Positions 1-64,000 of a DNA stretch of 64,000 nt are shown here, one piece after another (position 1 is the stretch's first letter; each line of letters begins with the position of its first letter). A program made the translations under genes and the position numbers. Source of the DNA: a virus. Taxonomy: Duplodnaviria > Caudoviricetes. Location: the IMG/VR virus record IMGVR_UViG_3300003937_000325. The stretch is one strand, 5' to 3'. The notes below the pieces were generated by a model that saw nothing but the letters and a program-made list of their open reading frames with translations, made no database searches and was not told where the DNA came from.

Positions 1-2
1 GT

Positions 3-434
3 TATGGGTTAATATATGACCAATCAAAAAGAGGGGATGTCCCTTTTACTCCTGAAAAAAATGAGATAATACCTGAAAAGGAAATATTATTAAATAATAC
101 CGCATCTATAATGGGTGGGGACTTTGTTTATTTACTTTCACATAAATCATCAAAAAATGATACAGGTAAAATAAATTTATCTGACACTTTATACGGTATT
201 GAGGAATATACCCTTTCAGATGAGATTGAACCTAAAACATCTTCAGTTGTTAGAGGAGAAGAATTAATTGAGTTATTAAATTTAATGGTACAATTTCTTA
301 TTGGACATGTTCATCCGTATCATGGTATGGTTCCTGATGGCACATCAACTAACGGAGTTACCATGGAAAAGTTACAAAAAGAACTTAGAGACGCAAATCA
401 AAAGATACTAAATAAGTATATTCGTATAAACTAA
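3..434 (+). CDS. 5'-truncated virion protein, possibly baseplate spike/hub C-terminus
   Basis: Frame is open from base 3 (YGLIYDQSKRG...) into the tracked ORF; C-terminal HVHPYHG resembles the HxH metal-binding tip of baseplate spike proteins. Confidence 0.45.
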   Translation, partial: YGLIYDQSKRGDVPFTPEKNEIIPEKEILLNNTASIMGGDFVYLLSHKSSKNDTGKINLSDTLYGIEEYTLSDEIEPKTSSVVRGEELIELLNLMVQFLIGHVHPYHGMVPDGTSTNGVTMEKLQKELRDANQKILNKYIRIN

Positions 435-456
435 GTATTTATATTAAAAAGAGTTT

Positions 457-1920
457 ATGTCTACTTATAAATCATATTTTAATAGAAACACAACTATTGT
501 TTCAAATTCATACGCAAATACAGGTAGAAACCCTATATGCGAACTATTCTTTGGTGGGGTAGATAATGTAATTACTCCAAAAGGGTTTAGTCGTTTTTTA
601 TTCGATATTGAATTATCAGGAATAACTGAACAAATCAAACATGGTATTATCTCTACTGGTTGTTCAAAAAGTATGAAACATATTCTCAATATGACTAATA
701 CTTCATCATTTGATTTGGAATTATTAAATGATACATGGTCTAATGGAAGAAGAAGAGCAACTTCTTTTGATTTAGTATTATTTAGAATACCTAAAGTTTC
801 AGGAACCACAGGAGATATTCAATCGTGGGATGAAGGTGTTGGATACGATTATTACGATTTTACTGAATTACCTACAGACAAAGCCTACTCAAGTAGACCA
901 ACTAATTGGTACGAATCTCAAACTATTTCAAATTGGTCAGTACCGGGGGTATACGATAATTTAAATACCAATTCAAGTACAGGGTTAAATTTCTCAGGTT
1001 TAACTATTATTGATACTCAACATTTTGAATTTGGTAATGAAGATATTAAATTTGATATGACTCAAGAGATAAATGATATATTAACGGGGGCGACTACTGG
1101 AGTTACAGGATGGGGAATCGCCTTTTATCCTCAAGTTGAAAATATTACAGGATTAACTGAAAACTACTCGGTAGGGTTTTTTACTACGAATACACAAACA
1201 TTTTATGAACCATACTTAGAAACTACATATGATGATTTAATAGAGGATGATAGAAATATTTTTTATGAAAATAAAGAAAATAAATTATATCTATACAGTT
1301 ACCAATTCGGTAATCCTCAAAATTTTGATGAATTACCATCTGTAGATATTACAGATATGAATGGTTCAATATTATATTTAGATTTACCAACCTGTCAAAT
1401 AACTAATGGGGTATATGAAGTTATAGTACCACCATTAACATCATCAAGTATACCATGTATGATGTACGATACTTGGAAAAATTTAAAGATTAATGGAGTT
1501 AATATTTCTAATCAAACTAATGAATTTGTAGTTAATGACTTATCGGAGTTATATCAAATTGGTTCAACAACGAATGACCCTTCATTATATGGTTTTGATT
1601 TTTTCGGAATTAAACAAGATGAAAAGATATTAGGACCAGATGTACGTAAAGTTAACGTCATAATTAAAAAAGCGTATACTACGAATGAAGTACTTAATAA
1701 AGTTAACGCCTATTATAGGGTATATGTTAGAGAAGGTAAAACTGAAGTTCAAGTTCAAGATTGGACACAGTTAAATAGAACACCAGATAGTCACTATTTT
1801 ATTTTTAATACTGAAGACAAAATACCTAACGAATATTTCATCGATATAAAAGTATTGACGGATAGAGAGATTAATACCTATAAAAGAGAATTAAAATTTC
1901 AAATAGTTAATAGAAAATGA
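457..1920 (+). CDS. Hypothetical protein, probably virion structural (487 aa)
   Basis: Long Thr/Gly/Asn-rich beta-type ORF next to the putative spike gene; TATTTATA motif at 436-443. Confidence 0.55.
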   Translation: MSTYKSYFNRNTTIVSNSYANTGRNPICELFFGGVDNVITPKGFSRFLFDIELSGITEQIKHGIISTGCSKSMKHILNMTNTSSFDLELLNDTWSNGRRRATSFDLVLFRIPKVSGTTGDIQSWDEGVGYDYYDFTELPTDKAYSSRPTNWYESQTISNWSVPGVYDNLNTNSSTGLNFSGLTIIDTQHFEFGNEDIKFDMTQEINDILTGATTGVTGWGIAFYPQVENITGLTENYSVGFFTTNTQTFYEPYLETTYDDLIEDDRNIFYENKENKLYLYSYQFGNPQNFDELPSVDITDMNGSILYLDLPTCQITNGVYEVIVPPLTSSSIPCMMYDTWKNLKINGVNISNQTNEFVVNDLSELYQIGSTTNDPSLYGFDFFGIKQDEKILGPDVRKVNVIIKKAYTTNEVLNKVNAYYRVYVREGKTEVQVQDWTQLNRTPDSHYFIFNTEDKIPNEYFIDIKVLTDREINTYKRELKFQIVNRK

Positions 1921-2174
1921 AAAAGGTAACAATCACTGAAAACGAACTGATAGAAATAATCACTAGAGTAATTAGTGAAAAGAAAAAATCTAAAAAGAAA
2001 AAAAAGAAGAGCACTACTTTATGTGCAAGAGGTAAAAACGCGGCGAAAGCTAAATATGATGTTTACCCATCAGCTTACGCTAACGGTTACGCCGTCCAAG
2101 TGTGTAAAGGTAAGATGCCTGGTTTAGACGGTAAAAAAAGATGTTCAGGTAAATATTGTTCGGGTAAAAAATAA
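1917..2174 (+). CDS. Small basic Cys-containing protein (YPSAYANG motif), candidate internal head protein
   Basis: N-terminal MKKVTITENELIEIITRVISE leader, poly-Lys tract, LCARGK...YPSAYANGYAVQVC motif seen in T4-like phage proteins. Confidence 0.6.
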   Translation: MKKVTITENELIEIITRVISEKKKSKKKKKKSTTLCARGKNAAKAKYDVYPSAYANGYAVQVCKGKMPGLDGKKRCSGKYCSGKK

Positions 2175-2205
2175 TTTGTATATTTGTTATATATAAAAAA
2201 AAATA

Positions 2206-2403
2206 ATGTATCGAAATACAACTTATCATTTTGTTAAAATTGTTAATGGGGAAGAAAAACTCATTATAGAAACCGAGTCTTCTTGTTTAGAAAGGGCTTT
2301 AGATTATTTCTACCTAATGGTACCTAAGGCCTATGGGGATAAGAGTTATACTATTAGAATTAAAAAAGATAATATTAGAAACGTTGCCAGTGAATGGGAC
2401 TAA
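2206..2403 (+). CDS. Hypothetical protein (65 aa)
   Basis: ATG after A-rich leader, TATATTTG host-type promoter element just upstream (about 2179-2186). Confidence 0.5.
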   Translation: MYRNTTYHFVKIVNGEEKLIIETESSCLERALDYFYLMVPKAYGDKSYTIRIKKDNIRNVASEWD

Positions 2404-2939
2404 GTAGTTTTTGATATAACCCATTTATACCCTACATCTCCACCATTTAATAACCAATTAACATACTCCATATCTTTTTGTGGTTTTCCTTTAAACGTTT
2501 CATTTAAAGTGATTGTTTCTTTTTTACTGTCAAAAAATTGTTTTAATTCTAATAGTTGGTTTTTAGAAATTACGTTATTCTCAACTATCTTTTGAGTGAC
2601 TCTATTAATTCCTTTAGAGTATGATAAACCCTTTTTCATTTGGCTAATTACCGGCGAAGGGACTCTAATATAATCATTATTTTCTATAATAACGATTTTA
2701 AGGTCACCAGAACCTTTAATTACTCTGTGGTATGTCTCTTTATTAATAATATATTTTTGTCCAACCTTAAGGTCCTGGGGTAACTCCTCATCCATTTGAA
2801 GCTTCCAACCGTCACTTGATTCTACAAATATAATACGGTCGTACTCATCTTTGTGCCATTTTAACTCTTCAGAGTTAACGGATTCATTAAAAACTCTACG
2901 TTTTTTATTATGTGATAGTTGTGTGTCTGAATATATCAT
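2400..2939 (-). CDS. Cupin-like N-terminal domain plus conserved phage C-terminal domain
   Basis: LKWHKDEYDR...YHRVIKGSGDL resembles a cupin metal site; WLLNGGDVGYKW ending. ATG at 2939 overlaps the upstream TAA (TAATG). Confidence 0.55.
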   Translation of the reverse strand: MIYSDTQLSHNKKRRVFNESVNSEELKWHKDEYDRIIFVESSDGWKLQMDEELPQDLKVGQKYIINKETYHRVIKGSGDLKIVIIENNDYIRVPSPVISQMKKGLSYSKGINRVTQKIVENNVISKNQLLELKQFFDSKKETITLNETFKGKPQKDMEYVNWLLNGGDVGYKWVISKTT

Positions 2940-4531
2940 TACCAAAATCTACCTGAGACATTTTTACCAAAATCTTTATGTGCTCTACACGCCCAATAAC
3001 CCGCCTTAGTTTTGTCTTTTTTCTTAGCACACTGATGTCTAGCCGCAAATGATTTACGAGCACCTGGGTCGTTCCATTTAGCTGTCATAACAGGTGACCC
3101 ATAAGAAACTTTTATAACTTTACCCGTTTTGGGGTTTTTAACGTACACATACCACTTTTTAGGTCCACCTGACTTAGGTTTGTTTAAACTAACATCTTTA
3201 CCTTTATATTCGGCCTCATCTATTTCATTGGCATATGTTCCATCCCAACTAAAGGATTGTTCGTTTACCATTGGAAAATCAAATGGTAATCTTTCACCCT
3301 TATAATTAAAAAATTTACCTCTATCTGATTCTAATAACTCGATTTCTTCTTCTGACCATTCATTATGACCATCATTATATAACTTACGACCCTCATTAAT
3401 CACATCAAAGTATTTGGGGCTACCATATCTAAAAACATTTTCAGTTAATGAAATACGATTATCAATATGATATTGTAATTCTTCAGATATTACGGTCTTT
3501 TCTTTAGTGTATGACTTTAAAACCGATTCAATTAATTTAGTATCATCGACTAAATCCTCATCCTCTTTTTCGGGTTCACTTAACGGTATGGATACATCGT
3601 CAAAAGAATCTAACGTTTTTGGTTGTAATGGTGGGTCTAATAAAAATCTTTGATTAATCCAACTTCTTAATTCATTTTCAACAAAAAATTCAGGAACAGG
3701 TTTATCATCTGGCTCGTTTGATGCTATTTCTGAAATATGATAAGCGAATTTTAGTTTGTTTTCATTATTCATTAAATTCATTAACCCATCACTTATAAAA
3801 AATATTTGACTAAACGGGTCCACAGGATTAATATCTCCTTCAGCAAAACTAAATACCTTCATAATTGCCTTCGCCCACCAAGATTTATAGGATGACGTTT
3901 CTTTTAATGTTGGACCTATTAGTTTATTAAGTGCTCTAACTGCAGATGTAAACATTCCCGCTACGGCAATTTGTGGTATAAACCAAGGCATTAAACGTAT
4001 AAATGCTTTAAATCCACCTTCACCTACATGTTTAGCTAATCTTTTATTTTTAGCTCCGTTAACGATACTTCTTAATTGTCCAAAAGTAATGGGTCCTTGA
4101 GCGTTACAGAATTTTTTAGCGTCACAAATACTTTTAACTACTTTACTTGAAACATTAACGTCGCCCCCTAATTCCTCTAATACTAAGTTAACTAACTTAT
4201 CTATTGATTCATTTTTCTTTTTATAATTCTTCACTTTAATTCTTGTTGGTTTTTGACCTTTCCCTGTTTGAGTATCTTTCTTTTCTTTTTCTCGTTTCCT
4301 ACGACAAGCCGAGTCTTTATCTTTCTGAGACATTTTACCTGCAACACCAGCACCTCGACATACGGGATACGCTCCTTTGTCTGCGTCTCCACGACCACAT
4401 GGCGGGTGACCACCACCTTTTTTCTTTTTACATATATTAACCCATGGACCCTTTGGTTGTGAGGAACCTTTCTTTTTTTTCTTCTTTCCAAACCAAACGG
4501 CTAAATCTTCTGTTAAAATATATTCACTCAT
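2939..4531 (-). CDS. Multi-module basic protein (530 aa), candidate internal head protein
   Basis: N-terminal WFG...PWVNIC...CGR...YPVCR module and C-terminal RKSFAARHQC...KAGYWAC module flank an acidic core; several (I/L)xE sites. Confidence 0.65.
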   Translation of the reverse strand: MSEYILTEDLAVWFGKKKKKKGSSQPKGPWVNICKKKKGGGHPPCGRGDADKGAYPVCRGAGVAGKMSQKDKDSACRRKREKEKKDTQTGKGQKPTRIKVKNYKKKNESIDKLVNLVLEELGGDVNVSSKVVKSICDAKKFCNAQGPITFGQLRSIVNGAKNKRLAKHVGEGGFKAFIRLMPWFIPQIAVAGMFTSAVRALNKLIGPTLKETSSYKSWWAKAIMKVFSFAEGDINPVDPFSQIFFISDGLMNLMNNENKLKFAYHISEIASNEPDDKPVPEFFVENELRSWINQRFLLDPPLQPKTLDSFDDVSIPLSEPEKEDEDLVDDTKLIESVLKSYTKEKTVISEELQYHIDNRISLTENVFRYGSPKYFDVINEGRKLYNDGHNEWSEEEIELLESDRGKFFNYKGERLPFDFPMVNEQSFSWDGTYANEIDEAEYKGKDVSLNKPKSGGPKKWYVYVKNPKTGKVIKVSYGSPVMTAKWNDPGARKSFAARHQCAKKKDKTKAGYWACRAHKDFGKNVSGRFW

Positions 4532-4611
4532 ACTTGATTATTACTATAATTTTATTATCTATTAAATAAATATAACGAGAAATAAACTTATTCATTAAAT
4601 AAAAAAACAAA

Positions 4612-5013
4612 ATGGCTAAAGCTAAAAAGACAACGTCTGACGAGACAAAAAAACCAACAGCTAGAAAAACTAGAACTAAAAAAACTGAAACTAAACCTGT
4701 AGAGGAAAAAGTGAGTGAAGTTTTAGAAGGTCAAGGTACCGAACAATCTGTTGATGAACAACCAAAACCTATTGGAACATTATTTGACACTATAAACTAT
4801 AGTAATCTTCAAGATTTAGATAAGTTTGTACAGAACTTAAATGGTGACCAATCATTGTACTGTGTGGTACACGCGGCTAAATCGGCACACAAACGAGGTG
4901 CATTTAGTATTGAAGAGTCTGAAGTGATTTCAAGAGCTATCAGAGTGTTAACTACACCTCCTGAGGATAAAGAAAAATCAGTTCCTGACCCTGAAGTACA
5001 CAAAGCAGATTAA
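4612..5013 (+). CDS. Hypothetical protein (133 aa)
   Basis: Clean ATG ORF with A-rich leader, followed by hairpin terminator at about 5021-5045. Confidence 0.6.
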   Translation: MAKAKKTTSDETKKPTARKTRTKKTETKPVEEKVSEVLEGQGTEQSVDEQPKPIGTLFDTINYSNLQDLDKFVQNLNGDQSLYCVVHAAKSAHKRGAFSIEESEVISRAIRVLTTPPEDKEKSVPDPEVHKAD

Positions 5014-5045
5014 TTAAATTAAAAAGGGACATTGTCCCTTTTTTT

Positions 5046-5264
5046 ATGCAAAAAAAATACATTATGACTAGAAGTGAAATAAGTACAAAAATTGTGAAAA
5101 ATGAAATGATTATGATGAGGGCACGTAATAATGGTCATAAACCAAATGATGGTGATAAATTTCAACCATTAAGAATTGAAAATGAAATTTTAAGATGTAT
5201 GTATTTTGGGGAAGACTCCCCTCATTGTATTAGAAACTATACAAATAAAAAAGGGGACCAATAA
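5046..5264 (+). CDS. Hypothetical protein (72 aa; ATG at 5064 is an alternative start)
   Basis: ORF fills the gap between two terminators. Confidence 0.45.
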   Translation: MQKKYIMTRSEISTKIVKNEMIMMRARNNGHKPNDGDKFQPLRIENEILRCMYFGEDSPHCIRNYTNKKGDQ

Positions 5265-5274
5265 GGTCCCCTTT
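5250..5274. terminator. Bidirectional intrinsic terminator after major capsid gene
   Basis: AAAGGGGACC-aataa-GGTCCCCTTT 10-bp stem between convergent ORFs, with A/T tracts on both sides. Confidence 0.75.
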
Positions 5275-5294
5275 AATATTCCTATTAAGATATA

Positions 5295-7037
5295 TTATCT
5301 TAAAGAGTTCAAGTCAAATGTTCTAACACCATCAACTACGATTCTACCATAGAAACGGTTATTAACCATTTTCTTAGCGTATCTCGTCATAATACCCTTT
5401 ATCGGAGTAAAGTTGAACGGGTTATACATTGTAGGTGTCAACTGTAATGGTACATACGGTGCGTAAACGTACCCTGTATCCAATAATGAAGAACCTTTAT
5501 GTCCCAATAAAACAGTGTTTGGTGGGAAGTAAGGGTCTCTGTACACTTGGTATCTACCTGATAATGTACCTACTCTTTCAATACCCATGTTGTATTGGTC
5601 TTGGTCTGGAGCCGCATTTGATACGTGGAAGTATTCCAAGTCATCAAAGATAGCTGAAATTTCCGAAGAAACAACAATCCAGTTAGCTCCACCTCTTAAT
5701 GTAGATTTGTGAATTTGAGCTGAGATTTGGTTAATCGCAGTAATCAATGTCTGATTCCAGTCTTTTTGGTTATAGTTAACTGAACCATTAGACACTCTCT
5801 TCCATCCGTTGTAATCCCAACGTAATGTCCAAGCCGCACCTTTTCTTAAGTCTCTTAAGATTTCACGGTCAATTTCAGCAGCCACTTGTTCTGATAATAA
5901 AGCTGTTAATTCAGCCTCAGCATCAATGTTATGGAATGCAGAAACATCTTGTGCTAATTCTGGAGACCATTGTGCTCTTAGTTTTCTTTCTGTAACCGAT
6001 ACAGTAACTGCATCAAGGTCAAAAGAAACTTCACCCATTTGGTCTTCGAATTCTAAGTCAGCATATACTCTGTAAGTCGCACCAACCGTAGGGTTAGCCG
6101 CGAATGTAGTACCTGTATAACCATCGATTGAACAGTTAGCACATCCAACAACAGGTGTTGAAGTATCAACTGATAAATAAATTACACCGTCAGCAGTACA
6201 AATATCATCATACTTACCACCTGGTCCTGTATAGTTTCCTGGAGGGAAGTTAGTTTGAGATTCGTTACCGTATTGAACGATACCTTTACCGTACTTCTGT
6301 GTTACCACGTTAAAGTTAAAGTAATCACCACCTATTTGTACTTCTAATGATGCTAAGAAATCCTCAGTATCTTGTTCGTTACCTGTAGGTCCGATTAATT
6401 TACCTTGACCTGCAGATGCAAATCCTGATAATGCAACTAAAAGTGTTCTTTGGTTACCTGCATAATCACCTGCAGCCGCAACTACTAATGATGAACCATC
6501 CCATTTTACTAATGTGGTATTAGCAGCAATTCCTGAAAACGCTCCTTTAGAGTAATCGAATAACCCAGCTGGGTCTGAATTCGGTGCAGAACCTTCGTAA
6601 AATCTATCATAAAGGTTTTTACCTGAACCGTAGTTTACTGACGTACCAGAAGGACCATTAGGTGCTCCGAAAGGTGCAACATGTGTTCCATCAGCATTTC
6701 TGTTCTGAATTTTAGGTACAAAGTAGAATAATTTACCGATTGGTAAGTTCATCGCTTGTACTGATACGATATCATTAGCTAATAATTTAGAGAATACTCT
6801 TCTAATGATAGGGAAGACTACTGTTTCAAATGAACCTGAGTTATCTGAAGCAGATGCTTCGTTAATTAAGTGAGACGCTTGGTTTTCATATAATTGTGCC
6901 ATGTTCTCTTTTACGTGACCTTTAAGACCCTCTAGGAATCCTAATTTGTCCCATTTGTTGATTGTGTCTTCTTTGATAACTTTAAGGTGTTTTAACCCAA
7001 TATTACCAACAAGACCTGATTCTAATAATGCTCCCAT
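5295..7037 (-). CDS. Major capsid protein, T4 gp23-like
   Basis: ENQA..LINEA cleavage region, PIIRRVFSKLLANDIVSVQAM, RKLRAQWSPELAQD..AFH.IDAEAELT, GYVYAPYVPL, GIMTRYA motifs. Confidence 0.97.
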   Translation of the reverse strand: MGALLESGLVGNIGLKHLKVIKEDTINKWDKLGFLEGLKGHVKENMAQLYENQASHLINEASASDNSGSFETVVFPIIRRVFSKLLANDIVSVQAMNLPIGKLFYFVPKIQNRNADGTHVAPFGAPNGPSGTSVNYGSGKNLYDRFYEGSAPNSDPAGLFDYSKGAFSGIAANTTLVKWDGSSLVVAAAGDYAGNQRTLLVALSGFASAGQGKLIGPTGNEQDTEDFLASLEVQIGGDYFNFNVVTQKYGKGIVQYGNESQTNFPPGNYTGPGGKYDDICTADGVIYLSVDTSTPVVGCANCSIDGYTGTTFAANPTVGATYRVYADLEFEDQMGEVSFDLDAVTVSVTERKLRAQWSPELAQDVSAFHNIDAEAELTALLSEQVAAEIDREILRDLRKGAAWTLRWDYNGWKRVSNGSVNYNQKDWNQTLITAINQISAQIHKSTLRGGANWIVVSSEISAIFDDLEYFHVSNAAPDQDQYNMGIERVGTLSGRYQVYRDPYFPPNTVLLGHKGSSLLDTGYVYAPYVPLQLTPTMYNPFNFTPIKGIMTRYAKKMVNNRFYGRIVVDGVRTFDLNSLR

Positions 7038-7061
7038 TTTAGTATTTGTTTTTTTTAAATT

Positions 7062-8594
7062 TTATTTTTGAAGTTTACCCATTAAATCCTTCATTCTCAT
7101 GAACTGAGGATTTTCGTAAGTTTTACTTTCGATAAGATTTGTAGCAGAACCTTTAGATGGTGATTTCTGTACTTTAGATGCAACTGATTCAGTTACAACT
7201 GCAGAACTTCCTTTCGAGTCTAAATCTTCTTTTACAGTCTTATAAAGACTTTTCGATTCCTTGATTGTTTCAGCAGAATCAAAACGTCTTAAAATGTTTA
7301 TTTTTTCTTGTTTTGTTGTCGAATGCTCAGTAAACAGTCGAGTAGCGTATGCTAGATTTGAATTGAAAACAGCAACTTCATTAAGTTTTTCTTTAAAGAT
7401 GTTAAGTGCCTTACGGTACTCTTCATTTTTTTCTCTTAATTGTTTTACTTCTTTCTCAAGTGATTCATTGTACCTTGCTCTATTAGGAATAGAATGTGGT
7501 TTTGAAAGTCCTTTAGATTTATCAGAAGATGCTTTCTGTCCAGCAGCGTGACTTCTCACCATACCTTCTTTAGCCTCTTCGTAATCTTTGTGAGATTTTG
7601 AATCATCACCTTTTTTACCTCCGAACTCTTCATTAGATTCTTCATAATCCTTGTGAGATTTTGAGTCGTCTCCTTTTTTACCTCCATACTCTTCGTAATG
7701 TTCCTCTTTGTGATGTTCTTCAGCATCGTGGTGTGCGTCTTTTTTCAACTTCTCAATTTGTGAGTAGTCGTCTTCAGCTGCGTCACCATAATAGTTTCCG
7801 TCATCCTCTCCGAGTTCAATTTCATAAACTACTTCGTCTCCTTCGTTAGATTCTTCATAATCCTTGTGAGATTTTGAATCGTCACCTTTCTTACCTCCGT
7901 ATTCTTCATTTGATTCTTCATAATCTTTGTGAGATTTTGAATCATCGCCTTTCTTACCTCCGAATTCTTCGTTAGATTCTTCGTAGTCCTTATGAGATTT
8001 AGAGTCGTCACCTTTCTTACCTCCGAATTCCTCCATTTGAATTTGATATTCAACATCAGCCTCATCATCTTTAAGTGTGATTTCGTCACCGTCTTGTGTA
8101 ACAACGATTCCGTCTTCTTCACCCATAGCTTTAAAGACCTTAAGGATTTCTTCGTCAGATGCGCCTGTAAGGTCAAGTGGTAAAAGAATTTCTTCTTCGT
8201 CATCCACTTCTAACTCATCACCTGGTAAATCCATCATAAGCATATCATCAGTATCAATTTCCATATCATCCTCATCCTCATCGGATTCGTCTTCAATGTC
8301 CATGTCAACATCTAGTTCCATGTCGTCTTCAATGTCAAGTTCGTCTTGTTCTTTTGTTTCGTGCTTTACAGATTTCTCCATATCGTCACCTTCTTCCATT
8401 TTTTCACCTTCCATTGCTTCAACAGACACTTCGTCTTCAATCTCTTCTTCATTTAGAGATTCTTTTACTAATTCACTGATTTCTTCCTTCATAGTAGAAG
8501 CAAGTATTCCTTTTGCATTCTCCGTAACGGCTTCCTTCAAATTTTCCATTTGTAGTAGCGCTTCTTCAACTAAGTTTTGTTTTTTTTGTGCCAT
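7062..8594 (-). CDS. Prohead core scaffolding protein, T4 gp22-like
   Basis: Very acidic low-complexity protein between protease and capsid genes; C-terminal coiled coil LNEVAVFNSNLAYATRLF...RFD. Confidence 0.85.
   Translation of the reverse strand: MAQKKQNLVEEALLQMENLKEAVTENAKGILASTMKEEISELVKESLNEEEIEDEVSVEAMEGEKMEEGDDMEKSVKHETKEQDELDIEDDMELDVDMDIEDESDEDEDDMEIDTDDMLMMDLPGDELEVDDEEEILLPLDLTGASDEEILKVFKAMGEEDGIVVTQDGDEITLKDDEADVEYQIQMEEFGGKKGDDSKSHKDYEESNEEFGGKKGDDSKSHKDYEESNEEYGGKKGDDSKSHKDYEESNEGDEVVYEIELGEDDGNYYGDAAEDDYSQIEKLKKDAHHDAEEHHKEEHYEEYGGKKGDDSKSHKDYEESNEEFGGKKGDDSKSHKDYEEAKEGMVRSHAAGQKASSDKSKGLSKPHSIPNRARYNESLEKEVKQLREKNEEYRKALNIFKEKLNEVAVFNSNLAYATRLFTEHSTTKQEKINILRRFDSAETIKESKSLYKTVKEDLDSKGSSAVVTESVASKVQKSPSKGSATNLIESKTYENPQFMRMKDLMGKLQK
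7569..7694 (-). repeat. Two tandem 63-bp coding repeats (EE[YF]GGKKGDDSKSHKDYEE[SA][NK])
   Basis: Visible in the scaffold translation and in the DNA. Confidence 0.95.
7845..8033 (-). repeat. Three tandem 63-bp coding repeats (EE[FY]GGKKGDDSKSHKDYEESN)
   Basis: Same 21-aa unit; copies differ mostly at third codon positions. Confidence 0.95.
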
Positions 8595-8683
8595 TTTAGT
8601 TATTTTTTTGCAAAATGTTTATTTATAGTTTTTATAATAAATATACACGAATTAAAAAAAAATCACTTTATAAAACAATAGGC

Positions 8684-8711
8684 AAAAAAAAATCGGGGTT
8701 TACCCGATTTT
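8684..8711 (-). terminator. Intrinsic terminator
   Basis: AAAATCGGG-gttta-CCCGATTTT stem with T-tract on the minus strand, downstream of the DUF4494-like gene. Confidence 0.6.
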
Positions 8712-8736
8712 AATTTTATAATATGTATGTGAAGTA

Positions 8737-8946
8737 TTACTCGATTACTTCATCAATTTTACTTTCGACACATGCAGATATTCTCCAATCGTGAGTAAAA
8801 CCTTCAAAGGCTTTAGTAACTTTAGCCTCAACATCTGTTACGTTAAAACCTTTAACTAATTTTTCTTCTCTGATTTTTTTAATCTTACCTGAATGCTCGT
8901 CTGGCATATCATACTGAATTTTTGCTACAAAATACTTTTCTTCCAT
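8737..8946 (-). CDS. DUF4494-like protein
   Basis: YFVAKIQYD...KIKKIREEKLV.GFNVTDVEAKV resembles the Bacteroidetes DUF4494 family. Confidence 0.7.
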   Translation of the reverse strand: MEEKYFVAKIQYDMPDEHSGKIKKIREEKLVKGFNVTDVEAKVTKAFEGFTHDWRISACVESKIDEVIE

Positions 8947-8970
8947 TTTATTTTTTTTTCTTAGTTTTAA

Positions 8971-9693
8971 TTAATATCCTAAATAATCGGTTAATTTTTT
9001 CATTAAGTCAAGTGATTTGTCTAAACCTTTTTCAGGTTCACCATTTACACTTCTTTGTTTTGTCTCTTCTTCAATGTTCTCATCGTACTTCATTCTATCA
9101 TCTTGATTAAGGAATAAGTAAGCTCCTGGTGTTGATGGTGAAGATACTAAATCAAAACAAATTAATTCAAAATCGTCCTGCACTTCATTCCTTTCACCTT
9201 TTTTAACTAAAGAACCTACACCACGAGATGATACCCCCATAGTGACTCCCTGTCTCATAAGATTTGCCGCTTGGTCTCCTGGACATGATACAACACCTGT
9301 TTTATGAAAACCTGGTGATGTCAATAATTTTATTTTACCCATTAGAACATTACCTTCCCACCACATATCAGTTATCAAGTGTGATACACGGTCTAAGTCG
9401 ATAAGTGACGATTCAGGGTGATTAAGTTCTGATATCGATAATCCTTTCTTTATTGCCTCTTGGTATTTTTCACCTTCTCTCCTTAATATTGATTCGGGAT
9501 ATATTCTACCGTTTCTATTTGGTGTGTCGTATTTTTGTAATACTGCGTAAAACTCAAAAGGTTTAGAATGGTCTAATTGACCGTATGATTCTTTTATAAT
9601 ATCGGCGTTACGTTTATCGTTTGGGTTTATAAAACCGGCATCCCACTCAATTAAAATCCCTTTACCCGTATCATTTGGTCCTAATATTTTCAT
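8971..9693 (-). CDS. Prohead core protease, T4 gp21-like
   Basis: NRNGRIYP, ELNHP (catalytic His), GVSSRGVGS (catalytic Ser), FDLVSSPSTPGA motifs. Confidence 0.95.
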   Translation of the reverse strand: MKILGPNDTGKGILIEWDAGFINPNDKRNADIIKESYGQLDHSKPFEFYAVLQKYDTPNRNGRIYPESILRREGEKYQEAIKKGLSISELNHPESSLIDLDRVSHLITDMWWEGNVLMGKIKLLTSPGFHKTGVVSCPGDQAANLMRQGVTMGVSSRGVGSLVKKGERNEVQDDFELICFDLVSSPSTPGAYLFLNQDDRMKYDENIEEETKQRSVNGEPEKGLDKSLDLMKKLTDYLGY

Positions 9694-9720
9694 ATCTTTT
9701 ATTTTATAAATATGCTACGT

Positions 9721-10107
9721 TTAGTATTCCATCGAGATAAAAACGTCCCATTCACTTATTCTAATTGGAGTTACTCTTAATAATTGGTTTATTTTGTCAC
9801 TAACGAATATCTTATATTCTGTTGTTAAAACAGAATCGTCACCTTCTCCTGAGAAAAAAACGTAGTTATTCGCGAAGTCTGTAACTTCCTGTCCTTTATA
9901 AATTACTTTACCAATTTCAACCCGAACACTTATATCTTCGTCTTGAATATCACCTTCTATCATAACACTACTTGGTAAAATAAAAGTATCCCCATAACCA
10001 AATTCATATATAAATTTTTTAGGGTCTATAAGATTATTAAGATTATCTACAAGCGTATTTGCTTCAAATAATCTTAATAATTGACTTTCATTAATTACGA
10101 CTTTCAT
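9721..10107 (-). CDS. Hypothetical protein with (I/L)xE leader
   Basis: MKVVINESQLLRLFE start; TATTTATA motif at 10122-10129 (minus strand). Confidence 0.65.
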   Translation of the reverse strand: MKVVINESQLLRLFEANTLVDNLNNLIDPKKFIYEFGYGDTFILPSSVMIEGDIQDEDISVRVEIGKVIYKGQEVTDFANNYVFFSGEGDDSVLTTEYKIFVSDKINQLLRVTPIRISEWDVFISMEY

Positions 10108-10131
10108 TTAGTTGTTTTAACTATAAATAGA

Positions 10132-10569
10132 TTAAACAGACTGTTTTTTAGTTTTATGTAGTATAAAATATTTTGATTTCATTAACGGATACCCATATAA
10201 TGTATTAACTATTTGTTTTATCCTGTCTCTAAGTATCAACGATTTAAAGTCTATTTGTTCTTTTACAAATAATGTTACCTCTAAATTCATAAAACTTCTT
10301 TTACCTAATTGTATACCACTACTTCTTAAATCTAAATCGACTATGTTATGTTTTTCAAATAATAACGGGTCCACCGATTCTAATAAGTGATGTTTAATGT
10401 CCCTCTCTAACATACCTGTCGTTCTAACCCAATTATGAGCCGTCATTGTTGGTTCCACCCAACTTTGTATGAGAATATAAACTGATTTTAATTTTTTTGC
10501 ATCTACTGTTCCATAACTACATTTCGCGTTTTCGTATCCCGTTAATTGGGACGTTTTTCCTTTTTTCAT
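10132..10569 (-). CDS. Hypothetical protein (145 aa)
   Basis: Clean ATG ORF within the head module. Confidence 0.7.
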   Translation of the reverse strand: MKKGKTSQLTGYENAKCSYGTVDAKKLKSVYILIQSWVEPTMTAHNWVRTTGMLERDIKHHLLESVDPLLFEKHNIVDLDLRSSGIQLGKRSFMNLEVTLFVKEQIDFKSLILRDRIKQIVNTLYGYPLMKSKYFILHKTKKQSV

Positions 10570-10677
10570 ATAAATTCATAATATCTAATGTTTATTTGTT
10601 CGTTAAAAATATAACTATAAAAAGTACGATTGTCAAAATATTGATAAGTTGAATATATTTATTATAATAAGTCATAT

Positions 10678-10869
10678 ATGTTAATAATAGAAATAGGAAA
10701 AAAAGAAAATATCGAAAGAGCCTTAAAAAGGTATAAGAATAAAGTTTATAAGACTAAACAGTTGAATAGGCTTCGAGAGGAAAAAGAGTTTACTAAGAAG
10801 TCTACTAAGAGACGTAAACAAAAACAAAAAGCCATTTATATCCAAAAAATAAAGGATTCAGAAATCTGA
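10678..10869 (+). CDS. rpsU: 30S ribosomal protein bS21
   Basis: MLIIEI..ENIERALKRYK.K...LR....F.K.S..RR...KAIYIQ closely follows Flavobacterium bS21; opposite strand to the head genes, as described for bS21-encoding Bacteroidetes phages. Confidence 0.95.
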   Translation: MLIIEIGKKENIERALKRYKNKVYKTKQLNRLREEKEFTKKSTKRRKQKQKAIYIQKIKDSEI

Positions 10870-10902
10870 ACCCTTTTTTTATTTTATATATGTAATTTAA
10901 AG

Positions 10903-11637
10903 TTATAAACCGTGTTCTAATTGTTTTAACTTATAAAGTGAAGTTAATGAAATTTCGGACTCATTAATATGACTTATAGTCTGATTTACTTTTTCATGTA
11001 AATCTTCATCATTCGATTCATTAATTTTTTCAGTTAATTTTTCTAATACAATACTTTTAGAATTTACAATCTCTTCAGCTAATTCAGTTTTAGAGAGTGA
11101 TAAAAGAGCCTTTAATTCTTTTTTATCTTCCTCACTGATATCACCATATTCCTTATTAAATGTGTTTGTTGCTATTTTTAACATAGAACTTAAAGGAATG
11201 TTAACTGATTCGTTAATTTTCACATCATCTTTATTTTCACCTAATAACTTTTTTATATTATTTTTACACTCTAAAACTTCTTCTAAGTTTCTAACCGAGT
11301 TATTATAAACTACAGTATCAATATCGGTATAGTTGTTATCTGAATTATTTTTTAATCCTTCAGAAACCCACATATTAATTTCTTTAATTTTTTTATCCTC
11401 AGTAGTTAATATATCTTTTATTGTTTCAATACATTCATTTACGTAGTCATCAACAATTTCTTTGGATAAACCTTTTTTATTGGAAAGTTCATCATAAAGA
11501 AAATATGCTTCAGCAAGTTTCTCGTTCTCAATTACATGATTTTTAAATGACTTCATATTGGTTTTAAAAGAATTTTTACCATATGACTTAGTCATTAAAG
11601 ATTCTATATTTGATTTTATTTGTCCGAATTTATTCAT
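10903..11637 (-). CDS. Hypothetical helical protein (244 aa)
   Basis: Clean ORF directly downstream of the portal gene; TATTTATA at 11650-11657. Confidence 0.7.
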   Translation of the reverse strand: MNKFGQIKSNIESLMTKSYGKNSFKTNMKSFKNHVIENEKLAEAYFLYDELSNKKGLSKEIVDDYVNECIETIKDILTTEDKKIKEINMWVSEGLKNNSDNNYTDIDTVVYNNSVRNLEEVLECKNNIKKLLGENKDDVKINESVNIPLSSMLKIATNTFNKEYGDISEEDKKELKALLSLSKTELAEEIVNSKSIVLEKLTEKINESNDEDLHEKVNQTISHINESEISLTSLYKLKQLEHGL

Positions 11638-11657
11638 AACGTTTTTTATTATAAATA

Positions 11658-13514
11658 TTAGTCATCTAGTAATGTTCTTAGTTCATCTTCAATTTTACCT
11701 AAAGAATCTCTCCCTTTCGATAAGTCAATTTCGGATATACCATTAATCATATCATTTTCTAATATCATATTTAAATCTTTTTCTGAAGTACTTTCAGGTG
11801 TAACCTCAGCCGTAGTGTCACCACCCGTATCTGTACCACTATCACCTAAATCACTACCTAAATCACCACCTAAATCACCACCTAAGTCGCCTCCAAAATC
11901 ACTTCCACCACCACCAAATCCGGTGTCAGAAGGTTCTGTAACCTCACCTTCAGGTGCGCCACCTTCTCCAGGTTTATCACCATATAATTTATCGATGTTT
12001 GCAAATATTCCTGTTTTAGTAATTGTTTCAGGTGTTTTTTCAAGTTCCGCTCCAACAGCCTTTTCGATTCTTTGTTGTTGTAAATCTAATTTAATTTCTT
12101 CATCTGAGAAACCAAGAATATGTTTTTTAGCCCAAGAAGATGAAACAGGTTGTATACCATTACCTGGGTCAGAAACCGCATCACGGTAAAGAGCAACTTT
12201 TTGTTGCCATTGTTCAACTTTAAGTAAGTCCGCTTGTGTTGATGGGTTAGTAAGACCTAATGTAAAATTATTTAATTCGTCTTCAAAACCTAATAGATAC
12301 AAATGTATTATAGCAATTTTATTTAACTCTTGAATCATAGATTTTTGAATTCTATTGATTGTACGAGCGAATCTTATATCTTGTAACGCTAAGTTTTTAC
12401 CATCACCAACAACCTCTTCAAACCCTAAAAATGCTTTAGGTACTCTAAGTGCAGTTAATAATTTCTTTTGTATATATTCAATATCAGCAATTTCTGATAA
12501 GTTTTGTGCTCCTGGTAATGTGTCGATAGGGTTAGGTGCGTTAGCGTCTCTAACGGGTATGAAGTAATCTTGGTCAACCGCCATTTGATTATATCTTAAA
12601 TCGACATTACCGTTATTAGAGTCCACAATTTGGTCTCTTTTAAATTTGTTAGCAACTCTCTGTACGTAAGGTTCGACATCTTTGTCATCCATGTTACCTA
12701 CAAAAACTTTGAATACTCGTCTTTCAGGTGCTCTTGATGTTCTATAAACTAACATAGCATCTTCAGATAAAATAAGTTGTTTCCATATTCTTCTTGCCTT
12801 TTCTAACATAGAAGTACCATAAGGTAATTTACGGTCATCACCTAATAATCTAAAGTGAGCCACTTCCCACGTATTTAATACCATATCTTTATTTTGCCAT
12901 AAGAATTTTAAAGCATCGTTATCGGTATCTGTACTATTTTTTTCAGGTTTAATTTTCATTCCTCGTTCTTGACGAGTAATTTCAATATTAGGTAGTTGTT
13001 GTACCCCCATAACCCCTTTCTCAGGGTCTAATTTTAGATAAACGAAGTTATCCCCATACTTACAAGTATTTCTTGTCCACATAGGTAGATTAGTACTAAT
13101 ATCGAGTCTATTGTTAAATAAATCCCCAAGTACTGATTTAATTCGTTTACTTTCTGAGTAAATTTGTAATATATATCCATCTTCATTCGCAGTTGTTGAT
13201 TCTTCCCCATATATATCTAACGCCGCAGATATTTCGGGCGTATATTCCATACTTTCATAATCATAAAATGAAGCTAGTCTAGTCGGTTCATAATATACCG
13301 CTTGAGTATATAAGTTGTTCTCTACCTTCTGCCATTGTTGACCAAGATAGAGTGTTTGTTGGGCTTGAAGTTTTTCTCTCTCATACTCCTTTTTATCGGG
13401 AGTCTTTAAAAGTTCTTTCTTATCAAACTTAAATACGGGAGCTTGTTGGTCTAACGTTGAGTCAGGACCAAATACCTTAGTAAGTCGTTGCCATATAGTA
13501 TAATTTTCTGCCAT
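11658..13514 (-). CDS. Portal protein, T4 gp20-like
   Basis: YESMEYTPEISAALD, LEKARRIWKQL.LSEDAMLVYR.SRAPERRVF, EDY-like QDYFIPVR, IDTLPG.QNL.EIADIEY motifs; Gly/Asp low-complexity tail. Confidence 0.95.
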   Translation of the reverse strand: MAENYTIWQRLTKVFGPDSTLDQQAPVFKFDKKELLKTPDKKEYEREKLQAQQTLYLGQQWQKVENNLYTQAVYYEPTRLASFYDYESMEYTPEISAALDIYGEESTTANEDGYILQIYSESKRIKSVLGDLFNNRLDISTNLPMWTRNTCKYGDNFVYLKLDPEKGVMGVQQLPNIEITRQERGMKIKPEKNSTDTDNDALKFLWQNKDMVLNTWEVAHFRLLGDDRKLPYGTSMLEKARRIWKQLILSEDAMLVYRTSRAPERRVFKVFVGNMDDKDVEPYVQRVANKFKRDQIVDSNNGNVDLRYNQMAVDQDYFIPVRDANAPNPIDTLPGAQNLSEIADIEYIQKKLLTALRVPKAFLGFEEVVGDGKNLALQDIRFARTINRIQKSMIQELNKIAIIHLYLLGFEDELNNFTLGLTNPSTQADLLKVEQWQQKVALYRDAVSDPGNGIQPVSSSWAKKHILGFSDEEIKLDLQQQRIEKAVGAELEKTPETITKTGIFANIDKLYGDKPGEGGAPEGEVTEPSDTGFGGGGSDFGGDLGGDLGGDLGSDLGDSGTDTGGDTTAEVTPESTSEKDLNMILENDMINGISEIDLSKGRDSLGKIEDELRTLLDD

Positions 13515-13562
13515 ACTTCTTTTTTAGATAAATAGTAACATTATTTGAATTAAACTAAACAT

Positions 13563-15335
13563 TTAAAATTTTCCAAATAACCAAGAATTATCTTGATAGT
13601 CTTGCCTAGTCGCTTGTCCTCTGTGTCTATTGTGGTTTATTCCCCCTGGTAATGCAGATAAACTTGGATGAAAATCGTTAGAGGTATTTTTGACGGGAGT
13701 TTCATTAACTAACCAACTTTCCATCATGGCTTTAGTTTGTTCTGTCACCTTTTCTAATTGAGTAAATGAATTTTCCCCAACATAAATCGCCATAGCTATA
13801 GCCATAATTAAATCATCATGTTGTCCTTTTTGGTGGTCGGGTCTACCGTTAATGTAAACAAAAGTGTTTAATTCATTTAATAACCTTGTTGACCTTATTT
13901 CAAAATTATGTCTTAAGGCCTCTTCAAATGATGCCACAATCTGTACTCTTTTATTATTGAAATTTAATCCAGGAATCTTATCTAAAGTTTTAGGGTTATA
14001 TTTCCATTTATCAGCGGCATTAACACCTTCAACATATAAGTTTTTATATCCTAATTCTTGTAACTTTCTTGATGTAGATACACCCATACCACCCGTAATA
14101 TCAATTACAATAAATGCTGAATACATTGTCGCCCATTTAAATGCTATTTCTGCGACGACATCTGGTGGTACCTTACCTAAATACTCAAGAACTTGTTCTC
14201 TTGTTTCAAAATCTATTATAGTAAATGTTGTATAATCCTCACTATCACCACGAGAAACATCAATACCCATAATATATTTATGTCCTTGTATTGGCTCTTT
14301 CCATTGCCATAAAGAACCACCTATAAACTTATTTATTGGTTCTTGTATATAGTTTTGTTTAATAATTTCAATCGTACTATTTGGGATGACGTTATCCCCT
14401 GAACCCAAGAAGTTACACTCCAATTCCTGTGAGATTTTTCTTCTATCGAATTTAAGTTTTTTAGCCATACCTTCGAACCATGAAGAATAAACTTTGTATC
14501 CATTTGCTAATTTTTCTTTAATTTCTACATAATCCCTTTCACGAGGTTTTATGTCGGTATAGTTTATTATAATTTTACTATCATCATAATCTTCTCTATT
14601 TAACATGTAATGGATAATATCATTACATTTTATAAGTTGTAGGTCTCTAGCGTAACGAGGGTCACGATACCAATACATCTCAGTTATTTTAAAATCATTC
14701 ATACCCCTTAGTGCTTGGTCATAAATGGTATAATATATCGGGTCAAACCCGTTAGGCGTAGAAATTACGATAACTTTACCACCTGTAGAAAGTGACGCCA
14801 TACATGCAGACCAAAAGTCATCATCAGCATCAATAAACGCAGCCTCGTCAAAAATAAGTATTGTTGGTGTATACCCACGAAGTGCATCTTTTGAGGTTGC
14901 AACTGCTTTAACTTCACAACCATTTGATAATTTAAAATGTCTTTGAGAATTTTTTTCGTTAGAATAAGATATCCCAAACCATGTAGGCCATTGGTCAATA
15001 AAACTTCTAACCTTATTAGCGAATTCTTGTGATGTATCTAATTTGTTTGCAATTATTAGTACCTTTTCAGGTTTTTTCTTAGACGCAGTAACCACTTTTT
15101 TTGATGCCCAAGCTGCGGTAACTGTAGATACACCGGCCTGTCTATACTTTAAGGCAATATTTTCCTCATAAGTATCATAATCATTAATTAATGTTTTTTG
15201 GTCTGAAAATAATTCTAAAGGTACGTACTGTGATTGTGTATTATCGTAGGTTTGTAGATAAGTTTTTAACGCGTAAGGGGTATCTTTTACACACCTAGCA
15301 TATTCCAATAAAACTTGCTCTCTTGATAGTCCCAT
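13563..15335 (-). CDS. terL: Terminase large subunit, T4 gp17-like
   Basis: KYRQAGVST (Walker A region), LIFDEAAF (Walker B), ISTPNG motif III, nuclease GIDVSRG...D and HDDLIMA. Confidence 0.95.
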   Translation of the reverse strand: MGLSREQVLLEYARCVKDTPYALKTYLQTYDNTQSQYVPLELFSDQKTLINDYDTYEENIALKYRQAGVSTVTAAWASKKVVTASKKKPEKVLIIANKLDTSQEFANKVRSFIDQWPTWFGISYSNEKNSQRHFKLSNGCEVKAVATSKDALRGYTPTILIFDEAAFIDADDDFWSACMASLSTGGKVIVISTPNGFDPIYYTIYDQALRGMNDFKITEMYWYRDPRYARDLQLIKCNDIIHYMLNREDYDDSKIIINYTDIKPRERDYVEIKEKLANGYKVYSSWFEGMAKKLKFDRRKISQELECNFLGSGDNVIPNSTIEIIKQNYIQEPINKFIGGSLWQWKEPIQGHKYIMGIDVSRGDSEDYTTFTIIDFETREQVLEYLGKVPPDVVAEIAFKWATMYSAFIVIDITGGMGVSTSRKLQELGYKNLYVEGVNAADKWKYNPKTLDKIPGLNFNNKRVQIVASFEEALRHNFEIRSTRLLNELNTFVYINGRPDHQKGQHDDLIMAIAMAIYVGENSFTQLEKVTEQTKAMMESWLVNETPVKNTSNDFHPSLSALPGGINHNRHRGQATRQDYQDNSWLFGKF

Positions 15336-15355
15336 CTATACATAATAAGTTTTTT

Positions 15356-16627
15356 TTATGATAAAGAAATACCCAACCCGTCTAAAAGACCTGAAAGGTC
15401 ATCATCATCGTCATCATCGTCATCGTCATACTGTGATATTGCATCTTCATAATCTTGAGACTTTAATTCTTCTATAATCTCATCCACCATTTTAGCTACA
15501 ATTTTTTTACCATCATCAGAACCAGACATAATCATTTTAGCAACATCGAAAAATTCATCAGTAGTTAATGAAGAAAATCGTGAAAATAAATAATTTTGTA
15601 TTTCTCTTAAATCGTCATCGTATAATTTTTCAGGATACGAAGCCATAAATTTTTCCCAAATTACTGGTCCTAATCGTAAATCCCATATTTCGTAAGGTAA
15701 TGTATCTTGAGATGCCATAACCATATCCGCAGCTTTAGGGTCGTCAGGTAATCCTTGGGTACCTAAGACTTCGTAAACACCTTTTAGAAGTTCATGTATC
15801 AATATAGGAAAAAACAATCCTTTAGCCTTTATAGTTGGTGGGTCAGTAGTATCATCAACTTCTTCCTTACCTTCCATTCCTTGACCACTTTCAGCAGCTT
15901 TCATAACCATTTCATCTGGCATAATCCAGTATAATAAATCATTAACGGACATTAATACACCATATAAATTTAATAGTTTTGGGTCAAGTTTTTCTAACTC
16001 ATCTTTAACTAAATGATACATGTAATGACCTTTTTTAGATGCTCCTTGAATTAAAGTGTTAATAAAACGTCTTTTAGCCTTTTCTAAGTCAAACTTTTCA
16101 AAAGCGGCCATAAAATTCTCTAAATCATCTTCCGCTTCATTTTCTTCAACACCAAACTGGTCTAAAACATCTTCGTCTTCAGGTTCTTCAGAATCCTTTC
16201 TCATTTTTGACATATCAATCTGACCTGGCATAGACGTTAATTCAACATCATATTGAAATGCATCATCAGGTAATGATAATTCTTTTTTAACGACATCAAC
16301 AGCCAATTGCTCCAAATAACCTTCATTATTTGACTCAATCTGTTTTACTTGTTTAACGGCTTGCATCAACATACCCTGTAAATTCATTAACTGATTCTGA
16401 GTTACTTCATTTACACCTGTATATCTCTTAACTTTTTCAACTACATCACGAAATCTTTTTGATGCGACTAACTGTTCAAATGAATTATCTAATTCATCAT
16501 TGTCTTTCCTCGGTAACCCCGGATTATCAGACATAGGTGTCTCACCTTTTTCTAATTTTGATTGAATTCCTTGGTCCATTCTTTCAGGACCATCATATTC
16601 GATTTGTTCTTTAATTTTTTTCTTCAT
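15356..16627 (-). CDS. Hypothetical protein (423 aa)
   Basis: Clean ORF; AKRRFINTLIQG, LIHELLKG and EIWDLRLGP segments look conserved but the family was not identified. Confidence 0.7.
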   Translation of the reverse strand: MKKKIKEQIEYDGPERMDQGIQSKLEKGETPMSDNPGLPRKDNDELDNSFEQLVASKRFRDVVEKVKRYTGVNEVTQNQLMNLQGMLMQAVKQVKQIESNNEGYLEQLAVDVVKKELSLPDDAFQYDVELTSMPGQIDMSKMRKDSEEPEDEDVLDQFGVEENEAEDDLENFMAAFEKFDLEKAKRRFINTLIQGASKKGHYMYHLVKDELEKLDPKLLNLYGVLMSVNDLLYWIMPDEMVMKAAESGQGMEGKEEVDDTTDPPTIKAKGLFFPILIHELLKGVYEVLGTQGLPDDPKAADMVMASQDTLPYEIWDLRLGPVIWEKFMASYPEKLYDDDLREIQNYLFSRFSSLTTDEFFDVAKMIMSGSDDGKKIVAKMVDEIIEELKSQDYEDAISQYDDDDDDDDDDLSGLLDGLGISLS

Positions 16628-17762
16628 CTTTAAATGATATATTTAGATTGTCAAATTTAAGAAAATTTGGTAAGTCTTTATCCTCCACCTTAGCTTTAGG
16701 TGCTGGTTTGTGTTTCGGTTGGTAAGGATTTTTTCTCTTTGGTTTTGTACGAGTAGGTGTCTTCACAGGAGCTTCTTTAGTCCCAGGTCCTTGTTCAATA
16801 ATATCCATTAAATCTTTTTTAGTCATAGAAGGTTTATTTACATCTTTTATCAAAGATACAATACTTTCTTCAATTTTTCTAATATTTTCTTTACGTTCCT
16901 TAATTTGTTTACCAACAGAACTAACACATGCATCAAATTTCTTCTCAGCGTTTTTCTTCCAAGTTTTTTTAGGTCCATACTTACCTTGTATACTATCCAT
17001 ACAAATGGCATACTCACTATCCTCTTCAAACATACCTAAAGTAGTCATAACAGGGCGTATAATAGTATCATCTACCTTTTTGCTCTTCTTCTTTTTCTTT
17101 TTACCCTTCTCTTCCGCAATACCCATACCGTCACCACCAGCTTTAGGATTAACTCCATAATTAGCGGGTCCGTCATCATTACCAACACTATTACCATCAT
17201 AAGGGTTATAACCTGATTCTTTTTCTAATGAATTATCAGCATCTTTATCTTCTAATAGTTCATTATCATCATCATGTAACTCATCGGCAGGTTCAAACAT
17301 TTTAACTAACATGTTAAAGTTATCAGTAAAGTAACTTCTTAAATAAGCTCTTTTACCATGTACTATTAATCCGTCTCTATCTGTTTCATACTCTTCCCAA
17401 TCGTCCCAATAGAAATCAACTGCGTCTTCGACAGCGTCTTCTAATTCACGACTAAAAGGACTTGGCATTTTTTCGGGTTCACCTAATTGTTTGTGAATTG
17501 ATTGATTGAAGAAATGTTGGTCAGAACTACCCCACTCATTTAATTCTTCTTCACCTAATTCATTGGATAGTTGTTGTGCCGACTGGTTGGCCATTGCAAG
17601 GTCATTTTTTATTTTTTCTGTCTTATCGCTAGTCGTGTCTTGTTCGTTAACTAGTTTCTTATGTAAAACACTGATTTGTTTACCGTCTAATTTCTTAAGG
17701 GTATTTAATTTAAATCCCTCCCTTAATAAGTCCATTATTTTAAATTTACTTTTCATCTTCAA
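16611..17762 (-). CDS. Hypothetical charged protein, candidate internal head protein
   Basis: Multiple LxE sites (LLRE, LVNE, ELNE, LLED), YAICMDS...FDACV motif, Pro/Lys-rich tail. Confidence 0.65.
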   Translation of the reverse strand: MKMKSKFKIMDLLREGFKLNTLKKLDGKQISVLHKKLVNEQDTTSDKTEKIKNDLAMANQSAQQLSNELGEEELNEWGSSDQHFFNQSIHKQLGEPEKMPSPFSRELEDAVEDAVDFYWDDWEEYETDRDGLIVHGKRAYLRSYFTDNFNMLVKMFEPADELHDDDNELLEDKDADNSLEKESGYNPYDGNSVGNDDGPANYGVNPKAGGDGMGIAEEKGKKKKKKSKKVDDTIIRPVMTTLGMFEEDSEYAICMDSIQGKYGPKKTWKKNAEKKFDACVSSVGKQIKERKENIRKIEESIVSLIKDVNKPSMTKKDLMDIIEQGPGTKEAPVKTPTRTKPKRKNPYQPKHKPAPKAKVEDKDLPNFLKFDNLNISFKDEEKN

Positions 17763-18156
17763 TAAAACTTTTTTCGTAACTTAATACGATATCTCTTTCA
17801 TATAGTTTATCTTCTACAGATTTAACACTATCTCCGTAACCGAAAACTAATCTTTTAAATTTATCATTTATAATCGAGTCACTATCTTCATTTTCCCACG
17901 CTAAAGATATAACTCCATCAATCGAATCATATACACCAAAAAAGTCAGAATCTTGTATTAAATGTAAATCAATGTTTACGTTTCTTAAAACACCAACTTT
18001 CTTTATATATTGAATATGGGGTGGTGAAGGGTTACCATTAGCTGGTTGTGCGTCCCATTCATCACCCCATACATCGTCTACATCTGAAAAGATGAATTCG
18101 TATATATTATCCCCTTTATAATTGGGACCTAATTCATTTATATAAACTAATTTCAT
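17746..18156 (-). CDS. Hypothetical protein (136 aa)
   Basis: Overlaps neighbours on both sides in an operon arrangement. Confidence 0.7.
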   Translation of the reverse strand: MKLVYINELGPNYKGDNIYEFIFSDVDDVWGDEWDAQPANGNPSPPHIQYIKKVGVLRNVNIDLHLIQDSDFFGVYDSIDGVISLAWENEDSDSIINDKFKRLVFGYGDSVKSVEDKLYERDIVLSYEKSFIEDEK

Positions 18157-19367
18157 AGTAACTCACCTTTAGAAGTTACTTTAAATTGTTTTTTACCAGA
18201 TTCAAAAATTAAATTTCCTTTATTAGTTTTACCTAAAAATTTAATATTAGTATTTTCTTTAAGTATGAACTCAGAAGTTAATTCCTGTTCAATACTCTCT
18301 GATAATCTTTTTATTTCTTTTTTAACCGATATAGTGTTAACTTTCTCAGCTAAGAATTTTTTAATTTTTTTAGATTCTGTAATCTTTTTTTCACCATCGG
18401 TAACTACAAAGTACTTTTCTAATACCTTATCAACTTTTGACTCACCAAATATTTCATCAACCATAGATTTCATAGAATCACCTTCAGCCATTTCACCTTC
18501 AGGTTCTTCCATATCCATATCCATATCTAAGTCTAAATCTAAATCTAATTCATCATCACCAGATTCAACATCAATATCAACTTCACCTTCCATATCATAA
18601 TCAGTTTCATCTTCTTCAAAATTAGCTAAAATATCTTCTTTATCTTCTTCAGAAAGTTTGTCTAATTCAACTGCAGATATAATTGAATTTAAAACGTACT
18701 TAATGTCTTCAGAGGATAATCCTTGATTTTTATCGTAAGTTCTTAGTTTCTGTCCTATTTTACCTGTTAATTTTTGAATTACCTTGAATGAGCTCTCTTC
18801 ATCTTCAACCTCAACCTCAACTTCTTCTTCTTCAGTATCATCTAAATCTAAATCCATATCTAAATCATCAACACTTTCTTCAGAATCCATATCCATATCA
18901 ACATCCATATCAACATCCATATCTAAATCCGCTTCAGGTTCCATTGATGGTTCATCAACATCGATATCAACGTCAACTTTAGGTTCTGGTGTTTTTAAAA
19001 CAAATTTCTTTTGTTCACCTATAATGTTAACTCCTTCAGTATTTTCATGTATTCTATTAAGTTCACCAGCAATAAGATTCACTTTTTTCATTGCTTGAGA
19101 AAATGATTTGTAATGTTTACGGTTCTGCATTGGTTCGTTATAATCAAGTTCTGATTCACTTATACCAACTTTTACTACGTATCCTGTTTTTTCTTTTACA
19201 ATTCCGTAGTACTTTCCATCGGCCATCTGAATTGAATAGTCGGCTTTGGAGTTTTTGTTTTCACTTAAAGTAGTGGGTTTTGAACCATAATTAGAAATCT
19301 CAAGAATTCTACTAATTTGTTCTTGACCTTCTAATTTCTCACTACCTAGAGGTTTTAAATCTGCCAT
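18153..19367 (-). CDS. Hypothetical acidic protein (404 aa)
   Basis: Clean ORF with (D[ML])n low-complexity tracts; first gene of the 19367-10903 minus-strand run. Confidence 0.7.
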   Translation of the reverse strand: MADLKPLGSEKLEGQEQISRILEISNYGSKPTTLSENKNSKADYSIQMADGKYYGIVKEKTGYVVKVGISESELDYNEPMQNRKHYKSFSQAMKKVNLIAGELNRIHENTEGVNIIGEQKKFVLKTPEPKVDVDIDVDEPSMEPEADLDMDVDMDVDMDMDSEESVDDLDMDLDLDDTEEEEVEVEVEDEESSFKVIQKLTGKIGQKLRTYDKNQGLSSEDIKYVLNSIISAVELDKLSEEDKEDILANFEEDETDYDMEGEVDIDVESGDDELDLDLDLDMDMDMEEPEGEMAEGDSMKSMVDEIFGESKVDKVLEKYFVVTDGEKKITESKKIKKFLAEKVNTISVKKEIKRLSESIEQELTSEFILKENTNIKFLGKTNKGNLIFESGKKQFKVTSKGELL

Positions 19368-19396
19368 ATCTCTATATTTTTAATATTTTTTAATTT

Positions 19397-19555
19397 TTAA
19401 TTATATAAACCATTAACTCCACCCAATCTAACAGTGTCGCACTGAGTAATTGATTGATTTTTATCGTTCACATATGTAGCATGCATTGGTGTAAATGAGG
19501 TTGTCCCACTCACAGGTATTGTGTATTCTGTCGATGTACATCCAGTTTGTGCCAT
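19397..19555 (-). CDS. Small hypothetical protein (52 aa), not in the ORF track
   Basis: Translated by hand: MAQTGCTSTEYTIPVSGTTSFTPMHATYVNDKNQSITQCDTVRLGGVNGLYN; TATTTATT motif upstream; fills an otherwise empty gap. Confidence 0.6.
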   Translation of the reverse strand: MAQTGCTSTEYTIPVSGTTSFTPMHATYVNDKNQSITQCDTVRLGGVNGLYN

Positions 19556-19628
19556 AATAGTTTTTTATAATAAATATACCGTAAGTTAAGAATTTCCATT
19601 TTTTCTTAGCCTACGTTATAATTATAGT

Positions 19629-20372
19629 TTATTTTTGCTCAGATAAAGAAAGACGATTATCAATAACATCATTCTGAAAATCGAATAGTTTCTGTATATA
19701 TCCATTCCTTCTTAGATATTTAAAAACTAAATTCTCATAAGAGTATTCACCCTCTTTTTCTAAACCACAACCTCTATATTTTTTTAACTTATCTTTTACT
19801 TTTTGTATTTTCTCTAAAGAAGTCTCTAAATCATCATCCGATTCTTCAACATCATCAATCACTAAATCTATTATGTCTTCCCACTGCTCAACCTTATCAG
19901 TAATAATTTTTTTATTGATATTAACCTCCTCTTTAGTAGGTTCAACTAACCATTCATTAAATAATACTGAATACACCCCTGTTGATATGTGTGGTTCATT
20001 TATATCTTGAACATATAGTTCAACTTCATAACCTTTAACGGTTATATCGTGTGTGGAGTTAAATAATGTTTTTTTTAGTTTAAATAAGTCCTTATAAAGT
20101 TCCTTTTCATTTCCTGACTCATTAAAGTCATACATAATGTGTAAATCTATATCTGAAAATTCGGACCAATTGTAATTAGATAGTGACCCGGTCATTGTTA
20201 TATCTTGTATAAAAATGTCGTAATCTAAAAACTCAATGAATTTATTAGCGATTTCGATTAACTGTAAACGAATTTCTTCTTTCATCACGGCATTTGTAGG
20301 GTCATCAGGATTATCCCAAATAGTGGGATTTAACTCATCTTTTACATCAAAACTAGAAATTATATTATCCAT
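19629..20372 (-). CDS. Pol-beta superfamily nucleotidyltransferase
   Basis: ITMTGSLSNYNWSEFSDIDLHI (GS...DxD) and a third acidic site in YEVELYVQD. Confidence 0.85.
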   Translation of the reverse strand: MDNIISSFDVKDELNPTIWDNPDDPTNAVMKEEIRLQLIEIANKFIEFLDYDIFIQDITMTGSLSNYNWSEFSDIDLHIMYDFNESGNEKELYKDLFKLKKTLFNSTHDITVKGYEVELYVQDINEPHISTGVYSVLFNEWLVEPTKEEVNINKKIITDKVEQWEDIIDLVIDDVEESDDDLETSLEKIQKVKDKLKKYRGCGLEKEGEYSYENLVFKYLRRNGYIQKLFDFQNDVIDNRLSLSEQK

Positions 20373-20393
20373 GTTTATAAATAGTGAGTTTTA

Positions 20394-20642
20394 TTACTTT
20401 GTTAATTTTTTATATTTGTATTTCCTTCCTATCTCTTTATTAAAGAATCCTCCTTGAGATTCTGCCATTCTAAATTTAGTATACATTGAGTGTGGTACTT
20501 TTTCGTATTCGTACTCCATACCATTTTTAAATGTTACCACTAACTTCTCATTAGAGGTATTATAAACTGTCTTTTTTAAGTTAGATGAGTCAATTTCATT
20601 TATGATTAATTTCCCTTCTATTTTTTCATTTTTAATTGCCAT
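20394..20642 (-). CDS. KTSC domain protein
   Basis: SSNL....Y......L.V.FKNG..YEY..VP...Y..F..AESQG.FFN..I...Y pattern. Confidence 0.9.
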   Translation of the reverse strand: MAIKNEKIEGKLIINEIDSSNLKKTVYNTSNEKLVVTFKNGMEYEYEKVPHSMYTKFRMAESQGGFFNKEIGRKYKYKKLTK

Positions 20643-20681
20643 AATATATTTTTTTAATAAGTATAGGAATAATATATAAAT

Positions 20682-20705
20682 AAAAAACCCTCCGTATGGA
20701 GGGTT
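20682..20705 (-). terminator. Intrinsic terminator
   Basis: AACCCTCC-gtat-GGAGGGTT stem with minus-strand T-tract, after the UVR-motif gene. Confidence 0.65.
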
Positions 20706-20710
20706 CTTTA

Positions 20711-21064
20711 TTACTTTCTTAAGTTTTTAATTTTATCCCTAAGTTTAATCGATTCTTCAAAATTCTCTTCAGTAATAGAAATACCTAATTTTTCTTTTAA
20801 GTCTTTTATTTCTTTTCCATTTTTTTCCAAGTTTTTAATTTTGTCTCTAAGTTCAACCGCTAATTCAAAATTTTCTTCTGATATAGCATTATCTAATTCT
20901 TTTTTTAATTGATTCGTATTATTATCGGTAGTACTCGTAGTCGATTTACTATCGTAATAAAAAATGTATCCATTAGGTCCTACTTTATAGTAAGTTGGTT
21001 TTATTTCATTAAAGAATGAGTCAAACTCATCGAATAGTTCATTAAATTTTCTTTTTCCAAACAT
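20711..21064 (-). CDS. Protein with two UvrB/UvrC (UVR) motifs, candidate ClpC adaptor
   Basis: LKKELDNAISEENFELAVELRDKIK and LKEKL..SITEENFEESIKLRDKIK; ATG at 21064 (MFGKRKFNELFDEFDSFF) preferred over the tracked start. Confidence 0.8.
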   Translation of the reverse strand: MFGKRKFNELFDEFDSFFNEIKPTYYKVGPNGYIFYYDSKSTTSTTDNNTNQLKKELDNAISEENFELAVELRDKIKNLEKNGKEIKDLKEKLGISITEENFEESIKLRDKIKNLRK

Positions 21065-21112
21065 ATTATTAGTTTTTTTTATTTTATTGTTTATCTTTGT
21101 ACTTAACAAATG

Positions 21113-21127
21113 GCAAAAAACGTACCA
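21113..21127 (-). promoter_or_regulatory. Sigma-54-type (-24/-12) promoter
   Basis: Minus strand reads TGGTACG-TTTT-TTGC, matching TGGYACR-N4-TTGC with exact GG-N10-GC spacing, 49 bp upstream of the ATG at 21064. Confidence 0.6.
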
Positions 21128-21139
21128 TAAGTTATATAA

Positions 21140-21215
21140 TGTCCATATGACTCATCATTATAGAGGAATAGTGACATAATGACAGTTAACCTAAATTTAA
21201 TATGACAAAATGTCA
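21140..21215. promoter_or_regulatory. Three TG[AT]C-type dyad sites, candidate enhancer/repressor operators
   Basis: TGTCC-ata-TGACT (21140-21152), TGACA-taa-TGACA (21172-21184), TGACA-aaa-TGTCA (21203-21215, perfect palindrome), spaced 32 and 31 bp. Confidence 0.5.
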
Positions 21216-21274
21216 AGTAGTTGATAAACGAACAATTTTTGTTATATTAGTAATGATAAATTAATTAATATAAT

Positions 21275-23293
21275 ATGATAGAAGAAGTAGACCCAAACGA
21301 AAAGGGTGGTCGTAACCCTAAAGAAGTGAGTAACTCTAAAACACCTGTGTTAGATAATTTTTCTCGTGACCTAATTAAACATGCTGAACAAGGTAAACTT
21401 GACCCTGTTGTTGGTCGTGAGAGAGAAATTAATCGTATCGCACAAATCCTTTCCCGTAGAAAGAAAAACAACCCAATTATCATTGGTGAACCAGGAGCGG
21501 GTAAAACTGCCATAGTAGAAGGTTTAGCTATGAAAATTTTTGAAGGTGATTGTCCTCAAAACTTATGTGATAAAAGAATAGTATCATTAGATATGACATC
21601 TATTGTCGCTGGAACTAAATATCGTGGACAATTTGAAGAAAGATTAAAAGTTATCTTAGATGAGTTATATGAAAACCCTGAAATAATTGTCTTCATTGAT
21701 GAGATACACACTATTATTGGTGCAGGTAACTCTTCAGGTTCGTTAGATGCGTCTAATATATTTAAACCGGCATTAGCAAGGGGTGAACTCCAATGTATTG
21801 GGGCAACAACTCTTGATGAGTATCGAGAGAATATTGAAAAGGATGGTGCACTTGAGCGTCGTTTTCAGAAAGTAGTAGTTGACGGTGCAACACCTAAAGA
21901 GACATTAATAATTTTACAGAATTTAAAATCAAGGTATGAATTTCATCATAAAGTAAGTTATAGTGATGAATCATTAGAGGCTTGTGTGACCTTAGCAGAT
22001 AGATATATTACTGATAGAGAATTTCCTGATAAGGCAATTGATATTATGGATGAGGTAGGTGCCAGTGCGCAAATCAATGTTAAATTACCTGAAGTTATTG
22101 AAAAGTTGAAGGAACAAGCATCATCTATAAAAGATGAGAAAATACAAGTCGTGAAATCTCAACAATATGAGAAAGCAGCAGAACTTAGGGATAAGGAGAA
22201 AAAGATTCTAAAGAAATTAGATTCGGAAAAGGTTAAGTTTGAAAAACAAAAGGATGTTACACGTAAACCAATAACTGAAGATATGGTTTATAATGTAGTT
22301 GCAACTATGACTAAAATTCCAGTTAGTCGTTTAAACAATGATGAAAAAGAATCTTTACTAAATCTTGAAGATAATCTCAATACCACAGTAATTGGTCAAG
22401 AATTGGCGGTTCAAAAGATTTCAAAGGCGATACGTAGAAATCGTGTAGGAATTAAAGACCCAAATAGACCAATAGGTTCTTTTATCTTCTTAGGTTCTAC
22501 CGGTATAGGTAAAACTCATTTAGCTAAACAATTAGCTAAAGAAATTTTTGGAGATGAGGATGCGTTAATAAGAATGGATATGTCTGAATATCAAGAAAAA
22601 TATACGATGTCTAGACTTATTGGTTCACCTCCCGGATATGTCGGTCATGACCAAGGAGGACAATTAACTGAAGCAGTTAAGAATAAACCATATTCCGTAG
22701 TTTTGTTTGATGAAATTGAAAAGGCTAATAAAGATATATTCTCACTACTCTTACAAATGATGGATGATGGTCACCTTACAGATAGTTTCGGTCGTAAAAT
22801 AAATTTCAAAAATTGTTTGATAATTATGACTTCTAACTTAGGAGTTAAAAAACTTCAAGATTTCGGTACAGGTGTTGGTTTTGAAACAACAAACAGAATG
22901 TCGAATAATGAAGAAATGAAAAAAGCTCTCCTTCAAAAAGAGTTAAAAAATCATTTTACTCCTGAATTTTTAAATCGTGTTGACGAAGTGGTGGTATTTA
23001 ACCCACTAAAAGAAAAAGAAGTTTCACAAATAGTTGAGATTGAATTACTAAAATTAACAACACGTTTAGAAGATATGAACTACAATATCACTATTAGTGA
23101 TACGGTTAAAGAATTTATTTCAAATGTTGGATTTGATGAAAAATATGGGGCACGTCCGATTAAAAGAGCAATTCAAGAAAAGATTGAAGACTTAATATCT
23201 GAAGAAGTTTTACGTGGTACAATCACTGAAGACAAACCATTTGTTCTTGATATGAAAGATGAAGAAGAACTTATTGTAAAGAAAGGGAATTAA
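21275..23293 (+). CDS. clpC: ClpC-type AAA+ chaperone lacking the N-terminal Clp-repeat domain
   Basis: Two NBDs ([14 protein letters not shown] and [15 protein letters not shown]), central UVR motif ([14 protein letters not shown]), [10 protein letters not shown] pore loop, GTGVGF ClpP-docking loop; 672 aa. Confidence 0.92.
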
Positions 23294-23355
23294 TTTTCCC
23301 TTTTCTTTTTTATTTGAAGAATAAATTGTATATTTGTACTCTAAATAATAAACAA

Positions 23356-24468
23356 ATGGATAATACACGACTCAATAGACTAAAAGACGTACTATCAGTA
23401 CCAACAAAAACGTATCAGGAAGAAAATATGGTACAATACCTACGCGACGTATTGGATGCAATGCCCGATGTTGAGTATTATACTGACGACATGAATAATG
23501 TCTACGCCACTAAAGGTACTTTAAATGAGGGTGAGTATTATCCAATGTTTATTGCCCACACAGACACAGTACATAGTTTGGTCGATGAAATAGTTGTTCA
23601 AGAAGAATCACTTATCAAACCCAACACCTTTGGACATACTTACGGTGATGAAGAATTTCTATCCCTAAAGGGTTATACACCAAACGGTAGTCCAACAGGT
23701 ATTGGTGGAGATGATAAGTGTGGTGTTTTTATCGCATTAGAGCTTTTAAGAGCCCTACCCAAAGTTAAAGTTGGACTATTTGTGTCCGAAGAAACGGGGT
23801 GTCACGGTTCGAGTAAATGTGATATTAACTTCTTGAACGATGTGGGTTATGCGGTTCAATTTGATGCACCTGGAAATAACTTAATTACTGAGGTATGTTC
23901 AGGAACAAGATTGTACGAAAAGGATGGGGATTTTATTAATAAAGCTTTACCACTTTTTAATGAAATTATGGGGGTTAATGCCGACCCACAATCTCACCCA
24001 TATACTGATGTCTCTCAGATTAAACGTAAAGGGGATTTTAGTTGTATTAATTTCTCATGTGGTTATTACAATATGCACACAGAGAATGAATTTGTAGTTG
24101 TAGATGATGTTAACAGAGCGGTAGAATTTTCTATTAAATTAGTTAATAGACTTGAAAATAAGAAATATATCTATGAGTACGAAAAACCTAATTATAACGA
24201 CTACGGGACTCTATTTGATGTTAATGATGACGTTTTAGGTGAGTGGGACGACTATGAAGAAGAGACCTATGAATTAGAAAATATCACAGTAACCGATTAC
24301 AAAGAAGGGTTATCAATTGAATCTAAGTTTACTGGTGACGTTATCTATATGGATGAAAGTGAAGTGGGGGAACTCTATGAAATTTTAAGAGAAAAATTAC
24401 TGTCAATGAATTATCAAGACGAACTTGATGAGGCTTCGGCAGAAGGTTCTACAAGATTTTTTAATTAA
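23356..24468 (+). CDS. M20/M28-family metallopeptidase
   Basis: AHTDTV, GIGGDDKCG, SEETGC.GS, QFD and MHT zinc-ligand motifs; ATG at 23356 preferred because the tracked TTG start overlaps a TATATTTG promoter. Confidence 0.85.
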   Translation: MDNTRLNRLKDVLSVPTKTYQEENMVQYLRDVLDAMPDVEYYTDDMNNVYATKGTLNEGEYYPMFIAHTDTVHSLVDEIVVQEESLIKPNTFGHTYGDEEFLSLKGYTPNGSPTGIGGDDKCGVFIALELLRALPKVKVGLFVSEETGCHGSSKCDINFLNDVGYAVQFDAPGNNLITEVCSGTRLYEKDGDFINKALPLFNEIMGVNADPQSHPYTDVSQIKRKGDFSCINFSCGYYNMHTENEFVVVDDVNRAVEFSIKLVNRLENKKYIYEYEKPNYNDYGTLFDVNDDVLGEWDDYEEETYELENITVTDYKEGLSIESKFTGDVIYMDESEVGELYEILREKLLSMNYQDELDEASAEGSTRFFN

Positions 24469-26381
24469 TCCTCAAATGGGTCAAATAATTGATAATTAGA
24501 AATTAACTTCTCTATTGTCGATAATTTGGCCCTTCCTTTTTTAATTTTCCATTGTGGGTTATTTCTACGTAGTTCAAAATCTATTTTATTATCTTCAGGT
24601 TTTATCCCTTTTATTTCTATCGTAACATCACCATTAGGACCATTTAAAGTTTCAACTTCTATTTTTTCGTTAAAACCAAACTTTTTTTCTACCACATTAA
24701 AAATTCTTTTATATTCCTCAATATCTACATAGTCATCAGACTCCTCAATTTTTTCAAGTAACTTATCTAAAGCAGAGTCCATAGGGCTATCAAAATAATA
24801 CTTAAAGGTTTCGTCATCTACGTGTTCATACGCCATATTGTGAGGTTCTTCAACATTCATACTGATATTTTCATCCATATACCACTCTAACATTTCTTTT
24901 AAACTCAAAGATTTACTGTACTCGATATTACTGTCATACATTTTTATTAAATCATCGATTGATACTGAGTATTTATAGAAACATGTATCTTCTAGTTTAA
25001 ACCCTTCAGGTTCATATAAGTTACACAACTCATCTGTAAGTGCCTTTTGGACACCTATTTTCATAGATTCGTCTTGAGCGTTACCATACGCATCATCAAA
25101 ACTTTCGTAGAAATCGTTATCAAAATTCATTAAAAAATCACCCATTTTGGATAAAGGGAAATTATCATTATCAACTAATGATAAATCGTATAACTCATAA
25201 TAATCCTTTAAATCTTTACCTAACTCTTTGAATTTTTTTAACTTTTCTCTTGATACGTTTGGAGAAGTTTTGAATGAACCTTTAAATTTATCACCAAGTA
25301 ATTCAAGTATTTTTTTTAATGTTTTTAGGTGTGATGAATTAAGTGAGTACAAAGGGTACCCTTCTTTGATGTCTTCTTCAAAATTATAACGGTCATAATA
25401 ATAATTATCCATACCGTAAGGTAGTTCAATAGCGTTTGAGTAACTACTAAGTTCATAGTCTTCTAACTGTTCGTTCATTATAGAAAGAAACTCTTCAGCA
25501 CCTTCAAATCTAAGGTATACTTGTTCAGTATCCATATAATTAAAATATCGTGCGGTAAGTGTTTGTTTTGAGGCCTTTAATTTACCCTCTTTAACTTTAA
25601 TTAATTTTTCGTAATCAGTATTACCTTTAAGTATTTTTTTAAGTACTTCAGAAATCGGCTCAAACCTATCAAGTAAAAAATCTTCACTCCTTTGATTATC
25701 TTTTTGGTCGTAAATCCAAATATTACCATTTTCATTAATATTAATGGCCATTTTACCTAAAGTTTCGTCACTAGACTGTTTATCAATTACGTAAACTAAT
25801 ACTCCAGAATCACCATATCGATTAAAATAACTTCGATTATCTTTAGACGCCGTACACCATTTAGTATTTGCACCATAGTAACATGACGCATCATGACTAT
25901 AAGGTCTTACCACTAAAAATCTACTATCCTCATAAAGTTTATCGGTATCTTTTATGGCCTCTCTTTCTAATTCTCTATCTTTTTTCTTTTTGTCCATTGC
26001 AGATAAGACCGTTTGTAACTCCCAATATGACTTATATCTGTGTATATCTTTAGGAGCACCTTTTATATATGTGTCATTAATACCTGAATGTAATTTTTTA
26101 GCTAAATCAATATCTTTATCAGTAATTGTTAATGATAGGTCGTGGAAAGTATTAATTAAATCTGTAATTTGAGTGATAACATCGGGAAGTGACGCACCAT
26201 CATTAATTTTCATGAATTCAATTACTTGTTTAATAGTCCACTCAGAATACTTCTTAGTGCTCGATGGGTCACTATCAATAATCTTAGATATAAAATTATT
26301 ATCTTTGTATATTGGCTCATCACCATACTTAGAAATAAGATTCTCTTTTTTACCTTCGTTTAATAATGTACTGAATTTCAT
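24465..26381 (-). CDS. 638-aa protein with PcfJ-like domain, candidate internal head protein
   Basis: MKFSTLLNE leader; SHDASCYYGANTKWCTAS...YFNRY...VYVID resembles the PcfJ-like (GNAT-related) family. Confidence 0.6.
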   Translation of the reverse strand: MKFSTLLNEGKKENLISKYGDEPIYKDNNFISKIIDSDPSSTKKYSEWTIKQVIEFMKINDGASLPDVITQITDLINTFHDLSLTITDKDIDLAKKLHSGINDTYIKGAPKDIHRYKSYWELQTVLSAMDKKKKDRELEREAIKDTDKLYEDSRFLVVRPYSHDASCYYGANTKWCTASKDNRSYFNRYGDSGVLVYVIDKQSSDETLGKMAININENGNIWIYDQKDNQRSEDFLLDRFEPISEVLKKILKGNTDYEKLIKVKEGKLKASKQTLTARYFNYMDTEQVYLRFEGAEEFLSIMNEQLEDYELSSYSNAIELPYGMDNYYYDRYNFEEDIKEGYPLYSLNSSHLKTLKKILELLGDKFKGSFKTSPNVSREKLKKFKELGKDLKDYYELYDLSLVDNDNFPLSKMGDFLMNFDNDFYESFDDAYGNAQDESMKIGVQKALTDELCNLYEPEGFKLEDTCFYKYSVSIDDLIKMYDSNIEYSKSLSLKEMLEWYMDENISMNVEEPHNMAYEHVDDETFKYYFDSPMDSALDKLLEKIEESDDYVDIEEYKRIFNVVEKKFGFNEKIEVETLNGPNGDVTIEIKGIKPEDNKIDFELRRNNPQWKIKKGRAKLSTIEKLISNYQLFDPFED

Positions 26382-26446
26382 TTAAAACTTTTATAATAAA
26401 TAGTATATTAATAGGATAATTGGTTTTAAAGGCTTATATTTGTTAT

Positions 26447-26962
26447 ATGAAAAAGATACTACTAATATTACTAACACTTATTTCTATCGTAAGTTACTCA
26501 CAGGACTTAGGTGAAATACAAAGACATTTACTGAATTTAGTAAATGAAGAAAGAAGTAATAGAGGTTTAAGTACTTTTGTAACCGACACACTAATAAATA
26601 ATGGGGCTAAAATACATACCGATTACTTAAGTACGATAAGAAGTTACAAACAAGTGTCCCACACTAATCCTAACTTAAAATATAAATACCCATCTGATAG
26701 AATTAAAATTGCAAGTAATTCAAAATATACTAATTCATCAGAAAATGTAACCGCGTTTACCTACGACTCATCTAAAACAGATTTAGAAATCGCTACACAA
26801 GCTCATAATAATTTTATGAATTCAAAATACCATAAAATGAATGTTTTAACTGAATATGGGGATTATCTTAATGAAGGTTATATATTACCAAGTCACTATG
26901 GTCACCACGTTGTTTACAATAAAAAATTGAATGCAATTATTGTAGTTCAAATGTTTCCGTAA
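26447..26962 (+). CDS. Secreted CAP (SCP-like) domain protein
   Basis: Signal peptide MKKILLILLTLISIVSYS; LLNLVNEERSNRGL...H...SENV...FMNSKYHKMNVL pattern. Confidence 0.75.
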   Translation: MKKILLILLTLISIVSYSQDLGEIQRHLLNLVNEERSNRGLSTFVTDTLINNGAKIHTDYLSTIRSYKQVSHTNPNLKYKYPSDRIKIASNSKYTNSSENVTAFTYDSSKTDLEIATQAHNNFMNSKYHKMNVLTEYGDYLNEGYILPSHYGHHVVYNKKLNAIIVVQMFP

Positions 26963-26974
26963 AATAAATTATAA

Positions 26975-28225
26975 TTAACCCCTTCTTTGATTAGAGAACG
27001 TAAAGATTATATCTTTTAAATAAGCTACTTTAATCTTCTCACCATCCACCACTGCAGTTCTAACGGCAGATTTAGTAGTAATTTTTGGGGAATAGTAACT
27101 TATTGGACCATCAGTTGCCGGATTTGGATTTGTAGTCCCTATCATCGGTGGTCGAGTACCTAACATACCAACTAACTTTCCGTCAACTATGAAACCACTA
27201 TCGGTAAGTTTAGCATCTAAGACTCCGTCAAACTCCCAATCAATACCTAACTCATCTGCACGTTCAACACTAAGTGCCAAGTGCCAAGTACCATTACCGT
27301 AACTGTCCCAAACTCTATAACCTTCTCTATATTTACCTACTCCGTCAGCATAAACAGGAACCATCCACTTTGTTGACTCATTCTTAATCTTTTTACCAGG
27401 TGTTTTTTCTCCATCAATTTTTAATTCATTTTTTACTTCATATTGTTCAGCATTTGGTTCTAAAGTAATTTTTCTGAATTCCTCACCTCTTTTATCGTCG
27501 CCTTGTCCGTAGAAGTTATCTCCCTTTTTTACTTTGATTTTTAAATCGAATCCTGTTTCTTCTTTAATTGCGTTAATTAAAGCTTGTGCGTATTGATTAG
27601 CCCTCATATCAGCTAAATACTGATTCATTTCTTTAGGGTCAGTTTTACCGTTATATGGTTTTGCACTTGGGTGGTCTAATTTAGAATAACCACTTGGTAC
27701 CTTTAACGTAGGTGTACCTGAATCGGCACTACCCTTAATTGTTACATTAGTTAATTTATCCCCTCCACCAGCATTTATATATTTAATAAAATCGTTTACA
27801 ATCTTCTTAAACTGTACATTAGCCTCAGGATACTTATCAAAGTAAGGCATAACCATATTATCCGCATATGGAAGACTACTTCCCTGTACGTTATATATTG
27901 GAATGGTAACTATAACGTTAGGTGGTGTTTCTTTACCTGGTATTTCCTTACCACCACCAACTAACTTAGTTATGTATCTAATGTCATATCTACCTTCACC
28001 TACATTTACCGCTAATGGATTTGTTGGGTTAACATCAAAGTTAAGTGAACCAGAAACTTCCTGATTCCAATTTTCAGACCTACCCTTCTGTTCATATTTT
28101 TTTCTGTCTCGTCTAGAAAACTTTGTTTTAACACCAGTTAAATCACCTCTTCTCTGTTCTTCAATTACTTGTTTTACGATATTTTCAATATCACCTTCCG
28201 TTAACTTTATATGTCTTTTAACCAT
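26975..28225 (-). CDS. Protein with OmpA-like peptidoglycan-binding domain, candidate internal head protein
   Basis: KLTEGDIENIVKQVIEE leader; VTIKGSADS...NQYLADMRA..Y...L resembles the OmpA C-terminal motif. Confidence 0.55.
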   Translation of the reverse strand: MVKRHIKLTEGDIENIVKQVIEEQRRGDLTGVKTKFSRRDRKKYEQKGRSENWNQEVSGSLNFDVNPTNPLAVNVGEGRYDIRYITKLVGGGKEIPGKETPPNVIVTIPIYNVQGSSLPYADNMVMPYFDKYPEANVQFKKIVNDFIKYINAGGGDKLTNVTIKGSADSGTPTLKVPSGYSKLDHPSAKPYNGKTDPKEMNQYLADMRANQYAQALINAIKEETGFDLKIKVKKGDNFYGQGDDKRGEEFRKITLEPNAEQYEVKNELKIDGEKTPGKKIKNESTKWMVPVYADGVGKYREGYRVWDSYGNGTWHLALSVERADELGIDWEFDGVLDAKLTDSGFIVDGKLVGMLGTRPPMIGTTNPNPATDGPISYYSPKITTKSAVRTAVVDGEKIKVAYLKDIIFTFSNQRRG

Positions 28226-28274
28226 TTTTAATGTATTTTTATTATAAATAGTTTCTTATTAGAAAAAAAGTATT

Positions 28275-28309
28275 TATATTTGTACCAAGAAACAAATGTT
28301 CTTTGAAAA
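28275..28309 (+). promoter_or_regulatory. Bacteroidetes -7 element plus boxA upstream of tmRNA
   Basis: TATATTTG at 28275-28282 (overlapping TATTTATA at 28271-28278) and GTTCTTTGAAAA at 28298-28309. Confidence 0.6.
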
Positions 28310-28312
28310 TAT

Positions 28313-28702
28313 GGGGGCGAATGGAATTGATTGGCAGGGTCAGTTATACGGGGCACGTAGTCAAACTTCATCTATGACTTAAATCTATGATGGAAATTTT
28401 TTAGACGGCAACGTACTAAACAAAATGTCAGCTCTAGGTTTACTTAGAACTGAACAAGTAGCTGTAGCGTAAGACGTTAACAGTGAAGAGGGGTCGGTCA
28501 GGACATATACCTTTCAACAGAAGTCCGTTGTGTGGTGGAAAAACGATTAAACCCTAAATTGAATCGTACATCTATTGTTAGTGGAGGATGTAAAAATTGA
28601 ACTAAATATTACGGAACATTGTGAACTAATGTTGTCCTAAACGTGTAGTCCTTTATAGGTGGACTGAACAAGACGCGGGTTCGAATCCCGCCGCCTCCAC
28701 CA
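28313..28702 (+). ncRNA. ssrA: tmRNA (390 nt)
   Basis: 5' GGGGGCG pairs with 3' CGCCTCC-ACCA including the G3:U70 alanine identity pair; T-arm GCGGGTTCGAATCCCGC; tag ORF at 28407-28472 ending AVA-stop. Confidence 0.93.
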
Positions 28703-28706
28703 ATAG

Positions 28707-28743
28707 ATGCCAATTAAATTAATTTTAGTTGGCATTTTTTTTT
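28707..28743 (+). terminator. Intrinsic terminator after tmRNA
   Basis: ATGCCAA...TTGGCAT stem followed by a long T-tract. Confidence 0.7.
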
Positions 28744-28770
28744 GATATATGGTAAAAAGGCTTATCTTTG
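28741..28770 (+). promoter_or_regulatory. Bacteroidetes housekeeping-sigma promoter
   Basis: TTTG (28741-28744), 18-nt spacer, TATCTTTG (28763-28770). Confidence 0.65.
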
Positions 28771-28810
28771 TAGGGTAATCATCAGTAATCACCATAAAAA
28801 AAATATCATC

Positions 28811-29560
28811 ATGACAGTAACAGGAATCAACATCGAAGAAAAAGTAAGAAACTACCAAGGAGCAAACACATTCATTCAAAAATTACAACCATCACTTTTA
28901 AAGTGGGGTCGTCTAACACCAAAACAATACGCAGTGGCAGAAAAACTAATCATGAAAGAAGTACGTTTAGGGGAAGTTAAAATTGAAGAACTACCTATGG
29001 AGTTAAAGGCTATCGTACAATACACAGGAGAATCTAACTTCGTTAATGACCTAAAAGTTAAATACAAAAAATACCGTCAGTTGACTGAAAAACAAGTTTC
29101 TGCTGGTTACAAAGCGATTGACCGTGAGATTCAAAAAGACTCTCAAAAAGAGTTGAACATAAAATTGGTTGGTAACACAATCAAACTCGGTCGCAAAATC
29201 GCTCTAAGTATCAAAGAGAACTACGATATGGATTTTCACCCAATCTTAGTTGATGTTACAGAAGTGATGACTATTTCTAACAAAGCCTTCAAATTGAAAG
29301 CTAAACTCACAAAGGACAACGCAGGTATCTGCAGATGTTGTGGACGAACTCTTACTGATGAGATGTCCCAAGTTACAGGTATCGGTCCGGTATGTGCAGG
29401 GTACGTAGGTGTTAAACACCCAAAGAACTCTAACGATGTTGCCAAGTTCAAAGAGGACATGTCCAACAAAATCGATGAAATCGGAGAATTCGAGTTTTGG
29501 ATTCCAAAACGAGCAATCATCGAATGGAAAGGGACGGCAGGAGTAATGTTGAGATGGTAG
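28811..29560 (+). CDS. Protein with C-terminal DUF6011-like zinc-binding motif
   Basis: CRCCGRTLTDEMSQVTGIGPVC; two internal LT.KQ repeats; ATG at 28811 lies downstream of the promoter. Confidence 0.7.
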   Translation: MTVTGINIEEKVRNYQGANTFIQKLQPSLLKWGRLTPKQYAVAEKLIMKEVRLGEVKIEELPMELKAIVQYTGESNFVNDLKVKYKKYRQLTEKQVSAGYKAIDREIQKDSQKELNIKLVGNTIKLGRKIALSIKENYDMDFHPILVDVTEVMTISNKAFKLKAKLTKDNAGICRCCGRTLTDEMSQVTGIGPVCAGYVGVKHPKNSNDVAKFKEDMSNKIDEIGEFEFWIPKRAIIEWKGTAGVMLRW

Positions 29561-29590
29561 AAAGAGTGGGGGGAGTGATGACCCCCCATT

Positions 29591-30340
29591 TTATTTTAAA
29601 TCTTCTTCAGTGGGTTCTGTTAATGAATTACCCGCACTCATGTAACGAGTCTGATAAGTATAATCTTCTTTAGTTGCAATAGCATTCAAATTAGACGTGT
29701 AGAGCTCTCTTAAATCTTTTCGGGGGTGAGTAGTCGTAACGGCAGATAAAAACTCGTCAGACACTATTATATTCTTTTTTAAGGTATCTAAATGGTCCTC
29801 CACTAACTTCCTTAACCCCTCTTTATTTAATATGTAAGTATGTGTGTTATAAAAATAGGAAGGTCTTATAAAATGTTCTTTACCTATTTCGTAAGAACTA
29901 TGTATGTTTGGGAAATTTACATGTAATGGATTATGTGACATTAAACATAAGTCCCATTGATAATCGATAAGTTCTTCGAATATAGACCATTGTAATGTGC
30001 CGTCAGTGTCAAAATCATCCTCAAGTATCATTATATTTTCATACCCATTTAAATAAGCGTCTTCCCAACACATAGTATGTGAAATCATACCACCAGCTTC
30101 ACCATACGTAGTGGGTCTCTCCCACCAATGCCAATTAGGGTTTAAATCTGAAATATTCCAATTATGGTATAACTCATAACCTAAATCAGTTTCAGTTTTT
30201 AAACGAGTACCTAAAAATGCATCAATAATGAATACTGGAGTGTCGTAAGGTAAAGGTATTTTACTCAACCTGTTGTATAGGTCTTGTATATATTCTTCAC
30301 TATGGTCTAAAGAAATAACATATACTTGGTCTAATTTCAT
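29591..30340 (-). CDS. Glycosyltransferase family 25
   Basis: VYVISL...IDAFLG, TYGEAGGMISH..CW, IMILEDD, THTYILNKEG pattern. Confidence 0.85.
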   Translation of the reverse strand: MKLDQVYVISLDHSEEYIQDLYNRLSKIPLPYDTPVFIIDAFLGTRLKTETDLGYELYHNWNISDLNPNWHWWERPTTYGEAGGMISHTMCWEDAYLNGYENIMILEDDFDTDGTLQWSIFEELIDYQWDLCLMSHNPLHVNFPNIHSSYEIGKEHFIRPSYFYNTHTYILNKEGLRKLVEDHLDTLKKNIIVSDEFLSAVTTTHPRKDLRELYTSNLNAIATKEDYTYQTRYMSAGNSLTEPTEEDLK

Positions 30341-30532
30341 GGAAGTACTTTTTATTATAAAATATATTACTTACGAATAAATTAAAGGATTACCCATATA
30401 AAATTTAAAGCACCATCACAAAAATACATATAAAGTTTTTAACCACAAAATTATAACACCATTAAAATAAAAAAAGGTACCGTTTCCGATACCTTTTAAT
30501 AGATTGAATTACCCCCTTTTTCTTAAAAAAGT

Positions 30533-31135
30533 TTATGAAAGCATATTATCTCTAATGTCTTTCAACTTTAATTCCATTTTGGAATTAACGTCCCCTATAA
30601 CAGGCTTCAACTTATCGACAAATGTGTCTTCAAGTTTTTTGACCATATCTGAGTTGTCTGTACTCACCATTGAATATTTACTACCCATATCTTCGGAGTA
30701 TGCTTGAGATATTTTCTGAGCCAAAAATCTTGGGTCATTAAATAATTCCGATACTTCGTCCATTTCAGTGTTACCTATAGCACTAACTAATATTTCTTGT
30801 TCAATATCAGTAAGTTGTAACTTACTTTTTAAGTATTCAGCCAATTTTTCTTTAACTATGTCAAGAAAACGAGGACCTTCCTCATCAAACATTTGACTTA
30901 ATACTTGAACCATATTTTCATTAATTACTTTCTGGTTAATACCATGAGACTTTAATGTTCTCACTTCATTAAACAGTACATTAAACGTTTTATTATTTTG
31001 TATTGTGGAGTGTTTATTTATATTTTTAGGTACCATAGAGAATCTACCTTTAACTATTTTTTCTTCAGTTAATGATACCTTTTTTTCTTCTTGTAAAATT
31101 TGAATGTTTCTTCTTATTGAATCTTGTATACCCAT
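30533..31135 (-). CDS. Hypothetical protein with (I/L)xE leader
   Basis: ATG at 31135 (MGIQDSIRRNIQILQEE); last gene of a five-gene minus-strand run. Confidence 0.65.
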   Translation of the reverse strand: MGIQDSIRRNIQILQEEKKVSLTEEKIVKGRFSMVPKNINKHSTIQNNKTFNVLFNEVRTLKSHGINQKVINENMVQVLSQMFDEEGPRFLDIVKEKLAEYLKSKLQLTDIEQEILVSAIGNTEMDEVSELFNDPRFLAQKISQAYSEDMGSKYSMVSTDNSDMVKKLEDTFVDKLKPVIGDVNSKMELKLKDIRDNMLS

Positions 31136-31139
31136 TTTA

Positions 31140-32552
31140 TTAATCTTGTTTTTTCCAAACATGAAACGATTCTGTAAATTCAGAGCTTTTCACTTTTGTC
31201 TTTTTATAGTTTGAGTCTTCAACAGGTCTCTTAAATAAATATCCCTGACCTTTAAGTTTTTCTAATATCTCTTTTTGTTTTTTTGTAAAATCATTACCAA
31301 CCTCATCAGAACTAACCAAAGATGCTAAACCTTTAAGTTCTTTTTGTTTCATAACCTCCTCATAAGGTTCTTCTTTAACTGGTTGATTAACCACTAATTT
31401 AGGTTCTTTGACCTCAACCTCTTTTTTAAATTCAATATCTTTATTGATATCTCCTTTAACTATTTCAAAATCCCTATCATCAGGTCCATCGTTATTTTTA
31501 ATTGAGAAGTACTGTGTCCCTACAAGACCACCTAATCCTTTTTCCTCACCAAACCCTAAATTAACATTAGAATCTTTTGGGTATGAACCCAATTTAATTA
31601 GTTGACCATCTTCTTTATCAGAACCCTTAGCTCTTACTACGGCCATAACAAAACCTCTATCACCAACAATATTTTGACTATGTAAGTCTTTTAAATGTTG
31701 TTCGATATCTCTTTTATCTTGTAAATCAAATATTACTCTTTCTTTACCTTTTTCTGAAACAGTATAAAAATATATGTCTCTTAATTTTTCTTCTATTTTG
31801 TCTGATATTGATTTCATTTCTTTTTGTTCAAATATTTTATTTTCATGTAAAGATGTTGTGAAGTATTCTGTTAGTTTAATCCATCCCGGTTGACCACCCG
31901 CTTTTTCGTCATCATAAAAAAACCATTCACCATTTTCTTTCTTTAATTTAAATGGTTTATATTTACCATTTTCAACTCTACTTTCACCCTGAAAAAATAA
32001 TTCACCATTATTATCAAATAACGAGTCTTTAATTATTTTAGGTTGAGTATCACCTGATATATTTTTCCATATTGGAAAATCATCTATAATGGCACTTTTT
32101 TTAAATCCAGTACATATACCACCACCTTCTATTACGGGTTTACACAATTTTAATGTCGCTTTGGTTGACGTTAAACTACCTTCACTGTCGGTACATCTAA
32201 TACAAAAATTAGATTTCCAATTAGTAGTTGGGGAATTATCGTTACCACCATTATCATCATTATCATCATTGTCATCATTATCGTTATTTGATTGTTCACC
32301 TACATTCTCAATTCCCGTACATGTAAAAGTCCTAACCTCTCCAGAGGTATTACTAGCAATGGTCATGTTCGGATAAATAGTATAATCCTTATCACTTGCT
32401 GTTGTTACCTTAATTACATCTTCGGTCCCATCTTTTGTGATTTCAAACTTTTTAGCATTACCCTTTCTAAATATCTGTGGTAGACATTCTTTATCACGAA
32501 TGTACTCTAATCTTTGAATGTTAATACTTTTTTCTTCGTTTAGTTGTTTCAT
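31140..32552 (-). CDS. Hypothetical protein (470 aa), candidate internal head protein
   Basis: MKQLNEE start, internal LHE site, Asn/Asp linker. Confidence 0.65.
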   Translation of the reverse strand: MKQLNEEKSINIQRLEYIRDKECLPQIFRKGNAKKFEITKDGTEDVIKVTTASDKDYTIYPNMTIASNTSGEVRTFTCTGIENVGEQSNNDNDDNDDNDDNGGNDNSPTTNWKSNFCIRCTDSEGSLTSTKATLKLCKPVIEGGGICTGFKKSAIIDDFPIWKNISGDTQPKIIKDSLFDNNGELFFQGESRVENGKYKPFKLKKENGEWFFYDDEKAGGQPGWIKLTEYFTTSLHENKIFEQKEMKSISDKIEEKLRDIYFYTVSEKGKERVIFDLQDKRDIEQHLKDLHSQNIVGDRGFVMAVVRAKGSDKEDGQLIKLGSYPKDSNVNLGFGEEKGLGGLVGTQYFSIKNNDGPDDRDFEIVKGDINKDIEFKKEVEVKEPKLVVNQPVKEEPYEEVMKQKELKGLASLVSSDEVGNDFTKKQKEILEKLKGQGYLFKRPVEDSNYKKTKVKSSEFTESFHVWKKQD

Positions 32553-32563
32553 AATATTATTTT

Positions 32564-34438
32564 TTAAAAGTCTTCATTCTCTAATGGTTTAACTATATTA
32601 CCACCTTCTAACTCGTTTTCGATTTTTTCCATTTCTGCTTTCATTTCATCAAGTTCCCCCTCCAAACCACCAATAAAACTATCTTGTTTTGTTGGTGAAC
32701 TTAAAACTTGTTCAGATTCAACAAGTAAATTAACTACATTCATTACAAAACCAGGGTCCAATGTTGCCAACTCCAAAAGAAACATACCCCCTTCGTCATC
32801 AGTATCTATTTTATTACCGGCAAAAGGTATAGCTTGTTTTATTATTTCTTCAAAAAGATTTTTATCATCGTCAAGTTCTTCAATACCTCTATGCCACAAT
32901 GCCCAATTAATTGCCCATTTGTTTATTCCAGTCGCATCCGTTAAAAATCTACACGCCTCAATTTTTTTAGCTATTTGATTTTTTCTACTTTCCATTTTTT
33001 GTCTTGTGGTATCCCCCTTAACCTCAAGATTTTTCGTACACGCTTTAAAGTCATCCCTTTTGAGCCAACTCATTGCTGCTCCGCCAAGGACAGGTACTAT
33101 ACTCAAGACTAAGTTAATTTTAAAAGAGTTTAATATCACATCTCTAACATACGCGACCTTTGCAGATTTAGGCCCATAGTTGTCTATTAATTTTTTGTAA
33201 TTTTTTTTACTTTTTCCCCATGGGAAACCTCTTTTAGAACCTGAAAGAAACAAATTCGAAATATTAGCTCTAATTTTCTGTCTGAGGACTTTATCAGATT
33301 CAGCTACTCCCTTTATGGCCTTAATAGGGTTAACACTTTCGTCGCCCCAAAACTTAAATACTGAAAAAAAGTCATCTGTAATACCTTTCCAAAATTGTTC
33401 CCAAGCGGGTACATGTTTTGCGGTCTTACCCCATAGTTTATAAAAATCCCAACCACCGTCTGTTTCTTTAGTTAATGACTTCCAAACTCTTTTGAATTCT
33501 GGGTCTTTTGATGCTACATCATCCAAATAGTTTTTAATCGACACAAATTCATTATTACTTTTCTTATAAAGTGTCTCCATCTCTTTTTTTAATTGAGTAT
33601 CTAATTTACCATAAAGATTTGTATTGGTTGTCTTTGTTCTTGCCGCGGCTATCTTTTTAATTTTATTAGCTCTCTCGTCAACAATACCGGCCAATTCTTT
33701 TAATCTTTTACTTATTTCAAGGTTAAAAGTCCTTTTAGGGTTAGCTAAAATTAATATTTCTTCGTCTGACAGAGATTCTTTGACTTTTTTCCATTTTGAA
33801 CTATCAAATATATCGGATACCTTAGTTCCATCTTTCAAAGTCATTGAATTTTTTTCAGGTATTTTACTACTAGCCACTTTAAGTGTCTCATCTGCGGTTT
33901 TTACTAAATCGGCAACTTCCTTAGATATCTTAGACATTAACGAGTCAGGTACTATATTACTATTTTTAATCGTTACCATTACATCTTTCATGACCGTATC
34001 ATAAGCGTCCTGAAGACTAAGACCCTTTTCTTTTATTAAGTTTTTTATTGCGGTATCGGCATCCGTAACTAATTTACCAAGACTCTCATATAATTTTTCA
34101 GAGTTAAATATTGAATCAACAAGTTTTTCATAGACCTTAGGGTCTGTTTTTTTAGAAAGTTCTAATACATTATCAACACTCTGTTTTAATGTTGTTGTGT
34201 TATCAGTTAAATCTTTCATTTCTTTTTTAAGTAAAGTGGATAACTCATCTGAAACTTTAACTCCTCCAATAACTATTTCATCAGCAGCTGATTTTACTAT
34301 TAAAGAAGGGTCTACATTCTTACCTGCCTTTACACCCATCATCAATAAATCATCCCAAAACGATTCATTTATAATGAATTTTAAACCCATTATATCTTGT
34401 ATTCTACTAACTTCAGTTATTATTTTTTTATTCTTCAT
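32564..34438 (-). CDS. Hypothetical helical protein (624 aa), candidate ejected protein
   Basis: IITEVSRIQDIMGLKFIINE leader; hydrophobic segment INLVLSIVPVLGGAAMSWL. Confidence 0.65.
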   Translation of the reverse strand: MKNKKIITEVSRIQDIMGLKFIINESFWDDLLMMGVKAGKNVDPSLIVKSAADEIVIGGVKVSDELSTLLKKEMKDLTDNTTTLKQSVDNVLELSKKTDPKVYEKLVDSIFNSEKLYESLGKLVTDADTAIKNLIKEKGLSLQDAYDTVMKDVMVTIKNSNIVPDSLMSKISKEVADLVKTADETLKVASSKIPEKNSMTLKDGTKVSDIFDSSKWKKVKESLSDEEILILANPKRTFNLEISKRLKELAGIVDERANKIKKIAAARTKTTNTNLYGKLDTQLKKEMETLYKKSNNEFVSIKNYLDDVASKDPEFKRVWKSLTKETDGGWDFYKLWGKTAKHVPAWEQFWKGITDDFFSVFKFWGDESVNPIKAIKGVAESDKVLRQKIRANISNLFLSGSKRGFPWGKSKKNYKKLIDNYGPKSAKVAYVRDVILNSFKINLVLSIVPVLGGAAMSWLKRDDFKACTKNLEVKGDTTRQKMESRKNQIAKKIEACRFLTDATGINKWAINWALWHRGIEELDDDKNLFEEIIKQAIPFAGNKIDTDDEGGMFLLELATLDPGFVMNVVNLLVESEQVLSSPTKQDSFIGGLEGELDEMKAEMEKIENELEGGNIVKPLENEDF

Positions 34439-36161
34439 TTTCTTGTTTTTTTAATATTTCTTCCATTTTTGCTATGGTATCTTCACCAACCACACCATCA
34501 AATCCTTCACCACCAAGATAATCTAGTTGGAATTCATAAACGGCACTTGACGTATCTGGCCCAAAATCCGCGTCTGGTTTATCACTTAAATAAACTTTAT
34601 TTTCGTTATCTTTAGTTTTTATTTTATTTAATAATGTTTGAACGTATTTCGTGGAGACCCCCTTGTCCCCTTCTTGGATGGTACCCGTTCCATTTCTCAA
34701 CATTTTAACGGTTATGTTATGACCACTTCTAAATGAAATGGTATCCTTTAAACTACTTCCAAGTTTATCTAAATCTATTTTTTCTGCGTCGGTTGGACCC
34801 TTAGTATATGAAGCTATAAGCCCCCCACCTTCTTCAGTATTAGGAATTTCTTTTATTGATTTTTCAATCGCACCTTTAATTTTATCGATACCGTTTGTAT
34901 TTTCAGTTCCGTCCTCATTCCAAACTAAACTCCAAAGACCTTTACCCATTAATTTAAGGACCTCACCTATACCTTCATCATATGCCATATCCATTATTGC
35001 TCCATAATCTGAACCTATTTGTTTTGAAGTTCCGTCAGGTAGTTCTGCAATAAAATTTCTCATTCTTCTTCTCTTTTCCTCGCCAAGAGATTTACCGACA
35101 CTGTAGGCCAACCAAATTTGGTCAAATGTATATGTAAGACCCACAGCTAAACCTAATCCTTTAGATAACTTCGCTAACGCATATAATTGTTTACCAAGAG
35201 GTAACTTAAGTAACATTGACTTTGCTTTTAGTACCGAGTATTTAAGTGTTTCTTTAGACAATAATGAAGCATTTTTTATACTCGCCTTTCTAAAAATTAG
35301 ATATTTTTCTAAATCGGCTTTAGGTAAATTTTCTAAACCTTTTTCACTCACATTCTTTATTATTTTTACCATATCGTCAGGTGCACCTGCAACTTCTTGT
35401 AAAACCTTTAATTCGTACTTACCTAAACCTTTAAACATTTTAATTACCTTAAAAAATTCATCACCTGGTATTACAGCTAAAGCTCCTGCCATTCCAGCTG
35501 AATAATAATCTCTTTCCTCTATGTAAAGATACGCGTCTGCAAGGGCTACACCACCTGCGGCTACTAATGAAACAGTACTTACAGTACCTAAAGCTACTGC
35601 TACAGAACCTCCAGCGGTAAAAGGTGCCGCGGCAATCGCAGCAACAAAACCTAACCCAATAAGTCCCATTTCTAAATAACCTAACGTCTCATGAGTACCT
35701 CTATTTTCGGCTTTAGGTCCATAAAAAGAACTCCAATCATTCCAATCCATATCATAAATTTCATCTAAGTACTTATCACTACTACAATAAACTGTTGTAT
35801 TTGATGTACAATCACAAGATTTTACTTTACCACATAATTTTACAACGGCTCTTTCAGACTTGTATGGTAAGTAGTATTTACCATTTTTACCACTTTTACG
35901 AGGTTCTTGAGGTTCTTCATTGGTAATATATAGTGACATTTCATCGTCAAGTTGTTCAGCTTCAGTTTTCTCTTTCGGTTTGGATTTTTTAGTCTTATTA
36001 GGGCCGGGAATCTTTGTTCCTGTTATCGATGTAGTACCTGGTTTACCAATATTACGTGTCCAAGCTGGGTCTTGTTCCATTAAAGTCTTAGACCTATCGT
36101 AGTTCATTAAAACAACAATTTGTTTTAATTCTTCCGTTATTATTTTATTATTGTTATCCAT
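34428..36161 (-). CDS. Protein with hydrophobic hairpin and C-terminal PG_binding_1-like domain
   Basis: LIGLGFVAAIAAAPFTAGGSVAVALGTVSTVSLVAAGGVALA segment; C-terminal EGDKG..VQTLL...DADFGPDT..AV.EFQ...DGVVGEDT. Confidence 0.7.
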   Translation of the reverse strand: MDNNNKIITEELKQIVVLMNYDRSKTLMEQDPAWTRNIGKPGTTSITGTKIPGPNKTKKSKPKEKTEAEQLDDEMSLYITNEEPQEPRKSGKNGKYYLPYKSERAVVKLCGKVKSCDCTSNTTVYCSSDKYLDEIYDMDWNDWSSFYGPKAENRGTHETLGYLEMGLIGLGFVAAIAAAPFTAGGSVAVALGTVSTVSLVAAGGVALADAYLYIEERDYYSAGMAGALAVIPGDEFFKVIKMFKGLGKYELKVLQEVAGAPDDMVKIIKNVSEKGLENLPKADLEKYLIFRKASIKNASLLSKETLKYSVLKAKSMLLKLPLGKQLYALAKLSKGLGLAVGLTYTFDQIWLAYSVGKSLGEEKRRRMRNFIAELPDGTSKQIGSDYGAIMDMAYDEGIGEVLKLMGKGLWSLVWNEDGTENTNGIDKIKGAIEKSIKEIPNTEEGGGLIASYTKGPTDAEKIDLDKLGSSLKDTISFRSGHNITVKMLRNGTGTIQEGDKGVSTKYVQTLLNKIKTKDNENKVYLSDKPDADFGPDTSSAVYEFQLDYLGGEGFDGVVGEDTIAKMEEILKKQENEE

Positions 36162-36176
36162 TACTTTATAAATATG

Positions 36177-36848
36177 TTAATTAAGGGGATTTGACTTACC
36201 TCTACTTATTCCTGTTTCCCACGTACCTGTGGAATCAATATGATTACCCTTACCTCTATTAACACCACTGTTCCATACTGCTACAGTTAATGTGTTAGCG
36301 GGACCTCTACTTATTCCCGTTTCCCATGTTGTAACATTGGCATTTGTTGATGAGGAATCAGCCTCTCCACCACCGTCTTCTTGTTCTCCCATCTCTTCTT
36401 TGTCACCATAGATTTCAGGGTCTTTTAATCCGTATTTTTTAATCATCTCACCAGCAACTGAATTTGCCTCATCTTCAATAGGTCCACCAACGTTGGATAC
36501 CTTACCTTCAAGGTCCCCTTTTTCATTTTGCATGTGATGTACTAACTCATGAGCGATAGAACGTAAAACGTCTACCAATGCCCTTCCTAAGGTAAAGACT
36601 CTTATTTCAGAATCCTCAAATTTCTCATCTTCACCGTCTTTGTACTTATAAACTGCGGTTGTCTTAATTCCGTCTTTATCATTTTGAAGTTTAACTTCAA
36701 CGTCATTATTGATGTTAAGTTCTTTTTTTACGAAATCGACAAAATCATCAATGGTCTTTTTCTCTGAGGAATCAAATTGTGATTCGCCTTCAGATATGAT
36801 ACCCATGATTCCTTTTATTCGTGATATTTCATTTATTAAGTGACCCAT
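36177..36848 (-). CDS. Zincin-like (HExxH) protein
   Basis: LRSIAHELVHHMQ...IEDEANSVAG; LINEISRIKGIMGIISE leader. Confidence 0.7.
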   Translation of the reverse strand: MGHLINEISRIKGIMGIISEGESQFDSSEKKTIDDFVDFVKKELNINNDVEVKLQNDKDGIKTTAVYKYKDGEDEKFEDSEIRVFTLGRALVDVLRSIAHELVHHMQNEKGDLEGKVSNVGGPIEDEANSVAGEMIKKYGLKDPEIYGDKEEMGEQEDGGGEADSSSTNANVTTWETGISRGPANTLTVAVWNSGVNRGKGNHIDSTGTWETGISRGKSNPLN

Positions 36849-36937
36849 AATTCAATAAATATTATAAAAAAGCATTATCTTCCATTGCAGTTAAATAAAA
36901 AGGCTTATCTTTGTATTAAATAAAATACATAAACATT

Positions 36938-37417
36938 ATGAAAAATATACTATTCCTTTTATCTTTACTCATCACATTAGTTGGATGTGAGAAATACGAA
37001 CTAGAAACTTACCCTACATTAGATGGTACATACCTTGTTAGTTTTATTAGACACGATGGTGTCAATACCTATGAAGGGTACGATGAAAATAACACAACAT
37101 ATGATGGTATGGTATCTACAACTATTGGTGATTTAAATGTTGGTACTGAAAAGGTTTCATTTAGTGGTAGAACTTTCTACAAAGGTTATCAAGTAACTCA
37201 AGGAAGTGATGATTGGACCGAATCATATTACTGTGAAGTGATTCAAGGAATCGATGGTTATTGGGATGATTTATTGATTGATTATGACGGACTCCCAAGG
37301 AACTTTATAATTGAAGAAGATGGTTTAGAACATTTGGTACTAAAATTTCCTAATCAACACTTGAATAATGGTGAAAATGTTAATATGTGGATTAGACTCT
37401 CAAGAGTAGGTCCTTAA
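36938..37417 (+). CDS. Lipoprotein (lipocalin-like fold possible)
   Basis: Lipobox LVG-C after a hydrophobic signal; LDGTY motif; TATCTTTG promoter element at 36906-36913. Confidence 0.7.
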   Translation: MKNILFLLSLLITLVGCEKYELETYPTLDGTYLVSFIRHDGVNTYEGYDENNTTYDGMVSTTIGDLNVGTEKVSFSGRTFYKGYQVTQGSDDWTESYYCEVIQGIDGYWDDLLIDYDGLPRNFIIEEDGLEHLVLKFPNQHLNNGENVNMWIRLSRVGP

Positions 37418-37422
37418 ATAGA

Positions 37423-37446
37423 AAAAGTGGTCAATCGACCACTTTT
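37423..37446. terminator. Bidirectional intrinsic terminator
   Basis: AAAAGTGGTC-aatc-GACCACTTTT between convergent genes. Confidence 0.7.
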
Positions 37447-37945
37447 ACTTTTTTAATATGTTTTGAACGTGTCTTATATTTCTAATAAACTTTTCAGGGT
37501 TTTCTTTTGCCCATTCCTTAATAGATTCGGGTAGTTTGGATTTTTTTAATTCTTCCATCACGACAACACTTAGATTCCTTTCTTTACCTCCATTAGACTC
37601 AACCATAACGTCACCTAACGACATTAATAAGTCTCTCTTAAGTTTAGGTGTCTCAGCGGAGAAAGTTATTGAGAACTCATTATTTTCGGCCCACGACCTT
37701 AAATCTTTTAAGTTTAAAAACTTTTTCTCTTCAAAAGGGAATTTTTTTAATAACCTGTCAGGTGAAGTGTAAATACCATATATTTTCATACTAGGACTAA
37801 CTAATAAAGTTATTTTGTGTTCATCCATCCCAAAGAAAACGGGTTTCTTTAAGAAGATTTTACCTAATAATCTATTAATAAGTTCAACCATAGAAGAACC
37901 CTGAGATTTTTCATTATCGTTATGTGGTGTAAAATTTCCTGACAT
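37445..37945 (-). CDS. Hypothetical protein (166 aa)
   Basis: Clean ORF; TATTTATA at 37949-37956 (minus strand). Confidence 0.65.
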   Translation of the reverse strand: MSGNFTPHNDNEKSQGSSMVELINRLLGKIFLKKPVFFGMDEHKITLLVSPSMKIYGIYTSPDRLLKKFPFEEKKFLNLKDLRSWAENNEFSITFSAETPKLKRDLLMSLGDVMVESNGGKERNLSVVVMEELKKSKLPESIKEWAKENPEKFIRNIRHVQNILKK

Positions 37946-37959
37946 AACTATAAATAGTC

Positions 37960-38277
37960 TTAATTATATTCTTCTTCAGGTTTTCTATCAGGAAAAACAA
38001 TATAATATTCATTTAAAAATGATAACAACTCATCTTCATCAATAAATTGTTCATCAACCTCTTCTACCTCATCATTCCATGTTTCCATACCATCAAAATC
38101 CATGTCATAGTCATCAAAAATATCTGTAGTCATATCAATATTATATCCAAACTCTTCAACATAATGATATTCAATAGTATCGGATACAATATTATCATTG
38201 TTTAACACTTGAAACTCGACTTTTAGTATATTATTACTTTTATTTATATATGAACTTATAATTTCTATAATTTCCAT
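37960..38277 (-). CDS. Acidic hypothetical protein (105 aa)
   Basis: Clean ATG ORF. Confidence 0.6.
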   Translation of the reverse strand: MEIIEIISSYINKSNNILKVEFQVLNNDNIVSDTIEYHYVEEFGYNIDMTTDIFDDYDMDFDGMETWNDEVEEVDEQFIDEDELLSFLNEYYIVFPDRKPEEEYN

Positions 38278-38324
38278 TTCCTTAATTAAATAAATCGTTT
38301 ATTTTATATACAAATATCTAAAAA

Positions 38325-38642
38325 ATGACAAAACACCTAATAGAACTACTTGATTATGATTTTATTGACGGAACATTAAACATAATGTTTTCACTAAATA
38401 ATGAAGAAGGATACAGAGAAATAGAAATTTGTGAAGGAGACTTCTCAGATTATATTGAATCAATAGGAAATTTAGAAGTATTTAGTGACGAATGGGATTA
38501 CGCGACAGAAAGTCATTACACCAAAGATTGGGTCATATCATATGATGAGTATATTGAGGATTATTTAGAGAAGAATGATTTACTAGAATTTATTATTGAC
38601 TACTTTTCAGATAAGGATTATCCTGAACTAATAATAGAATAA
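38325..38642 (+). CDS. Acidic hypothetical protein (105 aa)
   Basis: Clean ATG ORF, divergent from a similar-sized acidic ORF with a similar C-terminal pattern (L..F..Y..D..PE). Confidence 0.6.
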   Translation: MTKHLIELLDYDFIDGTLNIMFSLNNEEGYREIEICEGDFSDYIESIGNLEVFSDEWDYATESHYTKDWVISYDEYIEDYLEKNDLLEFIIDYFSDKDYPELIIE

Positions 38643-38645
38643 TAC

Positions 38646-39224
38646 ATGAGAGTTAATACATTAATAATTGATGATTTCTATATCAATCCTGATGAGGTAA
38701 GAGAATACGCCTTAACTCAAGATTTTGATGTAGATGGTAATTACCCTGGTCATCGTACAGTCTCACATTTAGATGACGACTTAAAAGATAGTTTACAGAA
38801 TTTAGTAGAACCATTTGCAGGTAAAATCACATATTGGGGAGGAGACTATTCAGGTAGTTTTCAATACACAACATCAGAAGACCGTTCTTGGATACATTCA
38901 GATAGTACCACAGGATGGGCAGCAGTATTATACTTAACTCCAGACGCACCTGTAAGTTCAGGTACTGGATTATATAAACATAAAGAAACAGGTCTTTGCG
39001 GTTGGGATAATAGTAAATATACTGAGGAAGAGACTTCGTTAGCCCCTCATATGTCAGAAGCCAGAGATTATACTAAATGGGACTTAGTCGATAGATTAGG
39101 TAATAAATTTAATCGTTTAGTAATGTATCGTTCAGATAACTATCACGTATCAATGGATTACTTTGGTAAAGATAAGTATGATGGTAGATTGTTTCAGGTA
39201 TTCTTTTTTACAACTGAATACTAA
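38646..39224 (+). CDS. DUF6445-like 2OG-Fe(II) oxygenase-fold protein
   Basis: IIDDFY.NPD.VR.YAL...YPG.RT, WIHSD, AAVLYL, NKFNRLVMY...HVS, RLFQVFF. Confidence 0.8.
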   Translation: MRVNTLIIDDFYINPDEVREYALTQDFDVDGNYPGHRTVSHLDDDLKDSLQNLVEPFAGKITYWGGDYSGSFQYTTSEDRSWIHSDSTTGWAAVLYLTPDAPVSSGTGLYKHKETGLCGWDNSKYTEEETSLAPHMSEARDYTKWDLVDRLGNKFNRLVMYRSDNYHVSMDYFGKDKYDGRLFQVFFFTTEY

Positions 39225-39238
39225 TTATAAATTAAAAT

Positions 39239-39955
39239 ATGAAAGATTTAATTAACCCTAATTTAGACTTAAAAAAAATACATAAATCCTTTAAAGAGAA
39301 GGGTTATGTTGTTATAGATAACTACTTAAAAGATGAAGTCGCTGAAAATTTAAATAATTTCTTTAGTTATGAAATGCCCACCGATTGGTGGTCAATAGCT
39401 ACGTTTCCGTCTAAAAATATTAATGGAGTTAGTTATTTTAGAAATACACCTGAAGAATACAATAACATACAGAAAGCAAGACAATACTCCACAGACTCTT
39501 TTGGTAGAAACGAATTTTCATATTCTTTTCATCGAACTTTAGATAATCATTTTGATGATTGTGATTGTACCGAATGTCAGATTAGAAAGTTTTTGGATGG
39601 TAATGAATCTCACGACTTAGTCTCAAAAGTAACTGATTTAACAATTACGGGCTCTAATGAGGTTTTCGCTGCTTGTTATGTTCCTGGTGATTTTTTATCA
39701 CCACATCAAGATAGTCCTAATGGCATTATCGGATTCGTTTTACAGTTAACTAAAGATTGGAAACCTGAATATGGTGGATTACTACATTTTTTAAATGATG
39801 ATGGGGATGTTGTTGAAAATGTTGAAACACCTAAATTTAATAGTTTAACACTATTCTTACTACCTGAAGATAAAGGTAAACTACATTATGTTTCCCACGT
39901 AAACCCAGGAACACCTGAGATACGATTATCCCTCACTGGTTGGTATAGGAATTAA
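39239..39955 (+). CDS. 2OG-Fe(II) oxygenase (prolyl-hydroxylase-like)
   Basis: YVPGDFLSPHQD, WKPEYGGLL, PKFNSL, HYVSHV, RLSLTGW. Confidence 0.85.
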   Translation: MKDLINPNLDLKKIHKSFKEKGYVVIDNYLKDEVAENLNNFFSYEMPTDWWSIATFPSKNINGVSYFRNTPEEYNNIQKARQYSTDSFGRNEFSYSFHRTLDNHFDDCDCTECQIRKFLDGNESHDLVSKVTDLTITGSNEVFAACYVPGDFLSPHQDSPNGIIGFVLQLTKDWKPEYGGLLHFLNDDGDVVENVETPKFNSLTLFLLPEDKGKLHYVSHVNPGTPEIRLSLTGWYRN

Positions 39956-40333
39956 TTCGGGGTGTAAGTCAAAAACCATTTTTATTAATGTTTCTAAACA
40001 GTAACATTCCTTACCTGATTGGTCGTAAATTAATTGACCATCCACCACACTAATTATTCTAGGGTTAAATTGGTGATGTTTGTAATCCCATATTATACTA
40101 TCGTTCAACCCAAAATATTCCATAATTTTTGGATTTTCATTTATAGTGGTTTGGAAAAATACTACTTCAGGAAATTCGTCATTTAAATTTTTATTTACAC
40201 TTTCTATTTTATCATTAAAAGGTTTAATACTTAAAGTGGAGTCTTCTTGACCTTCCTTAAATAAAAACCATATAATCTTATGGTGTTTAGTTATGTGTTC
40301 AAATAGATTATTATCGTTTACGTTATATACCAT
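39926..40333 (-). CDS. Hypothetical protein, possible thioredoxin-like fold without CxxC
   Basis: Clean ORF; fold guess is weak. Confidence 0.5.
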   Translation of the reverse strand: MVYNVNDNNLFEHITKHHKIIWFLFKEGQEDSTLSIKPFNDKIESVNKNLNDEFPEVVFFQTTINENPKIMEYFGLNDSIIWDYKHHQFNPRIISVVDGQLIYDQSGKECYCLETLIKMVFDLHPELIPIPTSEG

Positions 40334-40932
40334 TATCTAAAAGTTTTTCCCGTTACATTTAAAGTTATTGTACGTTTTACGCCTGAAAGTATAGGTGTGG
40401 TTCTTTGTAGTAAGTAAGATGGGAATATGACCACATCGCCGACACTAAACTTAGGTCGTAATATTTCATAACCACAATTAAACTCAGTATCCCCACCATT
40501 ATATTCTTCTTTAAGAGATAAATGTAGAGTTACTGATAATTTATTAGTATTTGAATTTACTATATCAGAATACCATAAGTAATGACCACTATTATCTGTA
40601 TAGGTGTTATACTCCATAAATTGATTAATACCATCCACATTAAAATTCCAACCCATTTCCTGATTAGCACTAACAGATAAATCATAAATTTTATCATAAA
40701 TCCATGAAGTCTCATCATTTATTGGTAAGTAACTAACGCTATTTCTTCTTTTCGTATCGACAGAAATATCGGAATAATCCAATTCGTTAATTTCTGAATC
40801 TAATTTTTCACATATTAATATTATATCATTAATTTCTTTATCATTAAATATTTCTTTATAATAGTAGTAATTTAACATATCGGGGATAGTATCAATAGTT
40901 TCGGTTTTGGCGGTAAAATTTGTTTTAGACAT
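40333..40932 (-). CDS. PKHD-type 2OG-Fe(II) oxygenase homolog with substituted iron ligands
   Basis: EYNGGD...VIFPSYL...P...GVKR scaffold present, but WYSD replaces WHxD and LQRTTP replaces LHxVTP. Confidence 0.7.
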   Translation of the reverse strand: MSKTNFTAKTETIDTIPDMLNYYYYKEIFNDKEINDIILICEKLDSEINELDYSDISVDTKRRNSVSYLPINDETSWIYDKIYDLSVSANQEMGWNFNVDGINQFMEYNTYTDNSGHYLWYSDIVNSNTNKLSVTLHLSLKEEYNGGDTEFNCGYEILRPKFSVGDVVIFPSYLLQRTTPILSGVKRTITLNVTGKTFR

Positions 40933-40982
40933 AGATTTCTATTATATTATTATTATCTTTATAAAATAAAAGTAAGTGACCT

Positions 40983-41177
40983 ATGACAGATATCAATATA
41001 AGTAATTATTATTTTAAAGCCGAAAATGTTTTATTTTCATGTACTAACCTATCTCAAGTAAAAAATTCATTAAACTATATTAAACTTTATTATAAGTTAA
41101 CGGGAGATTATTGTGGGTACACAATTTTAGTTAGAAAGTATCATAAACTACTAAATGAGTTAACTACGAATGATTAA
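40983..41177 (+). CDS. Hypothetical protein (64 aa)
   Basis: ATG ORF overlapping the start of the next gene. Confidence 0.45.
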   Translation: MTDINISNYYFKAENVLFSCTNLSQVKNSLNYIKLYYKLTGDYCGYTILVRKYHKLLNELTTND

Positions 41178-42855
41178 TCAAAAAATAATTGATAGTTTTT
41201 TATTTTATAATGAATTAGATTTACTAGAATTAAGACTTGAAGAGTTGTATGACCATGTTGACTTATTTTTAATTGTAGAGTCAACTAAAACTTTTACGGG
41301 AAAGGATAAACCATTATATTTTAAAGAGAATATTAATCGTTTTTCAAAGTGGAAAGATAAGATAAAACATTATATTGTTAAAGATACTCCAACAATAGTT
41401 AGTGAAAATATAATACAATCCCACACCACTATTGATTCTCAAAAAACTATAGAGTTCTATCGAGAGTCACACCAAAGAAACTCTATAGGTTTAGCACTAA
41501 AAGAATTAAAACTTAATTTTGAAGACATTATCATAGTTTCCGATGTTGATGAATTTCCTAATCATAAAATTTTTAACAAATTATCTGATGATTTACCATA
41601 TGGTCCTGTAATTTTTAAACAAAAATGGTTAGTATGGAATACTAAATTAGAAAAAATGCATTACTGGTTAGGTTCTACCGCTTTTTATTACTCTCATTAT
41701 ATATCAAATAATAAAATATTTCAAAAAATTAGAGATGATAGATGGTCAGAGTATGAAGACACCCGTTTCACAATTAAAGAGAATGGGGGGTTCCATTTCT
41801 CTTGGTTTGGGGATTTTAATTTTATAAGACAGAAATTAAATGCTTTCTCACACACCGAACTATTGACTGAATTTTGGGACGATGATAATAACATCACTAA
41901 CTTAATTAAAGACATGTACGCGTCGAATGGTATAGATAAAGATGGTACTACCGGTAAACTAAAACCTTTTACTCAAGATAATTATGATTTACCTAAAATA
42001 TGGGATAAGATTAAAAACACAGAAATTAACATTAAACAACCAAAAATTTACGATTGTTTTTTATTTGACCATGAATTAGATATGTTAAATTTGAGGTTAC
42101 ATGAGATGAATAACTATGTTGACCATTTCATATTAATCGAATCTAGAAATAGTCATACAGGTAAAGATAAAGAGTTATTTTTTCAAAAACATAAAGGTTT
42201 ATTTTCTAAATTTTTACACAAAATTGAACATGTAGTGATTGATTTACCAAATGAAATTTTATATGAACCTCACCCATTAGGTGTAAATGACGAGGATAAT
42301 CTCAATAAATTTAGAGAAAACTATAATAGAAACGCAATAAAAGATACTTTAGAAAGAATAATACCTAACGATGATGATGTAATATTAATCTCAGATGTGG
42401 ATGAAATATGGGACAATGACATACTGAGTAGACTTAAAAATAATCAAGTAACTTTTGACACTTTTAAAACTATACTTCAAAGATGGCACTATTGGAATTT
42501 TAAATGGGATTTTGAAAATATGTTTTGGCCAGGACCCGCCTTTTGTAGATGGTCTTATTTAAAGAGTACAACACCACAAAAAATAAGAAATGTTAGGTAT
42601 GAACAAGAAACACATCTTAATGATATTAATGGGTGGCATTTATCATGGTTTGGTAATGTTGAATGTAATATGCATAAATTAAGAAATACCCATCACCAAG
42701 AATTAAATATACATGATAAAGAATCAGTACGTAATATGATTAATAATGGTTATCTATTTGATGGTGAAAAAATGGTTAGTTTAGAATGGGACTACTACCC
42801 AAAATATAGACATTTGATTGAAGATGGTAAGTTATATAAAAATATTCATGAATAA
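41170..42855 (+). CDS. Tandem two-domain GT17-like glycosyltransferase
   Basis: Two copies of (I)D.FLF..ELD.L.LRL.E....VD.F..(V/I)ES...TGKDK, SDVDE and G(F/W)H.SWFG. Confidence 0.85.
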   Translation: MINQKIIDSFLFYNELDLLELRLEELYDHVDLFLIVESTKTFTGKDKPLYFKENINRFSKWKDKIKHYIVKDTPTIVSENIIQSHTTIDSQKTIEFYRESHQRNSIGLALKELKLNFEDIIIVSDVDEFPNHKIFNKLSDDLPYGPVIFKQKWLVWNTKLEKMHYWLGSTAFYYSHYISNNKIFQKIRDDRWSEYEDTRFTIKENGGFHFSWFGDFNFIRQKLNAFSHTELLTEFWDDDNNITNLIKDMYASNGIDKDGTTGKLKPFTQDNYDLPKIWDKIKNTEINIKQPKIYDCFLFDHELDMLNLRLHEMNNYVDHFILIESRNSHTGKDKELFFQKHKGLFSKFLHKIEHVVIDLPNEILYEPHPLGVNDEDNLNKFRENYNRNAIKDTLERIIPNDDDVILISDVDEIWDNDILSRLKNNQVTFDTFKTILQRWHYWNFKWDFENMFWPGPAFCRWSYLKSTTPQKIRNVRYEQETHLNDINGWHLSWFGNVECNMHKLRNTHHQELNIHDKESVRNMINNGYLFDGEKMVSLEWDYYPKYRHLIEDGKLYKNIHE

Positions 42856-42858
42856 AAA

Positions 42859-42880
42859 AAGGACGGTTAAAACCGTCCTT
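42859..42880. terminator. Bidirectional intrinsic terminator
   Basis: AAGGACGGTT-aa-AACCGTCCTT between convergent genes. Confidence 0.7.
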
Positions 42881-42913
42881 TAATAATTTTCGAATAGAAC
42901 CGAAAGTTATTTA

Positions 42914-43750
42914 TTAATTAAATTTATTAAATCTATTAAACATTTCTCTTATTGTTTTTCTATCCTTATCAAACGACTCATGTAAGTCCTCATCAACTTC
43001 TTCGTACATAGAACCACATTCCACACATTCACCTTCATCAAGTTCAGAACCACACTGTTCACAAGTATCACACTCTTCACCCATCTCTTTTGATAATGAA
43101 AAAATCTTACCAATAGGTTTATCCATTTTAGCTACGGTTACTAAACTTTCGTCAGTCTCACCACAACCCTCACACATTTCTTCATCTATTGTCTTTGAGT
43201 CTGTTTCAACAAAACCTATTGACATGTTGGTAACTTGTTCACCATATACATCAGCATCACCACCCTGTGAATCAAACTCATACGCGGAATCTTCATCATT
43301 AAATTTTTCTTTTCCGTCCATGTGAGTATCCATCATACTCTCCTCATCATGATATTCTGCGGGTGACATATCACCACCAAACATTTTCATTATGGAATCA
43401 ATATCTAAACCATATGAATCATCAGAATAAGAACCATCAAATTGTTCAGGTCCACCTGAATCATAATCGTAAGCTGAATCCACATTAGATAAATCCATGT
43501 CGTCAGCCTCCATTTCGTTAGTTTCTTTTTTTGATTTTACCTTCGATTCATTCACATTATGATTACGATAAGTTTTTACGTTACCTTGATTATCAACAGT
43601 GATACCCCCATCGTCTTTAATACTATTATCAACCGTTAATGGTTGTAAATTACTTGGTACGTTACCTGTGGCATAACCATTATAAAATGATGAATGATTT
43701 TGAAGAATAGAATTTCTTTCTTCGTCTGATATTGTCATATAATTTCTCAT
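42914..43750 (-). CDS. Acidic protein with CxxC motifs, candidate internal head protein
   Basis: CEGC, CDTCEQC, CVEC motifs; acidic repeats (SAYDYDSGG / SAYEFDSQG); TATTTATA at 43766-43773. Confidence 0.65.
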   Translation of the reverse strand: MRNYMTISDEERNSILQNHSSFYNGYATGNVPSNLQPLTVDNSIKDDGGITVDNQGNVKTYRNHNVNESKVKSKKETNEMEADDMDLSNVDSAYDYDSGGPEQFDGSYSDDSYGLDIDSIMKMFGGDMSPAEYHDEESMMDTHMDGKEKFNDEDSAYEFDSQGGDADVYGEQVTNMSIGFVETDSKTIDEEMCEGCGETDESLVTVAKMDKPIGKIFSLSKEMGEECDTCEQCGSELDEGECVECGSMYEEVDEDLHESFDKDRKTIREMFNRFNKFN

Positions 43751-43837
43751 AATCTTTGTTTTTACTATAAATATGTTGATATATTCATTTCTCGTTTGAC
43801 ATAGTAAACGGATTAAGTTATATTTTAAATAAAAACT

Positions 43838-44095
43838 ATGAATAGAGAAGAAATAGATGAAATTGCTGAAGGAGCAATTGTTATGGATGGATTTGATGAT
43901 TGTATCGTTGGAGTTAGCGAAGAATTTGGTCGTGGAACAAGAATTGTGTATTCAAAACAACGTATAATTCAAAAAATGGTAAAAACTGACCTTATGACTG
44001 AGGAAGAGGCCGATGAATATTTTTATTTTAATATGGTAGGTGGTCATTTCGGTGAAAGAAACCCAATTTTCTTAACTACTTCTATGGCAGTTTAA
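43838..44095 (+). CDS. Conserved phage hypothetical protein
   Basis: DGFDDCIVG...RIVYSK...EEADEYF.FN..G..FGERNPIF pattern familiar from phage genomes. Confidence 0.7.
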   Translation: MNREEIDEIAEGAIVMDGFDDCIVGVSEEFGRGTRIVYSKQRIIQKMVKTDLMTEEEADEYFYFNMVGGHFGERNPIFLTTSMAV

Positions 44096-44135
44096 TATTT
44101 TATCCGTATATTTGTTTTAACGAAAAAAACACAAT

Positions 44136-44528
44136 ATGTCAGATTTTATAGAACAATTTAAAGCAGATAAAGGGGTGAGGGACTTAATTAAGAGAAAAGT
44201 CTTAACCTCACAAGATTTAAGAGCATCTTGGAGATATGACTCCCACGACTTGAATTTCAGAATTACTCACATTAAGAGACACAGTGAATGGAGTACCTCA
44301 TTATTTGTTAATGTTGCGGTTTCTGGTGGATTGAAAGGTTGGGGTTGGAGAACTGATGAAAATGGTCTATGTAATATTAATAATACTCGTGACTTTCGTA
44401 GTGCCATCTCAAGAAATCGTGAGATTAGACGTTTTGTTGAAAAGTCGGTAGCACATGAACTTAAACTTTTTGGGATTAAATCGTGGGAGGTTAATATTGG
44501 TAAATTAAATATTAAAGAATCTATTTAA
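44136..44528 (+). CDS. Hypothetical protein (130 aa)
   Basis: Clean ATG ORF downstream of a TATATTTG element (about 44107-44114). Confidence 0.65.
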   Translation: MSDFIEQFKADKGVRDLIKRKVLTSQDLRASWRYDSHDLNFRITHIKRHSEWSTSLFVNVAVSGGLKGWGWRTDENGLCNINNTRDFRSAISRNREIRRFVEKSVAHELKLFGIKSWEVNIGKLNIKESI

Positions 44529-45164
44529 TTATCTACCGAACATCATCATATAGTATTTAAGAGCCTTACTAGTTAGGGTTCTTATTTTTTTCTCTAAATT
44601 TCTATTCGAATAGTCATCGGTCCCTTCGTCTTCAACCATTTTCATAGCCATTCTAATAAATTCATCTCTTGTTTGTTGAGACATCTTCATTAACTCCTCA
44701 ACCATGTCTTCATCATATTCTCTACCTGACTTCATTTCTTCAAATTCAATAAATTTTTGAAGATATTTTGGTCCAGAGACTAAAAATTGACCTGATTCGA
44801 ACATATTAACTAAACCTGACTCCCTAATCTTACTTAAAAAGTCAAAGAATATTTTTTCATTAGAATACTTAAAAATTTCTTTAAGACTTATTAGGTTATC
44901 TAAATTTGGGTTATTATGAGCTTCTTTGATATTTGTTTTTAAATCTCTCTCCATCATCCATATGTCCTCTGAAGACACTAAAGATAATGATGAACCATTT
45001 TCCCATTTAACTGAAATTATCTCCTCACCCTCATCAAACGGGTCTTTAGTGACGTTATTTACCACACCTTTAGTACCACCAGGAACTGGTGAATATGGGT
45101 CTTTCATATAAATTAAAATTATATTATCACCTTCCTTTACACTTGGGTTTACATCTTTAGCCAT
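44529..45164 (-). CDS. DUF4314-like / DUF5049-like fusion
   Basis: N-terminal MKDPYSPVPGGTKGVV...VKWENGSSLSL (DUF4314-like); C-terminal IRESGLVNMF (DUF5049-like). Confidence 0.7.
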   Translation of the reverse strand: MAKDVNPSVKEGDNIILIYMKDPYSPVPGGTKGVVNNVTKDPFDEGEEIISVKWENGSSLSLVSSEDIWMMERDLKTNIKEAHNNPNLDNLISLKEIFKYSNEKIFFDFLSKIRESGLVNMFESGQFLVSGPKYLQKFIEFEEMKSGREYDEDMVEELMKMSQQTRDEFIRMAMKMVEDEGTDDYSNRNLEKKIRTLTSKALKYYMMMFGR

Positions 45165-45237
45165 TTAAAGTCTTTTAAAATAAATATAACGTATAACAGT
45201 TTAGTATTAGTGACATATTTATAATAAAACATTACAA

Positions 45238-45867
45238 GTGAAAGTTTTAGTTACAGAAGAACAATATCAAGTATTATTAAACGAGAGAATCGGAGAACAA
45301 GTAACGTCTACCTTAAAAAGGTTAGATAAATTACTTAAAAAAATAATTACAGACGTAAAACAACAATTTGGTATTAGTACTAAATTCGCCCTGACTTACG
45401 GAGCAGGTATCGGTGCACTTATGGAGCCTGTTGAAAAATACCTTAATGGTCAGTTTACAGGTTTAGAATCTTGGCAGGTATCCTCATTGGTTATTGCCGC
45501 AATATCTATCGTTTATTTTGAAGGTAAAGAGTACGATAAACTCAGAAAAGATATTGAACAACAAGGTTTAGATGATGAATTAAAGTCTGCGGTTAGTAAA
45601 ACTCAACAACTTAAAGATAAATTTAGTGCAATGTTAAGCGTTCTTGGTATTAGTGTGTATAGAGGTGGAGATATATTAGCATACACTTTTTTATTACCTA
45701 TTTTAGGTATGATTATTAATGTCGCAAATACCTTTGGTTTTGATTCTGTAGAAATGGCAACATTAACAACATCATTAGTTCATTCAGGTCTTATAACTGT
45801 TTCGTCAGTAGTCTTTAGAGACGTAATGCAGAAAATTGCTAGTAAGTTATCTAGTCGACATCGATAA
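45238..45867 (+). CDS. Hydrophobic protein with (I/L)xE leader
   Basis: MKVLVTEEQYQVLLNE start; several hydrophobic helices; TATTTATA at 45216-45223. Confidence 0.65.
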   Translation: MKVLVTEEQYQVLLNERIGEQVTSTLKRLDKLLKKIITDVKQQFGISTKFALTYGAGIGALMEPVEKYLNGQFTGLESWQVSSLVIAAISIVYFEGKEYDKLRKDIEQQGLDDELKSAVSKTQQLKDKFSAMLSVLGISVYRGGDILAYTFLLPILGMIINVANTFGFDSVEMATLTTSLVHSGLITVSSVVFRDVMQKIASKLSSRHR

Positions 45868-46183
45868 AATTAAAATCTTTATCGACCTCATAGTAGTGTA
45901 CACTCATTGAGTAGTATAGGTCTTTAACTTTATTTTTTTCTCTTAGTTTACCAATCTGTTTTCTTTTGTCAGATTCACCCATCATTATACCGATAACTTT
46001 TTTACCTTTTGGTGGTTTATATTCAGTCGGTAAACTAACAGTGACTGGTACTGGTTTAATAAAATCTAAAATACTATTAATTAATTTTGTTTTTGTACCT
46101 GTACGGTGAAGAGAGTACTCTTTACAGATTAGTTTAATTTCAACTAATGATAACTTCTTTAAATTTTCTCGCGTGTGTTCCAT
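45851..46183 (-). CDS. SAP-like DNA-binding domain protein
   Basis: LKKLSLVEIKLICKEYSLHRTGTKTKLINSI matches the SAP motif. Confidence 0.65.
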   Translation of the reverse strand: MEHTRENLKKLSLVEIKLICKEYSLHRTGTKTKLINSILDFIKPVPVTVSLPTEYKPPKGKKVIGIMMGESDKRKQIGKLREKNKVKDLYYSMSVHYYEVDKDFNFIDVD

Positions 46184-46230
46184 ATAACAAAGATACGGAT
46201 TTTATCTTAATAAAAAAAATGCAATATAAT

Positions 46231-46698
46231 TTAATCGGGAATATGTACTATATTTTTTACACTAAACCAATTATATTCGAAACCATATTTTGCTTTAGCA
46301 TTATATTCATCATTGTGATTAGTCCAATCAAAACTACATGAACTTAAAAAACCAACCATATCATCACCCTCATCATCGGAGGTTTTAGTTACAAATTCCA
46401 TATTTTCATTTAAGTGATAATCACCAAATGTATTTATCACTGCGGATAAAATTTTATCTAATTCTTTACATAATGGTCCGTGGTCTGGGTCATCTACCAT
46501 GAAAGGAATTTCAACTTCAAAATAAACTGTACCGTTTTGATTAGCACCATATATTTTAGTTATTAAATTTGTCGCTTTTAATTTCCTAAGTAGTGGGGAT
46601 TTACTTTCAACTACGTACAATAGTATTTGTACGGCTCTTCTAGCTACACCTCTAAATTCTTCTTCACTTTTAAATTCCATATCTTTTTTCGTATTCAT
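46231..46698 (-). CDS. Hypothetical protein (155 aa)
   Basis: Clean ORF overlapping the upstream gene. Confidence 0.6.
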   Translation of the reverse strand: MNTKKDMEFKSEEEFRGVARRAVQILLYVVESKSPLLRKLKATNLITKIYGANQNGTVYFEVEIPFMVDDPDHGPLCKELDKILSAVINTFGDYHLNENMEFVTKTSDDEGDDMVGFLSSCSFDWTNHNDEYNAKAKYGFEYNWFSVKNIVHIPD

Positions 46699-47527
46699 CA
46701 GATAAGAAAGAGATTAACTCTAACGAATCTTTATCATTTAGTTGATGTGCGTACTGACTTCTTTTAAACCAATCACCTATAACTTGTTTAATTGGTTGAT
46801 TACGAAGTTTAGCGACTCTTATAATACCTTTAAGTTCTGCAGGTATTTCGTGACTTTGTTTATAATACTCTTTACCTGTTGGGTCTTCATCCCCCTCTTC
46901 TTTAAAATGTATTTCATTATCAGGTCTCATATAATTTTCTTGAAATATATGTTCTATTTCGTGAGCAACTACGTCATTTATATCTGCAATTAAATCGTAC
47001 ATAAGTGAAGGGTAATGTTCAGGATTAATAATTATTAGTACTGAAATTGTATCTCCGTCAGACATTAATGCCCCATTAATCATGTAGGGTTCTTTTATAC
47101 TATAATCGGCATTGTAAGTTAATTCTATGGAGAATGACGGTATATTGTACGACCTACTTATGTTTAACTTTTTAAAGTCATTATCAAAGTCATATTCAAT
47201 TTCATTCGTTTCAGTGATGTCTTCAGGTAAAAAGTATTCACCATAATTTTCACTTTTAACAATATTTGTTATGTCTCTAACTATACGTCTAATTGGTTCA
47301 TTAATACCCTTAGCCTCATTTATGATGTTAGACTCATTGATAGATTCTTTAACAGTTAATAGTAACTCATTTGTAATAGTTTCGGGATTTTCGTCTTCAT
47401 AAAACCCTGTTTTTATTCTAAAATAGTTGTTCTTACCTAAATTACGCGCATAAGACTCAGAACCTACACTATTAGTTATAGTTTCTATAATACCATCATA
47501 ATAATCTTGAAATTCATTACTTATCAT
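46670..47527 (-). CDS. Zincin-like (HExxH) protein
   Basis: VVAHEIEHIFQ...YY...HEIPA; ATG at 47527 preferred (TATTTATT immediately upstream). Confidence 0.65.
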   Translation of the reverse strand: MISNEFQDYYDGIIETITNSVGSESYARNLGKNNYFRIKTGFYEDENPETITNELLLTVKESINESNIINEAKGINEPIRRIVRDITNIVKSENYGEYFLPEDITETNEIEYDFDNDFKKLNISRSYNIPSFSIELTYNADYSIKEPYMINGALMSDGDTISVLIIINPEHYPSLMYDLIADINDVVAHEIEHIFQENYMRPDNEIHFKEEGDEDPTGKEYYKQSHEIPAELKGIIRVAKLRNQPIKQVIGDWFKRSQYAHQLNDKDSLELISFLSDEYEKRYGI

Positions 47528-47540
47528 ACTAATAAATATA

Positions 47541-48023
47541 TCAGTATCTGTTAAGTAGAAAAGGAATTGATAAACCCGCACCAAATTCTATAGTATTAGA
47601 AACATTTAGAATCAAAGCGATGTCTATTGAACGTGAATTTTGAGTAATAAGTTTAATTGGGTGTAGTCTAATCATTACATCGGGGTAAAAATCCGCAGGT
47701 TCACTTGTATAAAGAACCATTTTACCCCCAACCCCTACATTGATACCGTTTCTTAAAAATCCATAATTAATACCTAACCTATTTGGGTAGGCTCCCGTTT
47801 GATTTATAATCGGGACCCCTCCAGTGTTAATTATATTTAATTGGCCCGTAGTATATATTCCCCATGGGGCATATGGGTTACGACTATTGATTACAGATGT
47901 GTTAATATTATCTGTGGAAAGAAATAAGTCTCCACTACCAAATAACACACCAACCGTAGATGATTGTGAATAAACATTAGATATTGTCAGAAAAAATGTA
48001 ATAATAATTGTAGTAAATCTCAT
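47541..48023 (-). CDS. Secreted / outer-membrane beta-rich protein
   Basis: Signal peptide MRFTTIIITFFLTISNVYS; alternating Gly/hydrophobic strands. Confidence 0.55.
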   Translation of the reverse strand: MRFTTIIITFFLTISNVYSQSSTVGVLFGSGDLFLSTDNINTSVINSRNPYAPWGIYTTGQLNIINTGGVPIINQTGAYPNRLGINYGFLRNGINVGVGGKMVLYTSEPADFYPDVMIRLHPIKLITQNSRSIDIALILNVSNTIEFGAGLSIPFLLNRY

Positions 48024-48076
48024 AAATGTTTTTTTTTAATAAAACAAATATAACCACAAAATTTTAAATAAACAAA

Positions 48077-48928
48077 TTACAGACTCTTTAACATTTCAAT
48101 TAAAGGTGGATAAGGGTAAACGTCAAATTTGTCCTTACGATAATTGGTATGACTCCATATCCCAACACCCCCATGATTTGCTAACTTGTTAAATTCAAAT
48201 GGTCCCCAATCACTTCTATCAGCATCATTGTATGTTCTTACAGCGTACTTGGTATTTCCTCCGTTAAGTCCATCTTCGGTTAAAACTTTACCATTTAATC
48301 CTAAGTAACCTTTTTCATTTAAAAATTGTTGTTTCTCCAAAACATTTAAACCTTTAAATGATTGTTTAGTATCAAACAGTTCAACCATACCTTTACAAAC
48401 ATCAATACCATATTCTAAACTATATTTATCTATCAAAAATTTAACAGACTCTATTTGTTTGTCGGTATATTTTTGATAGTATCGATATCCTCTCCAATTT
48501 TTACCTAAATCTACAACATCCTCTTCAGGTACTTTACTATTAACATATGTGAAATATTCCCCCTTAACTGATTTTACTAATGGACCATAGTTACAAATTT
48601 CTATACCTATAGATTGTTCATTTAACTCTCTATTATTAGAATTCTTAGTACCTAAATGATGTGCCCATTGTTCAACAGGTAATCCTTGTACTATAACACC
48701 ATCCCAATCTGTATTACCATCTCTAGTAGATTTTCCTCCAACAACAAATTGAGTGGCAACTCTTAATGGTCTACCACCTTTAGTCCTGTCTCTATCCCAT
48801 GAACTAAATACCCAATCTGGTCTGTGACTACCTGCCGTGTGGTGTAAAACTATAGTCTTTTTGTCTGTTTTATTTGAATAATACTCATCCCCCTCTAAAT
48901 ATTGTTTTTTTATATCAATTTTTTTCAT
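48077..48928 (-). CDS. N-acetylmuramoyl-L-alanine amidase (Amidase_2), probable endolysin
   Basis: IVLHHTAG, SIGIEICN, SHTNYRKDKFD zinc ligands; inserted PG-binding-like segment QQFLNEKGY...DGLNGGNT..AV. Confidence 0.85.
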   Translation of the reverse strand: MKKIDIKKQYLEGDEYYSNKTDKKTIVLHHTAGSHRPDWVFSSWDRDRTKGGRPLRVATQFVVGGKSTRDGNTDWDGVIVQGLPVEQWAHHLGTKNSNNRELNEQSIGIEICNYGPLVKSVKGEYFTYVNSKVPEEDVVDLGKNWRGYRYYQKYTDKQIESVKFLIDKYSLEYGIDVCKGMVELFDTKQSFKGLNVLEKQQFLNEKGYLGLNGKVLTEDGLNGGNTKYAVRTYNDADRSDWGPFEFNKLANHGGVGIWSHTNYRKDKFDVYPYPPLIEMLKSL

Positions 48929-48960
48929 ATCTTTGTCTATGTATAATAATAAATATAACT

Positions 48961-49386
48961 ATGAACAATATTAATTTTTTTGCAGATAGACTTAGAAAAA
49001 TAGGTGACGAAGCACTAAAGGAAGCCTTGTACCTAAATTTGAATGTTAACGAAGTTTTATTATCCTATGAAATTGCGGGAATTCCTTCACCAATTATGAT
49101 TAAGAGAAATACGTGGGCCGACATGGAAAGAGGATGGGGTAACGGTTACGTTAAAATTATTCCCTCACATAAAGACCACGGAAAGGGTTATGACGATATT
49201 GATGTAAGTGTACATGGAGGTTTAACATTTTCAGAAACCATACTATCAGGTGATGAATGGCCTGAAGGTCATTGGGTAGGTTTCGATACCGCACACTCAG
49301 GTGATGACATCAGATTGTGGCCTAAAGAATCTGTTTTAGATGAAACTAAAGATTTATTTAGTCAAATTTATAAAATTAAAAGATAG
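48961..49386 (+). CDS. Conserved phage hypothetical protein
   Basis: WGNGYV.I...H...GKGYDDIDVSVHGGLTFS...VGFDTAH pattern; ATG at 48961. Confidence 0.75.
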   Translation: MNNINFFADRLRKIGDEALKEALYLNLNVNEVLLSYEIAGIPSPIMIKRNTWADMERGWGNGYVKIIPSHKDHGKGYDDIDVSVHGGLTFSETILSGDEWPEGHWVGFDTAHSGDDIRLWPKESVLDETKDLFSQIYKIKR

Positions 49387-49393
49387 TGAATTT

Positions 49394-49987
49394 ATGAAGA
49401 TTTTATTTAAACTATTTTTAATATTTTTAAGTTTACCATTACATAGTCAAACATTAACTATTGAGAATGATACTATAAAAACTGATATATTTGATGTTGT
49501 ATACTCTGAAGAATTGGAACAACCCTTATGGATATCATATAAAGTATTATGTCCGATGGGAACTCAAAGTAGAAGTGGTTTAAATTTCTATACAAACGAT
49601 AGTATTCAAACCTCAGATATTGATGATTATAAAGACAATGTTTGGGATAGAGGCCATTTAGCTCCCGCGGCCGCGTTTAACTGCGATAGGGAAACACTTA
49701 AAAAAACATTTACATATTTAAATTGTGTTCTACAACATGAAGGATTAAATCGTGGACCGTGGAGAGAATTAGAAGAGTTTGAAAGAGGATTATCAAAAGT
49801 TTATGATAATGTTTGGGTAGAAATCATAGTAAAGTTCGAAGGTGAACTTGAAAAAGTATTAGGCGGAGCAACAATTCCTTCAGGGTTTTTAAAGACCATA
49901 AAATTTGACAATAAGGAAATAATGTTTTACTTTCCTAATATTGACGTTTCTGGTGAGGACTGGGGACACTTTAAAGTAATGAATTAA
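49394..49987 (+). CDS. Secreted DNA/RNA non-specific endonuclease (NucA/EndA-like)
   Basis: DRGHLAPAA, N...Q..GLNRGPW.ELE; signal peptide from ATG 49394. Confidence 0.9.
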   Translation: MKILFKLFLIFLSLPLHSQTLTIENDTIKTDIFDVVYSEELEQPLWISYKVLCPMGTQSRSGLNFYTNDSIQTSDIDDYKDNVWDRGHLAPAAAFNCDRETLKKTFTYLNCVLQHEGLNRGPWRELEEFERGLSKVYDNVWVEIIVKFEGELEKVLGGATIPSGFLKTIKFDNKEIMFYFPNIDVSGEDWGHFKVMN

Positions 49988-49988
49988 A

Positions 49989-50390
49989 ATGAGTAAAAAA
50001 CCAATGGAATTATTAAATACACATCCAATAAAAAAATCTGATTTAGGATTCCACGGTAACTTATTTGGGGGTAAATTATTAGCTTGGTTAGATGCAAGTG
50101 CCGCCGCGTTTGCTATGCAAGTTGCTGATACCCCACGAATGGTTACTGTCAAGATTGATGAATGTATTTTTAAAAAACCGGCTAAAGAGGGTCAACTAAT
50201 AAAAATGTATGGTGAGGTAGAAAGTATTGGTACCACATCATTAACTCTTTACATGGAAGCACGTTCACATAATGTTTACTCAGGTAATCAAACAATTATA
50301 TTATCAACTAAAATTAAATTCGTTAGAATTGATGAAACGGGGGACCCCATCCCAATATCTCAAAGGGTTAAAAATAAATACATTAAATAA
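49989..50390 (+). CDS. Acyl-CoA thioesterase (HotDog, YciA-like)
   Basis: DL..HGNLFGGKLLAWLD..A, VTV.ID...FKKP, VG/IGTTS, FVRIDE.G.P.P. Confidence 0.9.
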   Translation: MSKKPMELLNTHPIKKSDLGFHGNLFGGKLLAWLDASAAAFAMQVADTPRMVTVKIDECIFKKPAKEGQLIKMYGEVESIGTTSLTLYMEARSHNVYSGNQTIILSTKIKFVRIDETGDPIPISQRVKNKYIK

Positions 50391-50407
50391 ATTAAATAAC
50401 AAAAAAA

Positions 50408-50839
50408 ATGAAAGTAGAAAAAGGTAACAATGTTAAAGTTCACTACACGGGAACTTTAGAAGATGGTCAAGAATTTGACAGTTCACATAAACGTGGAGAA
50501 ACCCTTAATTTTGCAGTTGGAACTGGACAAATGATAGCTGGTTTTGATGCCGCAGTTGAAGGTATGGAAGTTGGTGAAGTAAAAGATGTGACTTTAGACC
50601 CAACACAAGCGTATGGTGAAAGAAAAGAGGAGGCAGTAATGCCAGTTAATCGTAAGAACTTCCCTGAAGATTTTAAAGTTGAAATAGGTGGTATGGTTCA
50701 AGGTCAGACTGAACAAGGTATGCCGATTCAAGCAACTATCGTAGGCGAAGATGAAGAAAATCTAATTTTAGATATGAACCACCCACTCGCTGGTAAGTCA
50801 CTAAACTTTAATATTGAATTAGTAGAAATAGGAGAATAA
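50408..50839 (+). CDS. FKBP-type peptidyl-prolyl isomerase (SlyD/FkpB-like, no His-rich tail)
   Basis: VKVHYTGTLEDG.EFDSS, G.GQMIAGFD, AYGE, LDMNHPLAGKSLNF.IEL. Confidence 0.92.
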   Translation: MKVEKGNNVKVHYTGTLEDGQEFDSSHKRGETLNFAVGTGQMIAGFDAAVEGMEVGEVKDVTLDPTQAYGERKEEAVMPVNRKNFPEDFKVEIGGMVQGQTEQGMPIQATIVGEDEENLILDMNHPLAGKSLNFNIELVEIGE

Positions 50840-51276
50840 TGGTTTATTGGTTTACAGGGCAGCCGTCACACGGTAAGACCGTATTGGCTAATATGTTTAA
50901 AGAATCTCATCTACCTACCGCATATAGAATTGATGGTGATGAGATGAGAGAATTGTTTACTAATAAAGATTATTCGATTAAAGGTAGGGTAACTAATGTG
51001 GATGCTGCTCAAAAAATTTCACATTATTTACACAATCAAGGAGATGACGTAATAGTTTCTTTAGTTTCACCTTATATTGACCAAAGAGAAGAGTTTAAAA
51101 AACTATTAGGTAAAGATTTAGTTGAAATTTACATTCATACATCAGAACCTAGAGAAAGAGACCACTTTAGGTCTGATGCGTATGTAGCACCTAAGGAAAA
51201 CTTTATCGATATCGATACCACTGTAGATACACCTGAAGAATCTCTTCAAAAAATTATATCTAAATTAGGATGGTAG
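50839..51276 (+). CDS. cysC: Adenylyl-sulfate (APS) kinase
   Basis: WFTGQPSHGKT P-loop, IDGDEMR, VSLVSPY..R, VEIY, Y.AP; shorter than cellular CysC. Confidence 0.8.
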   Translation: MVYWFTGQPSHGKTVLANMFKESHLPTAYRIDGDEMRELFTNKDYSIKGRVTNVDAAQKISHYLHNQGDDVIVSLVSPYIDQREEFKKLLGKDLVEIYIHTSEPRERDHFRSDAYVAPKENFIDIDTTVDTPEESLQKIISKLGW

Positions 51277-51638
51277 ATAAGAAATCGACAATATTTTGTG
51301 ACATAGATGGAACGATATTCAAATATCGAAAGTTTGAAACGTATGAAACTTCATCTGTAGATGTTTTACCTGAAGTAAAAGAAAAGTTAGAGTCGTGGAG
51401 TAAAGAAGGTCATATGGTAATTTTAACTACCGCACGACCAGATTATCTCTACGACCATACTGTTAAAGAATTGAAAGAGAACGGTATAATCTATGACCGT
51501 TTAATTACAGGAATTGAGAGGGGTCCGAGAATCTTAATTAATGATATGGACCCTAATAAACCGGGTCAACGAGCGTTTGGAGTAAACCTTAATAGAAATG
51601 AGGGATTCAAAGGTATTGATTGGTCTAATTATATTTAA
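51270..51638 (+). CDS. HAD-superfamily phosphatase
   Basis: IFCDIDGT, ILTTAR, YDRLI.G...G.RILIND. Confidence 0.8.
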   Translation: MVDKKSTIFCDIDGTIFKYRKFETYETSSVDVLPEVKEKLESWSKEGHMVILTTARPDYLYDHTVKELKENGIIYDRLITGIERGPRILINDMDPNKPGQRAFGVNLNRNEGFKGIDWSNYI

Positions 51639-51647
51639 ATTTAAATT

Positions 51648-52040
51648 ATGAGTGATTGGAGTAGTAAATTTCACGTAGAGTCATCAATGCCGGCTAGAGA
51701 TGGTCAGTATGCGATGTTTGTAGGTAGATGGCAACCTTTACATAAAGGTCATCAAGAGTTATTTAAACAGGCAATGGATAAAGGTAAAAATGTTTTAATC
51801 TGTATTAGAGACGGAAAACCTAACGAAAAAAATCCATTTACCGCAACAGAAGTTAAAGAAAATATTATGAATCATTATTCTTCTGAAGTCGAATCAGGTA
51901 AAGTCGCAGTGACTATTATTCCCGATATTTGTTCAATTGAATTCGGTAGAGGAGTTGGTTATGATATAATTGAACACACACCCCCTTCTGAAATTGGAAA
52001 TATCTCAGCAACTAAGATTCGTAAAGAAATGGGTCTTTAA
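51648..52040 (+). CDS. Cytidylyltransferase-like (HxGH) nucleotidyltransferase
   Basis: FVGRWQPLHKGH, ICIRD, NPF, ISATKIR. Confidence 0.85.
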   Translation: MSDWSSKFHVESSMPARDGQYAMFVGRWQPLHKGHQELFKQAMDKGKNVLICIRDGKPNEKNPFTATEVKENIMNHYSSEVESGKVAVTIIPDICSIEFGRGVGYDIIEHTPPSEIGNISATKIRKEMGL

Positions 52041-52118
52041 AGTCAAAAATCAATTTATTACGACTCATTTTTTAATTTAAATGGGTCGTTTTTAACTAAT
52101 TAATGAACCAAAAAAAAT

Positions 52119-52718
52119 ATGAAATTTAATAAGAAAGAATTGTTTTATTATTGTAATAATGAATTACGTTATAAAAAGTTAAATAAGATAAAAATACTAA
52201 TTCCTTCATTAATCCTATTAATCATATTTTTATCCATATTGTTAATACCCATTAATAAATCTTTAAGTCGTGATATTACAAATACTGATGATTTTGAATC
52301 TAATATCTCGGTAATTAATATTAACGATACTTTAAATGATTTCTCGGAAGATAAACTAATAGAAATGTTAGTTTCTTTAAACGTTAAGTTCCCACATATA
52401 GTGTTGGCACAATCTAAGCTTGAGACAGGTAATTACTCTTCTAAAATATTTAAGGAAAACCATAACCTTTTTGGTATGAAAGAGGCTAGAGTTAGAATAC
52501 ATACATCTAAGGGTACTCAATTTAATCATGCGTATTATAGTCACTGGAGAGAATCGGTTTATGACTACGCCTTCTACCAATGTCGTTATTTATCTACATT
52601 ACATACTGAAGATGAATATTACACTTACTTATCAAAGTCATACGCCGAGGCAACAAATTACGTAAACATATTAAAATCTATGGTTATAAAAGAAAAATTA
52701 AAAGATAAGTTTTTTTAA
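52119..52718 (+). CDS. Membrane-anchored glucosaminidase (GH73-like) domain protein
   Basis: Hydrophobic segment at residues about 25-45; IVLAQSKLETG...NLFGMK...Y.HWRESVYDY. Confidence 0.85.
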   Translation: MKFNKKELFYYCNNELRYKKLNKIKILIPSLILLIIFLSILLIPINKSLSRDITNTDDFESNISVININDTLNDFSEDKLIEMLVSLNVKFPHIVLAQSKLETGNYSSKIFKENHNLFGMKEARVRIHTSKGTQFNHAYYSHWRESVYDYAFYQCRYLSTLHTEDEYYTYLSKSYAEATNYVNILKSMVIKEKLKDKFF

Positions 52719-52755
52719 TCGAAATATTATGTTTATATTAGCCAAAAGAAATAAA

Positions 52756-53451
52756 ATGAAAATCACATTCATATCTGACACACACACAAAACATCATCAG
52801 GTAACGTCACAGTTGCCAGGTGGTGATTTGTTGGTCCATGCCGGTGACTTTTCTTCACGAGGTTATGAACATGAGGTGGATGGATTTTTTGATTGGTTCA
52901 ATAAGTTGGATAACTACACCAATAAGATTGTCATCGCTGGTAACCACGACCTTATGTTTGAGGACAACCCAATGTTAGCTAAAGACATCATGAGTTACTA
53001 TCCTAACGTTACTTACCTTCAGGACAACATTGAAGTTATCGGTGAGGATTACCAATCTTCGGTAAAAGTTTATGGCTCTCCGTGGCAACCTGAATTTTAT
53101 AATTGGGCATTTAACCTACCACGCAACGGTGAGGAGTTAAAGGAGAAGTGGAATGAGATTCCACATAACATGGACATCGTGGTCACTCACGGACCCGCAT
53201 ATGGTTATTTAGATACCGTTGTGGGGCAATATATAAACCTGGGGTGTCAGTTGTTGACTGAACGGTTAAAGGTCGTTAAACCGAAGATACACGTGTGTGG
53301 ACACATCCACAGTGGGTATGGTTATAAGTTTGATAATGGTACACACTACATCAACGCATCAGTCTTAGGTGAAGATTACATTTTTAAAAATAAACCCTTA
53401 ACTGTGGAGTGGGACCCAAATACAAATAAAATTGAATTTTTAGATTATTAA
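52756..53451 (+). CDS. Calcineurin-like metallophosphoesterase
   Basis: ISDTH, HAGD, IAGNHD, VTHGP, VCGHIH motifs; ATG at 52756. Confidence 0.92.
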   Translation: MKITFISDTHTKHHQVTSQLPGGDLLVHAGDFSSRGYEHEVDGFFDWFNKLDNYTNKIVIAGNHDLMFEDNPMLAKDIMSYYPNVTYLQDNIEVIGEDYQSSVKVYGSPWQPEFYNWAFNLPRNGEELKEKWNEIPHNMDIVVTHGPAYGYLDTVVGQYINLGCQLLTERLKVVKPKIHVCGHIHSGYGYKFDNGTHYINASVLGEDYIFKNKPLTVEWDPNTNKIEFLDY

Positions 53452-53456
53452 TTAAA

Positions 53457-54068
53457 ATGAAATACAAATTAGAAGTTTACGGATGGTCAATGGAGGCGAT
53501 GGGACATTCATTAAATGACCAACAATTAGAGGATGTAGATATCCTTATGAAAGACAATAACTGTGATGAACTATGGCAGATTAGGTCTGAGTTAGAAGAC
53601 GTTGTTGACGATATGTGGGGTCCCGATTTATTTCATATGAATGCACCCTTTTATAACGGTAGTACGTTCTTTAGAGTTGTAGATGAAAATGAAAAAGTAA
53701 TTTTAGAATTTGATGAGAAAGATTTGGGTGACTTATATGAAAATGTTGAAGATGTTGATGATTTATACCCCTATGAATCCCATTTCGCATCACCTAATTA
53801 CCGTAACGATGGTGTTAAACATATTATGTTAGTTGTTGATGAAAATAAAGGTGGATTTTGTGAAATGTTATTTGAATCTGACGAGGAACTTAAACCTGAA
53901 GATTTTTCTGTAATGGGAGGCGGTATTGATACACCTTTAGGTGAATGGGATTTTATCTCACGTATTTTCTTTAAAGATACCCTACTTGAGATTGACGATT
54001 GGTTAGATAATCGAGGTAAAGCGGCAACATTAGAGATTTATGCTGAAGATGGGAGAATCATACATTAA
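53457..54068 (+). CDS. Acidic hypothetical protein (203 aa)
   Basis: Clean ATG ORF in operon. Confidence 0.7.
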   Translation: MKYKLEVYGWSMEAMGHSLNDQQLEDVDILMKDNNCDELWQIRSELEDVVDDMWGPDLFHMNAPFYNGSTFFRVVDENEKVILEFDEKDLGDLYENVEDVDDLYPYESHFASPNYRNDGVKHIMLVVDENKGGFCEMLFESDEELKPEDFSVMGGGIDTPLGEWDFISRIFFKDTLLEIDDWLDNRGKAATLEIYAEDGRIIH

Positions 54069-54190
54069 TGAAACTAACTAAAATTAAATTAAATAATCAG
54101 AATCGTATGTTACGTATTGGTTTTGGTTTAAATAAAGGAAATAAATTCTTTAGAATTGATTTATGGTGGATAGGTTACAGATTATCCTAA
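54068..54190 (+). CDS. Small hypothetical protein (40 aa), not in the ORF track
   Basis: MKLTKIKLNNQNRMLRIGFGLNKGNKFFRIDLWWIGYRLS; ATG overlaps the upstream TAA. Confidence 0.55.
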   Translation: MKLTKIKLNNQNRMLRIGFGLNKGNKFFRIDLWWIGYRLS

Positions 54191-54197
54191 AATAAAA

Positions 54198-54228
54198 TTT
54201 GACAATTGAAATAACTTAACTATATTTG
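54198..54228 (+). promoter_or_regulatory. Bacteroidetes housekeeping-sigma promoter of the tRNA array
   Basis: TTTG (54198-54201), 19-nt spacer, TATATTTG (54221-54228): canonical TTTG-N19-21-TAnnTTTG. Confidence 0.75.
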
Positions 54229-54261
54229 TAGAGTACAAACAAGTACAAAACTATTTTAAAA

Positions 54262-54333
54262 ATGAATAAACGAAACACACATAATATAATATTAAGAAAC
54301 TTATCAAGGATAAGAATCTTTAGTGTTATGTGA
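54262..54333 (+). CDS. Putative attenuator leader peptide (23 aa)
   Basis: MNKRNTHNIILRNLSRIRIFSVM, A-rich leader, tandem TGA TAG stops; lies between promoter and terminator. Confidence 0.55.
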   Translation: MNKRNTHNIILRNLSRIRIFSVM

Positions 54334-54387
54334 TAGTTCGGTAAAACATAATGTAAAAAATAGACTTAAAGCTATGAAAAAGAAGAA

Positions 54388-54419
54388 GCCCGAACAGAGA
54401 TGTTCGGGTTTTTTGTTTT
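54388..54419 (+). terminator. Intrinsic terminator / attenuator upstream of the tRNA array
   Basis: GCCCGAACA-gaga-TGTTCGGGT 9-bp stem followed by TTTTTGTTTT; 5' arm also complementary to GTTCGG at 54336-54341. Confidence 0.75.
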
Positions 54420-54430
54420 ATATTAGCAGT

Positions 54431-54442
54431 GTTCTTTGACAT
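54431..54442 (+). promoter_or_regulatory. boxA-like antitermination element
   Basis: GTTCTTTGACAT, identical to the copy at 55634-55645 and similar to 28298-28309. Confidence 0.6.
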
Positions 54443-54479
54443 CAAGATTAAGTAACGACACAGTATTCGGTAAAATACT

Positions 54480-54552
54480 GACCTCTTAGCTCAGCTGGTA
54501 GAGCATCACACTTTTAATGTGAGGGTCCAGGGTTCGAACCCCTGAGGGGTCA
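54480..54552 (+). tRNA. tRNA-Lys (TTT)
   Basis: GACCTCT/AGGGGTC acceptor, TCACA-CTTTTAA-TGTGA anticodon arm, GGTTCGAACC T-arm; no encoded CCA. Confidence 0.93.
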
Positions 54553-54612
54553 CTATCGCCAATACTAAATCGAGTTTTGCACCTCTACATAAAATATGGG
54601 TGTTTTCAACAT

Positions 54613-54686
54613 GGGGATGTAGCTCAGTTGGTTAGAGCAGGACTCTTATATGGTCAAGGTCGTAGGTTCAATTCCTACCGTCCCTA
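54613..54686 (+). tRNA. tRNA-Ile (TAT)
   Basis: GGGGATG/CGTCCCT acceptor, anticodon loop CTTATAT, GGTTCAATTCC T-arm; no encoded CCA. Confidence 0.88.
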
Positions 54687-54762
54687 CAATTAAATTAATT
54701 TAATAAAATAGTTGTTACTTAATCATTTGTACCGTACATTTACAGTATTGAAAGATATAGAT

Positions 54763-54848
54763 GCCGAAGTGGTGGAATTGGTAGACACGAGGGACTTAAA
54801 ATCCCTTGGACAGTAATGTCCGTGACGGTTCGAGCCCGTCCTTCGGTA
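54763..54848 (+). tRNA. tRNA-Leu (TAA)
   Basis: GCCGAAG/CTTCGGT acceptor, AGGGA-CTTAAAA-TCCCT arm, long variable arm GGACA-gtaa-TGTCC. Confidence 0.95.
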
Positions 54849-54851
54849 CAC

Positions 54852-54910
54852 AGATAGGGAGTTATCCAATACGCGTTGGAACTAGATAACTTTAAAATAG
54901 AACCCTATCT
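54852..54910 (+). ncRNA. Structured spacer element 1 (unknown)
   Basis: AGATAGGG/CCCTATCT and AGTTATC/GATAACT nested stems. Confidence 0.4.
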
Positions 54911-54935
54911 TTTACATGTACCCAACATACAATTT

Positions 54936-55024
54936 AAGAGAGGTAGTGAAGCTACAATGATATAGAAAAAGGTAAGGGTTAACCTCTATATCGTAGTAAC
55001 CCCGAAAGACCCGAAACCTCTCTT
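54936..55024 (+). ncRNA. Structured spacer element 2 (unknown)
   Basis: AAGAGAGGT/ACCTCTCTT, GCTAC/GTAGT and GATATAGA/TCTATATC nested stems. Confidence 0.45.
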
Positions 55025-55030
55025 TTACAT

Positions 55031-55104
55031 GCACCCATAGCTCAGCTGGATAGAGCATCTGCCTTCTAAGCAGACGGTCTCAGGTTCGAATCCTGATGGG
55101 TGTA
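55031..55104 (+). tRNA. tRNA-Arg (TCT)
   Basis: GCACCCA/TGGGTGT acceptor, TCTGC-CTTCTAA-GCAGA arm, GGTTCGAATCC T-arm. Confidence 0.95.
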
Positions 55105-55112
55105 CTAAATAC

Positions 55113-55228
55113 GGGGAGTTAGTCAAAGTGGTACGACGCTCCAACCTTAAGACAGAAAGCATCATACTAGTTACTCGATGTGATTAAGTTGGTTAGTAGA
55201 GGTAGGGGTTCGAATCCCCTACTCCCCC
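55113..55228 (+). ncRNA. tRNA-like RNA (116 nt) with an expanded anticodon region
   Basis: Perfect GGGGAGT/ACTCCCC acceptor, GTC/GAC D-stem with GG, AGGGG-TTCGAAT-CCCCT T-arm; about 40 extra nt in the anticodon/variable region. Confidence 0.65.
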
Positions 55229-55231
55229 GCT

Positions 55232-55303
55232 CTTAGATAGGTTTAACAACCGAACAACGAGGCGTCAAATCTCACGCCTACAAGTCGAAAGACGGAGTCT
55301 AAG
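55232..55303 (+). ncRNA. Four-way-junction structured element (unknown)
   Basis: CTTAGAT/GTCTAAG closing stem with three hairpins: GGTT/AACC, AGGCGT/ACGCCT, GTC-GAAA-GAC. Confidence 0.45.
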
Positions 55304-55314
55304 TGGAGTAATTA

Positions 55315-55552
55315 TACCGAATGGTGGAATTGGAAGACACGAGTCACTGTTAATGACTAATGTATCACACATGATGAGAAATGGGGTAACATCCATAGTG
55401 AAAAGAAGGAGGATGAATTGCCCCTAGATTAATCATCTACTCAAGAATAGGTAAGAGTTTGTAGTACCTTAAAGATTTATTCCTAACCAATATTGTTTAT
55501 ACTCTATTGGGACATCCGTGACAGTTGTAGTTGGATAAAATAGACTGTTAAC
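55315..55552 (+). ncRNA. tRNA-Leu-derived RNA with GTT anticodon loop and large variable-arm insertion
   Basis: 5' part nearly identical to tRNA-Leu (CCGAA.TGGTGGAATTGG.AGACACGAG); AGTCA-CTGTTAA-TGACT arm; TCCGTGACAGTT near 55515 mirrors TCCGTGACGGTT of tRNA-Leu; no intact T-loop or 3' acceptor strand. Confidence 0.55.
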
Positions 55553-55626
55553 GGACTTTTAGCTCAGTTGGTTAGAGCACCGCACTCATAATGCGTAGGT
55601 CGATGGTTCGAGTCCATCAAGGTCCA
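55553..55626 (+). tRNA. tRNA with CAT anticodon (elongator Met or lysidine-type Ile2)
   Basis: GGACTTT/AAGGTCC acceptor, CGCA-CTCATAA-TGCG arm, GGTTCGAGTCC T-arm; G1:C72 rules out initiator; Met vs Ile2 not resolvable by eye. Confidence 0.9.
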
Positions 55627-55671
55627 CTAGTGAGTTCTTTGACATAAAAATTAAATTAAAAAATAGAAATT

Positions 55672-56007
55672 ATGGAAATAACATCATTTATTTTAGGTGT
55701 ATGTACAGTCATTGTATTAGTAATGGTTGTGGGTACGTTTGTGAACTATATGACAACAAAGTCCTTAAAAGAGGAAATAAACCGACTGAATCGAGAAAAC
55801 GAAAATCAGTATAACGAATCTGAAAAGATTAAAAAAGAACTAATAGATTATGTGGATAGTCTACATAATATTAGTGAAAATAACATGAACGAAGTCTACC
55901 GTCATATTGACAGTAGAGTAGATAAAACTGTAAATGGTATGAGCGAACACGTTGCAGAAATTTATAGACAAATAGATAGTAACAAAAAATCCGTTGTTAA
56001 CGGATAA
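55672..56007 (+). CDS. Membrane-anchored coiled-coil protein (111 aa)
   Basis: N-terminal TM helix then heptad-rich tail; flanked by a 12-bp inverted repeat. Confidence 0.7.
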   Translation: MEITSFILGVCTVIVLVMVVGTFVNYMTTKSLKEEINRLNRENENQYNESEKIKKELIDYVDSLHNISENNMNEVYRHIDSRVDKTVNGMSEHVAEIYRQIDSNKKSVVNG

Positions 56008-56136
56008 TAAATAAAACGTTAAAGAACTCACTTTTTAACTATGCACGAAAAAACCATCATTAGGTAACTTTTTTACACTTAATGTTGGTTTTTTCATGCA
56101 TTTACCATATATTTGTACTCTAATAAAAAAACACTT

Positions 56137-56352
56137 ATGGGTAATATACTTAGTAAAATTGCAGACATGGAAGAAGATGGTACACTACCAAAATTTAACC
56201 CTAACTATTATGTTGACGTTTTAAACTTAGCCAGAACGAAAGGACTAAGATTAGAGGTTATGTATACAGCTATGGATATTGTTAGAGAGCAACCTAATTT
56301 AACTAATGAGGTCGCCATTATTCAATCGGCTAAAAAATGGAATTTAGTATAA
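56137..56352 (+). CDS. Hypothetical protein (71 aa)
   Basis: ATG at 56137 downstream of TATATTTG (56108-56115). Confidence 0.6.
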   Translation: MGNILSKIADMEEDGTLPKFNPNYYVDVLNLARTKGLRLEVMYTAMDIVREQPNLTNEVAIIQSAKKWNLV

Positions 56353-56355
56353 AAA

Positions 56356-56429
56356 GCTTCCTTAGCTCAGTTGGCTAGAGCAGCTGATTTGTAATCAGCA
56401 GGTCGTGGGTTCGAGTCCCTCAGGAAGCT
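56356..56429 (+). tRNA. tRNA-Thr (TGT)
   Basis: GCTTCCT/AGGAAGC acceptor, GCTGA-TTTGTAA-TCAGC arm, GGTTCGAGTCC T-arm. Confidence 0.93.
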
Positions 56430-56444
56430 CAAAATTTATTTATT

Positions 56445-56744
56445 ATGAGTCTTAAAAAAATACAAGAGGAATATAGAGAAACACCAAACAAGGAGTTAGT
56501 TAGTGCTGTGTTCGATAATTTTATATTTGGTCTACTTGGGGCAATCTTAGTTGTCTTTATCGCAGAAAGAGTGGATATATTAGTACTTTTAGGGTATATG
56601 ATTTACTACTTTTTCTTAGGGAGAGTTGTTAATAGACCTAAATACGTAACAAGTTTAGGTAAATTTATTATATTTCCTGTACCAACCGCAATAGGGGCGT
56701 TTGTAGGATATAAATTGGCTTATTATTTAACACTTTTATTTTAA
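56445..56744 (+). CDS. Small membrane protein with 3 predicted TM helices
   Basis: Three hydrophobic segments in 99 aa; holin function possible but unsupported. Confidence 0.65.
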   Translation: MSLKKIQEEYRETPNKELVSAVFDNFIFGLLGAILVVFIAERVDILVLLGYMIYYFFLGRVVNRPKYVTSLGKFIIFPVPTAIGAFVGYKLAYYLTLLF

Positions 56745-56748
56745 AATT

Positions 56749-56886
56749 ATGAAATTTTCAATATCAACTATAGTATCTCAAATTTATCTTATACCATATA
56801 TGAAAATAACTTACGATAGATTTCTAAATGGTGATTTAGAACTGTGTATAGGTTGGATTAATAAAGAAATAGTTATATCAATTTAA
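56749..56886 (+). CDS. Small hypothetical protein (45 aa), not in the ORF track
   Basis: MKFSISTIVSQIYLIPYMKITYDRFLNGDLELCIGWINKEIVISI, hand translated. Confidence 0.5.
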   Translation: MKFSISTIVSQIYLIPYMKITYDRFLNGDLELCIGWINKEIVISI

Positions 56887-56973
56887 AAAAAAATAATATT
56901 TTTAGTAAAACTTAAAGAAATATTACTTATATTTGTACCAACGAAATAATTAAACATTTAAAAAAATAAAAAC

Positions 56974-57153
56974 ATGGGTAAAGAAGAAACAATTGCACCT
57001 GAGGTGAAGTCAAAAGTAGAAGAGTACGCTTACAAGCACTACAAAATGTTCAAAAACAAAACACTTTTAATTAGTGAGAAAGAGAATTGTTTTCTCGTGT
57101 CTTCACACAAAGACGGCTCACCATTAGTGTTAGGTAAATCAATTTTAAATTAA
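56974..57153 (+). CDS. Small hypothetical protein (59 aa), not in the ORF track
   Basis: MGKEETIAPEVKSKVEEYAYKHY...; follows a TATATTTG element and A-rich leader. Confidence 0.6.
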   Translation: MGKEETIAPEVKSKVEEYAYKHYKMFKNKTLLISEKENCFLVSSHKDGSPLVLGKSILN

Positions 57154-57162
57154 ATAATTAAT

Positions 57163-57450
57163 ATGGCTTATAAAAATCAAAAAGGTGAGAACCTTTATCT
57201 ATTTGGTTGGTTGGAAGCTCCCGCAGGAACTGTGGGTACTAAAGACTTCCGACCAACCACAGGAGGGAATAGTGAATGGGCAATGACCAAACGTGAGGCA
57301 ATCGCTAAAGTTAATCGACAACAAAAAGAGTCTCAAAAAAAGTATCCAACTCATGTTCGTTTACGTGTGGACCCTAATACTGTTAGGAGAGCAAAGACTT
57401 ATGAACAGTTCGCATCTTTTGATAGAGGTCTAATTATGATGACCATTTAA
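57163..57450 (+). CDS. Hypothetical protein (95 aa)
   Basis: Clean ATG ORF; YLFGW...GGNSEWA pattern. Confidence 0.65.
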   Translation: MAYKNQKGENLYLFGWLEAPAGTVGTKDFRPTTGGNSEWAMTKREAIAKVNRQQKESQKKYPTHVRLRVDPNTVRRAKTYEQFASFDRGLIMMTI

Positions 57451-57542
57451 CGTTTTTTGGGAACCAATAATGTGATTATAAGAAGGTAAGTTTTGTATTT
57501 ATAGTGTTAAACTAAACAATTCAAAACTTATCTCTCTTAATA

Positions 57543-59147
57543 ATGAAAAAAATACTATTTTTATTAATCTTCCTAAACACATTTTTAGTAAAAGGTCAAT
57601 GTGACATTTCAATTAATGACTTTAATTTTACCACAGGAGAATTAGTGGTGGAAGTCATTAACTCAGAAAACTGTGGATGTAATGACCTCACCGATGTTGA
57701 AACCACCTGTAATACTTCAAGTAGTGGTTCTATTCAAAATAATGAAACAATAAGTCATATTGTTTTAGGTTTACACTTAGATGGTTTTGATTACCAATGG
57801 ACTGATTGCGTCAGTGGTAATAACCATCCAGGGTGGACCTTTAAAAGTAAAAGTTTTTTTGGTAATTCTGTTTTAGAAACAGGCGACACATGGAGTACTA
57901 ACATCTATGATTTTTATGGCTCCACCAATGACTGCTGGTCCGATATTTTATCAAATAATGAAGAGTGTGTTGAATTAGTCATTTGGCAAATTAACCTATC
58001 TCAAACTTCTGAAGTTGCAGATGGAGGATGGGCAGTTAATCCTAATGTGGCTAATCAAACTCAAAATTATCCTGATTTTAATTTATTAGACAATGTGGTT
58101 ACTATGTGTCCTGTGGTTTTCCCTGGTTGTACCGACCCTTTCGCACTAAACTATAATGAGGACGCAACAGAGGATGACGGTACTTGTGTTTTTTCAATAG
58201 GTCCCGACCCAATCATAATTGATGTTACTATTTCTGAAGAAGAATGTGAAGTATTTGATGCGGGTATTTTATCATCATTCGTTTATGAAGCAACTTTAGT
58301 AAACATAGGGACTGAAGCGGTTACAAATTTTTGCCTTAGTGATTTTTTAGGTACCACTTTTAATTGTTTTAATGGGGTTTCTAATTTAGCAGTCTGGATT
58401 CAACCTGGAGATACGATTACCGTGAGTGGTACGATTAATGGAGCGGGTACATGGATATCAGGACAAGGTAATTACTTTACAATTACGAGTGTACCTAATG
58501 AAATTATTACTGGTAATAATAACTTTGTATTTAATATGGTAACCGGTGTTGATTGTGAACTACCTCCACCCCCATGTGATACTATATACGTAACTGAAAC
58601 AGAATTCTTAACTGACACTATCTACGTAACTGAAACAGAATTCTTAACTGACACTATCTACGTAACTGAAACAGAATTCTTAACTGACACCCTTTATATA
58701 ACACAAACCCTTACGGATACAGTAGAAGTCTTGGTGGATAATTACATTTATGAAACTGATACACTAACAGTTATTGAAACTCAGTTAATTGATTGTGAAA
58801 CTGGAGAAGAATGTGTTGACCCACCAGGATTAAGTGAATGTTGGCCTTGGACAGTTTATATCCCAAATACGTTCACCCCAAATAATGACGGAATTAATGA
58901 TATATGGCAAATTATATATGATTTAGATTGTTGGGTTGACGTGGAGTTTAAAATTTTTAATAGGTGGGGGTCTCAAATATATTATGGATTTGTTGAGGAT
59001 TTTGAAACTTACCCGTATTGGGATGGGAGTATAAATGGTGGAGATTATTATGTTTCAGATGGGGTATATCTTTACACTTTTTATGGTCGTAAAAGTGATT
59101 CACCTGAGATTTTAGAGGAGTCTGGATATATAACAATATTTAGGTAA
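57543..59147 (+). CDS. Secreted protein with type B T9SS C-terminal domain (gliding-motility-associated CTD / CHU_C)
   Basis: Signal peptide; GCTDPFALNYNEDATEDDGTC repeat; C-terminal IPNTFTPNNDGIND.W...IFNRWG...WDG...GVY...GYITIFR. Confidence 0.85.
   Translation: MKKILFLLIFLNTFLVKGQCDISINDFNFTTGELVVEVINSENCGCNDLTDVETTCNTSSSGSIQNNETISHIVLGLHLDGFDYQWTDCVSGNNHPGWTFKSKSFFGNSVLETGDTWSTNIYDFYGSTNDCWSDILSNNEECVELVIWQINLSQTSEVADGGWAVNPNVANQTQNYPDFNLLDNVVTMCPVVFPGCTDPFALNYNEDATEDDGTCVFSIGPDPIIIDVTISEEECEVFDAGILSSFVYEATLVNIGTEAVTNFCLSDFLGTTFNCFNGVSNLAVWIQPGDTITVSGTINGAGTWISGQGNYFTITSVPNEIITGNNNFVFNMVTGVDCELPPPPCDTIYVTETEFLTDTIYVTETEFLTDTIYVTETEFLTDTLYITQTLTDTVEVLVDNYIYETDTLTVIETQLIDCETGEECVDPPGLSECWPWTVYIPNTFTPNNDGINDIWQIIYDLDCWVDVEFKIFNRWGSQIYYGFVEDFETYPYWDGSINGGDYYVSDGVYLYTFYGRKSDSPEILEESGYITIFR
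58578..58691 (+). repeat. Three tandem 36-bp coding repeats (DTIYVTETEFLT) plus a partial copy
   Basis: GA[TC]ACTAT[AC]TACGTAACTGAAACAGAATTCTTAACT x3; copies 2 and 3 identical. Confidence 0.95.
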
Positions 59148-59148
59148 T

Positions 59149-59568
59149 ATGAAAACATTACTAATCCCATTACTTCTCTTTATACCATTTAACTCTATTT
59201 CCCAATGTCAACAATATGTGTTTTCAACTGTTCCTGCAACGGAATGGTCCACATGGACATATGTCAATTGTGAAACATTAGATACTAACACATTTAGTAT
59301 ACCATGTTGTCAATACACTTTACCTCGTTGTGCAATCATAGGTTCACCAACTTTAATCGAAGGTGACGGGTTCCATGCCCTAATGGTTAATCCTGTAGGG
59401 GAACCTTGGGAAGATTGTGAACAATACAATGAGGAACCATGTGTTGGTGACATTGATGGTGACGGAATCATCACTGTTTTGGATTTATTATTATACCTTT
59501 CAGAACCGTATGTAGGTATAGGTGATTTAGAAGGTATTATTCAGAATTTTGGAAATCAATGTGATTAA
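59149..59568 (+). CDS. Secreted Cys-rich protein with C-terminal dockerin/EF-hand-like motif
   Basis: Signal peptide; CVGDIDGDGIITVLDLL...DL..IIQNFGNQC. Confidence 0.7.
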   Translation: MKTLLIPLLLFIPFNSISQCQQYVFSTVPATEWSTWTYVNCETLDTNTFSIPCCQYTLPRCAIIGSPTLIEGDGFHALMVNPVGEPWEDCEQYNEEPCVGDIDGDGIITVLDLLLYLSEPYVGIGDLEGIIQNFGNQCD

Positions 59569-59626
59569 TTTAAAATATTAATTTACTGATAAGTTTTTTT
59601 ATCTTATATTATTACAAATTAATAAT

Positions 59627-60013
59627 ATGAGATTAGCACTTATTGCCCATGACGGTAAAAAATCAGATATGGTAGCGTTTGTCATGAAACGTTTAAAATT
59701 CTTTAACAACAACAACGTATCATTAGTAACCACAGGTACAACAGGTAAAAAAATTACACACGCAGGTATCGATAAAGTTGAAGCAGTAAACAGTGGTCCT
59801 TTAGGTGGTGATGCTGAAATTGGGGCTATGGTTACTCGTGGAGAAATAGACGGTGTAATATTCTTTAGGGACCCGTTAGATAAACATCCACACGATGTAG
59901 ATATTTCAATGTTAATGAGGTTATGTGATGTTCATAATATACCGTTAGCCACCAATTATAAGAGTGGACATATAATGGTTAAATATTTTGATTCTAAGTT
60001 GAATGTGAATTAA
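59627..60013 (+). CDS. mgsA: Methylglyoxal synthase
   Basis: LIAHDGKK, TTGTTG, SGPLGGD, FFRDPL..HPHDVD...L.RLCDV.NIPLATN. Confidence 0.95.
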   Translation: MRLALIAHDGKKSDMVAFVMKRLKFFNNNNVSLVTTGTTGKKITHAGIDKVEAVNSGPLGGDAEIGAMVTRGEIDGVIFFRDPLDKHPHDVDISMLMRLCDVHNIPLATNYKSGHIMVKYFDSKLNVN

Positions 60014-60036
60014 ATTTTTATTATAATTAAAACGTT

Positions 60037-60418
60037 ATGAACACTAAAAACAAAAAACATCTTATAGTTATTGGTCACCCCGACCACAAATCACGAATTA
60101 GAAAATGGTGGTGAAACGTATAAAATAATTGATGTCTATGAAGATAAATTACATAGAAACAAAGAAGAGCTGATTAAAGAATATCAAAGTTTAGTTACGT
60201 GGTCAACTCACATTTATTTTATATCTCCCGTTTGGTGGTTTAGAATGGTACCTAAAATGGAAACCTTTTTTGATGAGGTTTTTACACCTGGATTTGCCTA
60301 TAAATTTGTACCTTTATTTGGTATGTACGCATACCCAAAACCATTTCTTAGTGATAAAAAAGTTAGAACATATATCACACATGGGGCACCGATGTTAAAA
60401 AACGTAAGAAATATTTAG
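60037..60418 (+). pseudogene. Disrupted NAD(P)H-dependent oxidoreductase (Flavodoxin_2 / MdaB-KefF-like)
   Basis: Frame 1 MNTKNKKHLIVIGHPDHKS runs to TGA at 60112-60114; a second frame carries IIDVY...FISPVWWF..P..F.DEVFTPGFAY...THGAP and stops early. Confidence 0.75.
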
Positions 60419-60455
60419 AAATAGTTAAAAAAGACATTAAAAGAGATTTAAGAAA

Positions 60456-60596
60456 ATGAAAAATTTGAAAAAGGTATTTAACCGACAAGGTAAAACTGAG
60501 TCACAGATGAAAGCAAGTTATCTTGGAGCGTTTGTAGGTTTTGTGGGTATGTTAGTATTGGGGGTAATTTATTTATTAATGAAATTATTAACTTAA
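60456..60596 (+). CDS. Small membrane protein (46 aa), not in the ORF track
   Basis: MKNLKKVFNRQGKTESQMKASYLGAFVGFVGMLVLGVIYLLMKLLT, one TM helix. Confidence 0.55.
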   Translation: MKNLKKVFNRQGKTESQMKASYLGAFVGFVGMLVLGVIYLLMKLLT

Positions 60597-60598
60597 GT

Positions 60599-61138
60599 AT
60601 GACAAAAATAATTAATTTGTTTGGTGGACCCTGTTCAGGAAAGTCTACGATATCATCTGGTTTATTTTACGAACTTAAACGAAGAGATATAAGTTGTGAT
60701 AACCCTTATGAGTTTCCTAAGCAAGTTGCTTGGGAAAAAAATGATTCTCAAATAAATGACCAACTATTCATATTTGCTAATCAACATAGAGGTATAGTAC
60801 GTTCTTACGGTAAAGTAGATTATATAATTGTGGACTCACCTATTTTACTTTCTTTAGCGTATAAAAATGGATATGAAAGTGGTTATCCATCAACATTATA
60901 TAATGACACTTTTGATAAAATGGTTTTAGACGTATTCAACAAGTATGAAAATATAAATATTTTTTTAGACCGACCTGATAATTTTCAAGATGAAGGTAGA
61001 TTACAAAACCATAAAGAGTCTTTAGATTTTGACAATAAAATAAAATCAATAATGGATAAAAACGAAATAAGTTATAGAACATTAAAAGTTAATGATAAAA
61101 CTATAGAATATATACTAACATTTACATTAGGGTTATAA
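60599..61138 (+). CDS. NadR/AAA_28-like P-loop kinase
   Basis: INLFGGPCSGKST P-loop, IVDSPIL, FQDEGR.Q...ES...D. Confidence 0.8.
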   Translation: MTKIINLFGGPCSGKSTISSGLFYELKRRDISCDNPYEFPKQVAWEKNDSQINDQLFIFANQHRGIVRSYGKVDYIIVDSPILLSLAYKNGYESGYPSTLYNDTFDKMVLDVFNKYENINIFLDRPDNFQDEGRLQNHKESLDFDNKIKSIMDKNEISYRTLKVNDKTIEYILTFTLGL

Positions 61139-61153
61139 TAATAAAATAATATT

Positions 61154-61321
61154 ATGGAACATAGAAGATTATACGAAATTAAAATAGAAACTCTTGAAAA
61201 AGAAAATGAATCCTTAAAAAAAGAACTTGAAAAACAAGAATTAATTAAGGAGGGATATAAAGAAGAAATTTCTAAATGGAATAAAAAATATAAAGATTTA
61301 CGAAAACAAATAACAGGATAA
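61154..61321 (+). CDS. Small coiled-coil protein (55 aa), not in the ORF track
   Basis: MEHRRLYEIKIETLEKENESLKKELEKQ..., hand translated, fills the gap. Confidence 0.6.
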   Translation: MEHRRLYEIKIETLEKENESLKKELEKQELIKEGYKEEISKWNKKYKDLRKQITG

Positions 61322-61324
61322 GAT

Positions 61325-61567
61325 ATGGGATTTCACAAAAGATGGATTACTGAAGAGGTATTAGTTGATAGGTTTAGAAAAGGGGGTATCTCCGAGATTG
61401 AGTCATATTTAGGACATGCTGACGCATTTGTAACAAACGATAAACTATCAAGTGAAGTTATCGATTTATTTAATACGCCACATTTAGATAATATTGAAAG
61501 ATGGGATTTAATTTCTAATTTAATCTCAATTAGAACCATAGAAATTGATATGAAAGATTTTAAATAA
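61325..61567 (+). CDS. Hypothetical protein (80 aa)
   Basis: Clean ATG ORF in operon. Confidence 0.6.
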   Translation: MGFHKRWITEEVLVDRFRKGGISEIESYLGHADAFVTNDKLSSEVIDLFNTPHLDNIERWDLISNLISIRTIEIDMKDFK

Positions 61568-61619
61568 TGTTTTATTAATTAAACATTATTAACTATATTT
61601 GTTTAAATAAATAAACATT

Positions 61620-62123
61620 ATGAATATATTTGTATTAGATTGGGACGTAAAAAAATGTGCAGAATATCATAACGACAAACATGTTGTTAAAATGATTTTA
61701 GAAACCGCTCAACTTCTTTGTGGGGTACACCATATTGTTAACAAAGACAATACTGACATCCCTTATAAATTATCACATAAAAACCATCCATGTTCTATAT
61801 GGGCACGTGAAAGTCTAACTAATTATCTATGGTTATGTGAGTTAGGTTTAGAACTTTGTAAGGAATATACCTACCGGTACGGTAAACGTCATAAGTCTTT
61901 AGATGTTATAGAATGGTGTGTTGTGAATAAACCTAATATTCTTGATAAAGATTTAACAGAACCCGCTAAGGCGATGCCTGAAAAATATAAAGTTAAATCT
62001 GTTGTTGAATCTTATAGAAACTATTATCTTGGTGATAAAGCTTACTTTTCTAAATGGAAAAATAGAGAAACTCCTGAGTGGTTTAATCAGGGAGTAGAGA
62101 GTAAACTTTCCCTAGTTTCTTAA
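61620..62123 (+). CDS. Pyrimidine-dimer DNA glycosylase-like protein (T4 endonuclease V family)
   Basis: MNIFVLD...CAEYHNDKHVVKMILETAQLL, HKNHPC.IW.RES..NY.WL, EYTYRYGKRHKS. Confidence 0.85.
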   Translation: MNIFVLDWDVKKCAEYHNDKHVVKMILETAQLLCGVHHIVNKDNTDIPYKLSHKNHPCSIWARESLTNYLWLCELGLELCKEYTYRYGKRHKSLDVIEWCVVNKPNILDKDLTEPAKAMPEKYKVKSVVESYRNYYLGDKAYFSKWKNRETPEWFNQGVESKLSLVS

Positions 62124-63144
62124 TTAGTTTTTTTGATGTGGTTTTTAAATATTTTTCTATATCAGTATAGAATTTCATAACATTATTTTCATACTTATCA
62201 AACCCTTTTTGGTATTTATCAAATTGTTTAGCCTTATCTCCCATAAAACCTATCTCAGCTTCTAAATCGTTATCAACTAATGAGTCACCATAATTTTGTC
62301 GTCTATTGTTAGAGGCACTTATGTACGCAATACGTAACACTAAATTAACTTTTTCATCGTCACTCAAATTATTTAAGTCTGTACCAATATCAACTTGACT
62401 TAATAGTTCATCTACAGAATCCATATTTGAGTATATTTCCTTTACCATTTCATCCACACTAAATCTCATTGATTCCATAACTATAAAGTATTCTTTTTTA
62501 AGGAAATCTAAAAATCCAGACTTACCAATACCTTTAGTTTTTAATTTGGCATAAAGTTCTGTTGGTCTTACAGAATTTTCTATCTCATCTAAATAATATA
62601 AATCATAGAACATTCTTTGTATCGCACTTATTGGGAAGTCAAACATCTCAGTATTTGCTTGGTACTCTGAAACTTTTTCAACATTAGTATACGGTGTTTT
62701 TAAATCGTCAAACTCATGTTTTAATTCGTGAGATAGGGCACTTACTGTTTGTACTTTTGATTTATTTATTGAATCTATCACATCTTTTACCGACCAATCT
62801 TCAGGTACTGGTTTATCTATAGATAATATAACCTTACCATTTTTATTAACTTTCATCAAAACATAATCACTACCTACCTTACCTATAGTATTTTTTCTAT
62901 AAACCATCATATTAGCCTCACCATACTTATCACTATCAGGTCTGAGTGTTAAATCTATTTCCACATCATTTATTTCTTCATCTCCAATCATGTAAGGTTC
63001 AACGGGTTTAAAATTAACTTTATATTCGGTTTGACCGTCTTTTATCATAGGGGTAACCTTTGACTTAAAATCGTTATATAATTTTTCGCCAGCATCTACA
63101 ATACCTTTTGGAACCCCAACCGCTTCGTTTAATTTTATACTCAT
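62083..63144 (-). CDS. Zincin-like (HExxH) protein, candidate internal head protein
   Basis: MSIKLNEAVG start; ALSHELKHEFD...YY...E; TATTTATA at 63182-63189. Confidence 0.65.
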   Translation of the reverse strand: MSIKLNEAVGVPKGIVDAGEKLYNDFKSKVTPMIKDGQTEYKVNFKPVEPYMIGDEEINDVEIDLTLRPDSDKYGEANMMVYRKNTIGKVGSDYVLMKVNKNGKVILSIDKPVPEDWSVKDVIDSINKSKVQTVSALSHELKHEFDDLKTPYTNVEKVSEYQANTEMFDFPISAIQRMFYDLYYLDEIENSVRPTELYAKLKTKGIGKSGFLDFLKKEYFIVMESMRFSVDEMVKEIYSNMDSVDELLSQVDIGTDLNNLSDDEKVNLVLRIAYISASNNRRQNYGDSLVDNDLEAEIGFMGDKAKQFDKYQKGFDKYENNVMKFYTDIEKYLKTTSKKLIKKLGKVYSLLPD

Positions 63145-63216
63145 ACTTTTCTATTTGGCATTTTTTACTTACCTTTGTTACTATAAATATAACGTTAAAA
63201 CTAAAATTAAAAAAAT

Positions 63217-63888
63217 ATGGATTACGGAAAAGATTTTCAAAAATACGCAATGAGCGACCATAACGTGTCGTCACTAACAATGCACCATTATCAAAAAGAA
63301 CTACAAGGTTCAATGACCCCCTACATTTTAGAGGAGAGAGAGATGAGAGCAACTCAATTAGATATATTCTCAAGATTAATGAGAGACAGACTATTATGGG
63401 TCGCAGGTACAGTAAATGATGCAATGTCAACAGTAGTACAAGCTCAACTAATGTATTTAGATTCTGTAGATAATATGGATATTACGATGCACATCGATTC
63501 ACCAGGTGGTTCAGTAAAATCAGGACTATCTATGGTAGATGTTATGCACTATATAAAATCAGATATCGTAACAGTTAACACGGGTATGGCAGCATCGATG
63601 GGTTCTATTCTTTTAGGTGCGGGAACTAAAGGTAAACGTTCATCTTTAAGATTCTCAAGAACTATGTTACACCAATCATCAGGAGGTGCGGTTGGTAATA
63701 TACAAGATGCAGAAATCACTATGAGAGAATGGACTAAGTTAAATGACACTTTGTTTAACTTATTAGGTGAATTTTGCGATAAAGATGCCGAGGTAGTAAA
63801 ACAAGACGCATCTCGTGATTTATGGTTATCTGCTGAAGATGCTTTAGAGTATGGAATTATAGATGAAATCATAAAGACTAAAAAATAA
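63217..63888 (+). CDS. clpP: ATP-dependent Clp protease proteolytic subunit
   Basis: LDIFSRLMRDR, IDSPGGSV, TGMAASMG (Ser), MLHQ (His), RDLWLSAEDA.EYGIID (Asp). Confidence 0.96.
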   Translation: MDYGKDFQKYAMSDHNVSSLTMHHYQKELQGSMTPYILEEREMRATQLDIFSRLMRDRLLWVAGTVNDAMSTVVQAQLMYLDSVDNMDITMHIDSPGGSVKSGLSMVDVMHYIKSDIVTVNTGMAASMGSILLGAGTKGKRSSLRFSRTMLHQSSGGAVGNIQDAEITMREWTKLNDTLFNLLGEFCDKDAEVVKQDASRDLWLSAEDALEYGIIDEIIKTKK

Positions 63889-63901
63889 CAATTTAGTGGT
63901 A

Positions 63902-63931
63902 AAAACCCTCACATTTGTGGGGGTTTTATTT
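63902..63931 (+). terminator. Intrinsic terminator after clpP
   Basis: AAAACCCTCAC-attt-GTGGGGGTTTT stem with T-tract. Confidence 0.65.
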
Positions 63932-64000
63932 ACTTTAGTATATTATACTTAGATATTTGTTATAATATGGGAAAAACTAAAGTAAATCTTAAAAGACATC

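Follow-up and report, generated by a model that had tools for sequence, protein, structure and literature searches.

Leader-peptide attenuators are familiar from amino-acid operons, the examples being trpL, hisL, leuL, thrL and the multivalent ilvL, and from the pheST synthetase operon with its leader pheM. The tRNA genes of phages are currently explained by codon-usage compensation or by escape from defences that target tRNAs. The locus described here, which lies in a 64,000-nucleotide stretch of viral DNA (the window), resembles attenuators of the trpL type in that a short ORF is placed between a promoter and an intrinsic terminator, in that a segment near the end of the ORF could pair with the 5' arm of the terminator and would be masked by a terminating ribosome, and in that the control codons lie upstream of the pairing segment and the signal would be the supply of charged tRNA. 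The distance from stop codon to terminator, approximately 55–80 nt, is also like that of trp. However, the genes that would be regulated are the tRNAs themselves, making the feedback direct, and the mixed amino-acid codons of the leader mirror the tRNA array. The locus differs further from trpL in belonging to a Bacteroidota phage, in lacking a Shine–Dalgarno sequence, in carrying a boxA past the terminator, and in having an antiterminator of 6 bp only and no clear 1:2 default-off pairing.

Two other systems invite comparison. As in the leaders of rRNA operons, an identical 12-nt boxA stands ahead of long untranslated RNA genes, and a second boxA past the phage tRNAs resembles the spacer boxA of rrn operons; unlike those leaders, the phage boxA heads an operon of tRNAs only and lies 11 nt past an intrinsic terminator. 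T-box riboswitches share the tRNA-status-dependent choice between terminator and antiterminator within a leader and the control of genes of the translation apparatus, but they work by direct binding of uncharged tRNA, without an ORF, and the leader studied here matches neither the T-box nor any other Rfam family: an Rfam scan of 53–58 kb returned tRNAs only, the leader being without a match save a chance-level one to MicC (E = 0.22). In one review of attenuators, leader peptides appear only at amino-acid and synthetase genes (PMC2965389). The preliminary description of this DNA, made from its letters alone, knew of no attenuator in which a tRNA operon senses its own codons, and our full-text literature searches likewise turned up no report of either leader-peptide attenuation or boxA ahead of phage tRNA arrays. 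The type of mechanism is known; what is new is its target, its mixture of codons and its coupling with boxA.

Our preferred reading, which we consider probable, is that the cassette attenuates transcription through a leader peptide (ribosome-mediated attenuation), thereby gating a tRNA operon headed by boxA, and that its leader is spelled in the codons of the array itself. If this is true, a leader in the array's own codons that is wired to a terminator would provide direct feedback on tRNA supply: classical attenuators sense charged tRNA in the service of amino-acid synthesis, and the same logic would here control tRNA genes. Among viral contigs at least 17 ORF families share the design, their tRNA sets differing from one to the next, and in it phages borrow the rRNA boxA of their hosts for a tRNA operon.

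The G+C content of the window is 32 %. We take its source to be a marine phage of Bacteroidota, because one of its genes encodes a type IX secretion C-terminal domain, because TATATTTG boxes stand ahead of its early genes, and because the runs that contain the stretch are seawater or marine metagenomes, with six metatranscriptome runs among them. A search of the GenBank phage collection found no close relative, the only matches being of tRNA size apart from weak ones between a 40-aa gene upstream of the leader and huge uncultured phages. Relatives were sought by scans of viral and metagenome contigs with five different anchors, and three lineages only of this exact leader were found in these contigs: the window type, whose members are 98–99 % identical, L006, which is ~80 % identical in the flanking genes, and L024. 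L006 (2312–2690, minus strand) and L024 both have an additional gene, encoding a membrane protein of ~125 aa, that separates the 40-aa ORF from the leader promoter; it is absent from the window lineage. A further contig, L052, that appeared to be a natural variant without the promoter and ORF start was discarded as most likely an assembly chimera, being a contig of 1.7x coverage in which three unrelated pieces are joined at a shared tRNA-Lys.

The features of the cassette, in order of position, are the following.

54198–54228, plus strand: early host-type promoter, with −33 element TTTG (54198–54201), a 19-nt spacer and −7 box TATATTTG (54221–54228).
54262–54333, plus strand: leader ORF of 23 codons followed by TGA, between promoter and terminator and open in three lineages.
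54278–54332, plus strand: hairpin H0 inside the ORF (codons 6–23), picked out by its folding z-score, the 5' arm of which holds the Ile-Ile-Leu-Arg codons.
54323–54331 with 54346–54354, plus strand: alternative hairpin H1, whose 3' arm (54346–54354) lies in the linker.
54336–54341, plus strand: GTTCGG, putative antiterminator strand and copy of the terminator 3' arm, which can pair with CCGAAC at 54390–54395.
54342–54387, plus strand: A-rich linker of 46 nt, picked out by its high conservation.
54360–54375, plus strand: small AUAG/CUAU hairpin in the linker.
54388–54419, plus strand: intrinsic terminator, with a 9-bp stem (54388–54396/54401–54409), a GAGA loop and a U6-G-U4 tract.
54431–54442, plus strand: boxA GTTCTTTGACAT, 11 nt past the U-tract and identical to the element of Bacteroidota rrn leaders.
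54461–54480, plus strand: small hairpin just before tRNA-Lys, displaying the second copy of TTCGGTAAA (54466–54474).
54480–55627, plus strand: putatively gated array of tRNA Lys(UUU), Ile(UAU), Leu(UAA), Arg(UCU) and Met(CAU), with two tRNA-like elements.
55634–55645, plus strand: second exact copy of boxA, directly after tRNA-Met.

The preliminary description had proposed a canonical promoter, a 23-codon ORF, a GTTCGG just past its stop codon that could pair with CCGAAC of the terminator, the terminator with its T-tract, and boxA and tRNAs beyond it, and all of these are present at the positions listed. Promoter, ORF with the same AUG, GTTCGG, terminator, boxA and array are kept in all three lineages at ~70–80 % identity. 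Conservation is uneven: it reaches ~90 % in the segment between the ORF's end and tRNA-Lys, and the leader is far less conserved in its ORF part than in its 3' half.

The promoter scores best of all within 52–58 kb when read as TTGACA-16-TATATT (11/12), but is better read in the Bacteroidota form TTTG-N19-TATATTTG. It is conserved in L006 and L024, the same −7 box is found 18–38 nt ahead of ~10 other early genes of the window, and host rrn promoters carry a −7 element of the same type. Transcription would start near 54235. In a search for host-type promoters the exact −7 box was absent between 54229 and 55733, leaving the tRNAs without a promoter of their own; since there is no such promoter between terminator and tRNAs and since boxA lies 11 nt past the U-tract, boxA and tRNAs need read-through transcription. 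The sole near-match within the array, a near-consensus −7 box TACATTTA at 54735 before tRNA-Leu with TTG 20 nt upstream, is present in L006 as TATATTTA and may be a weak internal promoter. Two promoter classes can be recognized in the window, one with TATATTTGT 18–38 nt ahead of early genes and a distinct one with TATTTATA directly ahead of ~13 genes, mostly on the minus strand, the latter class being probably late.

The boxA is of host form. At least 119 rrn operons, almost all from Bacteroidota, have the sequence GTTCTTTGAC 60–90 nt before the 5' end of 16S, and among the matches listed it is most often followed there by AT, so that the phage 12-mer corresponds to the host boxA; in the host loci (L058–L177) a TAnnTTTG promoter and small hairpins precede the rrn boxA. 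The phage element fits 10 of the 11 positions of the gamma-proteobacterial consensus GYTCTTTAANA (PMC5725501). In rRNA-operon antitermination leaders boxA is bound by NusB-NusE/S10 (PMC3177189, PMC5725501, PMC13753749), and by analogy with rrn operons, from work in E. coli and B. subtilis (PMC3177189, PMC13753749), the phage boxA should bind NusB-NusE and render polymerase termination-resistant over the untranslated array.

The leader ORF has no Shine–Dalgarno sequence, which is normal in this phage because its true starts have A-rich leaders; the ORF is preceded by 33 nt of A-rich leader, among all ATGs its start context stands at the 95th percentile, and its promoter-to-ATG spacing is that of other early genes. 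It comprises 23, 26 and 23 codons in the window, L006 and L024, respectively, and with the same AUG in each has remained open after ~20 substitutions in L024 and after ~15 substitutions and a 13-nt deletion in L006, the probability of this in a neutral simulation being 0.19–0.28 for L024 and 0.05–0.36 for L006. The preliminary description had looked to conservation of the ORF, and it is the reading frame and not the peptide that is conserved: window and L024 differ by 12 non-synonymous changes and one synonymous change, and the C-terminus is frame-shifted in L006. An open ORF with a drifting peptide fits the pattern of a cis-acting leader peptide. An invariant 11-nt island in the region of codons 9–12 (AUA AUA UUA AGA) carries AUA UUA AGA. 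The stop codon lies 2 nt before GUUCGG in the window and 11 nt after it in L006, where GTTCGG is inside the last ORF codons, as is typical of the class described below. A second ORF, at 54374–54439, which runs through the terminator and ends in boxA, was rejected because it is frame-shifted in L006.

At this locus eleven of the 23 codons match six anticodons, as the preliminary description had counted, although the tRNA-Thr that accounts for the ACA match is located 1.9 kb downstream, behind another promoter and further ORFs; the 'GTT element' that had been invoked for the Asn codons is not a called tRNA. Codon match amounts to 45–50 % as against 21.5 % in phage genes (P ~0.003–0.01). The preliminary description had cautioned that such codons are common in AT-rich DNA. 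When shuffles of matched A/T composition are taken as the reference, the enrichment at this single locus lacks significance, P for the three lineages being 0.11, 0.03 and 0.16, and of the window's small ORFs with an equal A/T content 9 % attain the same match.

The terminator core has a stability of −14.2 kcal/mol and is identical in L006; in L024 a single G-C pair is replaced by G-U and the U-tract is weaker. The GUUCGG:CCGAAC helix, whose shortness of 6 bp had been noted as a caveat from the outset, reaches −5.5 kcal/mol; equilibrium folding of the full leader always yields the terminator, which makes it uninformative, and forcing the antiterminator helix upon the leader costs 9–19 kcal/mol. 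Co-transcriptional folding, which the preliminary description had put forward as a check, favoured the switch in two lineages: in nascent RNA, before the terminator 3' arm emerges, the probability of the antiterminator was 0.66 for the window and 0.87 for L006, falling to 0 in both with a modelled ribosome at the stop codon, but it was only 0.04 for L024 in this pseudoknot-free model. The probability barely differs between an RNA without a ribosome and one with a ribosome stalled on the Ile-Leu-Arg codons; the antiterminator being predicted equally often in both cases, ON would be the default state. A 6-mer copy of the terminator 3' arm occurs upstream by chance in ~1 % of shuffles when the arm is taken as 9 nt and in 5 % when it is taken as 11 nt. 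As to compensatory pairs, the three lineages of the locus contain no two-sided change. With an antiterminator of 6 bp, an enrichment that is not significant when composition is matched and three lineages without compensatory changes, the window locus alone is insufficient; by itself it makes a moderate case, in which the attenuator reading is plausible and unproven.

What decides in its favour is comparison across the class to which the locus belongs. Viral contigs (IMG/VR) were scanned for GG-T6 followed after 4–34 nt by the 12-nt boxA, and 86 of the 119 terminator-plus-boxA sites examined, among the matches listed, have a tRNA on the same strand within 120 nt. By a rule fixed in this analysis, the ORF was taken to begin at whichever ATG comes first downstream of the last TAnnTTTG box and the array to be contiguous, some arrays being incomplete where the locus ends. 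Of the 65 cassettes that show both a −7 box and an ATG, again among the matches listed, 56 have a first-ATG ORF of 23–42 codons (median 34). These ORFs end 47–78 nt (median 54) before the U-tract and can be grouped in at least 17 peptide families, whose tRNA sets differ widely. The window cassette lies at the edge of the class, with the shortest ORF (23 codons), the longest distance from stop codon to U-tract (78 nt) and the shortest arm copy.

Fifteen families with at least three called tRNAs each, L006 being merged into the window family, were used for tests of the match between ORF and array. The proportion of residues served by the family's own array was 0.61, compared with 0.42 for the arrays of other families (permutation P<1e-5), and the proportion of codons served under wobble rules was 0.48 compared with 0.31 (permutation P<1e-5); the excess holds when the window family is left out. 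A family's own ORF ranked first for its array in 7 of the 15 families by amino acid and in 9 by codon, where one would be expected by chance. For the window array the window ORF came first of the 15 (0.55 vs 0.30 by amino acid, 0.45 vs 0.16 by codon). Compared with long genes of the same contigs, the ORFs match their arrays better by 0.19 at the amino-acid level (Wilcoxon P 1e-4) and by 0.17 at the codon level (P 3e-4). In L296, for example, where the array consists of Asp, Glu, Val, Leu, Ala and Trp tRNAs, 21 of the 29 leader residues are those amino acids; other example loci of the viral-contig set L178–L400 are L308, L344, L345, L371 and L325.

Each family's leader carries a copy of 5–11 nt (mean 7.4) of its own terminator 3' arm, usually 8–24 nt before the stop codon, and this copy changes along with the terminator (GTTCGG, AAGTTCAGGGT, AGATCCGGT, TCCGAGGT, CTTAGGGT). 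Copies of at least 6 nt were found for 87 % of own arms and for 12 % of the arms of other families, and the arm-copy shuffle test gave a Fisher combined P of 1.5e-13. The class-wide co-variation of arm copy and terminator supplies what the three lineages of the locus could not. The proposal of the preliminary description, that a ribosome-mediated attenuator written in array codons controls the tRNA array, gains its support from these class tests, in which the ORFs track their own tRNA sets, with the window ORF in first place for its array, and the arm copy co-varies with the terminator.

The sequence elements, their conservation and their class-wide co-variation, which are matters of observation, suggest a mechanism of the following kind. 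Host RNA polymerase would start at the early promoter, and a ribosome would load on the A-rich leader and translate the 23-codon ORF, about half of whose codons would be read by the downstream tRNAs (Lys AAA, Ile AUA, Leu UUA, Arg AGA, Met AUG). On reaching the stop codon the ribosome would cover GUUCGG, the terminator would form and a leader RNA of ~185 nt would result. When the tRNAs are scarce the ribosome would stall on the matching codons, GUUCGG would pair with CCGAAC of the terminator 5' arm and polymerase would read on, to transcribe 11 nt later the boxA of host rRNA-operon type, which presumably recruits NusB/S10 and yields a termination-resistant polymerase over the tRNA genes. The new tRNAs would relieve the stall and so close the feedback loop. 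In this scheme we infer the translation of the ORF, the stalling, the switch and the recruitment of Nus factors.

A bolder extension can be advanced only tentatively, and we regard it as possible but doubtful: that such cassettes form a widespread and hitherto undescribed class of 'tRNA-stats' in phages of Bacteroidota, whose codon-matched leaders would detect the loss of particular host tRNAs, including loss through cleavage by anticodon nucleases, and would switch on the matching replacement tRNAs, driven by host rRNA antitermination via the borrowed boxA. The link between the cassette and anticodon nucleases is speculation.

It is unlikely, in our judgement, that the attenuator reports the general speed of translation and not specific tRNAs, so that any slowdown or lack of ribosomes would free GUUCGG and the codons would merely mirror A/T-richness. 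The P values of 0.11–0.16 from composition-matched shuffles in two of the three lineages, the like folding of the ribosome-free and stalled states and the use of nearly every amino acid by some families of the class (L391) are all in keeping with it. However, the ORFs of the families track their own arrays and neither those of other families nor the gene usage of the phage, and the window ORF is the best of 15 for the window array.

We also consider it improbable that the leader is a non-translated structured RNA or a stand-alone small RNA, with an incidental ORF and a constitutively leaky terminator whose fixed fraction of read-through sets tRNA output. That the ORF is open in three lineages, and that the fixed rule finds one in 56 of 65 cassettes and 17 families among the matches listed, speaks against this explanation, which moreover gives no reason for the ORF–array match or the arm co-variation. 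The leader does have a promoter and a terminator, as a small RNA gene would, but boxA and the tRNAs, lacking a separate promoter, follow within 11–60 nt. Constraint at the RNA level is nevertheless suggested by H0, H1 and the repeated TTCGGTAAA, and the far greater conservation of the 3' half of the leader than of the ORF part and the much greater stability of the terminator than of the antiterminator likewise favour a structured leader. H0, which as a hairpin over the ORF also speaks for the attenuator, is significant in the window (z-score −3.9) and L024 (−4.2) and marginal in L006 (−1.8), and is a possible pause (1:2-like) element. The version of this explanation with a leaky terminator or small RNA and a codon match driven by composition was given up after the class-level tests.

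The attenuator model leaves the conserved 46-nt linker and the repeated TTCGGTAAA without explanation. The latter occurs only three times in 64 kb, and two of its copies (54337–54345 and 54466–54474) flank the terminator, each in a hairpin loop. These features could be accounted for by factor-dependent antitermination, in which a phage or host RNA-binding protein on the linker or the TTCGGTAAA loops would block the terminator in the manner of BglG/LicT or of N, and the host boxA does show use of Nus-type machinery. No candidate protein was found, though, the class-wide features of the ORF would be left over, and boxA, coming after the terminator, cannot help polymerase past it; we hold this explanation to be quite improbable. 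An ordinary early gene for a micro-protein of 23–26 aa with its own terminator, past which the tRNAs would be transcribed by incidental read-through, is highly improbable, for in spite of a promoter-to-ATG spacing and start context like those of real early genes the peptide is unconstrained (12 non-synonymous changes to one synonymous between window and L024) and its C-terminus is frame-shifted in L006.

Some further observations concern tRNA arrays. The tRNA-like element at 55113–55228 scores 39 bits over 116 nt with the Rfam tRNA model, has an insertion of ~40 nt in the anticodon region and received no ARAGORN call; a segment of 231 nt that contains it (55106–55336) is absent from the close relative G001. 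In L008, L009 and L016, which belong to another phage group, an ORF of 33 aa is conserved upstream of tRNA-Leu; it ends in GTT CTT TGA, final codons and stop together making a boxA-like motif, and in this group no terminator lies between the ORF and the array. Approximately 50 nt upstream of tRNA-Ile(UAU), at 54560–54612 in the window, are conserved in otherwise unrelated phage arrays (L012, L018, L019 and L021) and include a CUACAU that is complementary to the start of the tRNA.

Follow-up and report, generated by a model that had tools for sequence, protein, structure and literature searches.

A marine T4-like jumbo phage encodes an adhesin-like protein with the marks of a type IX secretion cargo, probably destined for the surface of the infected cell

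Why should a phage carry a gene whose product ends in a sorting domain of the Bacteroidota type IX secretion system (T9SS)? The gene lies near the end of a 64,000-nt stretch of viral DNA (the window), and its product, P0001, is a non-enzymatic protein of very acidic composition that resembles an adhesin. Three Bacteroidota export marks are found on it, namely a Q-rule signal peptide, O-glycosylation sequons and a type B C-terminal sorting domain (CTD), and they suggest that the phage probably uses the host T9SS to place the protein on the infected cell. We consider it probable, if well short of certain, that the gene supplies a phage-made cargo for host envelope export, with two Ig-like domains, which re-dresses the infected cell. 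The features of the locus are collected in Table 1.

Table 1. The cargo gene, its parts and its neighbour, in positions of the window.
Feature	Position	Strand	Remarks
TATTTATA motif	57496..57503	+	39 nt upstream of start codon; candidate late-type phage promoter or start-associated element
Cargo gene P0001, 534 aa	57543..59147	+	Stop TAA 59145-59147; full-length relatives 35-99% identity
Sec signal peptide, residues 1-18	57543..57596	+	Predicted cleavage between G18 and Q19, Bacteroidetes Q-rule
N-terminal Cys-rich Ig/FN3-like domain, residues 19-194	57597..58124	+	Phage-type contigs only
Small Cys-bounded module, C-T-D-P-x-A-L-N-Y-N-x-x-A-T-E-D-D-G-T-C	58128..58187	+	Regex scan; copy number variable
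Second Ig-like beta-sandwich, residues 219-338	58197..58556	+	Model pLDDT about 80, all-beta; CARDB-like by motif only
Stalk, residues 339-434	58557..58844	+	PPPP-C linker, D-T-[ILV]-Y repeats (six O-glycosylation sequons), Cys-containing neck
36-bp tandem repeat, 3.2 copies, 97% matches	58577..58690	+	Each unit codes for 12 aa, one D-T-I sequon among them
T9SS type B C-terminal sorting domain, residues 435-534	58845..59144	+	Pfam match 440-532; pLDDT 80-88
Partner gene P0122, 139 aa	59149..59568	+	Signal peptide ending S|Q-C, 8 Cys, C-terminal single dockerin/EF-hand-like loop-helix

The window is the DNA of a T4-like jumbo phage rather than of a host. It encodes a T4-type portal, Gp23 capsid protein, terminase and prohead protease together with six tRNAs, and its 50–64 kb part, both flanks of the cargo gene included, is collinear with a 162-kb viral contig (L001), all of which bears out an earlier note, made from the sequence, that had called the gene phage-encoded. 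The closest cultured phage, by capsid protein (42% identity) as well as by terminase, is Flavobacterium phage immuto; the source phage is giant (roughly 300 kb), marine, abundant and uncultured. The cargo gene is found in viral contigs L001–L007, with gene order preserved among independent viral contigs, and the pair that it forms with the partner gene occurs in seven IMG/VR contigs as well as in many long contigs bearing phage genes. Almost identical DNA is present in at least 14 seawater DNA runs from at least 11 studies, and DNA contigs out of independent runs span both borders of the cargo gene. Contigs from two metatranscriptome libraries also cover it (RNA-library contigs may contain DNA); they span 56900–59105 and leave out the partner gene (59147–59574), which reflects a coverage hole in low-depth contigs. 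The nearest virus record among those compared (G001), a fragment estimated to be 14% complete, lacks the cargo gene.

Host contamination or a chimeric assembly, against which the earlier note had cautioned, or the recent capture of a host gene with no role in the phage, would fit the database label 'gliding motility-associated' carried by relatives and the presence of three relatives in MAGs with the labels Akkermansiaceae, Pseudomonadales and Flavobacteriaceae. However, the MAG contigs examined bear genes of phage type (chaperonin, DNA ligase, Mom), a search of 185,579 species genomes met the N-terminal domain in no cellular context, and the phage genes, the synteny with L001 on both flanks, the contigs bridging both gene borders and the recurrence of the cargo–partner pair on viral contigs all speak against such an origin, which we regard as extremely improbable.

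The open reading frame begins at 57543; the start of 57496 given in the earlier note is the position of a TATTTATA motif, which that note had rightly placed upstream of the gene. The motif occurs 20 times in the window, a number matching chance (17.5), but its placement is non-random: 12 of the 20 sites lie no more than 50 nt upstream of a start on the same strand, with 0.6 expected, and a random-placement control put at most 4 sites near starts in 1000 trials. Placement alone thus makes TATTTATA a candidate late promoter. One site also precedes the head maturation protease gene. Scans for sigma-70 promoters and terminators gave no more than chance would, the region 56900–60200 has no site resembling a terminator, and no PHROGs family matched the cargo or the partner protein. 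The surroundings of the gene consist of tRNA and metabolic-type genes.

The Sec signal that had been read at the N-terminus is well founded: the peptide, as read by eye, consists of KK, a 13-residue hydrophobic core and V-K-G followed by Q, it is conserved in 51 relatives, and residues 2–13 are helical in the structure model. Glutamine occupies position +1 in 43 of the 51 cargo relatives and in 7 of 7 partner proteins, as expected of the Q-rule, which is specific to Bacteroidetes (PMC5837995; see also PMC10653852). The description of the protein as Cys-rich likewise stands, with 19 Cys counted, 11 of them invariant across the 51 relatives, which implies that an oxidising compartment is needed.

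These features bear on whether P0001 might instead be a virion protein, or one acting after lysis, with the Ig-like and CHU_C-like sandwiches serving as binding modules and the CTD having no part in secretion. Ig-like domains are common on virions, and the TATTTATA motif is common to the cargo gene and head genes. T4-like particles, however, assemble in the cytoplasm, whereas the family conserves a cleavable signal peptide with Q at +1 and invariant Cys that call for oxidation, the co-encoded partner is likewise predicted to be secreted by its own signal peptide, and the nearest structural gene is 20 kb away. We therefore consider a place in the virion very unlikely.

The C-terminal domain points, rather, to display on the infected cell. 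The complete type B CTD described in the earlier note is confirmed by profile searches, both PF13585 (CHU_C; 51.4 bits, cut-off 27, profile positions 3–86 of 86) and TIGR04131 (38.7 bits, cut-off 35) scoring above their cut-offs, and the match runs up to residue 532 of the 534, at the extreme C-terminus. The CTD positions that the family conserves strictly or almost strictly belong to the blocks P-N-T-F-x-P-N-x-D-G-x-N-D, N-R-W-G, W-x-G, D-G-V-Y-x-Y and G-x-I-T-x-F-R. The CTD is matched by 26,316 representative clusters at E<=1e-3. The four nearest CTDs sampled outside the cargo family are all on phage-like contigs, which suggests a phage-adapted CTD lineage. PorP/SprF (PF11751), the shuttle of such cargoes, whose gene usually follows directly downstream, was not found among the window's mid-sized and large ORFs, of which 37 were scanned, or in five related viral records, in agreement with the earlier statement that no such partner is recognisable nearby, and it is not among the 25 families listed of 64 for all 76 window ORFs. 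With no PorP/SprF gene encoded, we class the protein as an orphan type B cargo; as far as its sequence goes, it has everything required of a T9SS type B cargo. Orphans of this kind have been described in F. johnsoniae, where 3 of 12 type B cargoes go without a linked shuttle and have the unlinked Fjoh_1677 in common (PMC12618676), and the title of PMC9143113 reports that type B cargo remains bound to PorP-like proteins on the surface. Type B CTDs pair with shuttles in a specific manner (PMC12618676), so the secretion of a phage cargo that brings no shuttle may be poor.

The orphan state also admits an alternative in which the passenger is secondary and the CTD jams the machinery, flooding the translocon or an SprF-like shuttle and thereby stopping the display of host type B adhesins. 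A cargo without its own shuttle must compete for that of the host, and the secretion of overproduced type B fusions requires that the shuttle be produced along with them (PMC12618676), which implies that shuttles are limiting. By the titles of two papers (bioRxiv 10.1101/2020.10.02.323337; PMC9804748), Flavobacterium phage resistance maps to gliding-motility and T9SS genes, and the phage-like setting of the four nearest CTDs would fit jamming as well. The adhesins blocked could be, for example, SprB-like gliding adhesins used as phage receptors. On the evidence of the rest of the protein, set out below, we nevertheless judge jamming unlikely.

Between the passenger and the CTD lies a stalk, modelled at pLDDT below 40, for which the Thr-rich composition and 36-bp tandem repeats noted earlier hold (period 36). 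Its repeats are arrays of the Bacteroidota O-glycosylation sequon, here D-T-[ILV], which the earlier note had missed. This sequon is D(S/T)(A/I/L/V/M/T) (PMC8550257), and across the 51 relatives, whose stalks are 82–220 aa long with 5–13 sequons, its density is 6.8 per 100 aa in the stalk vs 0.31 in the rest of the protein, a 22-fold difference. P0001 has 7 sequons in total, 6 of them within the stalk, a count inflated in this allele by recent duplication of the 36-bp unit; composition-preserving shuffles gave a mean of 1.05, with 3 of 10,000 reaching 6. The D-T-[ILV]-Y units also fit a beta-strand-rich repeat, and their conservation could be structural rather than driven by glycosylation. That the identical repeats would allow the stalk to vary in length is supported by natural alleles of 522, 534 and 546 aa, which have 2, 3 and 4 units of 12 aa and fall in one cluster at 90% identity. 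The four runs aligned to look for repeat-number variation consist of assembled contigs that break at the repeat (58610/58661), which leaves no indel visible.

The passenger (residues 1–340) has 34 invariant columns in the 51 relatives and is strongly conserved and under selection. The N-terminal domain has 30 invariant columns (alignment A5), 7 invariant Cys and a model pTM of 0.67. Its nearest atlas cluster is its own family, which is 100% Viruses, and only 2 matches were found in the species genomes, both on phage-like MAG contigs; a language-model atlas search with this domain gave no usable match, and a fold search returned generic sandwiches only, the best being FN3/Ig domains at Z 5.8. 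A PDB sequence search with the passenger profile found nothing, and a fold search with the whole model gave generic tandem sandwiches (transglutaminase, PorU, RbmA), which are uninformative. Among relatives the small Cys-bounded module occurs in 0, 1 or 3–4 copies (alignment A1), and it has no Pfam match. For the region that the earlier note had called 'Ig/CARDB-like', the Ig-like part is supported by the predicted sandwich, while CARDB (PF07705) was rejected, as its Pfam model gave no match to residues 219–338 at E<=1 and the name derives from motifs. Neither Ig-like domain matched cohesin in Pfam or PDB sequence searches, and the fold searches gave generic sandwiches with Z of 5.8 or below.

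The cargo gene is followed, after a gap of 1 nt from its stop codon, by a gene for a second, small secreted protein, which the earlier note had also missed. This partner gene goes with the cargo gene at every related locus, adjoining it downstream in L001–L004 and L007 and upstream in L006, L012 and L013, while in L008 it is two genes away. The partner-family profile matches the dockerin of 2y3n_B (E 6e-4). Membership of Dockerin type I (PF00404, Dockerin_1) was considered and rejected, the score being 12.8 bits against a cut-off of 22.9 and the repeat single rather than double; given the profile match, we call the partner dockerin-like, not a dockerin. In the distant relatives L010, L018 and L021 the neighbour is instead an M43 peptidase with 1–2 dockerin-like repeats, and in L009 the M43 domain is fused to the cargo and the fusion has no dockerin motif. 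A complex prediction for the passenger (residues 19–340, 51-row alignment) and the partner (19–139, 7 rows) scored 0.00, which carries no weight on either side of the question whether they bind.

A pure decoy could do without a conserved passenger with its invariant N-terminal cysteines, without a dedicated secreted partner and without a long sequon-rich stalk, yet all three are kept. Pure jamming is less likely because the passenger is so strongly conserved and has a secreted partner of its own. A bolder reading is of a phage-only, ocean-wide module of two parts that would build a small scaffold on infected Bacteroidota cells, in which the orphan cargo, on a stalk of variable length glycosylated by the host, captures dockerin-tagged secreted partners, and in which the CTDs of such phage cargoes form a lineage of their own tuned to a conserved host shuttle. 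We hold this to be rather doubtful; if true, the phage would control what the dying cell displays. The captured partner would then be small and Cys-rich in the present phage but an M43 metalloprotease in relatives, one lineage having that protease joined directly to the cargo.

Under the reading that we prefer, export to the infected-cell surface, we infer from sequence the steps of transport, modification, binding and function as follows. Sec would export the cargo to the periplasm and signal peptidase I would cleave it before Gln19. In Bacteroidota, Gln exposed by the removal of a signal peptide is normally cyclised to pyroglutamate. The many Cys of the cargo would form disulfides and the host's general O-glycosylation system would decorate the D-T-[I/L/V] sites of the stalk, after which the type B CTD would carry the folded cargo through the T9SS translocon and a PorP/SprF-type shuttle would retain it at the surface. 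As no such gene is encoded by the phage, the host would have to supply this shuttle, from an unlinked locus. The two Ig-like domains would thus be held off the membrane by a glycosylated stalk, whose length shifts as 12-aa units are gained and lost. The cargo would be made together with the small secreted partner bearing the dockerin-like calcium loop, which may dock onto it. All this would probably serve to give the infected cell an altered surface late in infection; our preferred guess, a tentative one that may well be wrong, is that the cargo covers up a receptor or gliding adhesin, or displaces it, and so spares further phages or progeny from being lost on the infected cell or its debris. 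The roles that the earlier note had put forward (jamming of T9SS or gliding, a block to superinfection, changed adhesion, evasion of grazing) are likewise conjectural.

The Q-rule site, O-glycosylation sequons and type B T9SS domain, three independent envelope signatures on one viral gene, point strongly to a probable Bacteroidota host, a testable assignment to which the nearest cultured phage, infecting Flavobacterium, lends indirect support. Should the protein be displayed, giant marine phages would actively re-dress Flavobacteria-type cells, which play a major part in degrading algal particles, and adhesion, aggregation and phage adsorption would be affected. The orphan CTD is a natural signal that presumably works with a host-encoded shuttle and could help to define shuttle recognition, a matter left open in PMC12618676, while the pairing with dockerin-tagged partners, proteases included, suggests a route of surface retention for proteins that have no CTD. 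New here are the Q-rule signal, the sequon-array stalk, the alleles of 2, 3 and 4 units, the linked secreted partner, the orphan type B cargo and the N-terminal domain without cellular relatives.

Among known systems, the F. johnsoniae orphan type B cargoes Fjoh_1123 and Fjoh_1720 as well as Fjoh_4934 (PMC12618676) are like the phage cargo in having a Sec signal, a TIGR04131/PF13585 CTD, a non-enzymatic adhesin-like passenger and no adjoining porP/sprF-like gene. Unlike them, the cargo is phage-encoded, has passenger domains that are unrelated to theirs and occur only in phage-type contigs, and always travels with a small secreted dockerin-like partner. With SprB/SprF and other linked type B pairs (PMC12618676; PMC9143113) it shares the type of sorting domain, and by analogy it would be expected to stay at the surface on a PorP-like protein rather than to be joined covalently to LPS. 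SprB, however, is a huge repeat adhesin with its shuttle gene directly downstream, whereas the phage cargo has 534 aa and is followed by a gene for a 139-aa soluble-type protein, not for an outer-membrane barrel of roughly 300 aa.

Phage-borne genes with a T9SS sorting domain are known from crAss-BACON contigs (PMC6949934) and from 'Cryophage', in which such cargo genes vary between phage variants and were proposed to alter the surface or secretome of the infected cell (Bellas et al. 2020, PMC7468147). The Cryophage domains are of type A (PorV route, cleaved, LPS-anchored or released) and are carried by enzymes and a PA14 protein, whereas the present cargo has a type B domain, a binding-type passenger and a sequon stalk; in the literature we found type A T9SS cargo in phages, as in Cryophage, and no report there of type B. 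The O-glycoproteome substrates of Tannerella forsythia (PMC8550257; reviewed in PMC12871550) are likewise Sec-exported and carry the D(S/T)(A/I/L/V/M/T) sequon, but in the phage cargo, where glycosylation is predicted, the sequons are crowded into a short stalk of tandem repeats, the sorting domain belongs to type B and the gene is viral.

The partner recalls the cohesin–dockerin pair of cellulosomes (Cel48 dockerin, 2y3n), its C-terminus aligning in turn with each of the calcium-binding loop-helices in a type I dockerin, and by analogy a secreted protein might be hung on a surface-anchored scaffold; it has one loop-helix instead of two, and no cohesin model matches the cargo. As for the preferred purpose, the phage T5 lipoprotein Llp blocks the FhuA receptor and prevents superinfection and loss of progeny. 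Llp is unrelated in sequence, in export route (the lipoprotein pathway) and in host, and the analogy that it may offer is purely functional, that of a phage envelope protein altering the surface of the infected cell.

The cargo gene belongs to a phage and not to a host. Encoded in the window are a portal and a large terminase of T4 type, a capsid protein of Gp23 type, a prohead protease and six tRNA genes. On the 162-kb viral contig that holds the related locus L001, every gene of the stretch from ~50 to 64 kb recurs, in unchanged order. Together with contigs from independent runs that bridge both borders of the cargo gene, these features make it very unlikely that the region is host contamination or a chimera, a possibility allowed for in the earlier note. 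The gene is present in seven IMG/VR contigs, and 14 or more seawater DNA runs, drawn from at least 11 studies, contain near-identical DNA. The nearest cultured phage is Flavobacterium phage immuto (42% identity in the capsid protein, top match for the terminase), and the virus record nearest to the window is a fragment of 50 kb, with an estimated completeness of 14%.

The encoded protein opens with a Sec signal, assessed by eye (M-K-K, a 13-residue hydrophobic core, V-K-G, then Q19), and ends in a complete type B C-terminal sorting domain (CTD), for which Pfam CHU_C (51.4 bits, cut-off 27; profile positions 3-86 of 86, residues 440-532) and NCBIfam TIGR04131 (38.7 bits, cut-off 35) both score above threshold. 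The 36-bp tandem repeats (3.2 copies, 97% identical by Tandem Repeats Finder) are present, and the mature protein contains 19 Cys and is extremely acidic, with 82 Asp and Glu against 7 Lys and Arg. The signal peptide, CTD, repeats and Cys content therefore confirm what the earlier note observed in the sequence. A protein search returned 889 matches; full-length relatives range in identity from 99% to ~35% and come almost exclusively from marine metagenomes. The layout in the table was drawn from alignments of 23 and 51 relatives and from two AlphaFold models. Of the regions formerly described as 'Ig/CARDB-like', the Ig-like part stands as predicted sandwiches, and CARDB receives no support from the Pfam model. 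No enzyme signature was found in the cargo. The Cys-bounded module, with the pattern C-[TM]-D-x-x-A-x-N-[YF]-...-D-D-G-[ST]-C, matched no Pfam model; it could serve as a small spacer that binds calcium or is locked by disulfides.

Coordinates of the cargo gene, its protein and associated features (window positions unless a locus or residues are given)
Feature	Position	Remarks
Cargo gene	57543-59147 (+)	534 residues
Signal peptide	residues 1-18	predicted cleavage before Q19
N-terminal Ig/FN3-like sandwich	residues 19-194	invariant Cys; motifs e.g. N-C-G-C-N, W-Q-I-N-L-S; model pTM 0.67
20-residue Cys-bounded module	residues 196-215 (58128-58187)	0, 1 or 3-4 copies among relatives
Module copies elsewhere	L010 6607-6666, 6799-6858, 7240-7299; L009 8547-8606	
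Second Ig-like sandwich	residues 219-338	pLDDT ~80
Stalk	residues 339-434	Pro-rich linker, then D-T-[ILV]-Y repeats; pLDDT <40
36-bp tandem repeats	58577-58690	
CTD	residues 435-534	pLDDT 80-88
Partner gene	59149-59568 (+)	139 residues
TATTTATA sites (examples of 20)	436, 9705-9712, 11650-11657, 20376-20383, 36167-36174, 37949-37956	
Flavodoxin-like ORF	60071-60418	115 aa
Further exported proteins	47544-48023 (-), 26447-26959 (+), 36938-37414 (+)	
M43 metallopeptidase genes	L010 4773-5999; L018 2920-5004; L021 2839-5004	dockerin-like repeats
M43-cargo fusion	L009 6981-9833	

The passenger, that is, the part before the stalk and CTD, appears to have no home outside phages. By sequence its N-terminal domain had no match in the PDB, a fold search gave generic sandwiches only (best Z 5.8), and the nearest atlas cluster is its own family, labelled 100% viral. 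A scan of one genome per species across 185,579 prokaryotic species found only two relatives, both on MAG contigs with phage-type neighbours (a chaperonin and DUF285 on one; an ATP-dependent DNA ligase, Mom and GMP reductase on the other). As far as we can see, therefore, the passenger is a phage-only family, within the reach of word- and pattern-based searches, which may miss distant cellular relatives. Bacterial MAG bins hold the relatives L008 (Pseudomonadales), L009 (Flavobacteriaceae) and P0078 (Akkermansiaceae); phage-type genes lie on both of the contigs examined, which are probably phage contigs binned with bacteria, and no host should be deduced from the taxon labels of binned relatives.

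The CTD is joined by two other signals that indicate a Bacteroidota envelope. Signal peptidase I substrates in Bacteroidetes expose an N-terminal Gln that is then cyclised (PMC5837995, PMC10653852), and proteins obeying this Q-rule have been noted in Porphyromonas phages (PMC10367356); Gln follows the predicted cleavage site in 43 of 51 cargo relatives and in all seven partner proteins. The second is the Bacteroidota O-glycosylation sequon, D(S/T)(A/I/L/V/M/T) (PMC8550257), which occurs six times in the 96-residue stalk (mean of 1.05 in composition-preserving shuffles, 3 of 10,000 reaching six). Across the 51 relatives, stalks of 82-220 residues carry 5-13 sequons each, at 6.8 per 100 residues against 0.31 elsewhere, and the D-T pairs are the near-invariant part of each unit in the family alignment. 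We infer that the stalk may be O-glycosylated, although the same alternating pattern would also suit a beta-rich repeat. Of three further exported proteins encoded in the window, one of 160 aa has a signal peptide with Q at +1, ends in an aromatic residue like outer-membrane barrels do, and has no Pfam match; another is weakly CAP/SCP-like (19 bits, under the cut-off), and another is a lipoprotein with an L-V-G-C lipobox.

Variation in stalk length, anticipated from the identity of the repeats, does occur. A single 90%-identity cluster that includes the cargo allele holds three protein lengths (522, 534 and 546 residues), each of them on several contigs, and the aligned proteins differ solely by two, three or four copies of a 12-residue unit, always in frame. 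Repeat number was thus visible in the protein cluster; contigs of four runs gave no help, because assemblies break at the repeat.

The earlier note had recognised no PorP/SprF-like partner nearby, and profile scans bear this out. The PorP/SprF model matched none of 37 mid-sized and large window ORFs and nothing in five related viral records, which carry exactly one CHU_C gene each where the region is complete, and it is absent among the matches listed (25 of 64 families) for all 76 window ORFs. This lack does not disqualify the cargo, because in F. johnsoniae three of 12 type B cargoes are likewise orphans without a linked shuttle gene, sharing the unlinked shuttle Fjoh_1677, and some cross-talk exists between shuttles (PMC12618676).

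A different partner gene, missed previously, begins one base past the cargo stop codon. Its product has a signal peptide, eight Cys and, at the C-terminus, a D-x-D-G-D-G loop that leads into a short helix; its family profile matches both repeats of a solved cellulosomal dockerin (E 6e-4), and the Pfam dockerin model scores under its cut-off. In all related loci that were examined, the partner gene travels with the cargo gene: it lies on the downstream side in five loci, on the upstream side in three and at a distance of two genes in one, and the pairing persists where the genome around it is different. In the more distant relatives L010, L018 and L021 the cargo gene is preceded by a gene for an M43 metallopeptidase that bears one or two such dockerin-like repeats and a type A CTD-like tail; L009 has a fusion of peptidase and cargo in which no dockerin-like motif is present. 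Such pairing would be expected were the cargo a docking site for secreted proteins with a dockerin tag, but the evidence is circumstantial. Conservation relative to L001 is lower for cargo (70%) and partner (74%) than for most flanking genes (82-98%), and in L002, L004 and L005 the pair lies in a different neighbourhood, so the two behave as a mobile, faster-evolving cassette. The flavodoxin-like ORF of the window, with 115 aa, may be truncated or split, its counterparts in L001, L002, L004 and L005 measuring 196-210 aa.

Position 57496, taken in the earlier note as the start of the feature, belongs to a TATTTATA motif, with the ATG 39 nt further downstream. The motif occurs in the window no more often than chance predicts, and yet 12 of its 20 copies have a same-strand start codon at most 50 nt downstream (0.6 expected), at distances of 3-39 nt, mostly 3-17 nt; leaders would be very short if it were a promoter. 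The T4 late motif TATAAATA is much more weakly placed (3 of 20 sites). One TATTTATA copy precedes the head maturation protease, so a start-associated motif is common to the cargo gene and head-module genes, an arrangement that would fit late expression. Two metatranscriptome libraries, each from a different study, have contigs that cover the cargo gene; these may include DNA carry-over.

We think it probable that the cargo is exported and displayed. It would leave through Sec, be cleaved before Gln19, acquire disulfides and stalk O-glycans in the periplasm, be guided through the T9SS by its type B domain and stay at the cell surface bound to a SprF-like shuttle of the host. A place in the virion is unlikely, because the signal peptide is conserved and the cysteines are of the periplasmic type. 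The partner, made together with the cargo, could dock on the displayed passenger, which we propose tentatively. A cargo that purely jams the secretion system is possible, but would leave the conserved passenger, stalk and partner unexplained. The purpose we prefer, though doubtful in itself, is that display masks or displaces a receptor or gliding adhesin, so that wasteful adsorption stops. This preference draws on analogy with Llp of phage T5 and on phage resistance in Flavobacterium, which two studies reportedly map to gliding and T9SS genes.

The principle of phage-encoded T9SS cargo is already known: Cryophage carries three cargo genes (PMC7468147), and T9SS sorting-domain proteins have been seen on crAss-BACON contigs (PMC6949934). 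In the literature searched we found no published description of phage-borne type B cargo. Of six CTDs sampled on long contigs outside the family, the four nearest (L018-L021, 45-50% identity to the cargo CTD) all lie among phage-type genes, three without a shuttle-like neighbour and two beside an M43 peptidase, and two slightly more distant ones are on bacterial-looking contigs, which hints at a wider, phage-adapted lineage of type B CTDs. The L018-L021 contigs carry queuosine-type DNA-modification genes, ThyX, HNH, an Hc1-like gene or an amidase. Whereas the Cryophage cargoes are type A, the one described here is type B, and the new details are its orphan type B route, a sequon stalk varying in length within the population, a phage-only passenger and an obligatory dockerin-like partner.
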